Under the pieces are notes generated by a model, which made no database searches, had not been told where the DNA came from, and saw nothing but the letters and a program-made list of their open reading frames with translations. A program made the translations under genes and the position numbers. Source: Rebecca billardiae RCC1528 (taxonomy: Eukaryota > Protista > Haptophyta). From it: a DNA stretch of 64,000 bases. Location of the stretch: the NCBI GenBank assembly GCA_965240325.2, contig OZ251225.1, forward strand, positions 2,852,001 through 2,916,000. Reading direction: 5' to 3'. This document shows, piece after piece, positions 1 to 64,000 of the stretch. Each line of letters opens with the position of its first letter. Position 1 is the stretch's first letter.

Positions 1-3000
1 ACGAGGACGACTGCCTCGTGCACCAGGTGAACGCGATCGTGCACTACGGGTACGAGTACCAGGGCGCGACCACGCGCCTCGTGATCACGCCGCTCACCGA
101 CCGCTGCTGGATGACGCTCATCGGCGGGCTGCACCTCAAGCTCGGCGGCGCGCCCGCCGGGCCGGCCGGCACGGGCAAGACGGAGTCGGTCAAGGACCTC
201 GCAAAGGGCATCGGCCGGCAGTGCGTCGTGTTCAACTGCTCGGACCAGCTGGACTACAAGATGATGGGCAAGCTCTTCGCCGGCGTCGCGCAGACCGGCT
301 GCTGGATCTGCCTCGACGAGTTCAACCGCATCGACATCGAGGTGCTCTCGGTCGTCGCGCAGCAGCTGCTGCACATCCGGATCGCGCTGCTCGCCGAGAA
401 GGAGCTCTTCATGTTCGAGGGGCGCGAGATGCGGCTCAAGCCGACGGAGGGCGTGTTCATCACGATGAACCCGGGGTACGCCGGGCGCACCGAGCTGCCC
501 GACAACCTCAAGGCGCTCTTCCGCCCCGTCTCGATGATGGTGCCCGACTACGCGCTGATCGCAGAGATCATGCTCTACGCAGAGGGCTTCCTCGAGGCGC
601 GCAACCTCGCGCAGAAGATGGTCAAGATGTACAAGCTGTGCTCGGAGCAGCTCTCGCAGCAGGACCACTACGACTACGGGATGCGGCAGGTCAAGTCGGT
701 GCTCGTGATGGCCGGCGGGCAGAAGCGCGACAACCCCGACGTGCACGAGAACATCTCGCTGATCCGCGCGATGCGCGAGGCGAACGTGCCGCGCTTCCTT
801 TCACAAGACCTGCCGCTCTTCGAGGCGATCATCTCCGACCTGTACCCGAACATCGACGTGCCCGAGGTGGACTACGGCGCGCTGCAGGCGTCGATCGAGG
901 ACACGATGCGCGCCAACAACCAGCAGGTCATCGAGCGCGCCACCATCAAGGTGATCGAGCTCTACCAGACGTTCAACGTGCGGTTTGGCGTGATGCTGGT
1001 CGGACCGACCGGCGGCGGCAAGACGACGTGCTACAAGACGCTGCAGCAGGCGCTGATCAAGCTGAAGGAGCAGCACCCGGGGCAGAATCCGAACTACCAG
1101 GACGTGAACACGTACACCTTCAACCCCAAGTGCATCTCGATGGGCGAGCTCTACGGCGAGTTCAACGAGCTCACGCAGGAGTGGAAGGACGGGATCGCGT
1201 CGTCGTTCATCCGGCAGGCCGTCTCGTACACCGGCCAGAACGACGACTTCCAGTGGGTCGTCTTCGACGGGCCGGTGGACGCGCTGTGGATCGAGAACAT
1301 GAACACGGTGCTCGACGACAACATGCTGCTCTGCCTCGCCAACGGCGAGCGCATCAAGCTCAACAAGAAGATGCACATGCTCTTCGAGGTGCAGGACCTC
1401 GCCGTCGCGTCGCCCGCGACCGTCTCGCGCTGCGGCATGGTCTACATCTCGCCCGACGTGGTGGGCTGGCGGCCGCTCGCGCTGTCGTGGCTCGCGGACG
1501 ACAAGGCGGGCGTGGCGTCGCTGCTCAAGCCCGAGCACACCACCCACCTCCTCGCGCTCTTCGACGCGTACGTGCCCGCCGGCCTCGAGTGGGTGTCGCG
1601 GCACGCGAAGGAGCACATCCCGACTGTCGAGATGCAGAACGTGGTCTCGCTGATGCACCTCTTCCGCTCGCTGCTGCCCGAGGCGAAGGTGGACCTCGGC
1701 GCGCCGGCGGAGGCGGCGCTGCCGCTGATCAACACGCTCTTCGCCTTCTGCTTCGTCTGGTCGCTCGGCGGCACCTTCGACGAGACCGCGTGGCCCGAGT
1801 TCGACACGTTCGTGCGCGAGAAATTCGCAGAGCACACGTCCTTCCCGCCCTCGGGCGACGTGCACGACTTCTACGTCGAGCTGCCGCAGGGCGAGCTGCG
1901 GCCGTGGGCGGACGTGATGCCCAGCTTCCAGTACGACCCGTCGATGCCCTACTTCAACCTCCTCGTGCCGACCACCGACACGGTGCGCTTTGCGTACATC
2001 GTGCGGCAGCACCTGAGCGTGATGTCGCCTGTGCTCATCTCGGGCCTGACCGGCGTCGGCAAGTCGGTGATGCTGATGAACACGATCGTCAAGATGCAGG
2101 ACGAGGGGCAGTGGGTGTACATGGCGCTCTCGTTCTCCGCGCAGACGCAGTCCTCGCGCACGCAGGAGACCATCGAGTCCAAGCTGGACAAGCGCAAGAA
2201 GACGCTGCTCGGCGCGCCGCCGGGCAAGCGCATCGTCATGTTTGTCGACGACATCAACATGCCCGCGCTCGAGACGTACGGCGCGTCGCCGCCGGTCGAG
2301 CTGCTGCGGCAGATCCTCGACCACCAGGGGTGCTACGACCGCTCGAAGATCTTCTGGAAGTCCATCGTCGACATGGTCGAGATGTGCGCGTGCGGGCCGG
2401 CGGGCGGCGGGCGCAACGCGCTCACGCCCCGCTTTGTGCGGCACCACGCGTGCATCTCGATGCCGCAGCCCTCGCCCGAGGCGATGAAGCAGATCTTCCA
2501 GGCGATCATCGGCGGGTACCTCTCGAGCGCCGCGTCGCCGGACATCAAGTCGCTCGGCAAGGCAATCGTCGACTCGACCGTCGACCTCTTCTTCAACGTG
2601 ACGCGCGACCTGAAGCCGATCCCGGCCAAGGCGCACTACACGTTCAACCTGCGCGACGTCTCCAAGGTGGTGCAGGGCATCCTGATGGTGAAGGCGTCGC
2701 ACCTGCCGGACAAGGAGACGCTGGCGAAGCTGTGGATGCACGAGGTGATGCGCGTGTTCCACGACCGGCTCATCGACGACGCCGACCGCGGCTACTTCAC
2801 CTCGATGCTCGTCGACTTTGTCAAGGCCGTCTTCAAGATGCCGTGGTCGCACGAGGACCTGTTTGTCGACTCAAAGGTCGTGTTCGGTGACTACATGAAG
2901 CCGGGCGTCGCGCAGGAGGACCGGCGGTACGAGCTCGTGCCGAGCACGGAGCGGATCCCGACCGTGTTCGGCGACTACCTCGACGAGTACAACATCGCGA

Positions 3001-6000
3001 ACAAGGAGATGAAGCTCGTCTTCTTCTGGGACGCGTGCGAGCACGTCTCGCGGCTCGCGCGCATCCTGCGCCAGCCGCGCGGCAACGCGATGCTCGTCGG
3101 CGTCGGCGGCTCGGGCAAGCAGTCGCTCACGCGCTTCGCGGCGTTCATGGCGGAGTACAAGTGCTCGCAGATCGAGCTGAAGAAGGGGTACGGCTACCAG
3201 GAGTTCCGCGAGGACCTCAAGCAGCTCTACTTCTACGCGGGCTGCGACGGGCTGCCGATCGTGTTCCTCTTCTCGGACACGCAGATCGTGACCGAGTCGT
3301 TCGTCGAGGACATCAACAACATCCTCAACTCGGGCGAGGTGCCCAACCTGTTCGCGAGCGACGAGTGGGAGCGGATCATCGCGGCGGTCACGCCCGCGTG
3401 CACCGCGCTCGGCATCCCCGAGACGCGCGACAACGTCAAGCTCCACTTCATCGAGCGCGTGCGCGAGAACCTGCATATTGTGCTGTGCATGTCGCCGGTC
3501 GGCAACGCGTTCCGCGTGCGCTGCCGCCAGTTCCCGTCGCTGATCAACTGCTGCACGATCGACTGGTACGACCGGTGGCCGGCGGAGGCGCTCAAGTCGG
3601 TCTCGACGCAGTTCTTCGAGCAGCTCGAGCTAGGCGACAACGCCGACGAGCTCCGCCCCGCGCTGTGCGACATGTGCTCTGTGATTCACATCTCGGTCGT
3701 GCAGACGGCAGACCGCTTCCACAACGAGCTGCGCCGCCGCTTCTACGTGACTCCAAAGTCGTTCCTCGAGCTGATCTCGCTGTACCTGAGCATGCTCGGC
3801 GAGCAGCGCGAGAGTATGGACGCGGCGATCTCGCGCCTCTCCGTCGGCATCCAGAAGCTCACCGACACGAACAAGCTGGTCTCTGGCATGAAGGAGGAGC
3901 TGAACGAGCTGCAGCCGATCCTCAAGAAGAAGACCGCCGAGGCCGAGGAGCTGCTCGTCCGCGTGTCGAAGGACTCGGAGGACGCGGCGAAGCGCGAGGC
4001 GGAGGTGGCGGTCGAGGCGGAGGCGACGCACAAGATCGAGGTCTCCACGCAGGCCATCGCCGACGACGCGAAGCGCGACCTCGACCTCGCGCTGCCCGCG
4101 TTCGAGTCGGCGCTCAAGGCGCTCAACGCGCTCTCGAAGAACGACATCAACGAGATCAAGTCGTTCGCCAAGCCGCCGCCGCTGGTGCAGAAGGTGATGG
4201 AGTGCGTGTGCCTGCTGCTCGGGCAGCCGGTCAACTGGGACTCGGCGAAGAAGGTGCTCTCCGACGGCCAGTTCATGAACAAGCTCGTCAACTACGACAA
4301 GGACAACATCCCCCCCAAGATCATCAAGGGCGTCGTCAAGTACTACGACGACCCAGAGTTCGAGCCCGAGGTGGTGATGAAGGTGTCGCTCGCGGCCAAG
4401 TCGCTGTGCATGTGGTGCCGCGCGATGAAGGTGTACGACGAGGTCGCGAAGGAGGTCGAGCCGAAGAAGGCCAAGCTCGCCGAGTCCACCAAGAAGCTCG
4501 AGGACGCGCAGGCGTCGCTGCAGAAGGTGCAGGACGAGCTGCAGGGCGTCCGCGACCGCGTCGCCGCGCTGCGCAAGCAGGCGGACGATACGGTGGCGGA
4601 GAAGGAGCAGCTGGTGGAGCAGGCGGCGCAGACGGAGGCGCGGCTCAAGCGCGCGGGCAAGCTCACCTCCGGCCTCGGCGACGAGTCCGTCCGCTGGGTC
4701 GCCACCGTTGAGGAGCTGACGAAGACGCGCACCGACCTGACGGGCAACGTGTTTGTCGCGGCCGCGTGCATCGCCTACTACGGCGTCTTCACGAGCGAGT
4801 ACCGCAACGAGCTGGTGCATTCGTGGGTGGAGGGGTGCGTCGAGCGGGGCATCCCCGTGCTCTCCGACTTCCGCCTCTCCAAGGTCCTCGCCGACCCCGT
4901 CAAGGTGCGCGAGTGGAACATCTGGGGGCTGCCGGTCGACGACTACTCGACTGAGAACGGCATCCTCGCGACGCGCGGCAAGCGCTGGCCGCTGTCCATC
5001 GACCCGCAGGGGCAGGCGAACAAGTGGGTGAAGAACATGGAGTCGAAGAACTCGCTCAAGGTGGTCAAGTCGAACGACACGACCATCCTGCGCACCCTCG
5101 AGAACTCGATCCGGCTGGGCACGCCCGTGCTGCTCGAGGATGTGGGCGAGGAGCTCGACCCAGCGATCGACCCGGTTCTGCAGAAGCAGGTCTTCAAGCA
5201 GCAGGGCCGGCTGCTCATCCGCGTGGGCGACTCGGACGTGGACTACGCCGAGTCGTTCCGGTTCTACATGACCACCAAGATGCCCAACCCGCACTACCTC
5301 CCCGAGGTGTGCATCAAGGTGACGATCATCAACTTCACCGTGACGATCAAGGGGCTCGAGGACCAGCTGCTCGGGCTGGTCGTGCGCGAGGAGCGGCCCG
5401 ACCTCGAGAAGCAGAAGAACCACCTGGTCTTCTCGATGGCGGCGGACAACAAGCAGCTGAAGGACCTGGAGGACAAGATCCTGCGGCTGCTCTCGCTCTC
5501 CGAGGGCAACATCCTCGACGACGAGGTGCTGATCAACACGCTCTCCGACTCGAAGATCACGTCGGGCGTCATCCAGGGGCGCGTCAAGGAGGCGGAGGAG
5601 ACTGAGAAGGAGATCAACCAGACGCGGCTCACGTACACGCCCGCCGCGGTGCGCGGCTCGATCCTGTACTTCGTGATCGCCGACCTCGCCAACATCGACC
5701 CGATGTACCAGTTCTCCCTCGAGTACTTCACCTCGCTCTTCCACGTGTGCATCTCCAAGTCGGTCAAGTCGGACGACCTCGAGACACGGCTGCAGAACAT
5801 CATGGACTACGCTTCGCTCAACATCTACCGCAACGTCTCGCGCGGGCTGTTCGGCGCGCACAAGATGATCTACTCGTTCATGCTCGCCACCGCGATCCTG
5901 CGCGCCAAGGGCGACATCACGCACGCGCAGATGATGACGCTGCTCACCGGCGCGGGCGTGTACGATGAGGCGCAGCTGCCGCCCGCGCCGAGCGGGCTCG

Positions 6001-8823
6001 ATGTGCCGCAGTGGGCGCAGTGCTGGCACCTCTCGCACAAGCTGGCGGACCAGGGCTTCGACGGCTTCGCGCAGGAGATGGAGGGCAACGCGCAGGCGTG
6101 GGTCGAGTGCCTCGAGGTCGCCGAGCCGCACAAGGCCACGCTCCCCGGCAAGTGGGACGCGAAGCTCAGCTCGTTCTCGCGGATGCTCGTCGTGCGCGCG
6201 TTCCGCATGGAGAAGCTGACGCTCGCGTGCACCGACTACGTCGCGGAGCAGCTCGGGCGGGAGTACATCGAGGACCCGCCGCTCAACCTGCACGACGTGT
6301 TCCCCGACTCGACCAAGTCGACCCCGCTCGTCTTCGTCCTCTCCACCGGCGCCGACCCGATGTCCACCATCCTGCGGTTTGCGGCCGAGCGCGGGTACGA
6401 GGCGCGCACGCACTCCATCTCGCTCGGCCAGGGCCAGGGGCCGGTCGCGGACAAGCTCATCCAGGAGGCATGCCGCTCGGGCGACTGGGTGGTGCTGTCG
6501 AACTGCCACCTGGCCAAGTCGTGGATGCCCAAGCTCGAGAAGGTCGTCGAGTCCTTCCCCTCCTCCATCGACATCCACGACGAGTTCCGGCTGTGGCTCA
6601 CGTCGATGCCGGTCAACTACTTCCCTGTGCCCGTGCTGCAGACGTCCCTGAAGATGACCTTCGAGCCGCCCAAGGGGATCCGCTCCAACCTGAAGGGGAC
6701 GTGGTCGACGATCACGGAGGGGCAGTGGGACGCGTGCTCCAAGCCGCAGATGTGGCACAAGCTGCTCTTCGGCGTCACCTTCTTCCACGCCGTCGTGCAG
6801 GAGAGGCGCAAGTTTGGGCCTCTCGGATGGTGCGCGCACGCGCCCGCGCGCGCGCGCGCGCGCGAGCGCCCGCGCCCGCGTGAGCGCGCGCGTGCGCGCG
6901 CGGCTGCAAGCGGCTCGCACACGCGCGCGTTCCGAGGGGGGAGCGCGCCGCGCGGCTGCGTGCGCGCCCTCGCGCTGAGCCGCGCGTCCCGCGCGCGCGC
7001 GCCCGCCGCGCGCCGCAGGAACATCCGGTACGAGTTCAACACGACCGACCTCGAGGTGGCGATCGAGACGCTCAAGATGTTCCTCGACGAGCAGGACGAG
7101 ATCCCGTGGGACGCGCTGCTGTACGTGACGGGGCAGATCCACTACGGCGGGCGCGTGACCGACGACTGGGACCGGCGGTGCCTGATGTGCGTGCTGGGCA
7201 AGTACTACAGCCGCGAGATCCTCGAGGACGGTTACTTCTTCGACGAGTCGGGCGAGTACTACGCGCCCGACCACGCTGAGATGAACGTGGGCGGCGTGAG
7301 CGCCGTGCGCAAGTACGTGGAGGGCCTGCCGACGCAGGACGGCGTCGGGCTGTTTGGGCTGCACGGCAACGCGCGGATCACGTTCGAGACGCAGGAGACG
7401 CTCAAGCTGCTCGACACGATGACCTCGCTCCAGCCGCGCGAGTCCGGCGGCGCCGAGGGCGAGTCACCCGAGCAGCTCGTGTCTGCGCTGTGCGAGAAGC
7501 TCGGCGGGGACATGCCCGAGCAGCTGTCGCGCGACGAGGCGGGGCCGAGCACGTTCGAGCTGAACGAGAAGGGCGAGCTCGACTCGCTGCAGATCGTGCT
7601 GCTGCACGAGATGAGCCGCTTCAACAAGCTGCTCACGCGCGTCAAGGCGACGCTCGTGGACTTGCGAAACGTGCGCGCGCGCGCCGGCGCGCCGCCCGCG
7701 CGGGCGCGCGCGCTCGCGCCGCGCGGCGCGGCATGTCGGCTCACCCGCACGCGCCCCCCCGCCGCCGGCACCCGCGTTCGCGCGCGGCTGCACGCAGGCG
7801 ATCAAGGGGCTGGTCGTGATGAGCGGCGAGCTCGACGCCATGTTCGGCGCCATGCTCATCAACAAGGTGCCAGGTCTGTGGGAGAAGGTGCGCGCACGCA
7901 CGCACACGCGCACGCACGCACACGCGCACGCACGCACACGCGCGCACACGCGCGCGCGCGCCTGCCTTGGCACGCGCACGCACGCACGCGCACGCCTGCT
8001 TCGTGCACGCACGCGCCTGGCGCTTTGCGCCTGCCTCACGCGTGCCCGGCCCCGCGCCGTGCCGCCGCGTGCCCCGCAGGTGTCGTTCCTAAGCCTTAAG
8101 CCTCTCGGCTCGTGGGTGAAGGACCTGCAGACGCGCGTCGCCTTCTTCAGGGGATGGTGCGTGTGCACGCCTGCCAGTGCGCCGCGCGCCGTCTCTGAGG
8201 AGCCACGCGGCTGCTCCGCCTCCGCGCCGCGCGCGCGGCGCTGTCACTGGGGCGCGGCTCGGCGTGCTCACACCGCCCGCCCGCGCGCGCACGCGCGCCC
8301 GCCCGCCCTCTCTCTCGCGCTGCGCCGCGTCAGGCTGGTGCACGGCCGCCCGGCGTGCTTCAACATGCCGGCCTTCTTCTTCCCGCAGGGCTTCATGACG
8401 GGCGCGCTGCAGCTGCACGCGCGCAAGTACGCGATCCCGATCGACACGCTCAACTTCTCGTTCGCCGTGCGCAAGGAGGAGAGCTCGGAGGAGATCGAGA
8501 CCGCGCCGGACGACGGCGTCTTCATCTCGGGTTTCTTCATGGACGGCGCGCGGTACGACCGCGCAAAGGGCATGATCGAGGACTCGCTGCCAAAGGTGAT
8601 GACCGACACGATGCCGGTCATCCACTTCAGGCCAACCGTCAACTACAAGCGGGACGTGACGGACTACGAGTGCCCGCTGTACAAGACGGCGGTGCGCGCG
8701 GGCGTGCTCAGCACGACGGGCCAGTCCACAAACTTTGTCATCGCGGTCGACCTGCCGACAGACAAGGATCCCAACTACTGGGTGCGCATGGGCACGGCGC
8801 TGCTATGCGCGCTCTCAGACTGA
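1..8823 (+). CDS. DNAH6: Axonemal inner-arm dynein heavy chain, DNAH6-like, 5'-truncated by the window. Exons <1-6829, 7019-7670, 7798-7887, 8080-8156, 8334-8823
   Basis: P-loops GPAGTGKT, GPTGGGKT, GLTGVGKS and GVGGSGKQ; LDEFNRID; stalk coiled coil with microtubule-binding domain; C-terminal YECPLYKT. LDYKMMG and QQDHYDYGMRQVKSVLVMAG resemble the DNAH6 subfamily. Removing four GT-AG introns restores conserved text (PLGW|NIRYEF, DLRN|AIKGLVVMS, LWEK|VSFLSLKPL, FRGW|LVHG). Stop TGA at 8821-8823. Confidence 0.93.
6830..7018 (+). other. Spliceosomal intron (189 nt, in frame, no stop codon)
   Basis: GTGCGC...CGCAG, (GC)n-rich; it interrupts the conserved dynein motif GPLGWNIxYEF. Confidence 0.9.
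7671..7797 (+). other. Spliceosomal intron (127 nt)
   Basis: GTGCGC...CTCAC...CGCAG; removal restores the dynein reading frame. Confidence 0.9.
7888..8079 (+). other. Spliceosomal intron (192 nt, in frame, no stop codon), rich in CACG/CGCA repeats
   Basis: GTGCGC...CTCAC...CGCAG. Confidence 0.9.
8157..8333 (+). other. Spliceosomal intron (177 nt, in frame, no stop codon)
   Basis: GTGCGT...CTCAC...GTCAG. Confidence 0.88.
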
Positions 8824-9253
8824 TGATGATCAGCAGATTATTCAGAGACTACTACAGACGCTACTACTCTAGGGTAGCCTGTCATAGTCGCGCTAGCTCA
8901 TCGTCAATGCTGTCATGCTGTAGTCTGTCATCCGCGCATTATTCAGCAGCGACAGCACTCACGTATCGTCAGTCTGAGTTTCGCTCTGCAATCTCGGACT
9001 AGTCGGAGTCTCTCGGACTATCAGCCGGCCTGCTGAGCCGCCTGAGGTCCGTCAGCTGCGAGTCGTCATCACAATCATTATCACGTCGATGTCGCCCCGC
9101 GCCTTAGGCGCGCGGCTGGGCGTGCGTGCGAACTACGATAGATCGATGGCGGCGACGCCGTCGTCGTCGTCGCGCGGGCGGTGGCAGTACATAGCCGATA
9201 CGACTACGCAACAACTGATGCGCCGCGCTGCTCACCTTTGACACACGTTGCGA

Positions 9254-11230
9254 CTACTGACCGCGACAAGTACGAAGCCCTGAAGGCACCATCCCTAGAA
9301 GAGGGAAGGCGACTGCACGACCGTTCGACTGGTTGCGGCGTGGACCACGATGATTGAACTTGAAGCTGGGCTCGCCGACACGGATGCCGGAGACGAGCTC
9401 CGGATGCGCCGCTGCTGTCGCCGCAGTGCGTGTGTATGGATCGCCACTGCTGGCGGCGTCGCCGCGTGGGAGCTGCAGCTCGTCACACCCCAGCACGCGC
9501 GCGCCGTCGTGCTCCGGGGCTCGGCGTGCATGTGAAGCTGAGTGCGCGCGGCTGCCATCGCGCCCGCGCTTGGCGCCCTCCCATGCGGCCGTCGAGTTGC
9601 AGAGGGCATCTGCTTCGCTGATGAGGTGCTCGATGGCAGCGGCGCGCGTGACGATCGCGCCGGCCTCGCTCGCGGCCGCTAGCACGGCGCCCGGCGCGCA
9701 CGGGCGGCGGAGCGTGCACCCCTTGAGCCTCTCGACGTACGAGCGCGCGCTCGCACCGGGCGGCGCGAAGCACGGGTCCCGCCGCAGCGCGCGCGAGAGC
9801 TGGCGGTCCAGCTGCGCGTCCGCGAGCGCGTAGAAGCGATGGTCGTCGGCGAGTGCGGCCGCGATGCGCGCCTTGGTGCCGGCAGGGTCCGGGAGCGCGC
9901 GCATCTCGGCGACGTGCTGGGCAAGGATCTGCAGCCGCGCTTCGCTCGACGGCAGCAGCTCGAGCCGTCGCATGCCGGGGTGCCCCTGCCATGCCGCCGG
10001 CGCCCCGGCCGCTGCGCCCGCGGCGCCGGCGCGCGTCGCATCCACCGCGCGCCGGAGTGTGGTGCGCTCCGCTCCGAGTGCGCGCAGCTGGCGGCGAGAG
10101 TGCTCGCGCCTGGCCGAGGTGCGGCTTTGCTCGGCAAAGGCCGAGGCTGCGCCGTCCACGCGCGAGGTGTGCGGCCTCGCCAGCAGCTCCGCCCCCAGCC
10201 ACCCGCTCGGCAGCCCGAGCGCCGACCCGAGCAGCGCGCAGCTCTCAGCCAGCCGCTCCATCGTACCCACATATACAAACGGCCGCTCGAGGGCCGAGCG
10301 CATCGGGCCGTCCGGGAGCACGGTGGCGTGGGCCGCGCGCGCGGAGGCAAGGGCGGGGAAGGCCATCTCGAGCTGCAGCGGGCAGCGCCACGGGAACGCG
10401 CCGCGCTCCCTCCGCGCCTCCAGGCATGGCAGGCGGTCGCGCAGCCACGACGGGTGCCGCTTGCGAATCGATCGGAAGTAGCTCCAGACGGCGAGGTGGA
10501 AGCTGAGCGGCTCGCGCACGACGGCGAGGTAGACGAAGCGGCAGGTCGGGGGCGGCGGCCACGCGGCGCCGATCACGGGCAGCGCCGCCTCCAGCCGCTG
10601 GCTCTCCCCGGGACCGTACACCTCATGGTCCTCGCCAAAGAGAAGAGGATAGGCGCGCGCGCCGAGCGCCGCGCGCATGCCGCTGCCGAGGGCGTGCACG
10701 AACGGGTCGAAGGCGGCGGCGGCGTCCGGATCGGCGTGCGCGCTCGGAATCCAGACACGGCGGGTGCTGTTCCTCGACGGCCGCCCTCTCCTGAAGAGCC
10801 CGCTGTGCAGCCGGCTGGCCTTGTCCAGAGCTGCCACATACAGCAACCCTTCAAACGCGCCCCAGCCGCACCGGCGCTTCAGCTGGTGGCCGAGCTGCCT
10901 GCGGAGCAGGCTACCCGCCTGCGCGTGCGCGCGCGCGCGCACGCATCGGGCGAAGTGGTCAGCGGCGAGCGCGCCGCGCCGCACAACTCACCCCGCGCGC
11001 GCGCGTGCCGTCTTGGGGATGTGCCGGAAGTGCAGCAGGCCGCATCGGAAGGCCTGCTTCGCACGGTGCCTGTGGCACAGCCTCGACGGCTCCGAAGCTG
11101 CTCCCTGCGGCAGGGTGGGCGCCGCGATGGGTCTCGATGCGACCCCGACTGCAATCGACGCCCATAGGACGAGGGCGGGGGAGCTGCTCCTCATGCATGC
11201 ACCCTTCATGCATGCCTTGTTGGCCGCCAT
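9254..11230 (-). CDS. Secretory-pathway sulfotransferase-like protein (Sulfotransfer_2 / Gal-3-O-sulfotransferase-like). Exons 11230-11009 and 10918-9254, separated by a GC-AG intron at 11008-10919
   Basis: Splicing a 90-nt GCACGC...CGCAG intron rebuilds the PAPS-binding motif HFRHIPKT|AGSLLR. Also the 3'-PB motif VVREPLSFHLAVWSY, the motif FVYVGTMERLAES, and an N-terminal hydrophobic stretch. The exact start Met is uncertain. Confidence 0.7.
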
Positions 11231-11427
11231 CGTTCTGATTCGGCCGCTCAATCAAGAATCTGCTCGTCTGCCGGAGTGAACGGTATCTCGATCCACCAAC
11301 GCTGTCCAACGAACGTACGTAGTGATCCACGATGGCGGATTCCACTGATGGCGGCACGCTCCACGCTGACGCACTCCCTCAGCCTCAGGCTATGCCTCGT
11401 GTGACTACTCCTGTTACTATTCGTGGA

Positions 11428-14400
11428 TCACGGGGGCACTTCCAGGTCGTGGAGTGATCCCCACGTGCGGCCCACCTTGAGCTTGACGCGCAGGAGGCCC
11501 GGCTCCATCCGGACCTTGCCGCCGACGCCCTCCATGCGCTCCTTGATGGCGCGCGCGCATCGCTCGACCGCGTCCTCGGCGACCTCGAAGATGAGCTCGT
11601 CGTGCAGCTGCGCGCGCATGCGGCAGCGCGCGCCGAGGCGCTGCTCGAGGCCATCCGCCTCCACCATCGCCAGCTTCACCAGGTCCGCCACCGACCCCTG
11701 GCACACGGTGTTGAACACTTTGTTCAGGTTCGCGTCCGGCGCGCCGCGCGCGTCCGCGCGCGAGACCGCGCGCGCCGTGCGGAGGCCGATGTACCGCCGA
11801 CGGCCAGCGATGGTCTCGACGTAGCTGTCGCGGCGGCAGCGCCGTCGCAGCGCGTTGATCACCGCCTCCACCGCGGGGAACCGCCGGAAGAACGCGTCCA
11901 CGTCGTGAGAGTTGCCGCCGCCGTACAGCACGGCATAGACGGTGCGCTTGGCGCGCGCGCGCTCGGCGTCCGACACGCCGTGCGCCTCGCACGTCGGCGC
12001 GGGGGGCGGCGCGCTGCCCGCGCCGGCGTGCGCGCCGCGCGCCTCGGCCGGCTCCGCGCGCAGATACACCGCGATCAGCCTGAACGCGTCCACGTCCGTG
12101 CGTGCGAGCAGCGCGCCGAGCCGAGCGTCGGACGCGAGTGCCGGGCCGACGAGATTTGAATCTCGCGCGAGGTGGGCGACGACGCTGAGCTCGGCGTGCG
12201 CGTAGTCGGCGGCGATGAGCACGCACGACGGGCGCGCGTGGAAGCAGTCGCGCAGCTGCAGCACGCTGCTCGTCGCCGGCTCGATCACGATCGCGCTCGG
12301 CGGCGGGTGCGTGCACGCGAGCCGCGCGCGCGCGCCCTGCTCCACCTCCGCTGCGGCCGCTGGCTGCGGTGCGCCGACGGCGGCGGCGTGGCGGTCGGCG
12401 CCAGCCGCCGCGCCTGCCGCGTGGGGCGGCTCGCCCTCGGCGCCCTCTGCGCCCTCGCTCCCGTCGAGGCAGAGGTACAGCTGCACGCAGTGCACGAGGG
12501 CCGCCGCGACGTGCTCCGCGCCGGCCGCGCCGGCGGCCATGCTGCCGCTGCCGCCGCCGCCGCTGCCACCGGCTGGATCGCTATCCGGCTCGCTGCACGC
12601 GCCGGCGGCGGCGGGGCCGTCCGCTGCGCGGGCAGCGGCGCGCCGCGAGACGAGCACGGTGCCGCTCTCCAGCAGCGAGCGCCGGTTCGCCTCGTCCATC
12701 TCGAGACTGCCCAGCCACGCGCCGGGCGGCAGTCCGCACGCCGCCGCGCCCGTGTCGACGGCCGCGCCCAGGGTACCTGCGGCTGCGCCGACCGCGTCCG
12801 CGGCGCCGAGCCCTTCGGCTGAGCCGTCGTCCGCTCGCACGAGCACGTCGTGCTTCGAGCCCAGCGCGAGCACGGGCGCGCCCCGGCCCATGTGCCCCAC
12901 CACCTCCTGCAGCGAGTAGCGCGACGCCGCTCGGCAGGCGCCCCGTAGCGTGCACGGCTTGGGCATGCCCTGGAGGTTGAGCTGCGAGTAATAGGCGCGG
13001 CCTGTCTCAGACGGCCTGTGGCGCAGCAGCGGGTACGCCACGGCGAGGGGCGGCGGCGCGGCGGCGGCGGGGTGCGAGGGGCCCGGGGCGGGGGTCTCGT
13101 GCGCGCACGGCGGCTCGAGCCGCCACTCCCGCTGCCGGACCAGTCCGTGCAGCGCCGCCTGCACGTACTCCAGCCGCCGGTGCTCGATCACTATGGCCGC
13201 GAGCACGTGGCCGCGCGCCGCGAGCGAGCGGAGCCGCTCCTTGCCCGCCTCGCCGATCACCGGCTGGTCGAAGCAGCGCTGCACGCTCTCCGCCGAGCTC
13301 AGCTTGAGCGCGCGGCCCGCCTGGCGCTGCGCCTCGGCGTGCAGCGCCTCCTGCCGCCGCTCGACCAGCGGGAGCAGCCGGTAGCATGGCTGGCACGCGA
13401 AACGCGGCGAGGCGCGGCGCGGGCGCCGCGCGCGCGCGGGCGGGCGCGCGCGATGAGGCGGGCTGCGCGGTGGCTGCGCGTGCGCGGCGCGGGGTCGCCC
13501 CCTCTCGCGCGCACGGGGAGCTGCAGGCGCGTCCGGCGCGGGCGCGCGCGCACCGACGCGTCGAAGCAGAAGCCCTCCGCCTCCATCCGGGCGTACACCG
13601 CGGCGAGCGGCGCCTCAATGCTGTGAAGGGCAAATGGCAGCGGCTGCGAGGGCGGCGCGCCGCCGCTGCCGCCGAGGCTGCCGAGGCTGAGAGACGACCG
13701 GGGCGGCTCGGCCGCGCCGGGGGCGGCGGCGTTGTACATGTCGACGAGCTTCTCGCGCAGCGCCGCCGACACCAGCTCGCACAGCACCGCCTGCAGGCCC
13801 GCGCGCTCAGCCACACTCACCGCGCCGTCCGCGCGCACGGCGCGAGAGGCCTCCGGGGAGTACTTGTCGGCGAGCGCCCGGAGCGTGCGCGCGTCCGACG
13901 TGTCACCGAGCATCCACGCGCCGACGCGCGGGTCGAAGAGGCGGCGCGCGGCGGCGGAGTCCGCGGCAGGGAGCAGCGAGACCGCGTGCACCGTGCGCCC
14001 CACCCCGTCCAGGTGGCGGAGCTGTGTCTTCAGGTCGAACGCCCGCACGCCGCCCGGCGCGCCGCCGCGCAGTGCGCACGCGAGCAGCTGCCACGCAGCG
14101 CGCACGGCCGCGGCCGCGCCGTCGGCGCGCGCGGCCGGGGACGTCGGCGGCGCCGAGTCCGCCGACGCGCCGCCGTCGCCACCGTCGAGCGGCAGGTAGT
14201 ACGCGCCGCCGCCCTCCCACGCGATCGCCACGCCGCGCACCGCGCGGCGGCGGTCGCACACGGCACTGACGCGCGGCGGCTGCCGCACGGCGCGCGCGTC
14301 GACGCACAGCGACCAACTCTCGCGTGCGCGCAGCAGCTGGCCGAACGCGTCGAGCGGGAGCGTGCGCTCCGGCTGGTGCGCGCCCGCGGCGGGCGGCACG

Positions 14401-15347
14401 CCGGGCAGCACGACGTACGTCAGCGCGTGTGCGCCGGGCCCGGCGGCCGGCCCCTCCGACGCCGGGGGCGCCGAGCCGGGCTCCGCACCCGGCCCACCTG
14501 CCGGCGCTGTCAGATGCTGCCGGCATCTTTTGGTCGCGGGCGGCGCGGCGGCAACGCTCACGCATGGGTCGTCGACCCACTGGCCGCACGCCGGGTGCTC
14601 CTCGGCTTGCGCGAGAGGGATCAGCTTGCGCTTCGGCGCCGCCAGCTTGCGCTTGAGCGCGGCGTCATGCTCGCGGGGTGGCGTCGGCGGCGCCCGCGCC
14701 GCGCCCGCCGCGCCGCCGCCACCGCCGCCCTCCACGTCCTCCGCGCCCTCCCGAAGGACGGCGGCTGCGCCGTGCACGAGCTGGCTGGTGAGCAGAAAGG
14801 CAGCCTTGAGCGAGTACGCGCGCATGGTGCGCACGTGCGTGCGCGCGCCCACCGTGCCCAGCGAGCGCGTGCTCGCCCGCTTGAGCGCGCGCGCCACGCC
14901 CGCCTCGTCGCGCGCGACCGCCTCCACGGTCCGCAGGCCGGCGCGGTGCAGCAGCTGCGCCTGCAGGCGGGTGATCGCCGGGATCCTGAGCAGGTCGGCG
15001 AGCTCGGCGTCGGAGGTGCCGAGCGAGCCGAGCCGGCGCTGCACCGCGCACGCGGCGTGGTGCAGCAGCGGCTCTGCCAGCCGCTCAAGCACGGCGCACA
15101 CGCGCTGCACGTGCAGCAGCGCCGCGTCCCGAAGCGCGAGCGCGAGCGAGGCCGGCAGCTGCGAGTGTGCCACCCAGCTCGCTCGCAGGATCGGGTCATC
15201 GTCCAGAAGCGCCGCCGCCGCGCGCCCGCCCTCGACCATCCAGTTGAGCGCGAGTGCCTCGAACAGGCACGCGGCCTGCCGCATCCCCGCCGTGCGCAGC
15301 GCGTCGCGGTTGCCCTCGCGCACCGCGGGCGGCGCGCCGCTAGCCGA

Positions 15348-15385
<38 letters not shown>

Positions 15386-18305
15386 GCGGCCAGTTGTGCT
15401 GAGCAATGGCTTCCAGCCTCGACGGGTCGACGCCGAGTGCGGTGCAGAGGGCCTCGAGCTGCGCGTGGCGGCCGAGGACGCGGCCTGCGAGCCATGCGCA
15501 GTTCGGCTCGAGCTTGCACGGCGCGCCGAACGCGTACAGCGCGGGCACCAGCGTCGCGAGCGGCAGCCCTTGCCGCGCGGTCGCGCCGCCGATGTGCTCG
15601 AGCACGGCCTGGGCTTCGCTCAGCTCGCCGCCGAAAGTGGCGTACGCGTTGCCAAGCGCGGTCACGTGCAGCGTGGGCGGCGCGTCGGCGTCGGCGGCGG
15701 GGTGCCTGCGCAGGAGCTCTCGGTGCACGAGCTGCTCCACCGCCTCCGCCGTCCGCGACCCCATCTCCGACGCGCTGTGCCGCTTCGCCATGAGCACGCC
15801 GCAGAGCGTGTCCGCGCAGACGAAGGTCAGCGCGTCGTCGACGGAGCGCGGTCGGCCGCAGAAGGCGAACGCGTCGAGGATGGCGCGCTGCAGCGGGCGC
15901 GAGAGGCTGCGCTCGACGAGCGCCGACGTGAGCTCGTCCGCCTCCTGCGCGTGCAGCCGCTGCGCGAGATTCAGCTCCGCCTCGTCGCGCAGGAGCAGGA
16001 AAGCGCACGGCTGCGCGCGCGAGCCGGCAGCGCCAGCCGCGCCCGCAGCGCGCGCGCCCGCTTGTTCGCCCGAGCCGTCTGTGCCGCCGGTGCTGCTGCT
16101 GCCGCGCGCGCGGCCGTCGTCCTGCGCTGCGGCGGGCGGCGGCGGCGGCGGCGGCCCGCGCCCGGCGCGGCCGAGCATCTGCCGGTAGCTCGTCGCGCCG
16201 AGCTTGCCCCCGCCCAGCTTGAGCTCGTCGAAGATGACTCGCTCCACGGGCAGGTTCACGCCCGTCGCGAGCGTTGACGTCGCCGTGAGCACGTCCACAT
16301 GTCCGGCTTCGAAGAGCTGCTCGACGAGCTCGCGCTCGGCGGCGTCGAGCTCGGCGTGGTGGAAGCTGACGCCGTTCATCAGCTCGCGCTCGACCACCTC
16401 GTCCGTCAGCGTGGGCAGCGAGCTCGCGCGGTGCGCCGCCTTCACGGCCGAGACGAGGCAACGCACCGCGTGCGCGCGCTCAGTGTGTCTCAGCGCGCGC
16501 GCGTCGTCCTCGCAGAGCGTGGCCGCGAGCGCGCGCGAGAGCTCGTTGCACCGCGCCTTCGTCGCGCAGAAGATGATCACCTGCCCAGGCGCGGCGCGGC
16601 TCGTGCACTCGAGGCACAGGCTCGCGATCAGCGCGAGCCGCGGGTCATCCCGCAGCCGCGGCTCAGTGCGGCCAATCGCGGCGCGCACTCCGTCTGGCAG
16701 CGCGCGCGGCGCGTAGGGCTGCAGCCGACGCTCGGCGGGCACGCCGTCGGCGGCGTCGGCGGCAGGGAGCTTCTGCCGCAGCGTGCTCGCGAGCTTGGCC
16801 GCGCCGACGGCGAACGCCGCGACGGGCTGCGGCCGGAAGCCGCTGCGGTACACGAGGGCGCCGCCGAGCCACTCCGCGACCAGCGCGTGATTGGGCACGG
16901 TCGCGGACATGGCCATCAGCTGGACGACCGCGTCGGGCGGCGCGCCGCTCTGCAGCGCGAGCCGGCGCAGCTGGAGCACCTTGGCGATGAGCAGCTCGAG
17001 GGTGGCCCCGCGCTGCGCGTCGCGTACGACGTGCAGCTCGTCGACGAGCACCATCCTCAGCGCGGGCAGCCGGCCCTCGTCGCGCAGCGAGCGCAGCACC
17101 GGCACAGCGCGCTCGATCGTGCACACGGCGATCGAGACGCGCGGCCGCAGCGGCAGCTGGCCCTCGGACGAGTAGAAGCCCTCGACCACGTGCGCGCTGC
17201 CGCTGGTGAGTCTGCGCAGCCGGTGCACATACTCGCGCGCGTTCGCGACGAACGGGAGCACGATCACGCACACGCGCTCGGCGTGGCCGTCGCCGCGTGG
17301 CGTGGGCTGCCACGGCTGTGCGTGCAGCGGCGGCTGCTGCTGCTGCGGCGGCTGCGGCGGCGGCTGCTGCTGCTGCGGTTGCTGGTGCGGTTGCTGCTGC
17401 TGGTGCGGTTGCTGCTGCTGGTGCGGTTGCTGCTGCTGCTGCTGCGGCGGCTGCGGCTGCTGCTGCTGCTGCGGCGTCTGCTGCTGCTGCGGTTGGTGCT
17501 GCTGCTGCTGCGTCTGCGTCTGCTGCTGCTGCTGCGTCTGCTGCTGCTGCTGCGTCTGCTGCTGCTGCTGCGTCTGCTGCTGCTGCTGCGTCTGCTGCTG
17601 CGCCGGGGACGGTTGCTGCGGCCCGTGTGACGATGGAGCGCCCGGCTGCGACGGCGCCGCCACCGGCGCTGGAGGAGACGCGAGGCGGCGGAACATGAGG
17701 ATCTCAGCCACTAGCGTCTTCCCGCCGCTCGTGCTCACGAGCAGCAGAACGTTCCTGCCGGGCGCGCCAGCGATGAGCGCACTCGCCTCTGCCTGCCACG
17801 GGTACAGCTGCGAGATGCCGCCTTCGGCGTACCGGCGCACGAGGGCGGCGTCGGGGAGGAACGCGCCCAGATGAAGCTCGCGTGCCGTCCGCCCGTCGCT
17901 CGGGGCCTCAGCGCTCGCATGCTGCGCGCTCGCCGACTGCCGCGGCGAGGCGGCGGTGGAGCCTGGGCGTGGAGCCGCCGATCTCGCTGGGCTCGCGCCC
18001 GGCCCCGTGGGCGGCCGAGCGGGCGAAGGGCCGGGAGCCGATGGAGGCGCGTCAGTGTGTGGCACAGCGGCATGGGCGGTACTGTGCTGCGACCCATGCG
18101 TGGCTGTGCCCAGGCTCGCACCGCAAGCTCCGATCGCAGCTCGCGTGTGCGAGTGCTGCGCTGCAGCCGCGTGCGACCTCGGTTGGTGCGGCAACCTGTT
18201 CTGGCGAACCGGGAGAAGAGTCAGCTTGGGAGGCTCTTGACGCGGCGACGCCGCGGCCTTGCCCAGGCGCCCCTTGTCCGCGCTCGGGGCGCCACGCCGA
18301 TGCAT
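11428..18305 (-). CDS. POLQ: DNA polymerase theta (Ski2/HELQ-like helicase + family A polymerase). Exons 18305-13554 and 13389-11428
   Basis: Helicase motifs: LYPWQ, STSGGKT, VDELH, MSAT, FHHAEL, ATSTLATGVNLP, YRQMLGRAGR, and an HhH motif (LLRIPAITRLQAQLLHRAG). Polymerase motifs: FDLK exonuclease-like remnant, ETGR...NLQGMPK, ADY..EL, RARAK..Y.VLYG, VETIAGRRRY, QGSVADLVK, HDELIFEV. Intron GTGCGC...GCCAG at 13553-13390 joins the two ORFs in frame. Confidence 0.9.
17333..17600 (-). repeat. Interrupted (CAG)n tract encoding polyglutamine inside the POLQ helicase
   Basis: The + strand shows (CTG)n with periodic CGT/CGG/TGG interruptions; it translates as QQQQQT / QQQQPH arrays. Confidence 0.95.
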
Positions 18306-18597
18306 GTCCTGCCTGCTGCTACCCCCGCCACCCTCAACGCCAACGTCCTGTCCGCCTTGCTGGCTGACGCGGGCGGATGCCGAGTTGCCGACGAGATCAA
18401 ACGCGATTTTATTTGATTTTGGGAGATTCTTGCATTTCCGTGTGTGTGATTTTCGAGCAGATGATTTCCCCCGTCCGTGCGCCGGTTCTGCGACGGGGCC
18501 GGCTGCAGCGCCCGGCTACGCGCCTATTCAGACAGTCTGGCCGCGACTCTGATACAGGTGTCAGCTAGCTGACGATGACTACGTGTCCCCCCTCTAA

Positions 18598-21422
18598 TCA
18601 CGTCACGTCAGTCGACGATCGTTCGGGAGGGATTCCGCGGTCGTCAAGCTTGCTCTGCAGAGTTTGCTTGAGCAGCCGGCCCTCCTCGGTCTGCAGCACA
18701 GCGTTCTTGCTCGCGTTGAGGTCTTTGAACGCGTCGCGCACATCGCCGGCCTGAGGTAGCCGCATCGCCGAGGTGAGCGCCGTCAGAACCGCATGCCGGG
18801 CTGGGTCGGGCGGCGTGATCGAGGCGAACTCGTCCTCGAGCAGCAGCTTCTCCTTCTTCTCGTTGAAGTGCGCAAGCATCCGGTGTGCCTCCACCTGCAG
18901 GTGGTGCACCTTCACGTCGATGGCGTGAAGGTACGCGAGCGCCGTGCCGGGATGGCAGCCCTGCTCCGCGATCTCCGGGTCAAGCTCGCAGTCGATCTCG
19001 CTCACGACGCGCGTCAAGACGGGCGAGAGTGCGCTGATCGCATCGTGGATCTCCTGCACGGGGTCGAGAGGCTGGATGGAAAATGTCTCGCCAAAGTCGG
19101 TGGCGTCGTACTCTGCCTGCTGCTCCCTCATCTCGTCGAGCTGTGTCGCGGTCTGCTTCAGCCCGCGCACATCACGCTCGAGCTCCATGATGACCTGCTC
19201 GTTGTGGTTGAGCGCGTTCATCAGCGACGCGCTGTGCTCGTTGCGCTTCGAGAAGAACTCGAGGATCTGCTTCACGCTCTCCTGCAGCGCCGCGCGCCGC
19301 GGGGAACGCGAGTGACGGCACGGGAGCGAAGGTGCGGTGAACAACGCTGGTTGGGCCCGAGAAGCGCGTGCACACTGGCTCGCTCTGCACGCACCGGGGA
19401 CAGGTCGTTGCCGGCATCGACATGCGTCAAGATCTGCTTAAAATGCTCCTCGAGGAAGCGATGCGTGTCGCGGAGGTACCCGAAGCGCGACTCGCGCTTG
19501 TTGCTGGCGTCGCGAGTCTCCTGCAGGGGCCAGGGCACCCGCGCAGTTGGTGAGGGAGGTGCGCGCGCGGCTCTCGCGCGGCCGATGGCGCGCCGCACGC
19601 GCGTTCGTGTGCTGCGCAGCCGTGCGCGTAGCGCACCCGCAGGCGTCTGTAGCGCGCGAGGTTCGCATCCTGCGTGTTGCTTTCGAACGTGTCGGCGTTG
19701 TCATGCAGCTTCACGTCGAGCACCTGCGCCTGCTCCAGCACCTCGCGGATCTTGCTGCTGTACCATCGCTTTTCAATCCCGTATTCGTGCCGCAGCCGTT
19801 CCAGGCGCGACGACCACTTGGAGCTCTCGTCGAGCGTCGTGTGGGCGTAAGCGGCGAAGTGCTGCGCAAAGCGTTCGACGCGGCGGTTGGGCGCGTGGGG
19901 AGGAGCGCAGCGCGTGGCCGGAGCGCATGACTTGCGAGAGCTAGCGCGAGCAGCACGGCGCGGGCTGGGTGTGGCCGTGTGGCGCGCGCACCCGAATGTC
20001 AGCCGTCATGGCGTCGCTGCGCGTTTTCGCGACGTGGAGCTGTCGGCTGAGCGTGACGCGCTGCTTTCGGAGGCCGTTGATGATGTCCTTGAGCGACGAG
20101 TTCACAATGTGCGCCTCGCTCACGCGCGTCTCGTACGTCCCCACCTTCTGCGAGAGTTTTTGCAAGGTGATCTCCTCCTCCTGCGCCTTGCGGATCCGAC
20201 GCATCTCATCATCGCCGTGCAAGCCAGCTGCCTTTTCGAGCTCGCCGATCTCCACGCGCAGCACCTGCTCGCGCTCCTCCTGCATCTGCCGCTCGAGCTC
20301 CAAATTGTTCATCGCGTTCTTGTAGTAGTACAAGCGCCGCTCCTGCGCCTTGGCCGTCTGCTTCATGTGCTCGACCTCGTGCGCGGTCACGTTGCCGCCC
20401 TCGGAGGGCGCCGACGATGCGCGCGAGTTGCCAATGTCGGGCAGCGTGATGCCGGCGCGGCTGCGCATCTGGCTGCCCGACGTGCGCCGCGTCTGCTGCT
20501 GCTGCTTCTGGATGCGATTTACGCTCAGATGCGCCTGCACCTGGTCGATCAGCCCGAGCTTCCAGTCGGGGATGTCCTCTTTGGGGTGCACCGTCTTGAG
20601 CAGCTCGCGGAAGAACTCGCGCTTGGACGCCTCCTCGTTCAGCCCCCTCCTCGTGCCCTCGCCGATGCGCCTGCGCTCGGATGAGTCGCGCTCGCGATCA
20701 GCCGAGCGCTCCGCGCCGAGTCGCCGGGCGGGCTGCGTCTCCTGGGCTGCGCTGCCAGCTGGCTCACTCGGCACCACAGAAGCGTGCATCGTCACGACAG
20801 ACGATGCCCACGGCTGCGCCGCACGCGCCGCCGACTGCTCGGGCTGCGCCGGCTGCGGCGTGCGATGCGCGTCGGGCGACTTGGCCGCTCGCTCGTTGGT
20901 CTCCCGCCGCTCGCTGAGCGTGGGGCGCACGTTCATGTGCGCGAGCTGATCGTGTGCGCTGACGAGCTCTGTCCTCCGCCGGATCGGCCCGACCGGCCCG
21001 ACGGTCGCCACTAAGCTGTCTGCCTGCGCGACAACGTCCTCGAGCACATCGTCGTCCGCCAGCAGCCCGACCCCCATCTCTGTGCGGATCTGCAGCTCCA
21101 GCACCTGCCGCCCGTTGTACCGGTGAGCAATGCGCGCTTGCAGCTCGGCCGCGAGCTCGCGCACGCTCTTGCGGCTGTCGAAGGGCACGACGAAGAAGTC
21201 GCTCTCGACTTGGATGACGAAGCGCGTGCGACGCACCAGATCAACCTCCTCCTGCACCGGGGCTGCCGCCGTGGCAGCCGCCGCGGCGGCGGCAGCGGCT
21301 GCCCGCCGCGACCTCAACCGCGGCATGGGTCGATGTTGTGGAGCGCCCCCTGCTCGCCGCCCGCCGCCTGCAGAAGCCAGCAGAAACGTTCGACCTTGTC
21401 CCTTTGATCGTGGTCCGGTCAT
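18598..21422 (-). CDS. Coiled-coil protein resembling the outer dynein arm docking complex DC2/ODAD1 family, with an N-terminal Par3/HAL-N-like ubiquitin-fold domain. Introns 19991-19862, 19636-19521, 19394-19282
   Basis: Three GTGCGY...GCAG introns give one continuous frame. NSSLKDIINGLRKQR resembles the DC2 consensus N..LR..I..LRxER, and FFSKRNEHSASLMNALN resembles F...E..NF.LFNYVN. Start is uncertain (alternative ATG at 21326). Confidence 0.6.
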
Positions 21423-21873
21423 TGTCCTTGCTGTTGAGCAGAGTCCGGATGATGGCGCCCTTGCCCCTGCTGCCTCACTGCCTACAGTTTACTATGTTTT
21501 AACGTGCACACTTGGTTAAGGCGTGATTGACGCCATCCAACACTGCACAAAGACACCGCCACAAAACAGACCACACAGTACCGAACGAGTGCTCTGCTCT
21601 TGTGATCAGACGATGATTCTACTGTCGTCTTAATTAATCTAATTGATCGATCTGCTGTCTCCGTTATTCTAGATTCTAGCCAGTCTTACTGAACGAATAC
21701 TGTCTGAATACTGTCATACACGACCTACAGGGCTTAGCTACGTACGACATCTCGGAGAGACTGAGACAGACTGTCTTCTGCCAGACTGATGAGTCGTCGT
21801 CTGTGTCATCCTCGGCGACAGACTCACCGGCAGAACTTGGCTGCCGCCAAGAGCCACTGCCAGCCAAACTTGG

Positions 21874-24798
21874 TCAGGCGGGCGGCTCGCCGTCGTCATC
21901 TGCCGCGAGGCACTCCAGCATCATCGCCTGCGCGCGCTGCATGGCCGCAGCGCTCATCCGCACGGCCGTCCCTCGGGCGGTGGAGAAGCCGCAGCCACCG
22001 GCAATGGGCGTGCCGCTGCCGAGGCCAGCCGCTGCGAAAGCCGGCGCGGGCCCTGCGGACGGCGCGGCACCGACAGGAGCGCCGCGAGCGCACGACCCTG
22101 GCTGAGACACGCCGTGGCCAGGTTGGCTCGGCAGCTGCCGCGAGCATGGCCCTGCGCCGGTCGGCGAGCGTTTTCTCCCGCTGCCGGCGGGGGCCAGGGC
22201 CGCCTGACCGCCACAGCCGCTGCCCCGCGCGCCGCCGGGTGCCACGTTTGACGGCGCAAGGACCGCTGGCTCGCGCGACACAGCGGCTGGCTCGGGCGGC
22301 CGCACGCGCTTGCGCTCGTTCCCGACGCCGCGCGCGCAGGGTAGCACGTGCAGCACCGCGGCGCCGCCCTCGGCCGCACGGCCACCGTCGGCTCCGCGCC
22401 GAGCGGCGACGCACCACAGCGCCACGGCTGAGGCCGACGCCGGTGCTGCCGGGCCACCGGCGGCGGGTGCGCCGAGCAGGCCCCAGAGCCCAAGGGCGAG
22501 CCGCGGTGTCGCCACCGCGGGCTCGCGCACAAGCGCGACGCACTGGCGGCTGCGCACGTCCCACACGCACGCGCACGCAGCCCGCGCGCTCACGCCGACG
22601 AGCAGCTCAGCCGTCGAGCACAGCCCATCCCAGCGCAGCGCGCACGGCCGCGCGCCGCTCGGCTGATCGTGAGAGCCTGCCGCCGCTGGCGGTGCGGCTG
22701 CGGCTGCGCTCGGCGCCGCCTCGAGCATGGCTGGCGGGGGCTGGTACCGGCCGAGCGAGACGAGCGCATCCGACGAGCACGCGACGAGGTGCACGGCGTA
22801 CGGCGCGCATGCGCCCGCCCCGTCCGCCCCCGCTCCCAGCCGGCGCCAGAACGGACCGGCGGGCGGCGTCGGCGACTCAGCGTCGGCGCGCTCGGCTGCC
22901 GCTCCTGAGTCTCCGCGCGCGCGTGCGCTGTGCGCGCCCAGCCCGACATAGAAGGCGACGAGCGCGGCGCCGACGCCCCGGCGCGCGGCCGCGCGCGGCG
23001 CGGGCGTGGTCAGCCCCGCCGCCGCCTCGGTCCTCCTCGTCGGCTGCTCGCCGTGCGCTCGCCCAGCTGCCCACGGCGTGTGCGCACCCGCGCGCGCTGC
23101 GTGGGCGGCGGCGGCTTCGGCTGCGGCTGCGGCGCGCGAGAGCAGCCCCGCCTCGTGCGCGTCGTGCGGCACGAAGGGCGCGAAGACCACCGTCGCCTCC
23201 GCGTGCGCGGCGGGGCTCGGCATCGCCAGCTGGGCCGAAGGCCCGGCCGCGGCCCCGTCCGCAAAGCTCAGCAGCAGCGAGCCTCGCTCGTGGTCCCAGA
23301 GCGCCGCGCCGCGCGCGCACACTCCGAGTACCCAGCTCGGGCGCCAGCTGGGTACGAGCAGCGCGCACGCCGCCGGGCCCGGAGCGGCGAGGGCGGGCGC
23401 AGCGCTGCGCGCGGGGGCGTCGGGCGGATGCCCGCGCCGCACCGGCATCCACGGCGCCCGCGGCAGCTGCCGAGCCCGCAGCAGCGCGCGCGGCGCCACC
23501 CGCGCTCGGTGCGCCGGTGGCTGGGCAGGCCTCGTCTCCGGCTGCCATGGCTGCCACGCGCACACGGCGCACGGCGCGCTCGCAAGCACCGATCCGCCGA
23601 CGCCGGGCAGCGCGAGCTCCACGCACGGCGCTTGCGCGCCAGGCTCGAGGCCCGCCTCGGCCGCGGGCGCTGCGCCGCTCACGCGCACGACGGAGGTCCG
23701 GCTTCCCCCATCGATCTCACACACGGCGAGCGCGCAGCTCGCGGCTGACCTCGCGCCGACCGCGCGCGGCGCGCTCGGCGGGCGTGCAGACGCCACTTCG
23801 TCGGCGTCGGGGTCGGTGCACGCGAGCGCGAGCGCGAGCTCCACTCGCGCGCCTCGCCCGTCGGAGCCCTCGCCCGCTGCCGCCGCCTCGCCGTCACACG
23901 GCCCCAGCCCCAGCCCCACGCACACGAGTCGGGCGCCTGGCGCCGCCGCCACGCCTGCGTGTGCGGCCACGTCACGCAGCGGCACGCGGCAGATGTGCGA
24001 GGCGTGCGCGCCCGGCGCGGCGTGCGGGCACTGCCACAGGTCGACATGTAATGCCGTGGCCACGGCCACGACCCCTGCGCGCGCACACAGCGCCGCCACC
24101 GCGGGCTCGTGCGCACTCGGCTCGTCCGGCAGCCCAGCGCTCGCGGCACTCAGCTCGATGGCTGTGTGCGAGAAAAGGCGCGGTAGCTCGGCGGGACGTG
24201 GCGGAGCGGTAGATTCGAGAGCGTTCGGCCCATCGCCCGGCACTGCACATGCCGCCCCGCCGACGACGCTCGCCACGTGCGGCAGCGCGCATGCCGCGCG
24301 AGTCGGCGCTGAGGCCCCCGCCGGGCCGGTCGGCGCGGCACTCGGCGGCGCAGCTGGTGGATCGGGCACGTGAGCAGGGCGCTGAGACGGCGGGTGGGCG
24401 GAGCAGACCGGAGCCGCCTGCGGACACGCGCCCGACTCGCACACCTCAGCTTCGCGCTCTGGGCTCGGCGCAGCTTCAGCCAGCGTCATCGGCGCGAGCG
24501 GCGTGCCTGCCACCGCCATGTCCCGCTCGCCATCCTCGGGCGGAGCGAGGCCAAAGTACCGCGCCGGCTCTTGCTTGAGCAGCGCCGCGCGGCACTGCTG
24601 CAGGTGCCGCAGCAGCTCGCGCAGCTGCGTAGTGTGCTGCTCGCAGGCCTCGCCCATGAACGCCCCCGCCGTGGAGGCGAGCCGCTGCCCAAACCCAACG
24701 AGCGGTGGCCTCTCGCACACCGAGCCGGGGGCGGCTCCCAAGGGTCCGGATGGGCGCGTTCTGAGTCCGGGCCGGTGCAAGCTTTTTGCCTTTTCCAT
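21874..24798 (-). CDS. PALB2: PALB2-like protein (N-terminal coiled coil, degenerate WD40 propeller) with a C-terminal BRC repeat
   Basis: Collinear motif similarity to the PALB2 WD40 domain as I remember it: VAVATALHVDLWQ, ARLVCVGLG (PALB2 LVCVALG), AALWDHERGSLL (IVIWNLKTGQLL), AVHLVAC...LGRYQPPP (VFQLIVI...MLYCLPP), CVWDVRSRQCVALV (AIWDLLLGQCTALL). C-terminal GFSTARGTAVRMSAAAMQRAQAMM fits the BRC consensus. Start could instead be the in-frame ATG at 24942. Confidence 0.62.
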   Translation of the reverse strand: MEKAKSLHRPGLRTRPSGPLGAAPGSVCERPPLVGFGQRLASTAGAFMGEACEQHTTQLRELLRHLQQCRAALLKQEPARYFGLAPPEDGERDMAVAGTPLAPMTLAEAAPSPEREAEVCESGACPQAAPVCSAHPPSQRPAHVPDPPAAPPSAAPTGPAGASAPTRAACALPHVASVVGGAACAVPGDGPNALESTAPPRPAELPRLFSHTAIELSAASAGLPDEPSAHEPAVAALCARAGVVAVATALHVDLWQCPHAAPGAHASHICRVPLRDVAAHAGVAAAPGARLVCVGLGLGPCDGEAAAAGEGSDGRGARVELALALACTDPDADEVASARPPSAPRAVGARSAASCALAVCEIDGGSRTSVVRVSGAAPAAEAGLEPGAQAPCVELALPGVGGSVLASAPCAVCAWQPWQPETRPAQPPAHRARVAPRALLRARQLPRAPWMPVRRGHPPDAPARSAAPALAAPGPAACALLVPSWRPSWVLGVCARGAALWDHERGSLLLSFADGAAAGPSAQLAMPSPAAHAEATVVFAPFVPHDAHEAGLLSRAAAAAEAAAAHAARAGAHTPWAAGRAHGEQPTRRTEAAAGLTTPAPRAAARRGVGAALVAFYVGLGAHSARARGDSGAAAERADAESPTPPAGPFWRRLGAGADGAGACAPYAVHLVACSSDALVSLGRYQPPPAMLEAAPSAAAAAPPAAAGSHDQPSGARPCALRWDGLCSTAELLVGVSARAACACVWDVRSRQCVALVREPAVATPRLALGLWGLLGAPAAGGPAAPASASAVALWCVAARRGADGGRAAEGGAAVLHVLPCARGVGNERKRVRPPEPAAVSREPAVLAPSNVAPGGARGSGCGGQAALAPAGSGRKRSPTGAGPCSRQLPSQPGHGVSQPGSCARGAPVGAAPSAGPAPAFAAAGLGSGTPIAGGCGFSTARGTAVRMSAAAMQRAQAMMLECLAADDDGEPPA

Positions 24799-24940
24799 CA
24801 GCGCGCGAGGGGCTTTCTTTCCTCTGCAGCGGCCGCCCGAAAAGCAAGCCCGATGAGCCGAAACAGCCGACGAGCAGGTCGAGCCTGGCTTGGCTGGTGG
24901 AGGCTCACCCTGCTCCCCTGGAGGAGGTGGCGCGGCAGCC
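24799..24940. promoter_or_regulatory. Putative bidirectional promoter between the divergent PALB2-like and WDR1 genes
   Basis: Head-to-head start codons at most 142 bp apart; inferred from geometry only. Confidence 0.4.
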
Positions 24941-27319
24941 ATGACTGGCCACCTGACCCCGTCGACGGTGTACGCGCCGTCACCCACAACGCACCGGGGC
25001 GAGGCGACAAGCATGTCGATCCTACCCAAGGGTGACAAGCTCGTCTACCCCTCGGGCAAGCTCGTCGTCATCCGCTCGACGACTGATGCGCATCGCGCAT
25101 GGCTGTACACGCAGCACTCGTGCAACGTGCGTGTGCCACCGCGCGCTTGCCGATCGCGCCCGCAGCCGTGCGCGCGGAGGGTCTCAGTGGCGGGTCTGTG
25201 CTGACGCGCCCTCGGCACCGCGCCCGCCGCTCCCTCGCCTCGTCGGTCGGCCGCTCGCGACGCGGCCCGGCGCGCGCGCGTGACTCTGCGCCGCACGCAC
25301 GCAGGTGACCGCCGTCGCCGCGGCACCCAACGGCGAGTGGGTCGCATCGGGCGACGAGCGAGGGCAGGTGCGGATCTGGGGCATCATGCCGGAGCACACG
25401 CTCAAGCTCGAGACCATCGCGCTCGGCGGGAAGGTGCTCGACATCGCGTGGTCAGGCGACGGTCAGCGGCTGTGCGCTGTGGGCGAGGGCCGCGAGGCGT
25501 TCGGCAAGGTGTTCACGTGGGACTCGGGCAACTCGCTCGGCGCGATCGACTCGCACTCGAAGCGCATCATCTCGTGCTCCTTCCGCGCCGCGCGCCCCTT
25601 CCGCGTCGCCACCGGCTCGGACGACCTCGCCGTGAACTGGTACGAGGGCCCCCCGTTCAAATTCAAGGCGTCGCTGCGCGAGCACACGCGCTACCCAAAC
25701 TGCGTGCGCTTCTCGCCCGACGGAGAACATCTGGTCTCGGCGGGCTCGGACAACAAGCTGGTGCGGTACGACGGCAAGACGGGGCAGAAGTCCGGCGAGG
25801 TCGCCGCGACCGACGCGCACCTCGGCGCCATCTTCTCGTGCTCGTGGTCGTCGGACAGCAAGCACATCCTCACCGCGTCCGCCGACAAGACTGCGCGCAT
25901 CTTCGACGCCGCGACGCTCAAGCCGCTGCACACCGTCACCGTGACGGACAGCCCGGGGATCCAGGACATGCAGGTGAGCTGCTGCTGGGCCGGGAGCACG
26001 GCGATCACGCTCTCGCTCTCGGGCCGGCTCAACTTCGTCGACGCGTCCGCGGGCAAGGTGGTCTCCTCCATCATGGGGCACAACAAGGCCATCACGGCAC
26101 TCGGCGTCGATCTTGTGCACCACGCGCGGTACGAGCCGCGGTTCGCGACGGCGTCGTTCGACGGGCTGATGTGCGTGTGGGACACGAAGACCGGCGAGTG
26201 CCGGACCGTCGGCGGCAGGGGCCACGACAACGCCGTCGTCGGGCTCGCGGTCCTGCCAGGCGAGACGCTCGTGAGCGCGTCACTGGACCAGACCGTGCGC
26301 TTCACCTCACTCAGCGCGATGAAGGTGGTTGAGACCTCGACCATCCAGCTCGGTGCGCGCTCGCCGCCGCGCGCGCGAGGGCGCGTGCGCGCGCCGTGGC
26401 GCGGTGTGCCCGGCGCCGACGCCGGATCGGCCTGCCCGCTGCGCCGCGCTTGCTCACTCGCCACGTGTGCGCGCGCGTGCGTGCGCGCGCGCGTGGCCGC
26501 ACGCGGGCCCGGCGCGCGCCGCCACCGCCTTGGCCGCTCGCAGACGGCAGCGCGCGCGGTCTGTCCGCCATGGGCGAGCACGTGGCGGTCGTGAGCGACA
26601 AGTCGGTCTTCGTGATCGGCGGCGGCGGCAAGGTGAGCGCCAAGGCGGAGATCGGCGCGCCGCCCACCGCGGTCGCCATCTCGCCCGGCGGCAACGACGT
26701 CGCCGTCGGCCTCGAGAATGGCGAGATTTGGCTGTATGGCCATGACCTGGGTAAGCTGACCAAGAAGGGCGAGCCGCTGAAGAAGCACAGCGCGGAGGTG
26801 ACCGCGCTGGCGTTCTCGCCGACCGGCGCGCACCTCGCCTCGTGCTGCGCGGGGCGGAGCGTCTTCGCGTGGGAGCTCGCGTCGATGGCGCCCGTCTCGA
26901 CGTCGTGGGTTGCGCACAAGGCCAAGGTGACGTGTCTCGCCTGGTCGCCCTCGGGCAAGTACCTCGCCTCGGGCGGCGTCGACTCGTCGGTGATCGTGTG
27001 GTACATGGAGAAGCCGTCGGAGAACACCACGCAGAGGCTGGCGCACGACAACGGCGTCACCGCGATCGGCTTCGTGTCCGAGGACATGGTGATCTCCACA
27101 GGCCAGGTGCGTGCGCACGCACCTCGCGGCACGTTGACTCAGTCAGTCAGTCGGTGGGGGACGCGTCGGCAGTCGGGTGGCGCCGACGGCGCGCGCGCGC
27201 GCGCGCGGCATGGGCTACTCTCTCCTGCGCTTCTGGACTCACGCGAGTGACCCGCGACCGCCCCTCTGCGGTGTGCCCCGCAGGACGCGTGTGTCAAGAC
27301 ATGGTCGTTCAAGGCATGA
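24941..27319 (+). CDS. WDR1: WD40 actin-interacting protein 1 (AIP1/WDR1). Exons 24941-25126, 25305-26352, 26544-27106, 27284-27319
   Basis: Hallmarks APSPTTHRGE, VASGDERGQVRIW, DIAWSGDGQRL.AVGEGRE.FG, WDSGNSLG, RPFRVATGSDD...YEGPPFKF, GHNKAIT, WVAHKAKV, STGQ|DACVKTW. Three GT-AG introns restore the frame. Confidence 0.93.
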
Positions 27320-27914
27320 ACGACCTGACTTCGCGCAGCCCCTCTTCCGCGCACGGACCAGGATAGTCGATATAGAAAGATGAAGCTGTGCGCGCCGTCA
27401 TCATCCCGTATCTGGCCATTGATTGAATGGAACCACCCGCGGCGGCAAGCTTTGGCACCCCTTTGCTGAGGTCGTTGAAGCACAGCACGAGCAGGCCGCC
27501 GTCGCGCGATCACTATTCACTCCGAGACTCGGTGTGACGACTGTCGACTCAGGTGACGCAGTACCGCTCCCGGGGCCTGGGCCTGGGGGCTGGCTGAGTG
27601 GACCCGCGGCACTGCTGACCGAGCCCGAGCCCGAGCCACGTGCGCCCGTCGTTACACGCAGGGCCTTACAGCACTGTCGTCAGCGCTGACGATAGATACG
27701 CTATAAGAATAAGCGCTAGACGCGCACACGGCGGCACACGCCAGTCGGACATGGCCCGTCACACGGAAGTCACACGGCACTCGGGCACATTAGCTCAGGC
27801 AGGCGATATACACGGCAAGCGCAAGCAGGGTGGTCGTCTTGGTTAGCGCGCTGCTAGCTACTTCATCCGCCTATACTTCGTCGCGGAGTCGTCCTCACAG
27901 TCACTCACGGAGGC

Positions 27915-29117
27915 TCATCTGCCTGTAGTCCCATCAGTGTGCATGCCGCCGCTCATGATTTGTTGGTTCATGGTTGCATGGCGGATCGCATCGTCGTCAG
28001 CGCCCGATGAAGACTCGTCGTCGTCGAGGACCGCGCTGTCGAGGACCGGGAGTTGCTCGTGGTCACCGGGCCCGCGACAGATCCCGTCATCGTTGCCCTG
28101 CGCCCTTGGCCCTTCTGAGCCCAGGTCCGTGGGTGCGTCGAGCGCGCCGCCCTTGCGGCCCGCGAGGTTTCCGTTCCGGCGCGAAGGCGCCGCCGCGCCC
28201 GCGCCCTCCGCGGCTGCTGCAGTCGGCTGCGCGCGCAGCTGCGCCTCGAGAGCGCGCACCCTGGCGCGCAGCTGCTGCAGCTCGGCCGCCCGGAGCTGCT
28301 CGACCAGCTCTGCCCCGGCCGCGGCCGGCGCGCCGCTGATCGGCGCGTGCGGCCGCTCGGCTGCCTCGTCGGTGTCGTCGTCGAGCACGAAGACCACCTC
28401 GGCGCGGCAGGAGGGGCAGGGCTGGCGGTGCTCCCGCGGCGTGCCGCGTGGGAGCGTGCGTGCGCGCTTGGCCGGAGGTATGGGCACGACATCGCCGTTC
28501 GGAGCGGGCTGCTGCTGTGGCGCGGGCGGCGCGTGTGCGGCCGCTGCCGGACGCTGCGGCTCTTGCTCAACGGACTGACCTTGCAACACATCCGTGGCCC
28601 ACGCGTTGACCGTGCCGCTCGGGCCCTCCACTCGCTGCGATGGGTCGCAAACCGCCTGGACGTTTGAGCTGCACCAATACGTCCCATCCTTCTGCGTGTA
28701 CCACAACGCACGCAGCCGATCAGTCCGCTTCACAGCTTGAACGATCGGCCGGAGTTGGCTGCCCAAAGGTGTCGCTACGTCGAAGAAGTCGTTGCGGGTT
28801 GTGTCCATTCTGGTGGCGGACATGAAGTACACGTGGTAGTGCACGTCTCGCGATGGGTCGGCAGGGTTCTCGTGCCTCTCAAGGCCGATGCACCACTCGA
28901 GCATGCCAAGTTTCGAGCACAGCTGAAGCTGAGTCATCACGCTGCCCGGAGCGATGGACCCAGGCCCTGCCGCTGGCAGGCCAGCGTATGTCAGGAAGAC
29001 TGCGTTGCATCGGAAGCGACCCTGCACACCTGCCGCCTGCGCGCCATCGGCCCCACCACCCACCACCGGATGCAGAGCTGGGGCCCCGTGCCATCGCGCG
29101 CGCCGGAAATGCGCCAT
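27915..29117 (-). CDS. Chimeric 400-aa protein: geminivirus/genomovirus-type Rep HUH endonuclease fused to a duplicated host C-terminal module
   Basis: RCR motif I FLTY (28986-28997), motif II VHYHVYF (HYH at 28833-28841), GRS-like RNDFFDVATP..LRPIVQ, motif III YTQKDG (YTQK at 28689-28700). No SF3 helicase. The segment encoded by 28560-27978 is paralogous to the last exon of the neighbouring gene. No stops or frameshifts. Confidence 0.88.
   Translation of the reverse strand: MAHFRRARWHGAPALHPVVGGGADGAQAAGVQGRFRCNAVFLTYAGLPAAGPGSIAPGSVMTQLQLCSKLGMLEWCIGLERHENPADPSRDVHYHVYFMSATRMDTTRNDFFDVATPLGSQLRPIVQAVKRTDRLRALWYTQKDGTYWCSSNVQAVCDPSQRVEGPSGTVNAWATDVLQGQSVEQEPQRPAAAAHAPPAPQQQPAPNGDVVPIPPAKRARTLPRGTPREHRQPCPSCRAEVVFVLDDDTDEAAERPHAPISGAPAAAGAELVEQLRAAELQQLRARVRALEAQLRAQPTAAAAEGAGAAAPSRRNGNLAGRKGGALDAPTDLGSEGPRAQGNDDGICRGPGDHEQLPVLDSAVLDDDESSSGADDDAIRHATMNQQIMSGGMHTDGTTGR
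27978..28560. repeat. Direct repeat copy A (~583 bp), paralogous to 29440-30034
   Basis: Shared text runs from ATGGCGGATCGCATCGTCGTCAGCGCCCGATGAAGACTCG to CCGCTGCCGG.CGCTGCGGC; the central part looks identical by eye; four in-frame indels. Confidence 0.95.
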
Positions 29118-29439
29118 CGTTACTTACTCCGTCGGCAAAAAGGACGCGAGAGGGCGAGAGCCGAGAGCGGGCCGCTCCGGGACCGGGTGCCGCAATGGCT
29201 GCCTGGCCTGCGGCGACGCGGCGTGGTGGCAAGCCACGCACTGACTGGCAGTGCGCTAAATCCGCTGCGGTTTTGGCGGCGCAGGTGGCCTCGCAGGTCG
29301 TCTGCGGGTACGTATGCTGAGAGCCTTGGGACACCTTTGTGGCACGCGCCGCAGACAATGGCGCGCGCGAGACGATCAGTGAAGCGGCATCAGCCGAGCC
29401 CGCCATCGTCGCTCAGACACGCTGTCGCTTTCTTGTTTG
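28561..29439 (-). mobile_element. Endogenous CRESS-DNA-virus-derived segment (Rep endonuclease plus upstream sequence) lying between two direct repeats
   Basis: Rep motifs; visibly more A/T-ending codons than host genes; bounded by the two copies of the ~590-bp repeat. Confidence 0.65.
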
Positions 29440-32400
29440 ATGGCGGATCGCATCGTCGTCAGCGCCCGATGAAGACTCGTCATCGTCGAGAACTGCGCTG
29501 TCGAGGACTGGGAGTTGCTCGTGGTCAACGGGCCCGCGACACATCCCGTCATCGTTGCCCTGCTCTGAGCCCAGGTCCGTGGCGGAGTCGTCGTCGTCGT
29601 CTCGAGGCGCGTCAAGCGCGCCGCCCTTGCGGCCCTCGATGTTTCCGTTCCGGCGCGAAGGCGCCGCCGCGCCCGCGCCCTCCGCGGCGGCCGCAGTCGG
29701 CTGCGCGCGCAGTTGCGCCTTGAGAGAACGCACCTCGTCGCGCAGCTGCTGCAGCTCGGCCTGGAGCTTCTCGACCAGCTCCGGCTGCGCGGCCGCGGCC
29801 GGCGCGCCGCTGATCGGCGCGTGCGGCCGCTCGGCTGCCTCGTCGGTGTCGTCGTCGAGCACGAAGACCACCTCGGCGCGGCAGGAGGGGCAGGGCTGGC
29901 GGTGCTCCCGCGGCGTGCCGCGTGGGAGCGTGCGTGCGCGCTTGGCCGGAGGCGTGGGCGCGACATCGTCATTCGGAGCGGGCTGCTGCTGCGGCGCAGG
30001 CGGCGCGTGCGCGGCCGCTGCCGGCCGCTGCGGCGCTGCCAAGGGCTGCGCCGCCCCGGGCGCCGCGTGCGGCGCCGCCGGAGGCTCCGAGGCGCTCGGC
30101 AGGTTGGTCGGAGGTCGCTGCGCCGGTGGCGGCGTAGGCGTAGAAGGCGGCGGCGGGGCCGGCGGCGTCAGCGTCTGCGGCGGCATCGGCGCATGCACCT
30201 GCGGCGGCGTCGGCATCGGCGCCGGCGCTGGCGCTGGCGTCTGTGCCGGCGTTAGCGTCGGCGTCGGCGTCGGCTGCGGCGGTGGCTCCGCGCTCGCCGT
30301 GATGAGCTCGACCTCGAGCTGCGCGGCGCGGCGGCGCGCGGGGAGAGGCGAGAACGGTGAGCGGTTGAGGCTGCGGCGCACTTGGGCGCTGGCTGGAGCT
30401 GGCTGGAGCAGCGCGCGCCGTGAGCGCATGATGGGTAGGAGCGCGGGCGGGAGCGAGGGCTCGCGGCGGCGCGGCGCGCGCGGCGCGAGCGCGACGGGCG
30501 CACGGCGCGTGCCTCTTTGACCAGGCTCGCGTGCGTCACGCGCCACAGCAAGCGCGACTCGTTGGGCGGCGGTGACACGAGCACTTGCGCGGCGCGCCAC
30601 CCCTCCGCGTCCGCGCAGCCAAACGCAATGTGAACCACCCCGCGCCGAGTCTGGTAGGTCTTGACTTCGAGCGAGAGCTCGAGCGAGGGGGCGCGCAGCA
30701 CGGCGCCGCGGTCGCTCCACAGCCGCGCGCGCACGGCGTACGCGGTCTGCCCGTCCCACGGCGGCGTGTCGCCGAGCTCGATGCGCAGCGGCCGGTCCTC
30801 CGCCTCCAGCGTGAGAGGCGCAAACGTGCGCAGCGGACGATCGCCGCCAAACCACGAGACACTGAGCTCAAACGCGGCGGGCAGCCTCGCCGTCTCGGAC
30901 GGCTGCACGGCGAGCGTCGCCCTGACGAGCGCGACGTCGACCGAGCGCGCGCCCATGCTGAGCTTCGCCTTCGTGAACGGCAGCTCGTGGCACTCCCCGC
31001 CGTCGCGCCGCAGGCGCAGCTCGGCGCTGTCGACGGCGACAACAACCTTGCCAGGCTCGGCGCGGCCGCGTGTCAGCTCGGTCCACGTACACGTGTTGCC
31101 GCTGCTGTCGAGCAGCGCGGCCTCGAGCAGGACGGGCTTGTGCGAGTACTCGGCGAGCCGCGCGCGCGGCTCGGGCTTGAGCAGGGCCAGCTGCGCCGGC
31201 GGGCCGGGGAGCAGCTCGAGCTCGACGCCCTTCATCTCGAGCTCGAGGGCGCGCGGCGCGGGCGCGGGCGCCGAGGGCGCGCCCGCCGCGCCGCGCGCGG
31301 CCGGCAGCGTGGTGAGGCGGCCGGCGGGCAGCGCAAGCACCGCGTGGCCAGCGGCGCCGCTGACTTTGAACTCGCGCGTCGCGCCGATCACCACGCCGGC
31401 GTGCGTCTCCGCGCTCCACCGCGAGCCGGGCAGCGCCTCGAGCCGCACGTGCGCGGACGCGACAGCGGGCGCGCTCGGGTCGGCCGCGCGCACCTCAAGC
31501 GCCGACCAGTCGACCGCGCCCTCAACGCCGTTGCGCGCGCCGTCGGCGTCGGCGAGCACGCAGCGCAGCTTGAGCCTCGAGCCGGCCGGGCGCGTGAGCC
31601 GCGCGGGCGCGCCCGCGCGCGCGCTCGTGCTCGGCTGCTCCGCGGGCTGCAGCTGCAGCACCGTCGGCAGCGGCGCCACCCCCTCCACCACCAGTGTAGC
31701 CACCATTCCACCCAGGACCGCCACCAGAGAGTTTTTTCTGCCCGCGGGCACTTTGCGGCCGAACAGGTGGGTCGCTGTGCCGCCCTCGACGGCCTTCTTG
31801 GCGGGCGGCTCGGGCTTGAGCTTGCGCGGCGCGCCCGGGCCGAGCTGGTGCTCGATCGTCAGCCACTGCACGTCGGTCAGGTTGAAGTCCGGGTCCAGCG
31901 GGCCCAGCTCCAGCCTCTGCGCCCGCCCGCCGCCGCCGCCGCCGGCGCGCGTGCCCGCGCCCGCGCCTCGCTCCTCGAGCGGCTTGTGCACGCGCACGGT
32001 GAGCGCGCCGAGCGGGGTGTGCGGCGGGCGGCGCACGTGCAGCTTCGTCTGCGTGTGCGAGCCCGGCACCAGCCTCGCCGCCGGCTCGCCGCCGACGTGG
32101 AAGGCGAGCAGGCGCAACGGCACCCGATAGCGCAACACGAGAGGACCGACGGCCGAGGCCGGTGCCGCGCCGGGCGGCGCGCGCGCGCTCACCTCGAGTC
32201 TGGCCTCGGAGCCCATGTGCGCGTGGACGCGCGCGCCCTCGATGCAGTACTCGGAGCCGCCGCCCCGCCGCGCGGGCATCGGCTCGAGCGCGCACGAGAC
32301 CTCGCCGCTCTCGCCCTCCGCCTCGTGCCCGGCGAGCTCGAAGCCCGTCGCGCGCAGCGCGAGCCGCGAGCGCTCATCCTCCTCATCCTCGTGGCAGCTG

Positions 32401-42801: not shown

Positions 42802-43563
42802 TTAGCCGGTGCGGAACGATGAGATCGCGAACGCGTCGTTGAAGAAGTTCATCACCGCCGGGTTGAGGTACAGTGGCTTGAAGAGCCAGGGCGTGAGCTG
42901 CGTGATCGGCGTCTTGGTGATCGCCTCCTCGATCACGTACGTCGTGACGGCGACCATCGCCAGCCTGCCGTTGTTGATCTCCTTCGCCTGCATGTCGCGG
43001 CGCGCGTCGCGCGACGCGCCACCGAGGATGTTGAGCGGGTCGAAGCCAAAGTCGCCGGGCAGCCACCACTCGCCCTGCTCTTCCTTGAGCTTGAGCGAGT
43101 AGAGATCGATCGCGCCGATCGCGACGAAGAAGGCGGCGAGCACGATCGGGATCGCACCCTGCTCGAGCCCGCCGTTCAGCACCGACGGCGTGCGGCCTGC
43201 CGTCTCTGTGAGCAGCAGCGGCTCGCGCAGCGTGCGCGAGAGCGCGGGGTTGAGGAGCTCCTGCACGGGCCACGCGAGGCCGGCGAGCATGGCGAGCCGG
43301 CCGTGGCGCAGCTCGGCCTCGCGGTAATCCCGGAGCACGAACGCCTGCGAGCGCTCCTTCTGGCTCGCCGAGCCAAGGTTGAGGTCAACCGCCGCGAGGT
43401 TGAGCGGGTCGAAGCCGTAGTCGGCGACCATCGTGCCATCGAGCGCCGGCGACTTTGATGCGGCCGTCGGCTGCGTCGGCGACTTGACCGCGGCCTTCGA
43501 CCGCGAGGGCGGCGGGTTGATCGGGTCGAGGAGCGCGAGCGACGCGGTGACGATGTGGAACAT
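42802..43563 (-). CDS. Light-harvesting complex protein, copy 3, 253 aa
   Basis: Same motifs; has a unique upstream region. Confidence 0.93.
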   Translation of the reverse strand: MFHIVTASLALLDPINPPPSRSKAAVKSPTQPTAASKSPALDGTMVADYGFDPLNLAAVDLNLGSASQKERSQAFVLRDYREAELRHGRLAMLAGLAWPVQELLNPALSRTLREPLLLTETAGRTPSVLNGGLEQGAIPIVLAAFFVAIGAIDLYSLKLKEEQGEWWLPGDFGFDPLNILGGASRDARRDMQAKEINNGRLAMVAVTTYVIEEAITKTPITQLTPWLFKPLYLNPAVMNFFNDAFAISSFRTG

Positions 43564-44744
43564 GACGGACGTGAGCGTGAGTGTGACAGGGTTGGTGGCT
43601 GCGGGTTCGCGTCTTCGCGAAGGCGCGAGACAACGACGACAGGCTTTGCCCAGCCCAGGACCGCCCGACGACCGCGATCGGCGATTCCTTTCTCCGATTC
43701 AACAAAGGTAAGAGGTTCAAGGTTCCATGCAAGAGTTTACGACTACATCAGACGAGTTCCAGAGTAGATCGCAATCTCATGAGAACATCTGGGGCCGGAG
43801 ATTTGAGAGCGGATCTGACGCGTCACGATGCACGCTCACCCTCCCCCTCCCCTCGGACGCAGCCCCGCAGCTCATCAGCAAAGGGCGAAACGGCTATATA
43901 AGACAGCGCCCAATGGGCACGACCCTGCGCACCGCGATGTACCCCCCCCCTCCCCCGCCGTCTCGGCACTCACACCAGCGCGTATCATGCGAGCACCACG
44001 AGCAGCGGGCCCGTGTCCACGAGCCCGGTAGCAGCAGATGGGCTGGGTAAGCGCGCGCAGCATCGAATTTCACAGCTGCGCAATCATGAGAGAATTTTTC
44101 AATCGATGCTTGTGTATTGTACGCCCCTGGCGGCTCGCAGTTGCTCGCTAAGACTCCTGTCGCAGCCTGTGAGTAGCAGTCGTCTGTCGTCACATCCGGG
44201 CAGGAGAATCGGAAAGTGCCCGCGCAGCCCGCACAGTAGGTAGGTCACAGGCAGTATTACGTCGACCTGCTGAACTTACCTAGTCATTACTACTTAGCAC
44301 TAACCGTTCGGACTTCGGAACCAGGACGACGCAGGACCGAATCGCTGTATCGACGACGGTCCTGACGGTCCGCGTCCGACTCAGCCTGAGCCGCGCTCAC
44401 CTACAGGCTACGGCTGCAGCCCGTCCGCGCTCGGAAGTGCCCAGACCGCACTATGACTTATGAGCTACTACGGCAATCGTGGCCGGCGACCTACTTGGAG
44501 CAAATGGGAATCCGCCCTTAATCGACTGAAATCCGGGCCCCGCCGTGGCATCACTCAGATGTCAACGCGGCCGCCGATATCAATCACATCAAACTCTCTC
44601 ACAGTCACGGTAATCGGTATTCTCACTGACGCCACGACCCGCACGACCGTACTCCGTAGGTCCGTACCGGAAGTACGAGTCGTATCAGGCTTGTTCGGTC
44701 ATTCTAAGACTAAATTATATATAGCGGTTAATCTATATAATTAT

Positions 44745-45077
44745 GAGGTGGACCTCACCCTCAAGAAGATCGCCAAGATGGGGCAGGACACGTGGCGCGC
44801 GCGCCTCAGCGCGCCCTCGCGCCCCGCCGCCGAGCGCGCGCTGCTCGGCACCATGCGGCGCGAGCTGGGCATGCGCTGCCTGCGTGGCCAGGCCAAGATG
44901 CTCATCGCCCGCGCGCGCATGGCGCACGTGCGCCCGGGGGCACGCGCCCGCGGGGGCGCTGCGTACGACGACTACTTCGAGACGACGGCTGACGACGCGT
45001 GGCACCGCGACCACCGCGGTGGCGCGCGCGCGTCGACGCCAGACTGTGCGTCGAGCTTCCGCTCGGCGATGGAGTGA
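44745..45077 (+). mobile_element. Probable 3' remnant of a non-LTR retrotransposon ORF (CRE-like, end of the restriction-like endonuclease region)
   Basis: Abrupt switch from AT-rich DNA to GC3-rich codons. EVDLTLKKIA...LLGTMRRELGMRCLRGQAKMLIAR resembles the helical RxxLxxxxxRxxAxxLxxR tail of CRE-clade ORFs. No reverse transcriptase domain is present. Confidence 0.45.
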
Positions 45078-45090
45078 TGGGCGACTACGA

Positions 45091-45108
45091 GGGGGGGGGG
45101 GGGGGGGG
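45091..45108 (+). repeat. G18 homopolymer
   Basis: 18 consecutive G. Confidence 0.95.
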
Positions 45109-45180
45109 ACGACGACGGCGAGGAGCGCTGATCCTGGTCGGTTTGTCTCTGCTGCTCGATCTGCTGCTACAGCTTGCTGA

Positions 45181-45266
45181 CTGAGACTCTGACGCCTGCC
45201 CGTTGCATACCACGTCGTTAATATATATTTAACGACGTGGCAGCATCGGACAAGCGTCAGGCTCAG
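45181..45266 (-). other. ~86-bp imperfect palindrome/hairpin with an AT-only loop
   Basis: Perfect 12-bp core CCACGTCGTTAA (45210-45221) / TTAACGACGTGG (45229-45240), loop TATATAT; arms extend to CTGAG...CTCAG. Confidence 0.85.
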
Positions 45267-45817
45267 AGTGCAACAGACACATAGAATGCGTCCGCGCCTT
45301 CCGTCCAGGTCAGACAGTGCGCCACCCGCAGCCCTGCCCCCTTATGCCCGGCGCCTACGGCTCACGGGTCCACACTCACTCACGGTCCCGGAGCGGGCGG
45401 CCGGGATGGAGCACATGGTATAGAATTCAGCTGTACGATACATAGCTTAATTCGCCGTGATGTGTCACTACTGATGACTAGCTGAGTGCCGAGTGAGAGC
45501 TTGTACACTGTCCGGTAAACTCGCTCGACACCCAGACAGCGACACCCGTACCGCGCCACCGGCGAACCGTCGTCCCCGGTTCGCCCCTCTGAAATCTGAA
45601 TCTGTTCTGATGTCGCAGGTGTCACCTGCGAAGAGAGGGAACGCCTTGACCACATGCGCACGACGTCGTCCCCGACTGACGTCGACTGCGCGTGCCCCAG
45701 TGGAGCTCGTGCGCACTCCGCCCCGGCCAGGACCGCTGTGCGCCGAGCGCCCACCGCGAACGGCCGTTCCACGCCGGGCCAGCCACGGAGTGGACCCGCG
45801 GAGGCGACGACAGGGCC

Positions 45818-46621
45818 TCATTGCAAGCCTGCGTAGGGCCTCCTCTCGGCGGCGAGCACGGTGTGAATGTCAAGCGGCGATGCCTCGATCCCGGGCACGA
45901 TGTGCCGCATGGCGTGTGGCAGTTGTTGACTTGCGTACGCCATTGTCGCATCCACCTCGCTGAGGACGAAGGGCGGCAGCGCCGTGGCGACGTTCGCTCG
46001 TCGAACAGGTCGGCCCACACCAGCACGGACGAGCAGGCGCGTGCATCGCGCGGCTGTGGCGGGCGTGCTAGCCTCGAAGCGTCGTGGCAACCTCGGCGCG
46101 ACGGAGGTCATTTCTGCACAAGGCGTGTGTGAAATGTGAATCAGTGAATCGTCGCTGATAGCGAGGCCGAGCCCGCCTATCATAGCCACAGTCGGTAAGA
46201 TGCGCCGAGATTTGCTCGAGATGGGGATCAGGCCGCGCACGCATGATCGGATCGGCTCCTTCTCCGTGATGAAGTCGCGAACCTCGCGATATGTGTGGGT
46301 GATTCGCAGATGACGCGGGAGTACGACCTCGACTGCCGCCCCCTTCCGCGCGCAACGCGCGCGTGGGCGACTATTGCCGCGAAGCTTTACGACGACGTTC
46401 GGATGCACAAGCTAAATGAAGATCCAGCGAGAATCTTGCAGGCTTCTGATCGCCAGCTTCAAGGCGACGGGTGCCCACTGGGCGTTTTGCGCGCTCCACA
46501 AGTGCTTGCCCAACGGCACCTGACGGAACGGCGTGCGTGCGAATGTGTGCACGTGAGAACGCGCGGGCAAGTGGGCCAATCGCTGTGCGGCCTCGGCCCG
46601 CTCGGCTCCCAACCAACCCAA
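45818..46621 (-). pseudogene. Degenerate lower-GC coding remnant, possibly protein-kinase-derived
   Basis: ORFs 46621-46412 and 46408-45818 share one frame separated by a single stop. PVALKL...LVHPNVVVKLRG resembles kinase subdomains II-IV. No HRD or DFG motif is recognisable. Confidence 0.25.
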
Positions 46622-47627
46622 GCACGCCGAGCAAACGGTCAGCCGCGCGGCAAGCGCTTCGTGCGGCCGGCCTTCTCAGCAGTGATCACAGCTCTGACCG
46701 CGCATGAATTCCGCGCGCGCCCCACGTCCGCCGCGTCGTCACGTGCCTAATGGCTCGACGGAGGCTCCGACTAGCCGGGCGGCGCGGACGCTCCTCGTTC
46801 GCACGGCATTCCGTCGCGTACCGCACGGCCGCTCCGACCGGCGCGGCTTCGTGCTGCGCGAGACGGACGTGACGGAAGTCACGACTAGAAGCGCCGAACT
46901 ATGATGCCGCCGAAGTGCGCGCACTCGTCTGGCGGCCGCCTCCTGCCCGTGGCGATGGGCGGACGCCCGGGGGCGAGGGAATGTCTCACGCCACCGAGAC
47001 TAGATGCGCCCGCGGGCAGCACGCACGGCGCTGGCAAGACGCCAGGTGCGCCCGCCGACCACACATTCTGCTCCGCGCTGGCTTCATCGGCCGGCACGCG
47101 CTGGACGCACCTCGTCGATGAAACAAGCGCGTCAACGGCGCACGAGCGCTTGCCTGTACACACCCATCAGCGATCTTCGGCATGTACGCCGCGGGGATCC
47201 ATGCACACCCAGTGGCTTTTCTGTTCTCTGATCTGATGCGGACCCGGCAGCCCGCCGGAGGCCACTCAACTCGACAACTCGGACAACTGTGACCCAATCG
47301 GCCAATCGCGGGCCGACGGGGCCGCACTCCCGCAGCCTCACGAGTCACGGACTCCGATGACTCTCTCTCTCTCTATAGCCTGCGCTTTAGTAGCAGTAGA
47401 TACAGTAGCAAGCTACAACAGTCGTCTGCCAAAGGACAGCTATGCTAAATAAAGCTGCGTTCAGCACGACTTCATAGCTGCTAGTCTGGATCCGTGCTGG
47501 CGCAGCTGCCAGTGAGCTGGGCGCCTGGCACCGTGCTCGAGCGCGGAGCTAGCAGATGACGAAGAGGCGCCTGCTGCGGGGAGGCTGCAGGCGGGGCGGC
47601 GACGCGCCCATCGGCGGCCACGCATGA

Positions 47628-49631
47628 TCAGATGGGCTCGGCCGCGAACGAGCCGCCCTGGCTGTGCTGCTCGGTCGCGGAGCGGCCGTCTGTGTCCAGG
47701 TCCGCCGGCCGCGGCGGTGCGCGGCGGTGCGCGCGGCGGTGCGTGTGCGCGCGCGAGGTGGCCGAGGTCTGGCCGTGCGCGGCGCGCGGCGCGCGGCGCG
47801 CGGCGCCGCCGGCGCCGCCCGTCCACGGCGCCTCCTCCGCGCCGGGCCCGCTCCCGTCCGGCAGCAGCACGGGCAGCGAGCTCGCGCCGAACGTGCTGCC
47901 GTCGTCGATGCGCGTCGTGCCGTCCCAGAACGCGAGCCGCGCGCTGATCGAGCCGACCGCGCGCACGCCGTCGTCGGCGCCGTCGGCGCCGTCGGCGTCG
48001 GGCTCGGGCCCGTCGCGCGCCGCGGCCGCGGCCGCGCCCGGCCCGCCGCGCCCGGCCGGCGCGGGCACCATCGCCGCCGTCTGCCGCGCGAACAGCCGCG
48101 AGAAGAAGCGCACGACGCGCCAGCGCGCGGTGCGCGCGGGCTCGGCCGGCGCGGCGCGCCCGCCCGCGCGCGCGCGCGCCATGGCGGCCGCGGGCTGCGG
48201 CGGCCGCAGCAGTTCGAGTTTCACCGGCGCGCCGATCAGCGCGCTCAGTCCCGCCTCGTCGTGCGCGTCGAAGGCGATCCGCACGTGCGCGACGCCCGCC
48301 GAGCCGAGCCCGTCGGGCGCGGCGCTGTCGCCCGCGCCCGCCGCGTCGGCGGAGGAGGCGAGGGAGGAGCGGCGTGCGCGCCGCGTCTCGACCTTTGCCT
48401 TGGCGGTCGGCGGTAGAGCGAGCGGGAGCGCCGCCTCATAGACCGCGCCTCGCGCCCACGCGGCCGCGCACGCGCCGAGCGAGAGCTCCGCCTCGCCCAT
48501 CATCGCGTCCGCGCCGCCGTCGTCGTCCCACACGGTGAGTCGCAGCAGCGCGCGCGCGGGCGCGCGCCACGGCAGCACGAACGCTTCGTTCCAGACGGGC
48601 TCGAGCGAGTTCCAGACAACCGACGTGCGGCGCACGGCGCGCGGCGGCCTGGTGCCGCCCTCGGCCGCGGCGGCGGCCGCCGTCTCGAAGAACTCGAGGC
48701 ACGCGAACGGGTCCGAGACGCCGACCATGTCCGAGTTGCGCAGGCCGTGCGCCGAGACCACCGCGATCGCGAGGAGCCCGCTCGGCGCGCGCGTGCGCTC
48801 CCACAGCGCGCGCGCGACGAGCAGCCTCCGCCGGTGCGCTTGGATTGTTGCAGCGGCCACCCAGCGGCGCGCGGCCATCGCAGCCTCGCTGCGGCCGCGC
48901 GTGCCGCGCTGCCGCCGCGCGCGCAGCCGGCTCCCAGAGTCCGGGGCGGGGCTGAGCGCTGCGCCGTCGTCGGCGTCGGCGTCGGCGTCGGCGTCGTCTG
49001 CGCTCGCGCGAGCTGCCTCGAGCGACCCGCCGCCGCCGCCATCGCCGTCGGCGGCGGCGGCGGTGGCGGCGGCGGCGGCGGCGGCGCGCGGCGGCGGCGC
49101 GGGCGCGCGCGCGCGGCGCGGCGGCGTGGGCGGCGGCTGGGCAGCGCCCGCCACAGCGCCAGCCTCGGCGCCGCCCGCCGAGCCTGCCGGCTCCGCCGGC
49201 TCGGCCAGCGGCGGCTGCGGCACCGGCCGCGCGATCGGCTCTGGCGTCGTCGCCTCCCCCTCCGCCTCCGAGCCCGCCTCCGCCTCCGCTGCCGACGACG
49301 CGGCGGCGGCGGCGGATTCGGTGGCGGCGGCGCGTGTGCTCTGGAGGGCTTCGCGCGCCGCCGCCGACCGCAGCGCGGGCGCGGGCGCCTCCGCCGCCCC
49401 CTCCGGCCGCAGCGCCGACACTGCGTGGACCACGAGAGGCTCAGGCGTGCGCGGCGCCGCGCCCTCCGCCGCCTCCGCGCTCGCGCCCGCGCGCCCCGGC
49501 CGCGGCAAGGCCAGAGCCGCTGTCGCCATGGACTTTGCCTCAGCCCCCGCGGCGGCGGCGGCGTGGGCGTGGGCGTGGGCGTGGGCGTGGGCGTGGGCGT
49601 GGGCGTGGGCGTGGGCGTGGGCGTGGGCGTG

Positions 49632-49663
<32 letters not shown>

Positions 49664-52600
49664 TGTCGGCTTCGTCGGCAGAGGAGGCGGCGGAGGGCGG
49701 GCCGCTCTGCGCGCTCTGCCAGCCCCCCGCGCCGCCGTCGGTGCCCGACGCGCTCATCGAGCCGCCGCCATCCGAGTCGGACGCCCGCGAGCGGCGTGGC
49801 GCGCGGCGCGCCGCGCCGTGCGCGCGCGCGCCGGGCGAGCCGTGCTCATACGCCGCGTGCGCGCAGCGCGCGTCGACGGAGGGCGCGAGCGCGGCGCGCG
49901 CGGGCGGCGGCGCCCCACCGCCCGCGCCTCGCCCCGCCTCCGCCTCCTCATGCTCGTCGCTGAACCAGCCGCCGCTCTCTTCTCCCAAGGACGCCTCTGA
50001 GCCGCTGCGCGCGCGGCCCGCGCCATCGCCGCCTCGACCACGGCCGCCACCGCCGTCGCCGCTGCCGCCATCGCCGCAGAGCGGGCCAGCGTCTCGCGCG
50101 CTGAGCTCGCCAGCGGAGAGGTGAGGCATGAGGAAGGGCGCGACGAGACCGGCGGCGTGCGGTCCCTCCGCGCCCGCGCCGCGCCCCGCGTCCGGCGGCC
50201 AAGGCAGCTCGCACGACCCGCCGCCGTGCGCGCCGGTGCGGGCCGCGCCGGCCGCGCGCGGCGCCGCAAGCGGGCTGGTTGGCACGTGCACCATGGGAGG
50301 AGGAGGTGCCTTTGTCGGCGTGGCAGGGCTGCTGCCGCCGCCGCCGTCCGCGGCCGCGGCACCACCGGCCGTGTCGAACCTGCGCACGCGCAGCGCGAGC
50401 GCGCTGCCGCCGTGCGCGCCGCGCGCCGCGCCGCCGAGCGCTCCGCTCGAGCGGCGCGGCGCGGCGGCCGCGGCGGCGTCGTCGTCAGCGTCCGCCGCGG
50501 CCTCGACAATCGAGCCGCAGTTGTTGGCTCCGCCGCGCAGTCCGCCGCGCGGAGCGGGCGCCGGGCGTCCGAGCGGGGAGGAGGCGGCGGTGATCGTCGC
50601 TGCGGTGAGCCGGCCGAGCTGCGGCGCGCCGTACGCCGACGGCTGCTCAGCGCCGTGCGCGCGTGGTGCTGCGCACGCCGCGCCGCCGCGCGCGCCCGCC
50701 GCAGCGGCGGCGGCGGCGGCCCCTGCGGCGGCGGCGGCGCACGCACTGTCCGCGCCCGCGGCGGCGGCGGCATCGACGTGCAGCCAGCCCGCGCCCGGCG
50801 CGCCCGGCGGCGCGGCGCCCCCCGGCGCGTGCGCGCGCGCCGCCGCCGCGCCGCCGAGCGCCGCCGCCGCCGCGAGCGTGTGCGCGCTCTCCGCCGCGCC
50901 GCGCGCCGCGCGCAGCAACGCCAGGCTGCCGCCGCGCGCGCGGTATGGTCGCGAGGTGCGAAGTACGAGCGCGCGCTCGGCGGCGGGCGTGGGCGACAGT
51001 TCGCGCAGACGCCACATGGGTAGCTCGACCGAGCCGACGAAGAGGCGGTCGGCGGCCGCCGCGCGCCGCCCGTCCTTCTGCCCGAGCAGCCGGCGCGCGC
51101 CGTGCGCGGCGGCGGCGCGCGCGCGCACTGGGCTGGGCCGCGCGCGCCCGCCGGCCGGCGCGTCCGCTGCCGCGTCGGGCGGCGCGCCGCCCGGCGCGCC
51201 GCCGTCCGCGGCCGCGCCCGGCGGGTCGGGCGTGTAGTAGGCGCGCAGCGAGAGCGTGGACGCCATCGAGAGCACGCGCGCGTGCAGCACCTCGCACAGC
51301 CCGCGCTCCGCCGGCCAGCGGATCGGCCGCGTCGCCCCCCACTGCTGGCCTGCGCGAGCGGCGCGCAGCGCGGCGGCGCGCCCGGCGCGTGTGTCGGCGC
51401 GCGCGCGCGCGCGCGCACGCGCGCGCCCGCGCCCGCACAAGGTCCGGGGCGCTTGGCGCGCGTGCGTGCGCGCGCACCGCCCGTGTGCAGCTCGAGCTCG
51501 AGCGTGCCGGGGAGTGTCGCGGAGGGCGGCAGCTCGAGGCCGTGCAGCCGCTCCAGCACCAGCTGCACCATCACCACCTGAGGCAGGCGGCAGGCAGGCA
51601 GCAGGCAGGCGGCAGGCGGCAGGCAGGCGGCAGGCGGCAGGCAGGCGGCAGCAGCAGGCGGCAGGCGGCAAGGCAGGCAGGCAGGCCGCAGGCGGCGGGG
51701 GCGGCGGCAGGCGGCGGGGGCGGCAGCAGGCAGGCGGCAGCAGCAGGCGGCAGGCGGAGGCACAGGGAGGCAGGCGGCAGAGGCAGCGCGGGGCCATCAG
51801 CCGGCGGCGTGCACGCACGCACGCACGCGTGCAAAGCCGCCGCCGCCTCCGCGCGCCGCCGCGCGCCACCGGCGGCGCCTCGCGCGCGCGTGCGCTTACC
51901 ATGCAATCCGACAGAGGCCTGAGAACCGCCCTGTAGGCAAGCGGCCTCGGCGCGCGCACCGCCGCCTCCGCCCAGCGCGCCTGCCTGCGCGCCGTCTGCG
52001 CCGCGTTGAGCTGGAGGCGGTGCGTCGTCTGGTCGATCGAGGTGAGCACGGCGGAGGCGGCGCCGAGCGTCCCAGCAAGTGGCGACAGAACGAGGCTGCG
52101 CGCAGCGGCGGGCGCGCGCGCGGCGGCGTGCGCGCGTGCGCGTGCGCGCGCGTGGCGTGAGCGCGCGCGCGCGCGCCGGCGGCGCGGCCCGCCCTCAGCC
52201 CTCGCGCGCGGCGCGCCCGCGCCCGCGCACGGCCCGCGCGCACACCCGGTCACCCCGAAGACCGTGCCCCTAGCAAACGCGCGACAGCTCCGCTCCTCCA
52301 TCCCGCGGTACGGCCGCGCGAGAAGATTCCGGAAGCCGACGTAGACGGACCCTACCAGCACGCGCCCGCCGAGGAAGACGCCCTCGCCGACGTGGGAGGG
52401 CGGGCCGGGGACCGCGCCGCCGAGGAAGAGGAGCGACGACGGCGGCAGCCCGCCCGCGAGCTCCCATGCCACGCGCTCGAGCGAGCCTGTCAGCTTGGCG
52501 CCCGATGACGCAAGGCCGCCGACAATGGCGTGGATCGCCTCTGCGACGCCTTCGCCGAGTCCCTGCGCGTCGCCCGTCGCGACGAAGCCCTCCGACGCGT

Positions 52601-53738
52601 CGCGCAGCCGGCTGAGCCCGCGCCCGACGCGCACGGCGAGGCCGAGCGGGTCGCCGAGCATGTCCGAGTACCCGAGCACGCGCGGCGCCTGGTACGCCGC
52701 CTGCCGCCCGAACTCTGCCGCGACGGCCGACACAAGCTCGCCGGGTGTCGTCAGCAGGTGGTGGGATTGGGCCTCGGGGTAGCGGAAGCGGAGGGAGGCG
52801 TCGGAGATCGAGGCGAAGTTGGCGATGGTGGCGGTGATGAAGCCGACGAAGCGGCGCAGCAGCCGCTCCGCGTGCCCGCCCGACGAGCGGTCCACCGCCT
52901 GCAGCATCTGCAGCACCGCCACTTCCCACAGATCCGCCAGCGTCACACTCAGAGTCAGACGAACGTCCGCGATCGCGAGCCGCCCGATGTAGCTCGGCGT
53001 GGCGCCGGAGGAGACGACGTCGGCGGGGAGGCGGAGCTCGCCGCCCTCGGCGTACGCGCCGCCGCCGCCGGCGAGCGTCGACGGCGCGCGCAGCAGCGGC
53101 GGCGGCGGCGCGGCGGCCGGCGGCGGCGGCGAGAGCGGCGGCGGCGACGCGGCCGCGCTGCGGCCAGCCTCGGCGGCCGCGGCCGCGGCCGCGCCGCCGC
53201 CCGCCCGCCCGCCGCCGCCGGCAGAGCCGGCACTGCCGCGGCGCTCGGCGCCCGCGCCGCCGTCCGCCGCGGGCGCGCCGCTCGCCGCCGCGCCCGCGCC
53301 GCCGCCCGCGCCGCGCGCGCCGCACCCCACGCCGAGCACTGCCTCGGCGTGCGCGCGCGCGCCGCCCACGCGCGGCCGCGGCGGCGCGCGCGCGCCGGCC
53401 GCGTGCCGCTCGGCCGCGCGCGCCGACTCCTCCTTGAGCTCGCGCACGAGGAGGAGCGCCTCGCGCACGACGCGCGCGAGCGAGACCACCGCCAGCCGGA
53501 TCGTCAGCGGCTGCACCTCGAGGCTCACGTCGCGGTACAGCGCGCGGCCGCCGCGGCGCAGCGCGAAGCGGAGGAACGGTGGCGGCGCGGCCGCCGCGCT
53601 GAGTTGAGCCGCGGACTGCGGCGCCGGCGCGAGCAGCAGGCAGTCGCGGGGCGAGAGGCCGGAGCCGCCCACGCCGCCGCCCTCGGGCTCCGCGGGGCCG
53701 TGCAGCGCGTACAGCACGCTGCCGCGCGCGCCCACGCT

Positions 53739-53790
<52 letters not shown>

Positions 53791-55052
53791 AGCGCGCCGA
53801 GCCCGGCGCGCGCCGACGCGGCCGCGGCGCCGCCGCCCGCGCGCGCGGCGCCCGCCGCGGCGGCCGAGGCACGCGCGAGGTAGCACGCCGCCACGCCCGC
53901 CGCCGCGCCCCCGCCGCCCGCGCCGATCGCCGCCGCCGCCGCCGCCGCGGGCGAGAGCACGCCGCCCAAGCCATCGGGCCCGGAGGCGGCGCCGCCGCCG
54001 CCCAGCTGCGCACCCGTGTTGGCCGCGCCGTCCGCGTCCGCGGCGGCGGCGACGAAGGCGGCGGCGGCGTCGGCGTCGGCGCCGCCCGCGGAGAGCATCA
54101 GGTCCTGCAGCTGCAGGTGCTCCACCGCCGCGCCGAACTCGAGCTCGCGCTCGGGCAGCGCGTGCAGCCGCGCGCTCACACCGTGCGCGCTCAGCGCAAG
54201 CAGCTCCCGAGGGCCGTCGCCCAGAATGCACAGCTGAAGGCCAAGGAGCCGAAGCTCGAGGACGCGCGGCGGCGGGCGCGGCGCGAGCGAGGCGCGGCGC
54301 GAGCCCACGCCGCCGCCGCCGCCGCCGCCCGCGCCCAGCTCGGACGGCGCCGGGTGCGCGGGCGCGTGCGCGTGCGGCGCGCCGCCGCGCGGCGGCGCGG
54401 ACGCGGCGCGCGCCGCGCCGCCGCCGCCGGCCGCGGGCGCGTCGAGCGCCGCCGCCACCTTGGTGCTCGAGCCGGCGGCGCCGCCGGGGCGGATGGCGCC
54501 GATGAGCGCGCGCGGCGAGCGCAGCCGGTGCGGCAGCGCGCCCGTGCCGAGCACGTCTGGCGGCGAGGGCAGCAGCGTGAACACGAACGACGAGTCTTGG
54601 ATCTGCGCCTGTGCCCACAGCCGCATGCCGGGCCCGCCGTCGACCTTGCGGTGTACGGACGGCGTGAGCTCCTTGAGATCGAAGGTCTGGCAGACGGCGA
54701 GCGGCGAGCCGACGAGGCCGACGCGCACGCGGAAGTTGGACGACGAGCCGCCGCCGCCGCCCTCGCCGCCGCCCGCCTCGGCGGGTGACGAGTCCGCCGT
54801 GTGTGCCGGCAGCGGCGGCGTCAGCAGCGCACTCTCGCCGGCGGGGAGCACTAGATGCTGGCTGCATGGTCCGTCCGGCGGCGCGCGGAGCCACACGTCG
54901 AGGGCGGATCGGTTGACGACGACGAACGGCGGCTTCGACGTCGAGTCCGTGAGCACGATGAACACCGTCGAGCGCCGCGGCGCAACGCGGCAGCGCAGCA
55001 CCGTCGCCGGCCGCGCGCCGCCGCCGCCAAACCCGCCGCCGCCACCGTGCGC

Positions 55053-55083
<31 letters not shown>

Positions 55084-55998
55084 TGCGCGCCGCCGGCGCC
55101 GCCGGCGGCGGCGCCGCCCGCGGCGCCTCCCACGGCGCCGCACGCGCCCGCGTCCACGCGCGCGCCCGCGCCGCCGCCGCCGGCTGGCGCCGGCGGCGCG
55201 CCGGCCGAGTGGCGCGGCTTGTCGACCGACCCCCAACCTCCGCCGCCGCGGCCGAGTGGTTGCAGCGGCATCGGCGCGAGGTGGTTGTCTGAAGCGGAGC
55301 CGTCGAGGCGGATGGCGGCGCCCCACGGCCAGTGCGGCGCCGCCGCGCGCACGAGCAGCCGCCGCTCCACCGCCGGCGCGCGCGCCGCCCCCGCCGCGCT
55401 CTTGAACCGATAGATTGCGGCGGCGGCGCGCGGCGCCAAAACCTCTGGTCGCCCGAGCTCCGTGGTGCGGGCACCCTGGAGCGCCGTGCCCGCGGCGGCG
55501 CTCGCGACCTGCGCGCCGGGGAGCACGTCGCTCATCACCGCGAGGTACTCGAGCGGGTAGCTCGTCAGGTTGAGCAGCACGTACCGCGGCACGATGTCCA
55601 CCCGCCGCGACTGCCGCGCGCCCGGCAGCCCGTCAACCTTCACGCCGAGCACGGCGCAGTCCCCGAACTGAACCTCCGTCTGCGCGCCGCTCAGCTCGCA
55701 CACGCGCACGGGCTCGGAGGGGGTGGTGAGGCCCCACACGATGGCGGGGCCCGAGACGAGCACGCGCTCCAGCACGAGCTCCTCCTCGTCCGAGCCCGCG
55801 CCGCCCTCGCCGCCGTCCGCGCCGCCGCCGCCGCCGTCGCCGTCGGCCGCGCCGCCCGCGCCGCGCTCGGCCGCCGCCGCCGCCGCCTCGCCCTCCGCCC
55901 GCCGGGGCGAGCGCAGCGACGGGCGGCCGCTCGGCGTGGGCGAGGCGCTCGACGGCCGCTTCGGCGTGCCGCCCTCCGCGCCGCCCGCCCGCGCCTCC

Positions 55999-56029
<31 letters not shown>

Positions 56030-56942
56030 GGAGCGGCGACGGCGGGACGCCGGCGCGCGGCGCGCCGCCGCCGCCCGCGTCCGCGCCCGCGCCGCGCCGC
56101 GCGCCCGGCAGCCTCAGCCGGAGCCCGCCCTCAATCTGCAGCGGGAGCGTGGCGGCGGCGACGCGGAGCACGCGCAGCGTGAGTGTCTTCGCCGGCAGCG
56201 CCGACTCCGGCAGGCACGCCGGCAGCCCGCCGCCGTTCGGCGCCACCCTCGCAAGCTCGCTCGAGCCGCGCTCGCCCACGGCCGCGAGTGCGATTTGAAA
56301 ATGGCAGCTGGAAGTGACCCAGAGATCGGCGTAGAGGGAAAGGTGCTGCGGCTGCTTGGGGCGCGCCTTGAGCACCATCGAGGCGTGCAGGCCCTCGCAC
56401 AGCCGCACGGGCAGCGGCTCGCCGCGCGTGCACCGCACCGGCGCGCTGAAGTCAAGCCCCTGCCCCAGGCCCGCCGGCACTGTGCTGCCAATCGCGCCGA
56501 GTAGGCGGCGCGCGCCGCCGACGCCCGCCGGCTCGACGCCCGCTGCGCGCCCGCCGCCGCCGAGGCCGCCGGTGGCGAGCTCGGCGAGCGCGGCGAGCGA
56601 CGCCGCGTCGTGCGGTACCGAGCGCCGCCGCTCCGGCGTCTGACCCCCCGCCGAGCGCACGCCCGGCGTCGGCGGCGACTGAGGCCTCCCGTCCCGCGAC
56701 GCCGCGAGCGCGGGCGGCGGCGGCGGCAGCGCGGGCGGCGGCGGCGGCAGCAGCGCCGGCTGCGAGCGCGTGCCGGAGGTGGAGGCGGGGGCGACGATGA
56801 CGAGGGCGCCGGCGGCGTCCGCGTGCGCGACGAGCTCCGAGCCGCTCACGCCACCGCCGCCCGCCCGCTCGCCGATCGAGAGCCCGCGCGTCGAGCGGCG
56901 GCGGCGCAGACCGGCCCAGACCGGGCCGGCGCCGCCGCCGCT

Positions 56943-56975
<33 letters not shown>

Positions 56976-59900
56976 GCCCTCCGCCTCCTCGCCGCCGCGC
57001 TCGTCCTCGTCGGCGCGCGAGCTCGCGCACGCGCGGAGGAGCGAGACCGAGCCCGTCTGCGCGCGCAGCAGCGTCGGCCGCGCCTCCGCCTCCGCCTCCT
57101 CGTCGCCATCGCTCGCGCGGCGCGAGCCGTCGCGCCCCGCCGACAGCCGGCCGCCGCCGCCGCCGCCGCCGCCGCCGCCCGTCGCGCGGAGGCCGGCGGG
57201 CGCGCCCGGGGGCAGGCGGCTGGTGTCGGGGCGCAGCTGCACGCGCAGCGCGGAGCGGAGCGCGCCCACCACGCCGACGACAGACGCGCGCTCCGCGCTG
57301 CCCTCGACCGAGGCGATGAGCGCGGAGGCCGCGCCCTCCTCGCCGCCGCCGCCGCCGCCGCCCGCGCGGCCGCCCGCGCCCGGCGCGCCGCCGCCGTCGT
57401 CTGCACTCGCCTCGCCGAGCGCCGTCTCGAGCGAGTCGCGCAGCGAGCGCACGCCCTCCTTGGTGAAGTGCTCGAGCGGCAGCTCGAGCAGGTGCCGCGT
57501 CTGTTCGTACGTCAGCCCGAACCTCCGGCCGAGCGCGCGCGCCGCGTCGTCGGCGCGCGCGTGGTTGGCTAGGAGCACCATGAGGACAGTCGGCGAGCGC
57601 AGCGCGGCGAGCAGCCGCTCGGGTCGGCCGGACGCGACGGCGTTCTCCGCCCACGTGTCCGCGACCGAGCCGACGTCGACGCTCACGCCGCGCAGCATCG
57701 ACGGCGCGACGAGCGGGCGCAGCCGGAACGCGATCGGGATCGGCAGCAGGTTCTCGATAATCAGCGCGGGGCGCAGCACGAGATACATATCTCGCAGCGC
57801 GCGGTTGTTGCTCGCGACCTTGTTGCGCGCGCACAGCGTGAATCGCTCGAGCGGCGCCGCCTCGATCCAGCACACGCCGTCGTCGGCCGCCGCGGCGGCG
57901 GGGAGCGCGCGGCGCAGCAGCAGCGCCAGCGGCGCGGGCCCGTCCCACTCGCGCGCCGCGGCCGCGGCCGCGCTCGCGCCCGCCGCCGCGGCCGCGCGCA
58001 AGTCATAAGTCGAGCGCTTGTGCCGCCCGAGCCGGTCGAGCTGCGGCGTGTGCTGCGAGCCGGCGGTGTTGCCGGCGGTCGCGTCGAGCGCAGGGCGCAC
58101 GCGCACCATGGTGAAGCGGTTCGCCGCGAGGCGCAGCGGCACCGCCGCGCTCTCGCCCGGGCGCAGGGTCACCTCCCAAGCGGCGGGCGCGCCCGCGGCC
58201 GCGCCGCCGCCGCCGCCGCCGGCCGCGCCGCCGCCGCCGCCGCGCGCGCCGAGCCCGCCGCCCGAGCCCCAGCCGAGCGCGTCGGGCGCGTGCGCGGAGA
58301 GCGAGAGCTCAACGCTCGCGTCTGTCTCGTTGGCGATGCTCAGCCCCGCGCGCACCGTGAGCAGCTTCGCGTCGTAGTGCGGGCGCTCCGAAACCTCCAC
58401 CACCAGAGGCACCGGGCAGCCGCCGCCGAGCGCGTACGCGCACACTGCCGGCTCGTCGAGGCGCGCGTGCACGCGCGCGAGCTCAAACGCTCCGCCGCCG
58501 CCGCCGGCGCTGCCGCCGTGGCTCGGCTCAAGCGCGACAGAGAGCCACAGGTGGCGCGACGCCTGCAGCCAGTGCAACAGCTCTGCGCGCGAGCGCCACC
58601 GCTGCTGCGCGTCAGCACTCGCGCGCGCAGGCGGCTCGCCCGCGCCAAGCCGCCGCCAGTGCAGCGCGCCCGCCGCGGCGGCGCCGTCCGCCGCGCCGCG
58701 CGCCGCGCCGCCGGGCGCGCGCCGCGCCGCGCGCGCCTCGTCCCGCGCCCCCTCGCCGCGCTCGCGCGCGCGCGCGGCAGCCGCGCCGCCGGCGCCGCGC
58801 TCGTCGCCGCCGCCGCGCTCGCCGCCGCCGCCGCGCTCGCCACCGCCGCCGCGGCCGCGGCGCGCCTGGTGCCCTGGCGGCGCGTGCGGATGCGGCTCCG
58901 CCCAGAAAAGCGTGAGCCCGTCGCCGCCCTCGTTGGCTACCTCGTAAGACGGCACCGCGCCGTCGGCGGCCAGGTACGCGCGCGCGCCGCCGTCCGCGCC
59001 GCCGAACGGCTCCGCGCGCCACGCGCCGCGGTACTCTCGACTCACGCGCTGCAGCGTGCGCGCGAGCGCGGGCATTGCGTTCAGCGTGAGCATGCGCTCG
59101 GACTCGAGCCGCAGCGAGCGCTGCTCGCCCGACGCCTGCTTCGAGACGCGCGCGCTGCCCTCCCACGGCTCGAGCACAGGCTCGAGCTCCGCCACCGCGG
59201 CGTTGAGCGCGAGCGCGCGCGCGCCCACACGCAGCGCGCACGCAAACTCGCCGTCCAGCCCGGCCGCGGGCGGCGCCCAGCCGTGCGCGGCGCGCGGCGC
59301 GAGCTGGCGCAGCACGCAGCCGCCGTCCGCGCGCGCACACAGCACGAGCTGCGGCTTAGCGTGCACGCCGCGCAGGTGCACATTCAGCTGCGACTCTGCG
59401 AGCGAGACGCGCGCCACTGAGATCAGAGGCAGCGACAGGGCGGCGCCGCCGCCCGCGCCCGTCGGGACGCCGGCCCTCGCCGCCGCCGCGGCCGCGGCCG
59501 CAGCCGAGGGCTCCTCGAAGCCGCCGCCGCCGCCGCCGCCAACGCCGCCGCCGTCGCCGCCGCCGAGCAGCTGCGCGCCCGCGCCCAGCGTCGAGGTGGC
59601 GCGCTTCAGCCGGCTCGGCGGGCGCGCGCCGAGCGCGGCGCCGCCGCCGACGGCTCCGGGCGGCAGCGAGGCCGAGAGCAGCGCCTCGCCGCCAGCGCCA
59701 GCGCCAGCGCAGCCGGCGCCGCCGTCCGCGCACCCGCCGGCCGCCGGCGCGCGCGGCCGCGCGCGCGCGCCCTCAGCGCGCGGCGGCGCGGACACGCGCG
59801 CAGGGCGCGCGCCGCGCAGCGCCGTGTGTGCGCGCACCGCTTCCCACCCAGCGCCGCCGCGCTCGGCCGGCGCGCCGCCGGCGGGCGGCGCGGCGCGCGC

Positions 59901-60660
59901 CGACGGCAGCGTCGCCGCCAGGCCCGCCGCGCCGCCCGCCGCGCCGCAGCCCGCGCCGCCCGCGCCGCAGCCCGCGCCGCCGCCGCCGCCGGCGCGCTCG
60001 CACCACGCGCGCAGCGCTCGATGTGAGACTGTTGCGGCATGGAGCACGTCTGCTGCCGAAGCGCCGCTCACGCGCTCGAGCCTGCGCGCGCGGCCGGCCG
60101 CGCCGCGCGGCGCCGAGCCGCGCGCCGAGCCCCCCTCCTCGTCCTCCTCCTCCTCCTCGTCGTCGCCGTCGGCGGCGTGCGCGCCGCCGCCGCCGTCCGC
60201 CGCCGCGCGCGGCCGCCCGCCGCCGTCGCCCGTCGCCGCCGCGCGCAGCATCCTCGCGACAGCGTCGGAGCGGCAGTGCGCCGCGAGCTCGAGAGGCGAG
60301 ACGCCGCTCGCGTCCGGCGCGTGCGCGTCCGCGCCGTGCTCAAGCAGCCAGCGCACGATCGGCGCGCGCTCCCACAGCACGGCGAGGTGCAGCAGGGAGC
60401 GCCCACTGCTCAGCTCGCGCGCTTGGACCACGTCGAGCGCGCCCGCGTGGCGCTCGGCGGACAGCAGCTCGAGCTGCGAGTAGAGGACGGCGGCCAGGGC
60501 GCGCGGGGAGAGCTCGAGCGGCGTCGGGAGCAGCTCTGCCTCCGAGTGCCGCCGCTGCAGCACCGCGTGCGGCGCGTGCGCCACGCGCGGCGACGCGGCG
60601 GGTGACACGAGCGCGGGCTGCACGCCACTGCCGGCGGCGGCTGCGGCGGCTGCGGCGGCT

Positions 60661-60695
<35 letters not shown>

Positions 60696-62599
60696 GCCGC
60701 CCGCAGCCGCGCACGGCTCGACCGCGCCGCAGGGCGTGGCGCCCGGTTGGTAGCTCGCGCGCCGCGCGGCCGCGGCCGAGCCCGCTCGGCCCGCGCTGGC
60801 GCACAGCTGCGAGTCGGCAGAGCCGCGCCGCGCACCGGGCGTGAGCGCCGCGGCCGCGCCGCCCGCCGCGGCCGCGCCGCCCGCCGCCGCCGCGCCGCCG
60901 CCGTGCTCTGTCAACACCATCGGCGTGTGCTGGCGGGAGCCGAGGCGCGAGGAGGCGGCGCTGCTCACGCCGCTGCCGAGGGCACCCGCCGCCGCGAAGT
61001 GCGCCGCGCCCGTCGCCGACAGCGCGCGCCGCACCGCACCCGCGCCCGCGGCCGCCGCGCGGCCGGCGCGCGCGCCGGCGCCGAGCGCGCGCGCCGCGCC
61101 CGCCACCACGCGCAAATCTCGCGGCGTGAGATTCAGAACGAGCTGCGCTGCCGAGAGCTCGAGGGTGCGCCGCCCCGCCTCGGCGTCCGCGCCCTCGGAG
61201 CCGCCGAGCGCGTCCGCGGAGCGCGCCGCGCCGGCACCGCCGCCACCAGCCTTGGGTGTGGGCGGCGGGCCGGGCGCGGGCGACGGCGCGGCGCCCGCAG
61301 AGGCGCCGCGCGCGGCGTGCGGCGCGCCCCGGCCGCCGCCGCCACCCGAGCCCGAGCGCGAGCGCGAGCGCGCCGCATCGCGCTCGGCCGAGAAGCCGCC
61401 GCCGCCGCCGCCGCCGCCGCCACCGCCCACCGACGCGGAGCGAGCGGCGGCGCCGGGCTCGGACGCCCCCGTCGCGCGCCGCCCGCCTAGCCCGGGCAAG
61501 CCGCCGCCGCCGCCGCCGCCGCGCGCCGCCGCCGCCGCTGTCTCCCTCGTCGAGACGGCAAGCTCGTGAGGCAGGAGGGCGGTGTACTCGAGGCCGAGCT
61601 CGAGGGGGTCGAGGAGGTGGTGCAGCGCCGCCGCGCGCACGCGGCACGTCGCGAGCGACGCGAGCAGCGACGATGGCGGCGCGAGATCTGTCAGCGCCTC
61701 GGAGGCAACTGGCGGCGCCGACGGCGGCGGCGCCGACGGCGGCGGCGCCGACGGCGTGTCCAGCGGCTGCTGCGCCGAGCGCGCGGCCGAGCCGCCGCCT
61801 CCGGCCGCGCCGGGCGAGCGCCGGCGCGCCGGCCGCGCGGGCGCGGCGCGCGGCGAGCCGAGCGCTCGGCCGAGCGCCGACGCCGGCGCGAGCGCCGCCG
61901 CGGCGCGCGTGAGCACAGCCGCCGCGCCGGACAGTGCGGCGGCGGCGCGCTCGCTCGGAGTGGCCGCGGCGCGCGCGGCGGCCGCCGCCACATCCGCCGC
62001 CCAGTGCACGGAGGCGGCGCGCTGCTCCGCCGAGGCGCTGCGCGCGCGGCCCTCCTTCGGCGCCAACTCCACAGAGCGCGCGCCGCCGCCGCCGCCGCCA
62101 CCCCCGCCGCGCCCGTGCCGGCCCGCGGCAGCCGCGCCGCGCGCCGCCGCGCGCTCGACGGCGGAGAGCATGAGTGCAACCTTTGCCTGGCATTCAGCTG
62201 TCTCCAGTCCCGGCGCGGAGCGGAGGGCGAGGCGGCCGCACGCCCACGCGCACAGCGCGAGCGGGCCCGCCTCGTGCGGCAGGAACACATGCAGCCCCTC
62301 CCACTCCGCCACGATCTCGAGCCGCTGCGACCCAAACAGTAGCACAGGGCCGCCGGCGCGCGACGGCGGCGCGGGCGGCGCCGAGGGCGGCGGCGCGGCC
62401 GGCGGCGCGTGCGGCCGCGAAGCGGCGGAGGCGGGGACGCCGAGGGCGGGGGCGTCGGTGCGTGGCTGCGCGGGACTGCCGCCCACGTGCACGCCGCCGC
62501 CGCCGCCGCCCGCCCCCGCCGCCTCCTCCTCCTCCTCCTCGCTGCCCACAAACCCCACCTCCGCCTCCGCCTCCGCCGCCGCCGCCGCCGCCGCCGCCT

Positions 62600-62630
<31 letters not shown>

Positions 62631-64000
62631 CAGCAAATCGCCCGGCCGCGGCGCGCGGGCGCCGGAGCGGAGGAGCGAGGCGGGCGCGGTGCCCGCGCGG
62701 CCGAGCGTCGCGGCGAGCGAGCGCGCCGCCGCCGACGGCGTCGGCGTCGGCGGCGGCGCGTCGGGGCCGCGACGCTCGGCGGAAGCGGGCGGCGGCGGCG
62801 CGCGGCCGCGGCCGCGCCACCGCAGCGGCCGCCAGCCGCCACCGGACTGCATACGCGCCGCCGCGCGCGCGCCCGCCGGCGCGGCGGCGTTGGCGCGCGG
62901 CGGTCGGCGCGGCGGCGGCGGCGCGAGCGCGCGCTCCGCCGCCGCCACCGCCTCCGCCGTGCACGCCCGCCCCGCGCCGCACCCGCCCTCCTCCGCCTCC
63001 GCCTCCGCCGGCGGCAGCGCACTCCCCGCGTGGAAATCGAACGCTCGTGCGCACGGCGCCACGGCGTCAAGCCACGCCGCCGCTTCAAGAAGCGGCGCTG
63101 GGGAGGCGAAGAGGGCGAGGTGGCGCACGCCGAGGTGGAGGGCACGTCCGCCGTGCACGCGCCGCTGCAGCGAGAACTCCACCATCGGCGGCGGCCCCTC
63201 GGCGTCGACGCCGCTCCCGCCGGCCGCGCGCGCGGCGGCGGCGCCGTTCGCGCCGCCGCCTGCGCCGCCGCCCGCGCCGCCGTCGGCGGCCGCGCCGCCC
63301 GCGGCGCCGCTTGGACGAGGCACGTCGTCGTCGTCGTCGTCGTCCTCGCCCTCGCCCTCCTCGCCGGCGCTGCCGTCCCGCCCGGCGACGGGCGCGTGCG
63401 TGCGCCCGACCAGCTCGACGCACGAGATGGCGGCGGCGGCGGCGGCGGCCGCCGCGTTCGCCGCGGCCGCCGCCGCTCGGCGCGAGGATGGGCGGGAGGC
63501 TCGGGCGGAGGGCTCGCGCGGCGGCGGCGTGGCGGCGGCGGCGGCGGCTGCGGACGCGTGCGCCTCGCGCGCGTTCGCCGGCGCGCTGCCCGCCGCCGCG
63601 CGGACGCTGCCCACGCGCACGCTCAGCGCCATCGTCGGCGCCTCAGCCGCCGCGCCCGCCGCCAACTCGGCGTGAGCCGCCGCCGCGTCGACGCCGTCGC
63701 TGCCTGCTGCGGCCGCCTCGGCCGCCAGGGCGGCGGCGCGGCGCGCGGCGACGGCGGGTGCGGCGTAGGGCGAGCGCGCGCCGATCTCAAGCACGAGCTC
63801 GTGCGCGACGTGCTCCGCCTCCACCACGGCGCACAGCCGCTGCGGCCGCGGCGGCTGCGCCGGCGGCGCCGGCGGGCGGCCGCGCGGCGGCGTGCTCGGC
63901 GGCCCTCGCGCGCCGCCCGCGCCGCCCGCGCCGCCCGCGCCGCCCGCGCCGCCCGCGCCGCCCGCGCCGCCCGCGCCGCCGCCGTTGGCCGCGCTCGTCT
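47628..64000 (-). CDS. VPS13: Giant VPS13-family lipid-transfer protein, 5'-truncated by the window, with Ala/Gly-rich loops and ankyrin, IQ and C2 modules. Introns at 52245-52096, 51899-51578, 51477-51350
   Basis: LEPVLEPW; VAB/SHR-BD repeats with conserved Asn (LSIANET, PALIIENLLP, PRYVLLNLT, PPFVVVNRS); PRELLAL and VEHLQLQD; ATG2_C-like VLGYSDMLGDPLGL and PYRG...F..G...GVTG|LVLSP. Ankyrin GRSLLHLAV...LLEHGAD...GVSPL at ~60245-60410; C2 domain with SDPF...WNEAF...VWDDD at ~48470-48780; IQ-like AAATIQAHRRRLLVAR. Confidence 0.85.
49561..49632. repeat. (GCGTGG)12 microsatellite encoding a His-Ala dipeptide repeat in VPS13
   Basis: Twelve perfect hexamers next to (GCGTCG)n Asp-Ala repeats. Confidence 0.95.
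51578..51899 (-). other. 322-nt intron containing a degenerate (CTGC/CCTGCCG)n microsatellite
   Basis: GTAAGC donor and CTCAG acceptor; followed by a 100-nt exon and a 128-nt intron, which together restore the frame. Confidence 0.8.
63911..63980. repeat. 9-bp tandem repeat (GCCGCCCGC)n, a Gly/Ala array in the VPS13 frame
   Basis: About seven perfect units. Confidence 0.85.

What the first reader, a model, noticed from the sequence alone, without database searches (positions are those of the whole stretch)
21874..24798. PALB2-like WD40 protein carrying its own BRC repeat
Seen: at least five collinear PALB2-like WD40 motifs (including LVCVGLG and VWDVRSRQCVALV), an N-terminal coiled coil (QLRELLRHLQQCRAALLKQE), and at ~21910-21996 a C-terminal GFSTARGTAVRMSAAAMQRAQAMMLE that fits the BRC consensus F.TASG..V.VS...L.KA...F.E. 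Known: animal PALB2 bridges BRCA1 (coiled coil) and BRCA2 (WD40), and BRC FxxA motifs of BRCA2 bind RAD51; human PALB2 has no BRC repeat. Inference: this would be a deep-branching PALB2 able to engage RAD51 directly, a fusion that may shortcut BRCA2.
Basis: partly seen in the sequence, partly recalled or inferred. Interest (0 to 1): 0.85.

Follow-up and report, generated by a model that had tools for sequence, protein, structure and literature searches.

The report
WD40-like protein with BRC tail
A haptophyte alga encodes a protein with a probable WD40-type propeller whose tail ends in a BRC repeat, the RAD51-binding motif otherwise typical of BRCA2; related algae keep this tail, but nothing I could run shows the protein to be a PALB2 relative.

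Summary
The gene (window 24798-21874, minus strand, 974 aa, apparently intronless) looks real.

The C-terminal BRC repeat is confirmed:
- In a search of 1.84 billion proteins, the only non-self hits are BRC arrays.
- It carries both the FxxA module and the LFDE-like module.
- It scores far above shuffled controls.

Gene order gave three positional orthologues in other Pavlovales algae, each head-to-head with the AIP1/WDR1 gene. All four proteins end in a BRC-like motif followed by an acidic tail. The motif scores as a BRC in three; the fourth is degenerate.

The body is a sequence orphan. An AlphaFold model built from the orthologue alignment folds only its first half, as four-stranded blades, and that half matches hundreds of WD40 propellers. 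The propeller is therefore likely but only partly modelled.

The PALB2 label is not supported:
- Pfam PALB2_WD40 gives no hit, and no PALB2 chain appears in the PDB sequence or fold searches.
- The quoted "VWDVRSRQCVALV" matches ordinary WD40 proteins, the same pattern that Gbeta5 matches in the family profile.

Best reading: a Pavlovales protein that tethers RAD51 or DMC1 through one BRC repeat on a propeller scaffold. It resembles PALB2 in layout only. RAD51 binding is inferred, not tested.

The parts
21874..24798 (-). Coding sequence of the 974-aa protein P0001 (stop codon at 21874-21876), apparently a single exon
   Evidence: ORF list and the database protein P0001. Coding-type GC pattern stays in one frame throughout. 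The D. lutheri orthologue is annotated as an intronless 886-aa gene. The divergent AIP1/WDR1 gene starts about 140 bp upstream on the + strand.
24568..24693 (-). N-terminal helix (aa 36-77), a possible short coiled coil
   Evidence: It is the only confident element of the single-sequence AlphaFold model (helix 36-75, pLDDT 58-81). The hydrophobic positions are conserved in the D. lutheri and CCMP2436 orthologues.
24547..24564 (-). Conserved A-x-Y-[FY]-x-[VL] motif (ARYFGL, aa 79-84) directly after the helix
   Evidence: Ala and Tyr are invariant in all four orthologues (alignment A4).
24127..24546 (-). Pro/Ala-rich low-complexity linker (aa 85-224), probably disordered
   Evidence: Composition, no predicted structure, poorly conserved in alignment A1.
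22333..24126 (-). Divergent WD40-type beta-propeller body (aa about 225-822) with long Ala/Gly/Pro loop insertions; blade count not established
23260..23379 (-). Most conserved blade (aa 474-513, ...ALLVPSW...GVCARGAALWDHERGSLLLSF)
   Evidence: Densest run of invariant columns across the four orthologues (alignment A2). Weak local match to a Gbeta5 blade.
22522..22617 (-). Canonical-looking WD blade (aa 728-759, ...ELLVGVSARAACACVWDVRSRQCVALV)
   Evidence: Pfam Aladin propeller blade at E 0.04. PDB cwf17 for P0001 and Gbeta5 for the family profile, both through the generic 'VWD.RS..C' pattern. hhalign to AIP1 aligns only this blade.
22000..22332 (-). Gly/Pro/Ser-rich linker (aa 823-933) with basic clusters ERKRVR (828-833) and RKR (875-877), possible nuclear localisation signals
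   Evidence: Read from the sequence. Basic patches occur at the same place in the orthologues. The NLS function is inferred.
21910..21999 (-). Single BRC repeat (aa 934-963): FSTA at 938-941 (FxxA module), Gly943, Ser949, and MMLE at 959-962 (LFDE-like module)
   Evidence: Pfam PF00634 at 16.6 bits. Non-self hits in 1.84 billion proteins are BRC arrays only. Shuffle control. Fits the consensus GFSTA.G..V..S..AL..AK..F. Scores 34.8 bits against an HMM of 21 BRC repeats taken from three Pfam-confirmed arrays. BRC peptides are the top hits of the family profile in the PDB.
21877..21909 (-). Acidic C-terminal tail (aa 964-974, ...DDDGEPPA)
   Evidence: A run of Asp residues follows the BRC-like motif in all four orthologues (alignment A5).

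Best explanation
This is a real, probably nuclear protein found so far only in pavlovophyte haptophytes.

Its layout, from N to C terminus:
- a conserved helix;
- a disordered Pro/Ala-rich linker;
- a very divergent WD40-type beta-propeller with long low-complexity loops;
- a flexible basic linker;
- one complete BRC repeat, followed by an acidic tail.

Proposed mechanism, which is inferred and not tested. The BRC repeat binds a RAD51 (and/or DMC1) monomer. Its FxxA module would mimic RAD51's own oligomerisation motif. Its downstream hydrophobic/acidic module (MMLE, equivalent to LFDE in BRC4) would bind the second pocket. The protein would then tether the recombinase to whatever the propeller and the N-terminal helix bind. 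It would act as an adaptor or chaperone for RAD51 in homologous recombination.

Its layout resembles PALB2 with a BRC repeat added. Homology to PALB2 is not demonstrated.
For: Real gene:
- Coding-type codon GC pattern in one frame.
- No competing gene in other frames.
- Conserved head-to-head position next to AIP1/WDR1 in D. lutheri, Pavlovales sp. CCMP2436 and a metagenome contig.
- BLASTP against the D. lutheri neighbour gives E 1e-13 over 332 aa. Core identity to the three orthologues is 34-38%.

BRC repeat:
- Pfam BRCA2 repeat is the only hit in P0001 and in the D. lutheri protein, and the only hit in the CCMP2436 tail (E 0.0054, 0.0099, 0.11).
- The only non-self hits in 1.84 billion proteins are BRC arrays.
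- Shuffled peptides reach at most 11 bits, against 70-178 for the real one.
- An HMM built from 21 BRC repeats of Pfam-confirmed arrays scores best at the extreme C-terminus: 34.8 bits in P0001, 21.1 in CCMP2436 and 14.0 in D. lutheri. Shuffled tails reach at most 5.7.
- The family profile's best PDB hit is the BRC peptide 8c3n_B; 1n0w_B, BRC4 from the RAD51 complex, is also among its four hits.
- Arg at motif position 5 also occurs in repeats of a Pfam-confirmed array (FKTARGTAV and FSTARGNWV in P0005).

Propeller.

Helix.
Against: - No BRC hit reaches Pfam's gathering score of 20.3 bits.
- The metagenome orthologue's tail is degenerate and does not score as a BRC.
- Two orthologues have FxxG instead of FxxA. 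In tetrapeptides this lowers affinity about six-fold, although binding remains (PMC4855620).
- RAD51 binding is untested.
- The propeller is modelled with moderate confidence only in its N-terminal half (mean pLDDT 48). That model is of an orthologue, not of P0001, whose own single-sequence model failed (pLDDT 33).
- Pfam WD40 does not hit, and hhalign against an AIP1 WD40 profile is not significant.
- No RNA run was listed, so transcription and the intronless model are unconfirmed.
- The partner of the propeller is unknown.
Confidence: 0.62

Rival explanations
1. It is a true, highly diverged PALB2 orthologue that has acquired a BRC repeat. PALB2-type mediators would then predate animals. This one would bind RAD51 through its own BRC and BRCA2 through its propeller.
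For: The layout matches PALB2: an N-terminal helix, a long disordered region and a C-terminal WD40-type propeller. A BRC repeat ties the protein to RAD51 biology. From my own recollection of the human PALB2 sequence, which is a lead and not a test, several blades look collinear with it.
Against: - Pfam PALB2_WD40 never hits, on the whole protein, on tiles or on the orthologues.
- No PALB2 chain is found by phmmer or by the family profile against PDB sequences at E up to 10, while Gbeta5 and cwf17 are found.
- PALB2 is absent from the top 50 of both fold searches and from the language-model neighbours.
- The quoted motifs are generic WD patterns.
- Phylogenetic profiling finds BRCA1-PALB2 co-evolution only in animals (PMC6396423).
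- No paper in the library describes a PALB2 homologue outside animals.
Confidence: 0.2
2. It is the lineage's non-canonical BRCA2, or a replacement for it: a mediator that carries a BRC repeat, lacks the canonical DNA-binding domain, and uses a propeller instead.
For: BRCA2 orthologues without the DNA-binding domain exist in mosses and Drosophila (PMC12412785). Here one BRC repeat is the only recognisable recombination motif.
Against: No BRCA2 helical, OB or Tower domain is detected. The BRC repeat lies at the extreme C-terminus, after a folded domain. In canonical BRCA2 the BRC repeats precede the DNA-binding domain (my own knowledge). No BRCA2 with a propeller is known to me.
Confidence: 0.1
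3. It is a DCAF17-like substrate receptor of a CUL4-DDB1 ubiquitin ligase that uses the BRC repeat to capture RAD51 for ubiquitylation.
For: DCAF17 and the plant family DUF7899 are the nearest language-model neighbours of the propeller region in two orthologues (scores 0.90-0.91, 169-175 shared features). P0001 has a WDxR motif (WDVR, 746-749).
Against: Pfam DCAF17 and DUF7899 give no hit. The Arg of WDxR is not conserved in the orthologues (VWDALT, VWAVGS, VWSLDS). The language-model scores are in the range the tool calls a lead only. No DDB1-binding helix was identified.
Confidence: 0.06
4. The BRC-like tail does not bind RAD51. It is either a convergent or decaying short linear motif with another or no function, or the ORF is not expressed as annotated.
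For: All Pfam scores are below threshold. The tail in the metagenome orthologue is degenerate. Ala varies with Gly. No RNA evidence was available.
Against: The full-length, gap-free match covers both BRC modules. Hits in 1.84 billion proteins are exclusively to BRC arrays. The position is conserved across four orthologues that share only 34-38% core identity. Shuffles never approach the observed scores.
Confidence: 0.1

Closest known systems
BRC repeats of BRCA2 (Pfam PF00634; BRC4-RAD51 complex, PDB 1N0W)
   Same: The roughly 30-residue motif has both modules: G-F-S-T-A-x-G (FxxA), then V..S..A[LM]..A, then a hydrophobic pair followed by Glu (MMLE, compared with LFDE). It aligns without gaps to repeats from Pfam-confirmed BRC arrays. 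The BRC peptides 8c3n_B and 1n0w_B are among the four PDB hits of the family profile.
   Different: There is a single copy. It lies at the extreme C-terminus of a propeller protein that has no BRCA2 helical, OB or Tower domains. It scores below Pfam's cut-off (16.6 against 20.3 bits). Arg replaces the usual Ser at motif position 5, and two orthologues have FxxG.
PALB2 (partner and localizer of BRCA2)
   Same: The overall layout is shared: an N-terminal helix (a coiled coil in PALB2), a long disordered middle and a WD40-type propeller. A role around RAD51 is presumed for both.
   Different: No detectable sequence, profile or preferential fold similarity to PALB2. The propeller here is followed by a tail of about 150 aa carrying a BRC repeat, whereas in PALB2 the propeller ends the protein and there is no BRC repeat (my own knowledge). 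PALB2 is known only from animals (and my own knowledge).
Generic WD40 beta-propellers (Gbeta, beta-TrCP, WDR4, UTP4, Apaf-1 WD40)
   Different: Pfam WD40 does not hit, and a profile comparison with AIP1 is not significant. Long Ala/Gly/Pro insertions roughly double the usual size of the domain.
DCAF17 / plant DUF7899 propellers
   Same: They are the nearest neighbours by protein language-model features for two orthologues.
   Different: There is no HMM hit to either family, and the WDxR motif is not conserved. The scores are within the tool's lead-only range.
Non-BRCA2 RAD51 binders with FxxA or BRC-variant motifs (RECQL5 BRCv, FIGNL1, SWSAP1, MMS22L)
   Same: A RAD51-binding short motif is carried by a protein that is not BRCA2. 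The named examples are from my own knowledge; FIGNL1 and SWSAP1 appear in a title listed.
   Different: As I recall, those proteins carry only an FxxA core or a variant motif. This one has a complete two-module BRC repeat that retrieves BRCA2 arrays in a database-wide search.

Membership tests
BRC repeat (Pfam PF00634) | FxxA module with the conserved Thr/Ser at position 3 and Gly at position 6 | tested here: met
   F938-S-T-A941-R-G943. Phe and Gly are invariant in the four orthologues and in the reference repeats.
BRC repeat (Pfam PF00634) | Second module (LFDE-like hydrophobic pair plus acidic residue) about 21 residues after the Phe | tested here: met
   M959-M960-L-E962 aligns with L-F-D-E. 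The orthologues have LL, LF-D and MY at the same place. The two-module concept comes from PMC2800230.
BRC repeat (Pfam PF00634) | Score at or above Pfam's gathering threshold (20.3 bits) | tested here: not met
   12.3 bits on the whole protein and 16.6 bits on the last 95 aa. Orthologue tails score 15.8 and 12.4 bits.
BRC repeat (Pfam PF00634) | Reciprocal similarity to BRC arrays beyond chance | tested here: met
   The only non-self hits in 1.84 billion proteins are BRC arrays, with E down to 3.8e-6. Shuffle controls.
BRC repeat (Pfam PF00634) | Conservation in orthologues | tested here: met
   The motif is at the C-terminus in all four orthologues, significant in three and degenerate in the metagenome one.
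BRC repeat (Pfam PF00634) | Binds RAD51 or DMC1 | not testable with these tools
   There is no complex prediction or binding assay here, and the species' RAD51 was not retrieved.
PALB2 | PALB2-type WD40 domain (Pfam PF16756) | tested here: not met
   No hit at E up to 10 for the whole protein, for sub-ranges, for 80-aa tiles or for the three orthologues.
PALB2 | Sequence or fold similarity to the solved PALB2 WD40 structure (PDB 2W18 / 3EU7; that these entries are in the copy searched is my own knowledge) | tested here: not met
   PDB sequence searches with single sequences and the family profile find cwf17, Gbeta5 and BRC peptides, but not PALB2. PALB2 is not in the top 50 of Foldseek or VIA-align. 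Both lists are flat, so it is not excluded.
PALB2 | N-terminal coiled coil that binds BRCA1 and self-associates | tested here: inconclusive
   A conserved helix is predicted. Coiled-coil formation and partners were not tested, and no similarity to the PALB2 coiled coil was examined.
PALB2 | Propeller pocket binds the BRCA2 N-terminal peptide | not testable with these tools
   The species' BRCA2 was not available, and no complex modelling is offered.
WD40 beta-propeller superfamily | Four-stranded blades arranged as a propeller | tested here: inconclusive
WD40 beta-propeller superfamily | Match to a WD40 repeat profile (Pfam PF00400) | tested here: not met
   No PF00400 hit. There is only one Aladin-propeller blade at E 0.04, and hhalign to AIP1 gives probability 1.7.
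BRCA2 | DNA-binding domain (helical domain, OB folds, Tower) | tested here: not met
   No Pfam hit to any BRCA2 domain other than the repeat.
DCAF17 / DWD-box CRL4 receptors | DCAF17 profile (PF15802) or a conserved WDxR motif | tested here: not met
   No PF15802 hit. WDVR is present in P0001, but the Arg is absent in all three orthologues.

The most novel reading that the evidence does not exclude
The protein is the haptophyte counterpart of PALB2, or a PALB2/BRCA2 functional hybrid: an ancient coiled-coil plus WD40 recombination mediator that loads RAD51 through its own BRC repeat. PALB2-type scaffolds would then predate animals, and BRC repeats would have moved between recombination mediators.
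Probability: 0.18. Interest if true: 0.85.

Novelty: new variant of a known kind. Interest (0 to 1): 0.62.

Why it matters
BRC repeats are treated as the signature of BRCA2. The literature searches here found no description of a complete two-module BRC repeat on a propeller protein. That is an absence in one open-access library, not proof of novelty.

A conserved BRC repeat on the tail of a WD40-type scaffold would show that the RAD51-binding module can be attached to other scaffolds. It would give a compact, testable RAD51 adaptor in haptophytes, a group whose recombination machinery, to my knowledge, is little studied.

If the propeller proves to be PALB2-related, the origin of the BRCA1-PALB2-BRCA2 axis would move far outside animals. 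If it does not, the protein is an independent solution with the same layout.

Either result is obtainable with a peptide pull-down and a deep-profile comparison.

Tried and rejected
1. The word-index homologue search found only the protein itself, both with the whole protein and with the propeller region at E up to 10.
2. Two metagenome scans, one with the protein and one with the core alignment, found no relatives.
3. Single-sequence AlphaFold of P0001 failed (pLDDT 33).
4. Pfam on 80-aa tiles gave only an Aladin blade and a low-complexity KAAG1 hit.
5. Weak PDB hits to CIMIP2B and an ATPase c-subunit are Pro/Arg-rich or Gly/Ala-rich low-complexity matches, and I discarded them.
6. Other reading frames and the opposite strand give no family hit.
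7. No RNA run was listed for the locus.
8. hhalign of the family against an AIP1 WD40 profile was not significant.
9. The DCAF/WDxR idea was dropped because the Arg is not conserved.
10. The contigs of P0003 and P0005 gave no taxonomic context.
11. I did not type a PALB2 sequence from memory for a direct comparison. It has no reference here and would be long typed text, so a direct P0001-PALB2 alignment was left out.
Full report
**The gene**

The region holds one long minus-strand ORF (25038-21874). The public protein collection has its 974-aa product starting at the Met at 24798 (P0001). These are exactly the finding's coordinates. P0001 is known only from one recent sequencing run.

The DNA is about 79% G+C, so long ORFs arise easily in every frame. 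Three things argue for a real gene:
- This frame keeps the coding pattern, with GC lowest at codon position 2, through most of its length. It never shifts frame, which argues against introns unless each is a multiple of three.
- No other frame or strand gives a family hit.
- The gene sits head-to-head, about 140 bp apart, with an AIP1/WDR1 gene.

The protein is 25% Ala, 12% Pro and 11% Gly.

**The organism**

The AIP1 neighbour is 62% identical to the Diacronema lutheri protein and 60% identical to that of Pavlovales sp. CCMP2436.

**The BRC repeat**

- Pfam's only hit for the whole protein is the BRCA2 repeat at 1017-1039 of the ORF. It scores E 0.12, or E 0.0054 and 16.6 bits on the last 95 aa. 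Both are below the 20.3-bit cut-off.
- An exhaustive phmmer search of 1.84 billion representatives returned four non-self proteins, all matched through residues 928-964. Three of them (P0002, P0004, P0005) hold 6-16 Pfam-confirmed BRC repeats, including an insect BRCA2. The fourth, P0003, holds four BRC-like repeats that Pfam scores below its cut-off.
- The peptide GCGFSTARGTAVRMSAAAMQRAQAMMLEC aligns without gaps to those repeats. It carries the FxxA module, the conserved Gly and Ser, and a hydrophobic pair plus Glu where BRC4 has LFDE.
- The unusual Arg at position 5 also occurs in repeats of a Pfam-confirmed array (FKTARGTAV and FSTARGNWV in P0005).
- Shuffled versions reach at most 11 bits, against 70-178 for the real peptide.

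**Orthologues**

The body of the protein found nothing by sequence search, so I used gene order. The gene next to AIP1, in the same head-to-head arrangement, is:
- an 886-aa intronless gene in D. lutheri (identical on three other contigs);
- a 941-aa ORF in CCMP2436;
- a gene in two pieces across a 10-N gap on a metagenome contig.

None of these has a Pfam domain on record. BLASTP of P0001 against the D. lutheri protein gives E 1e-13 over 332 collinear residues. The core is 34-38% identical among the four.

All four proteins end in a BRC-like motif followed by Asp residues:
- D. lutheri: GFRTGAGSKLALSSVALERAKRLLLDDDE
- CCMP2436: GFKSAGGSERALSAAALERARMLFDGLDDDDA
- metagenome contig: GFVTGRGSAIALRTDVLKQITSMYSGVLDD

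An HMM built from 21 BRC repeats of the Pfam-confirmed arrays P0002, P0004 and P0005 finds its best site at the C-terminus of each of the three proteins in which the tail scores as a BRC. It scores 34.8 bits in P0001, 21.1 in CCMP2436 and 14.0 in D. lutheri, against at most 5.7 for shuffled tails. The metagenome tail is too degenerate to score.

Pfam's BRCA2 repeat is also the only hit in the D. lutheri protein and in the CCMP2436 tail. A profile of the family finds, as its best PDB match, the BRC peptide 8c3n_B. Its four hits also include 1n0w_B, which is BRC4 from the RAD51 complex.

Two orthologues have FxxG rather than FxxA. In tetrapeptides this costs about six-fold in affinity but does not abolish binding, and some archaeal RadA proteins carry Gly there (PMC4855620).

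**The N-terminus**

The one confident element of the single-sequence model is a helix at 36-75. Its hydrophobic positions and a following A-x-Y-[FY]-x-[VL] motif are conserved. A coiled coil is plausible but not shown.

**The body**

- The single-sequence AlphaFold model failed (pLDDT 33).
- With the five-row orthologue alignment, the CCMP2436 propeller region reached pLDDT 60-80 over residues 30-250. These fold as successive four-stranded sheets. The rest stayed poor (mean pLDDT 48).
- That model gives 242 Foldseek hits in the PDB at E <= 0.001. The 50 listed are almost all WD40 propeller proteins.
- Language-model neighbours of two orthologues are all beta-propellers, with DCAF17 and plant DUF7899 nearest.
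- At sequence level only two blades look canonical. They match an Aladin blade, cwf17 and Gbeta5.
- Pfam WD40 does not hit, and hhalign against an AIP1 profile is not significant.

A WD40-type propeller is therefore likely, but it is only partly modelled. The model is of an orthologue, and the blade number is not established.

**PALB2**

Every resource here that should contain PALB2 failed to pick it out:
- Pfam PF16756, on the whole protein, on tiles and on the orthologues;
- PDB sequences, with single queries and the family profile at E up to 10;
- the top 50 of both fold searches.

The fold lists are flat and HMMER is weak at this divergence, so remote homology is not excluded. From my own recollection of human PALB2, several blades look collinear with it. 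That is a lead only. I did not type that sequence, because it has no reference here.

The literature library holds no PALB2 homologue outside animals. Phylogenetic profiling finds BRCA1-PALB2 co-evolution only in animals (PMC6396423).

**Mechanism**

Shown here:
- a conserved protein with an N-terminal helix and a probable propeller;
- a flexible basic linker;
- a complete BRC repeat that is conserved at the C-terminus.

Inferred:
- The BRC repeat binds monomeric RAD51 or DMC1 as BRCA2 repeats do (two-module model, PMC2800230).
- The basic clusters act as nuclear localisation signals.
- The propeller and helix bind partners, so that the protein tethers the recombinase to them.

Other readings are scored in the rivals: a BRCA2 substitute (moss and fly BRCA2 lack the DNA-binding domain, PMC12412785), a DCAF17-like ligase receptor (weakened because the WDxR Arg is not conserved), and a non-functional motif.

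**Limits**

- No RNA run was listed.
- The family currently has four members from one algal order.

**Verdict**

The BRC observation is right and is strengthened by its conservation in orthologues. The propeller is probable. The PALB2 label is an analogy of layout, not a demonstrated membership.

Noticed in passing
window 24941-27250 (+ strand); L002:10001-12124; L003:10001-13054; L007:3449-5156: An AIP1/WDR1 (actin-interacting protein 1) gene lies head-to-head with the finding's gene, about 80-140 bp apart. The pairing is conserved in D. lutheri, Pavlovales sp. CCMP2436 and a metagenome contig, which suggests a shared bidirectional promoter. This synteny is what revealed the orthologues.
   Followed up: yes
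L003:6084-9677 (-): The NCBI gene model in Pavlovales sp. CCMP2436 has 1046 aa and runs to 6084. The continuous ORF stops at 6852, right after the BRC-like motif, as in the other species. The annotated 3' end probably splices past the true stop.
   Followed up: partly
L007:2187-2196: The metagenome scaffold has a 10-N gap inside the orthologue. The same residues (TWA) are encoded on both sides, in different frames. It looks like an overlap joined as a gap, which splits the gene into two called proteins (403 and 471 aa).
   Followed up: partly
P0003 (L008:482-1396): A 304-aa metagenomic protein carries four tandem BRC-like repeats with a period of about 58 aa (CGFSSAKGQKI.TS.AAIEKAKK). Pfam barely recognises them (E 0.0012). 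The last repeat is followed by LDDDE, like the Pavlovales tails. It may be a fragment of a protist BRCA2. Its origin is unknown.
   Followed up: partly
L002:12225-22124: In D. lutheri, the genes beyond AIP1 include a protein kinase, an SMC5/6 Nse1 subunit and a protein of more than 2600 aa with weak FHA and faint WRNIP1-type zinc-finger hits. Several genome-maintenance genes therefore lie close together. I did not check whether this holds in the window.
   Followed up: no
window 19941-21422 (-): The downstream neighbour is a 493-aa ORF with a charged, probably coiled-coil C-terminal half and no significant Pfam hit. In D. lutheri the gene in the corresponding position is a Cupin_8/JmjC gene on the other strand; in CCMP2436 a Cupin_8/JmjC gene lies further off at the end of the fetched locus. 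Synteny therefore appears to end on this side.
   Followed up: no
window 21500-21870: G+C drops from about 79% inside the gene to 30-55% immediately after its stop codon. This sharp boundary is consistent with a 3' UTR or intergenic region.
   Followed up: no
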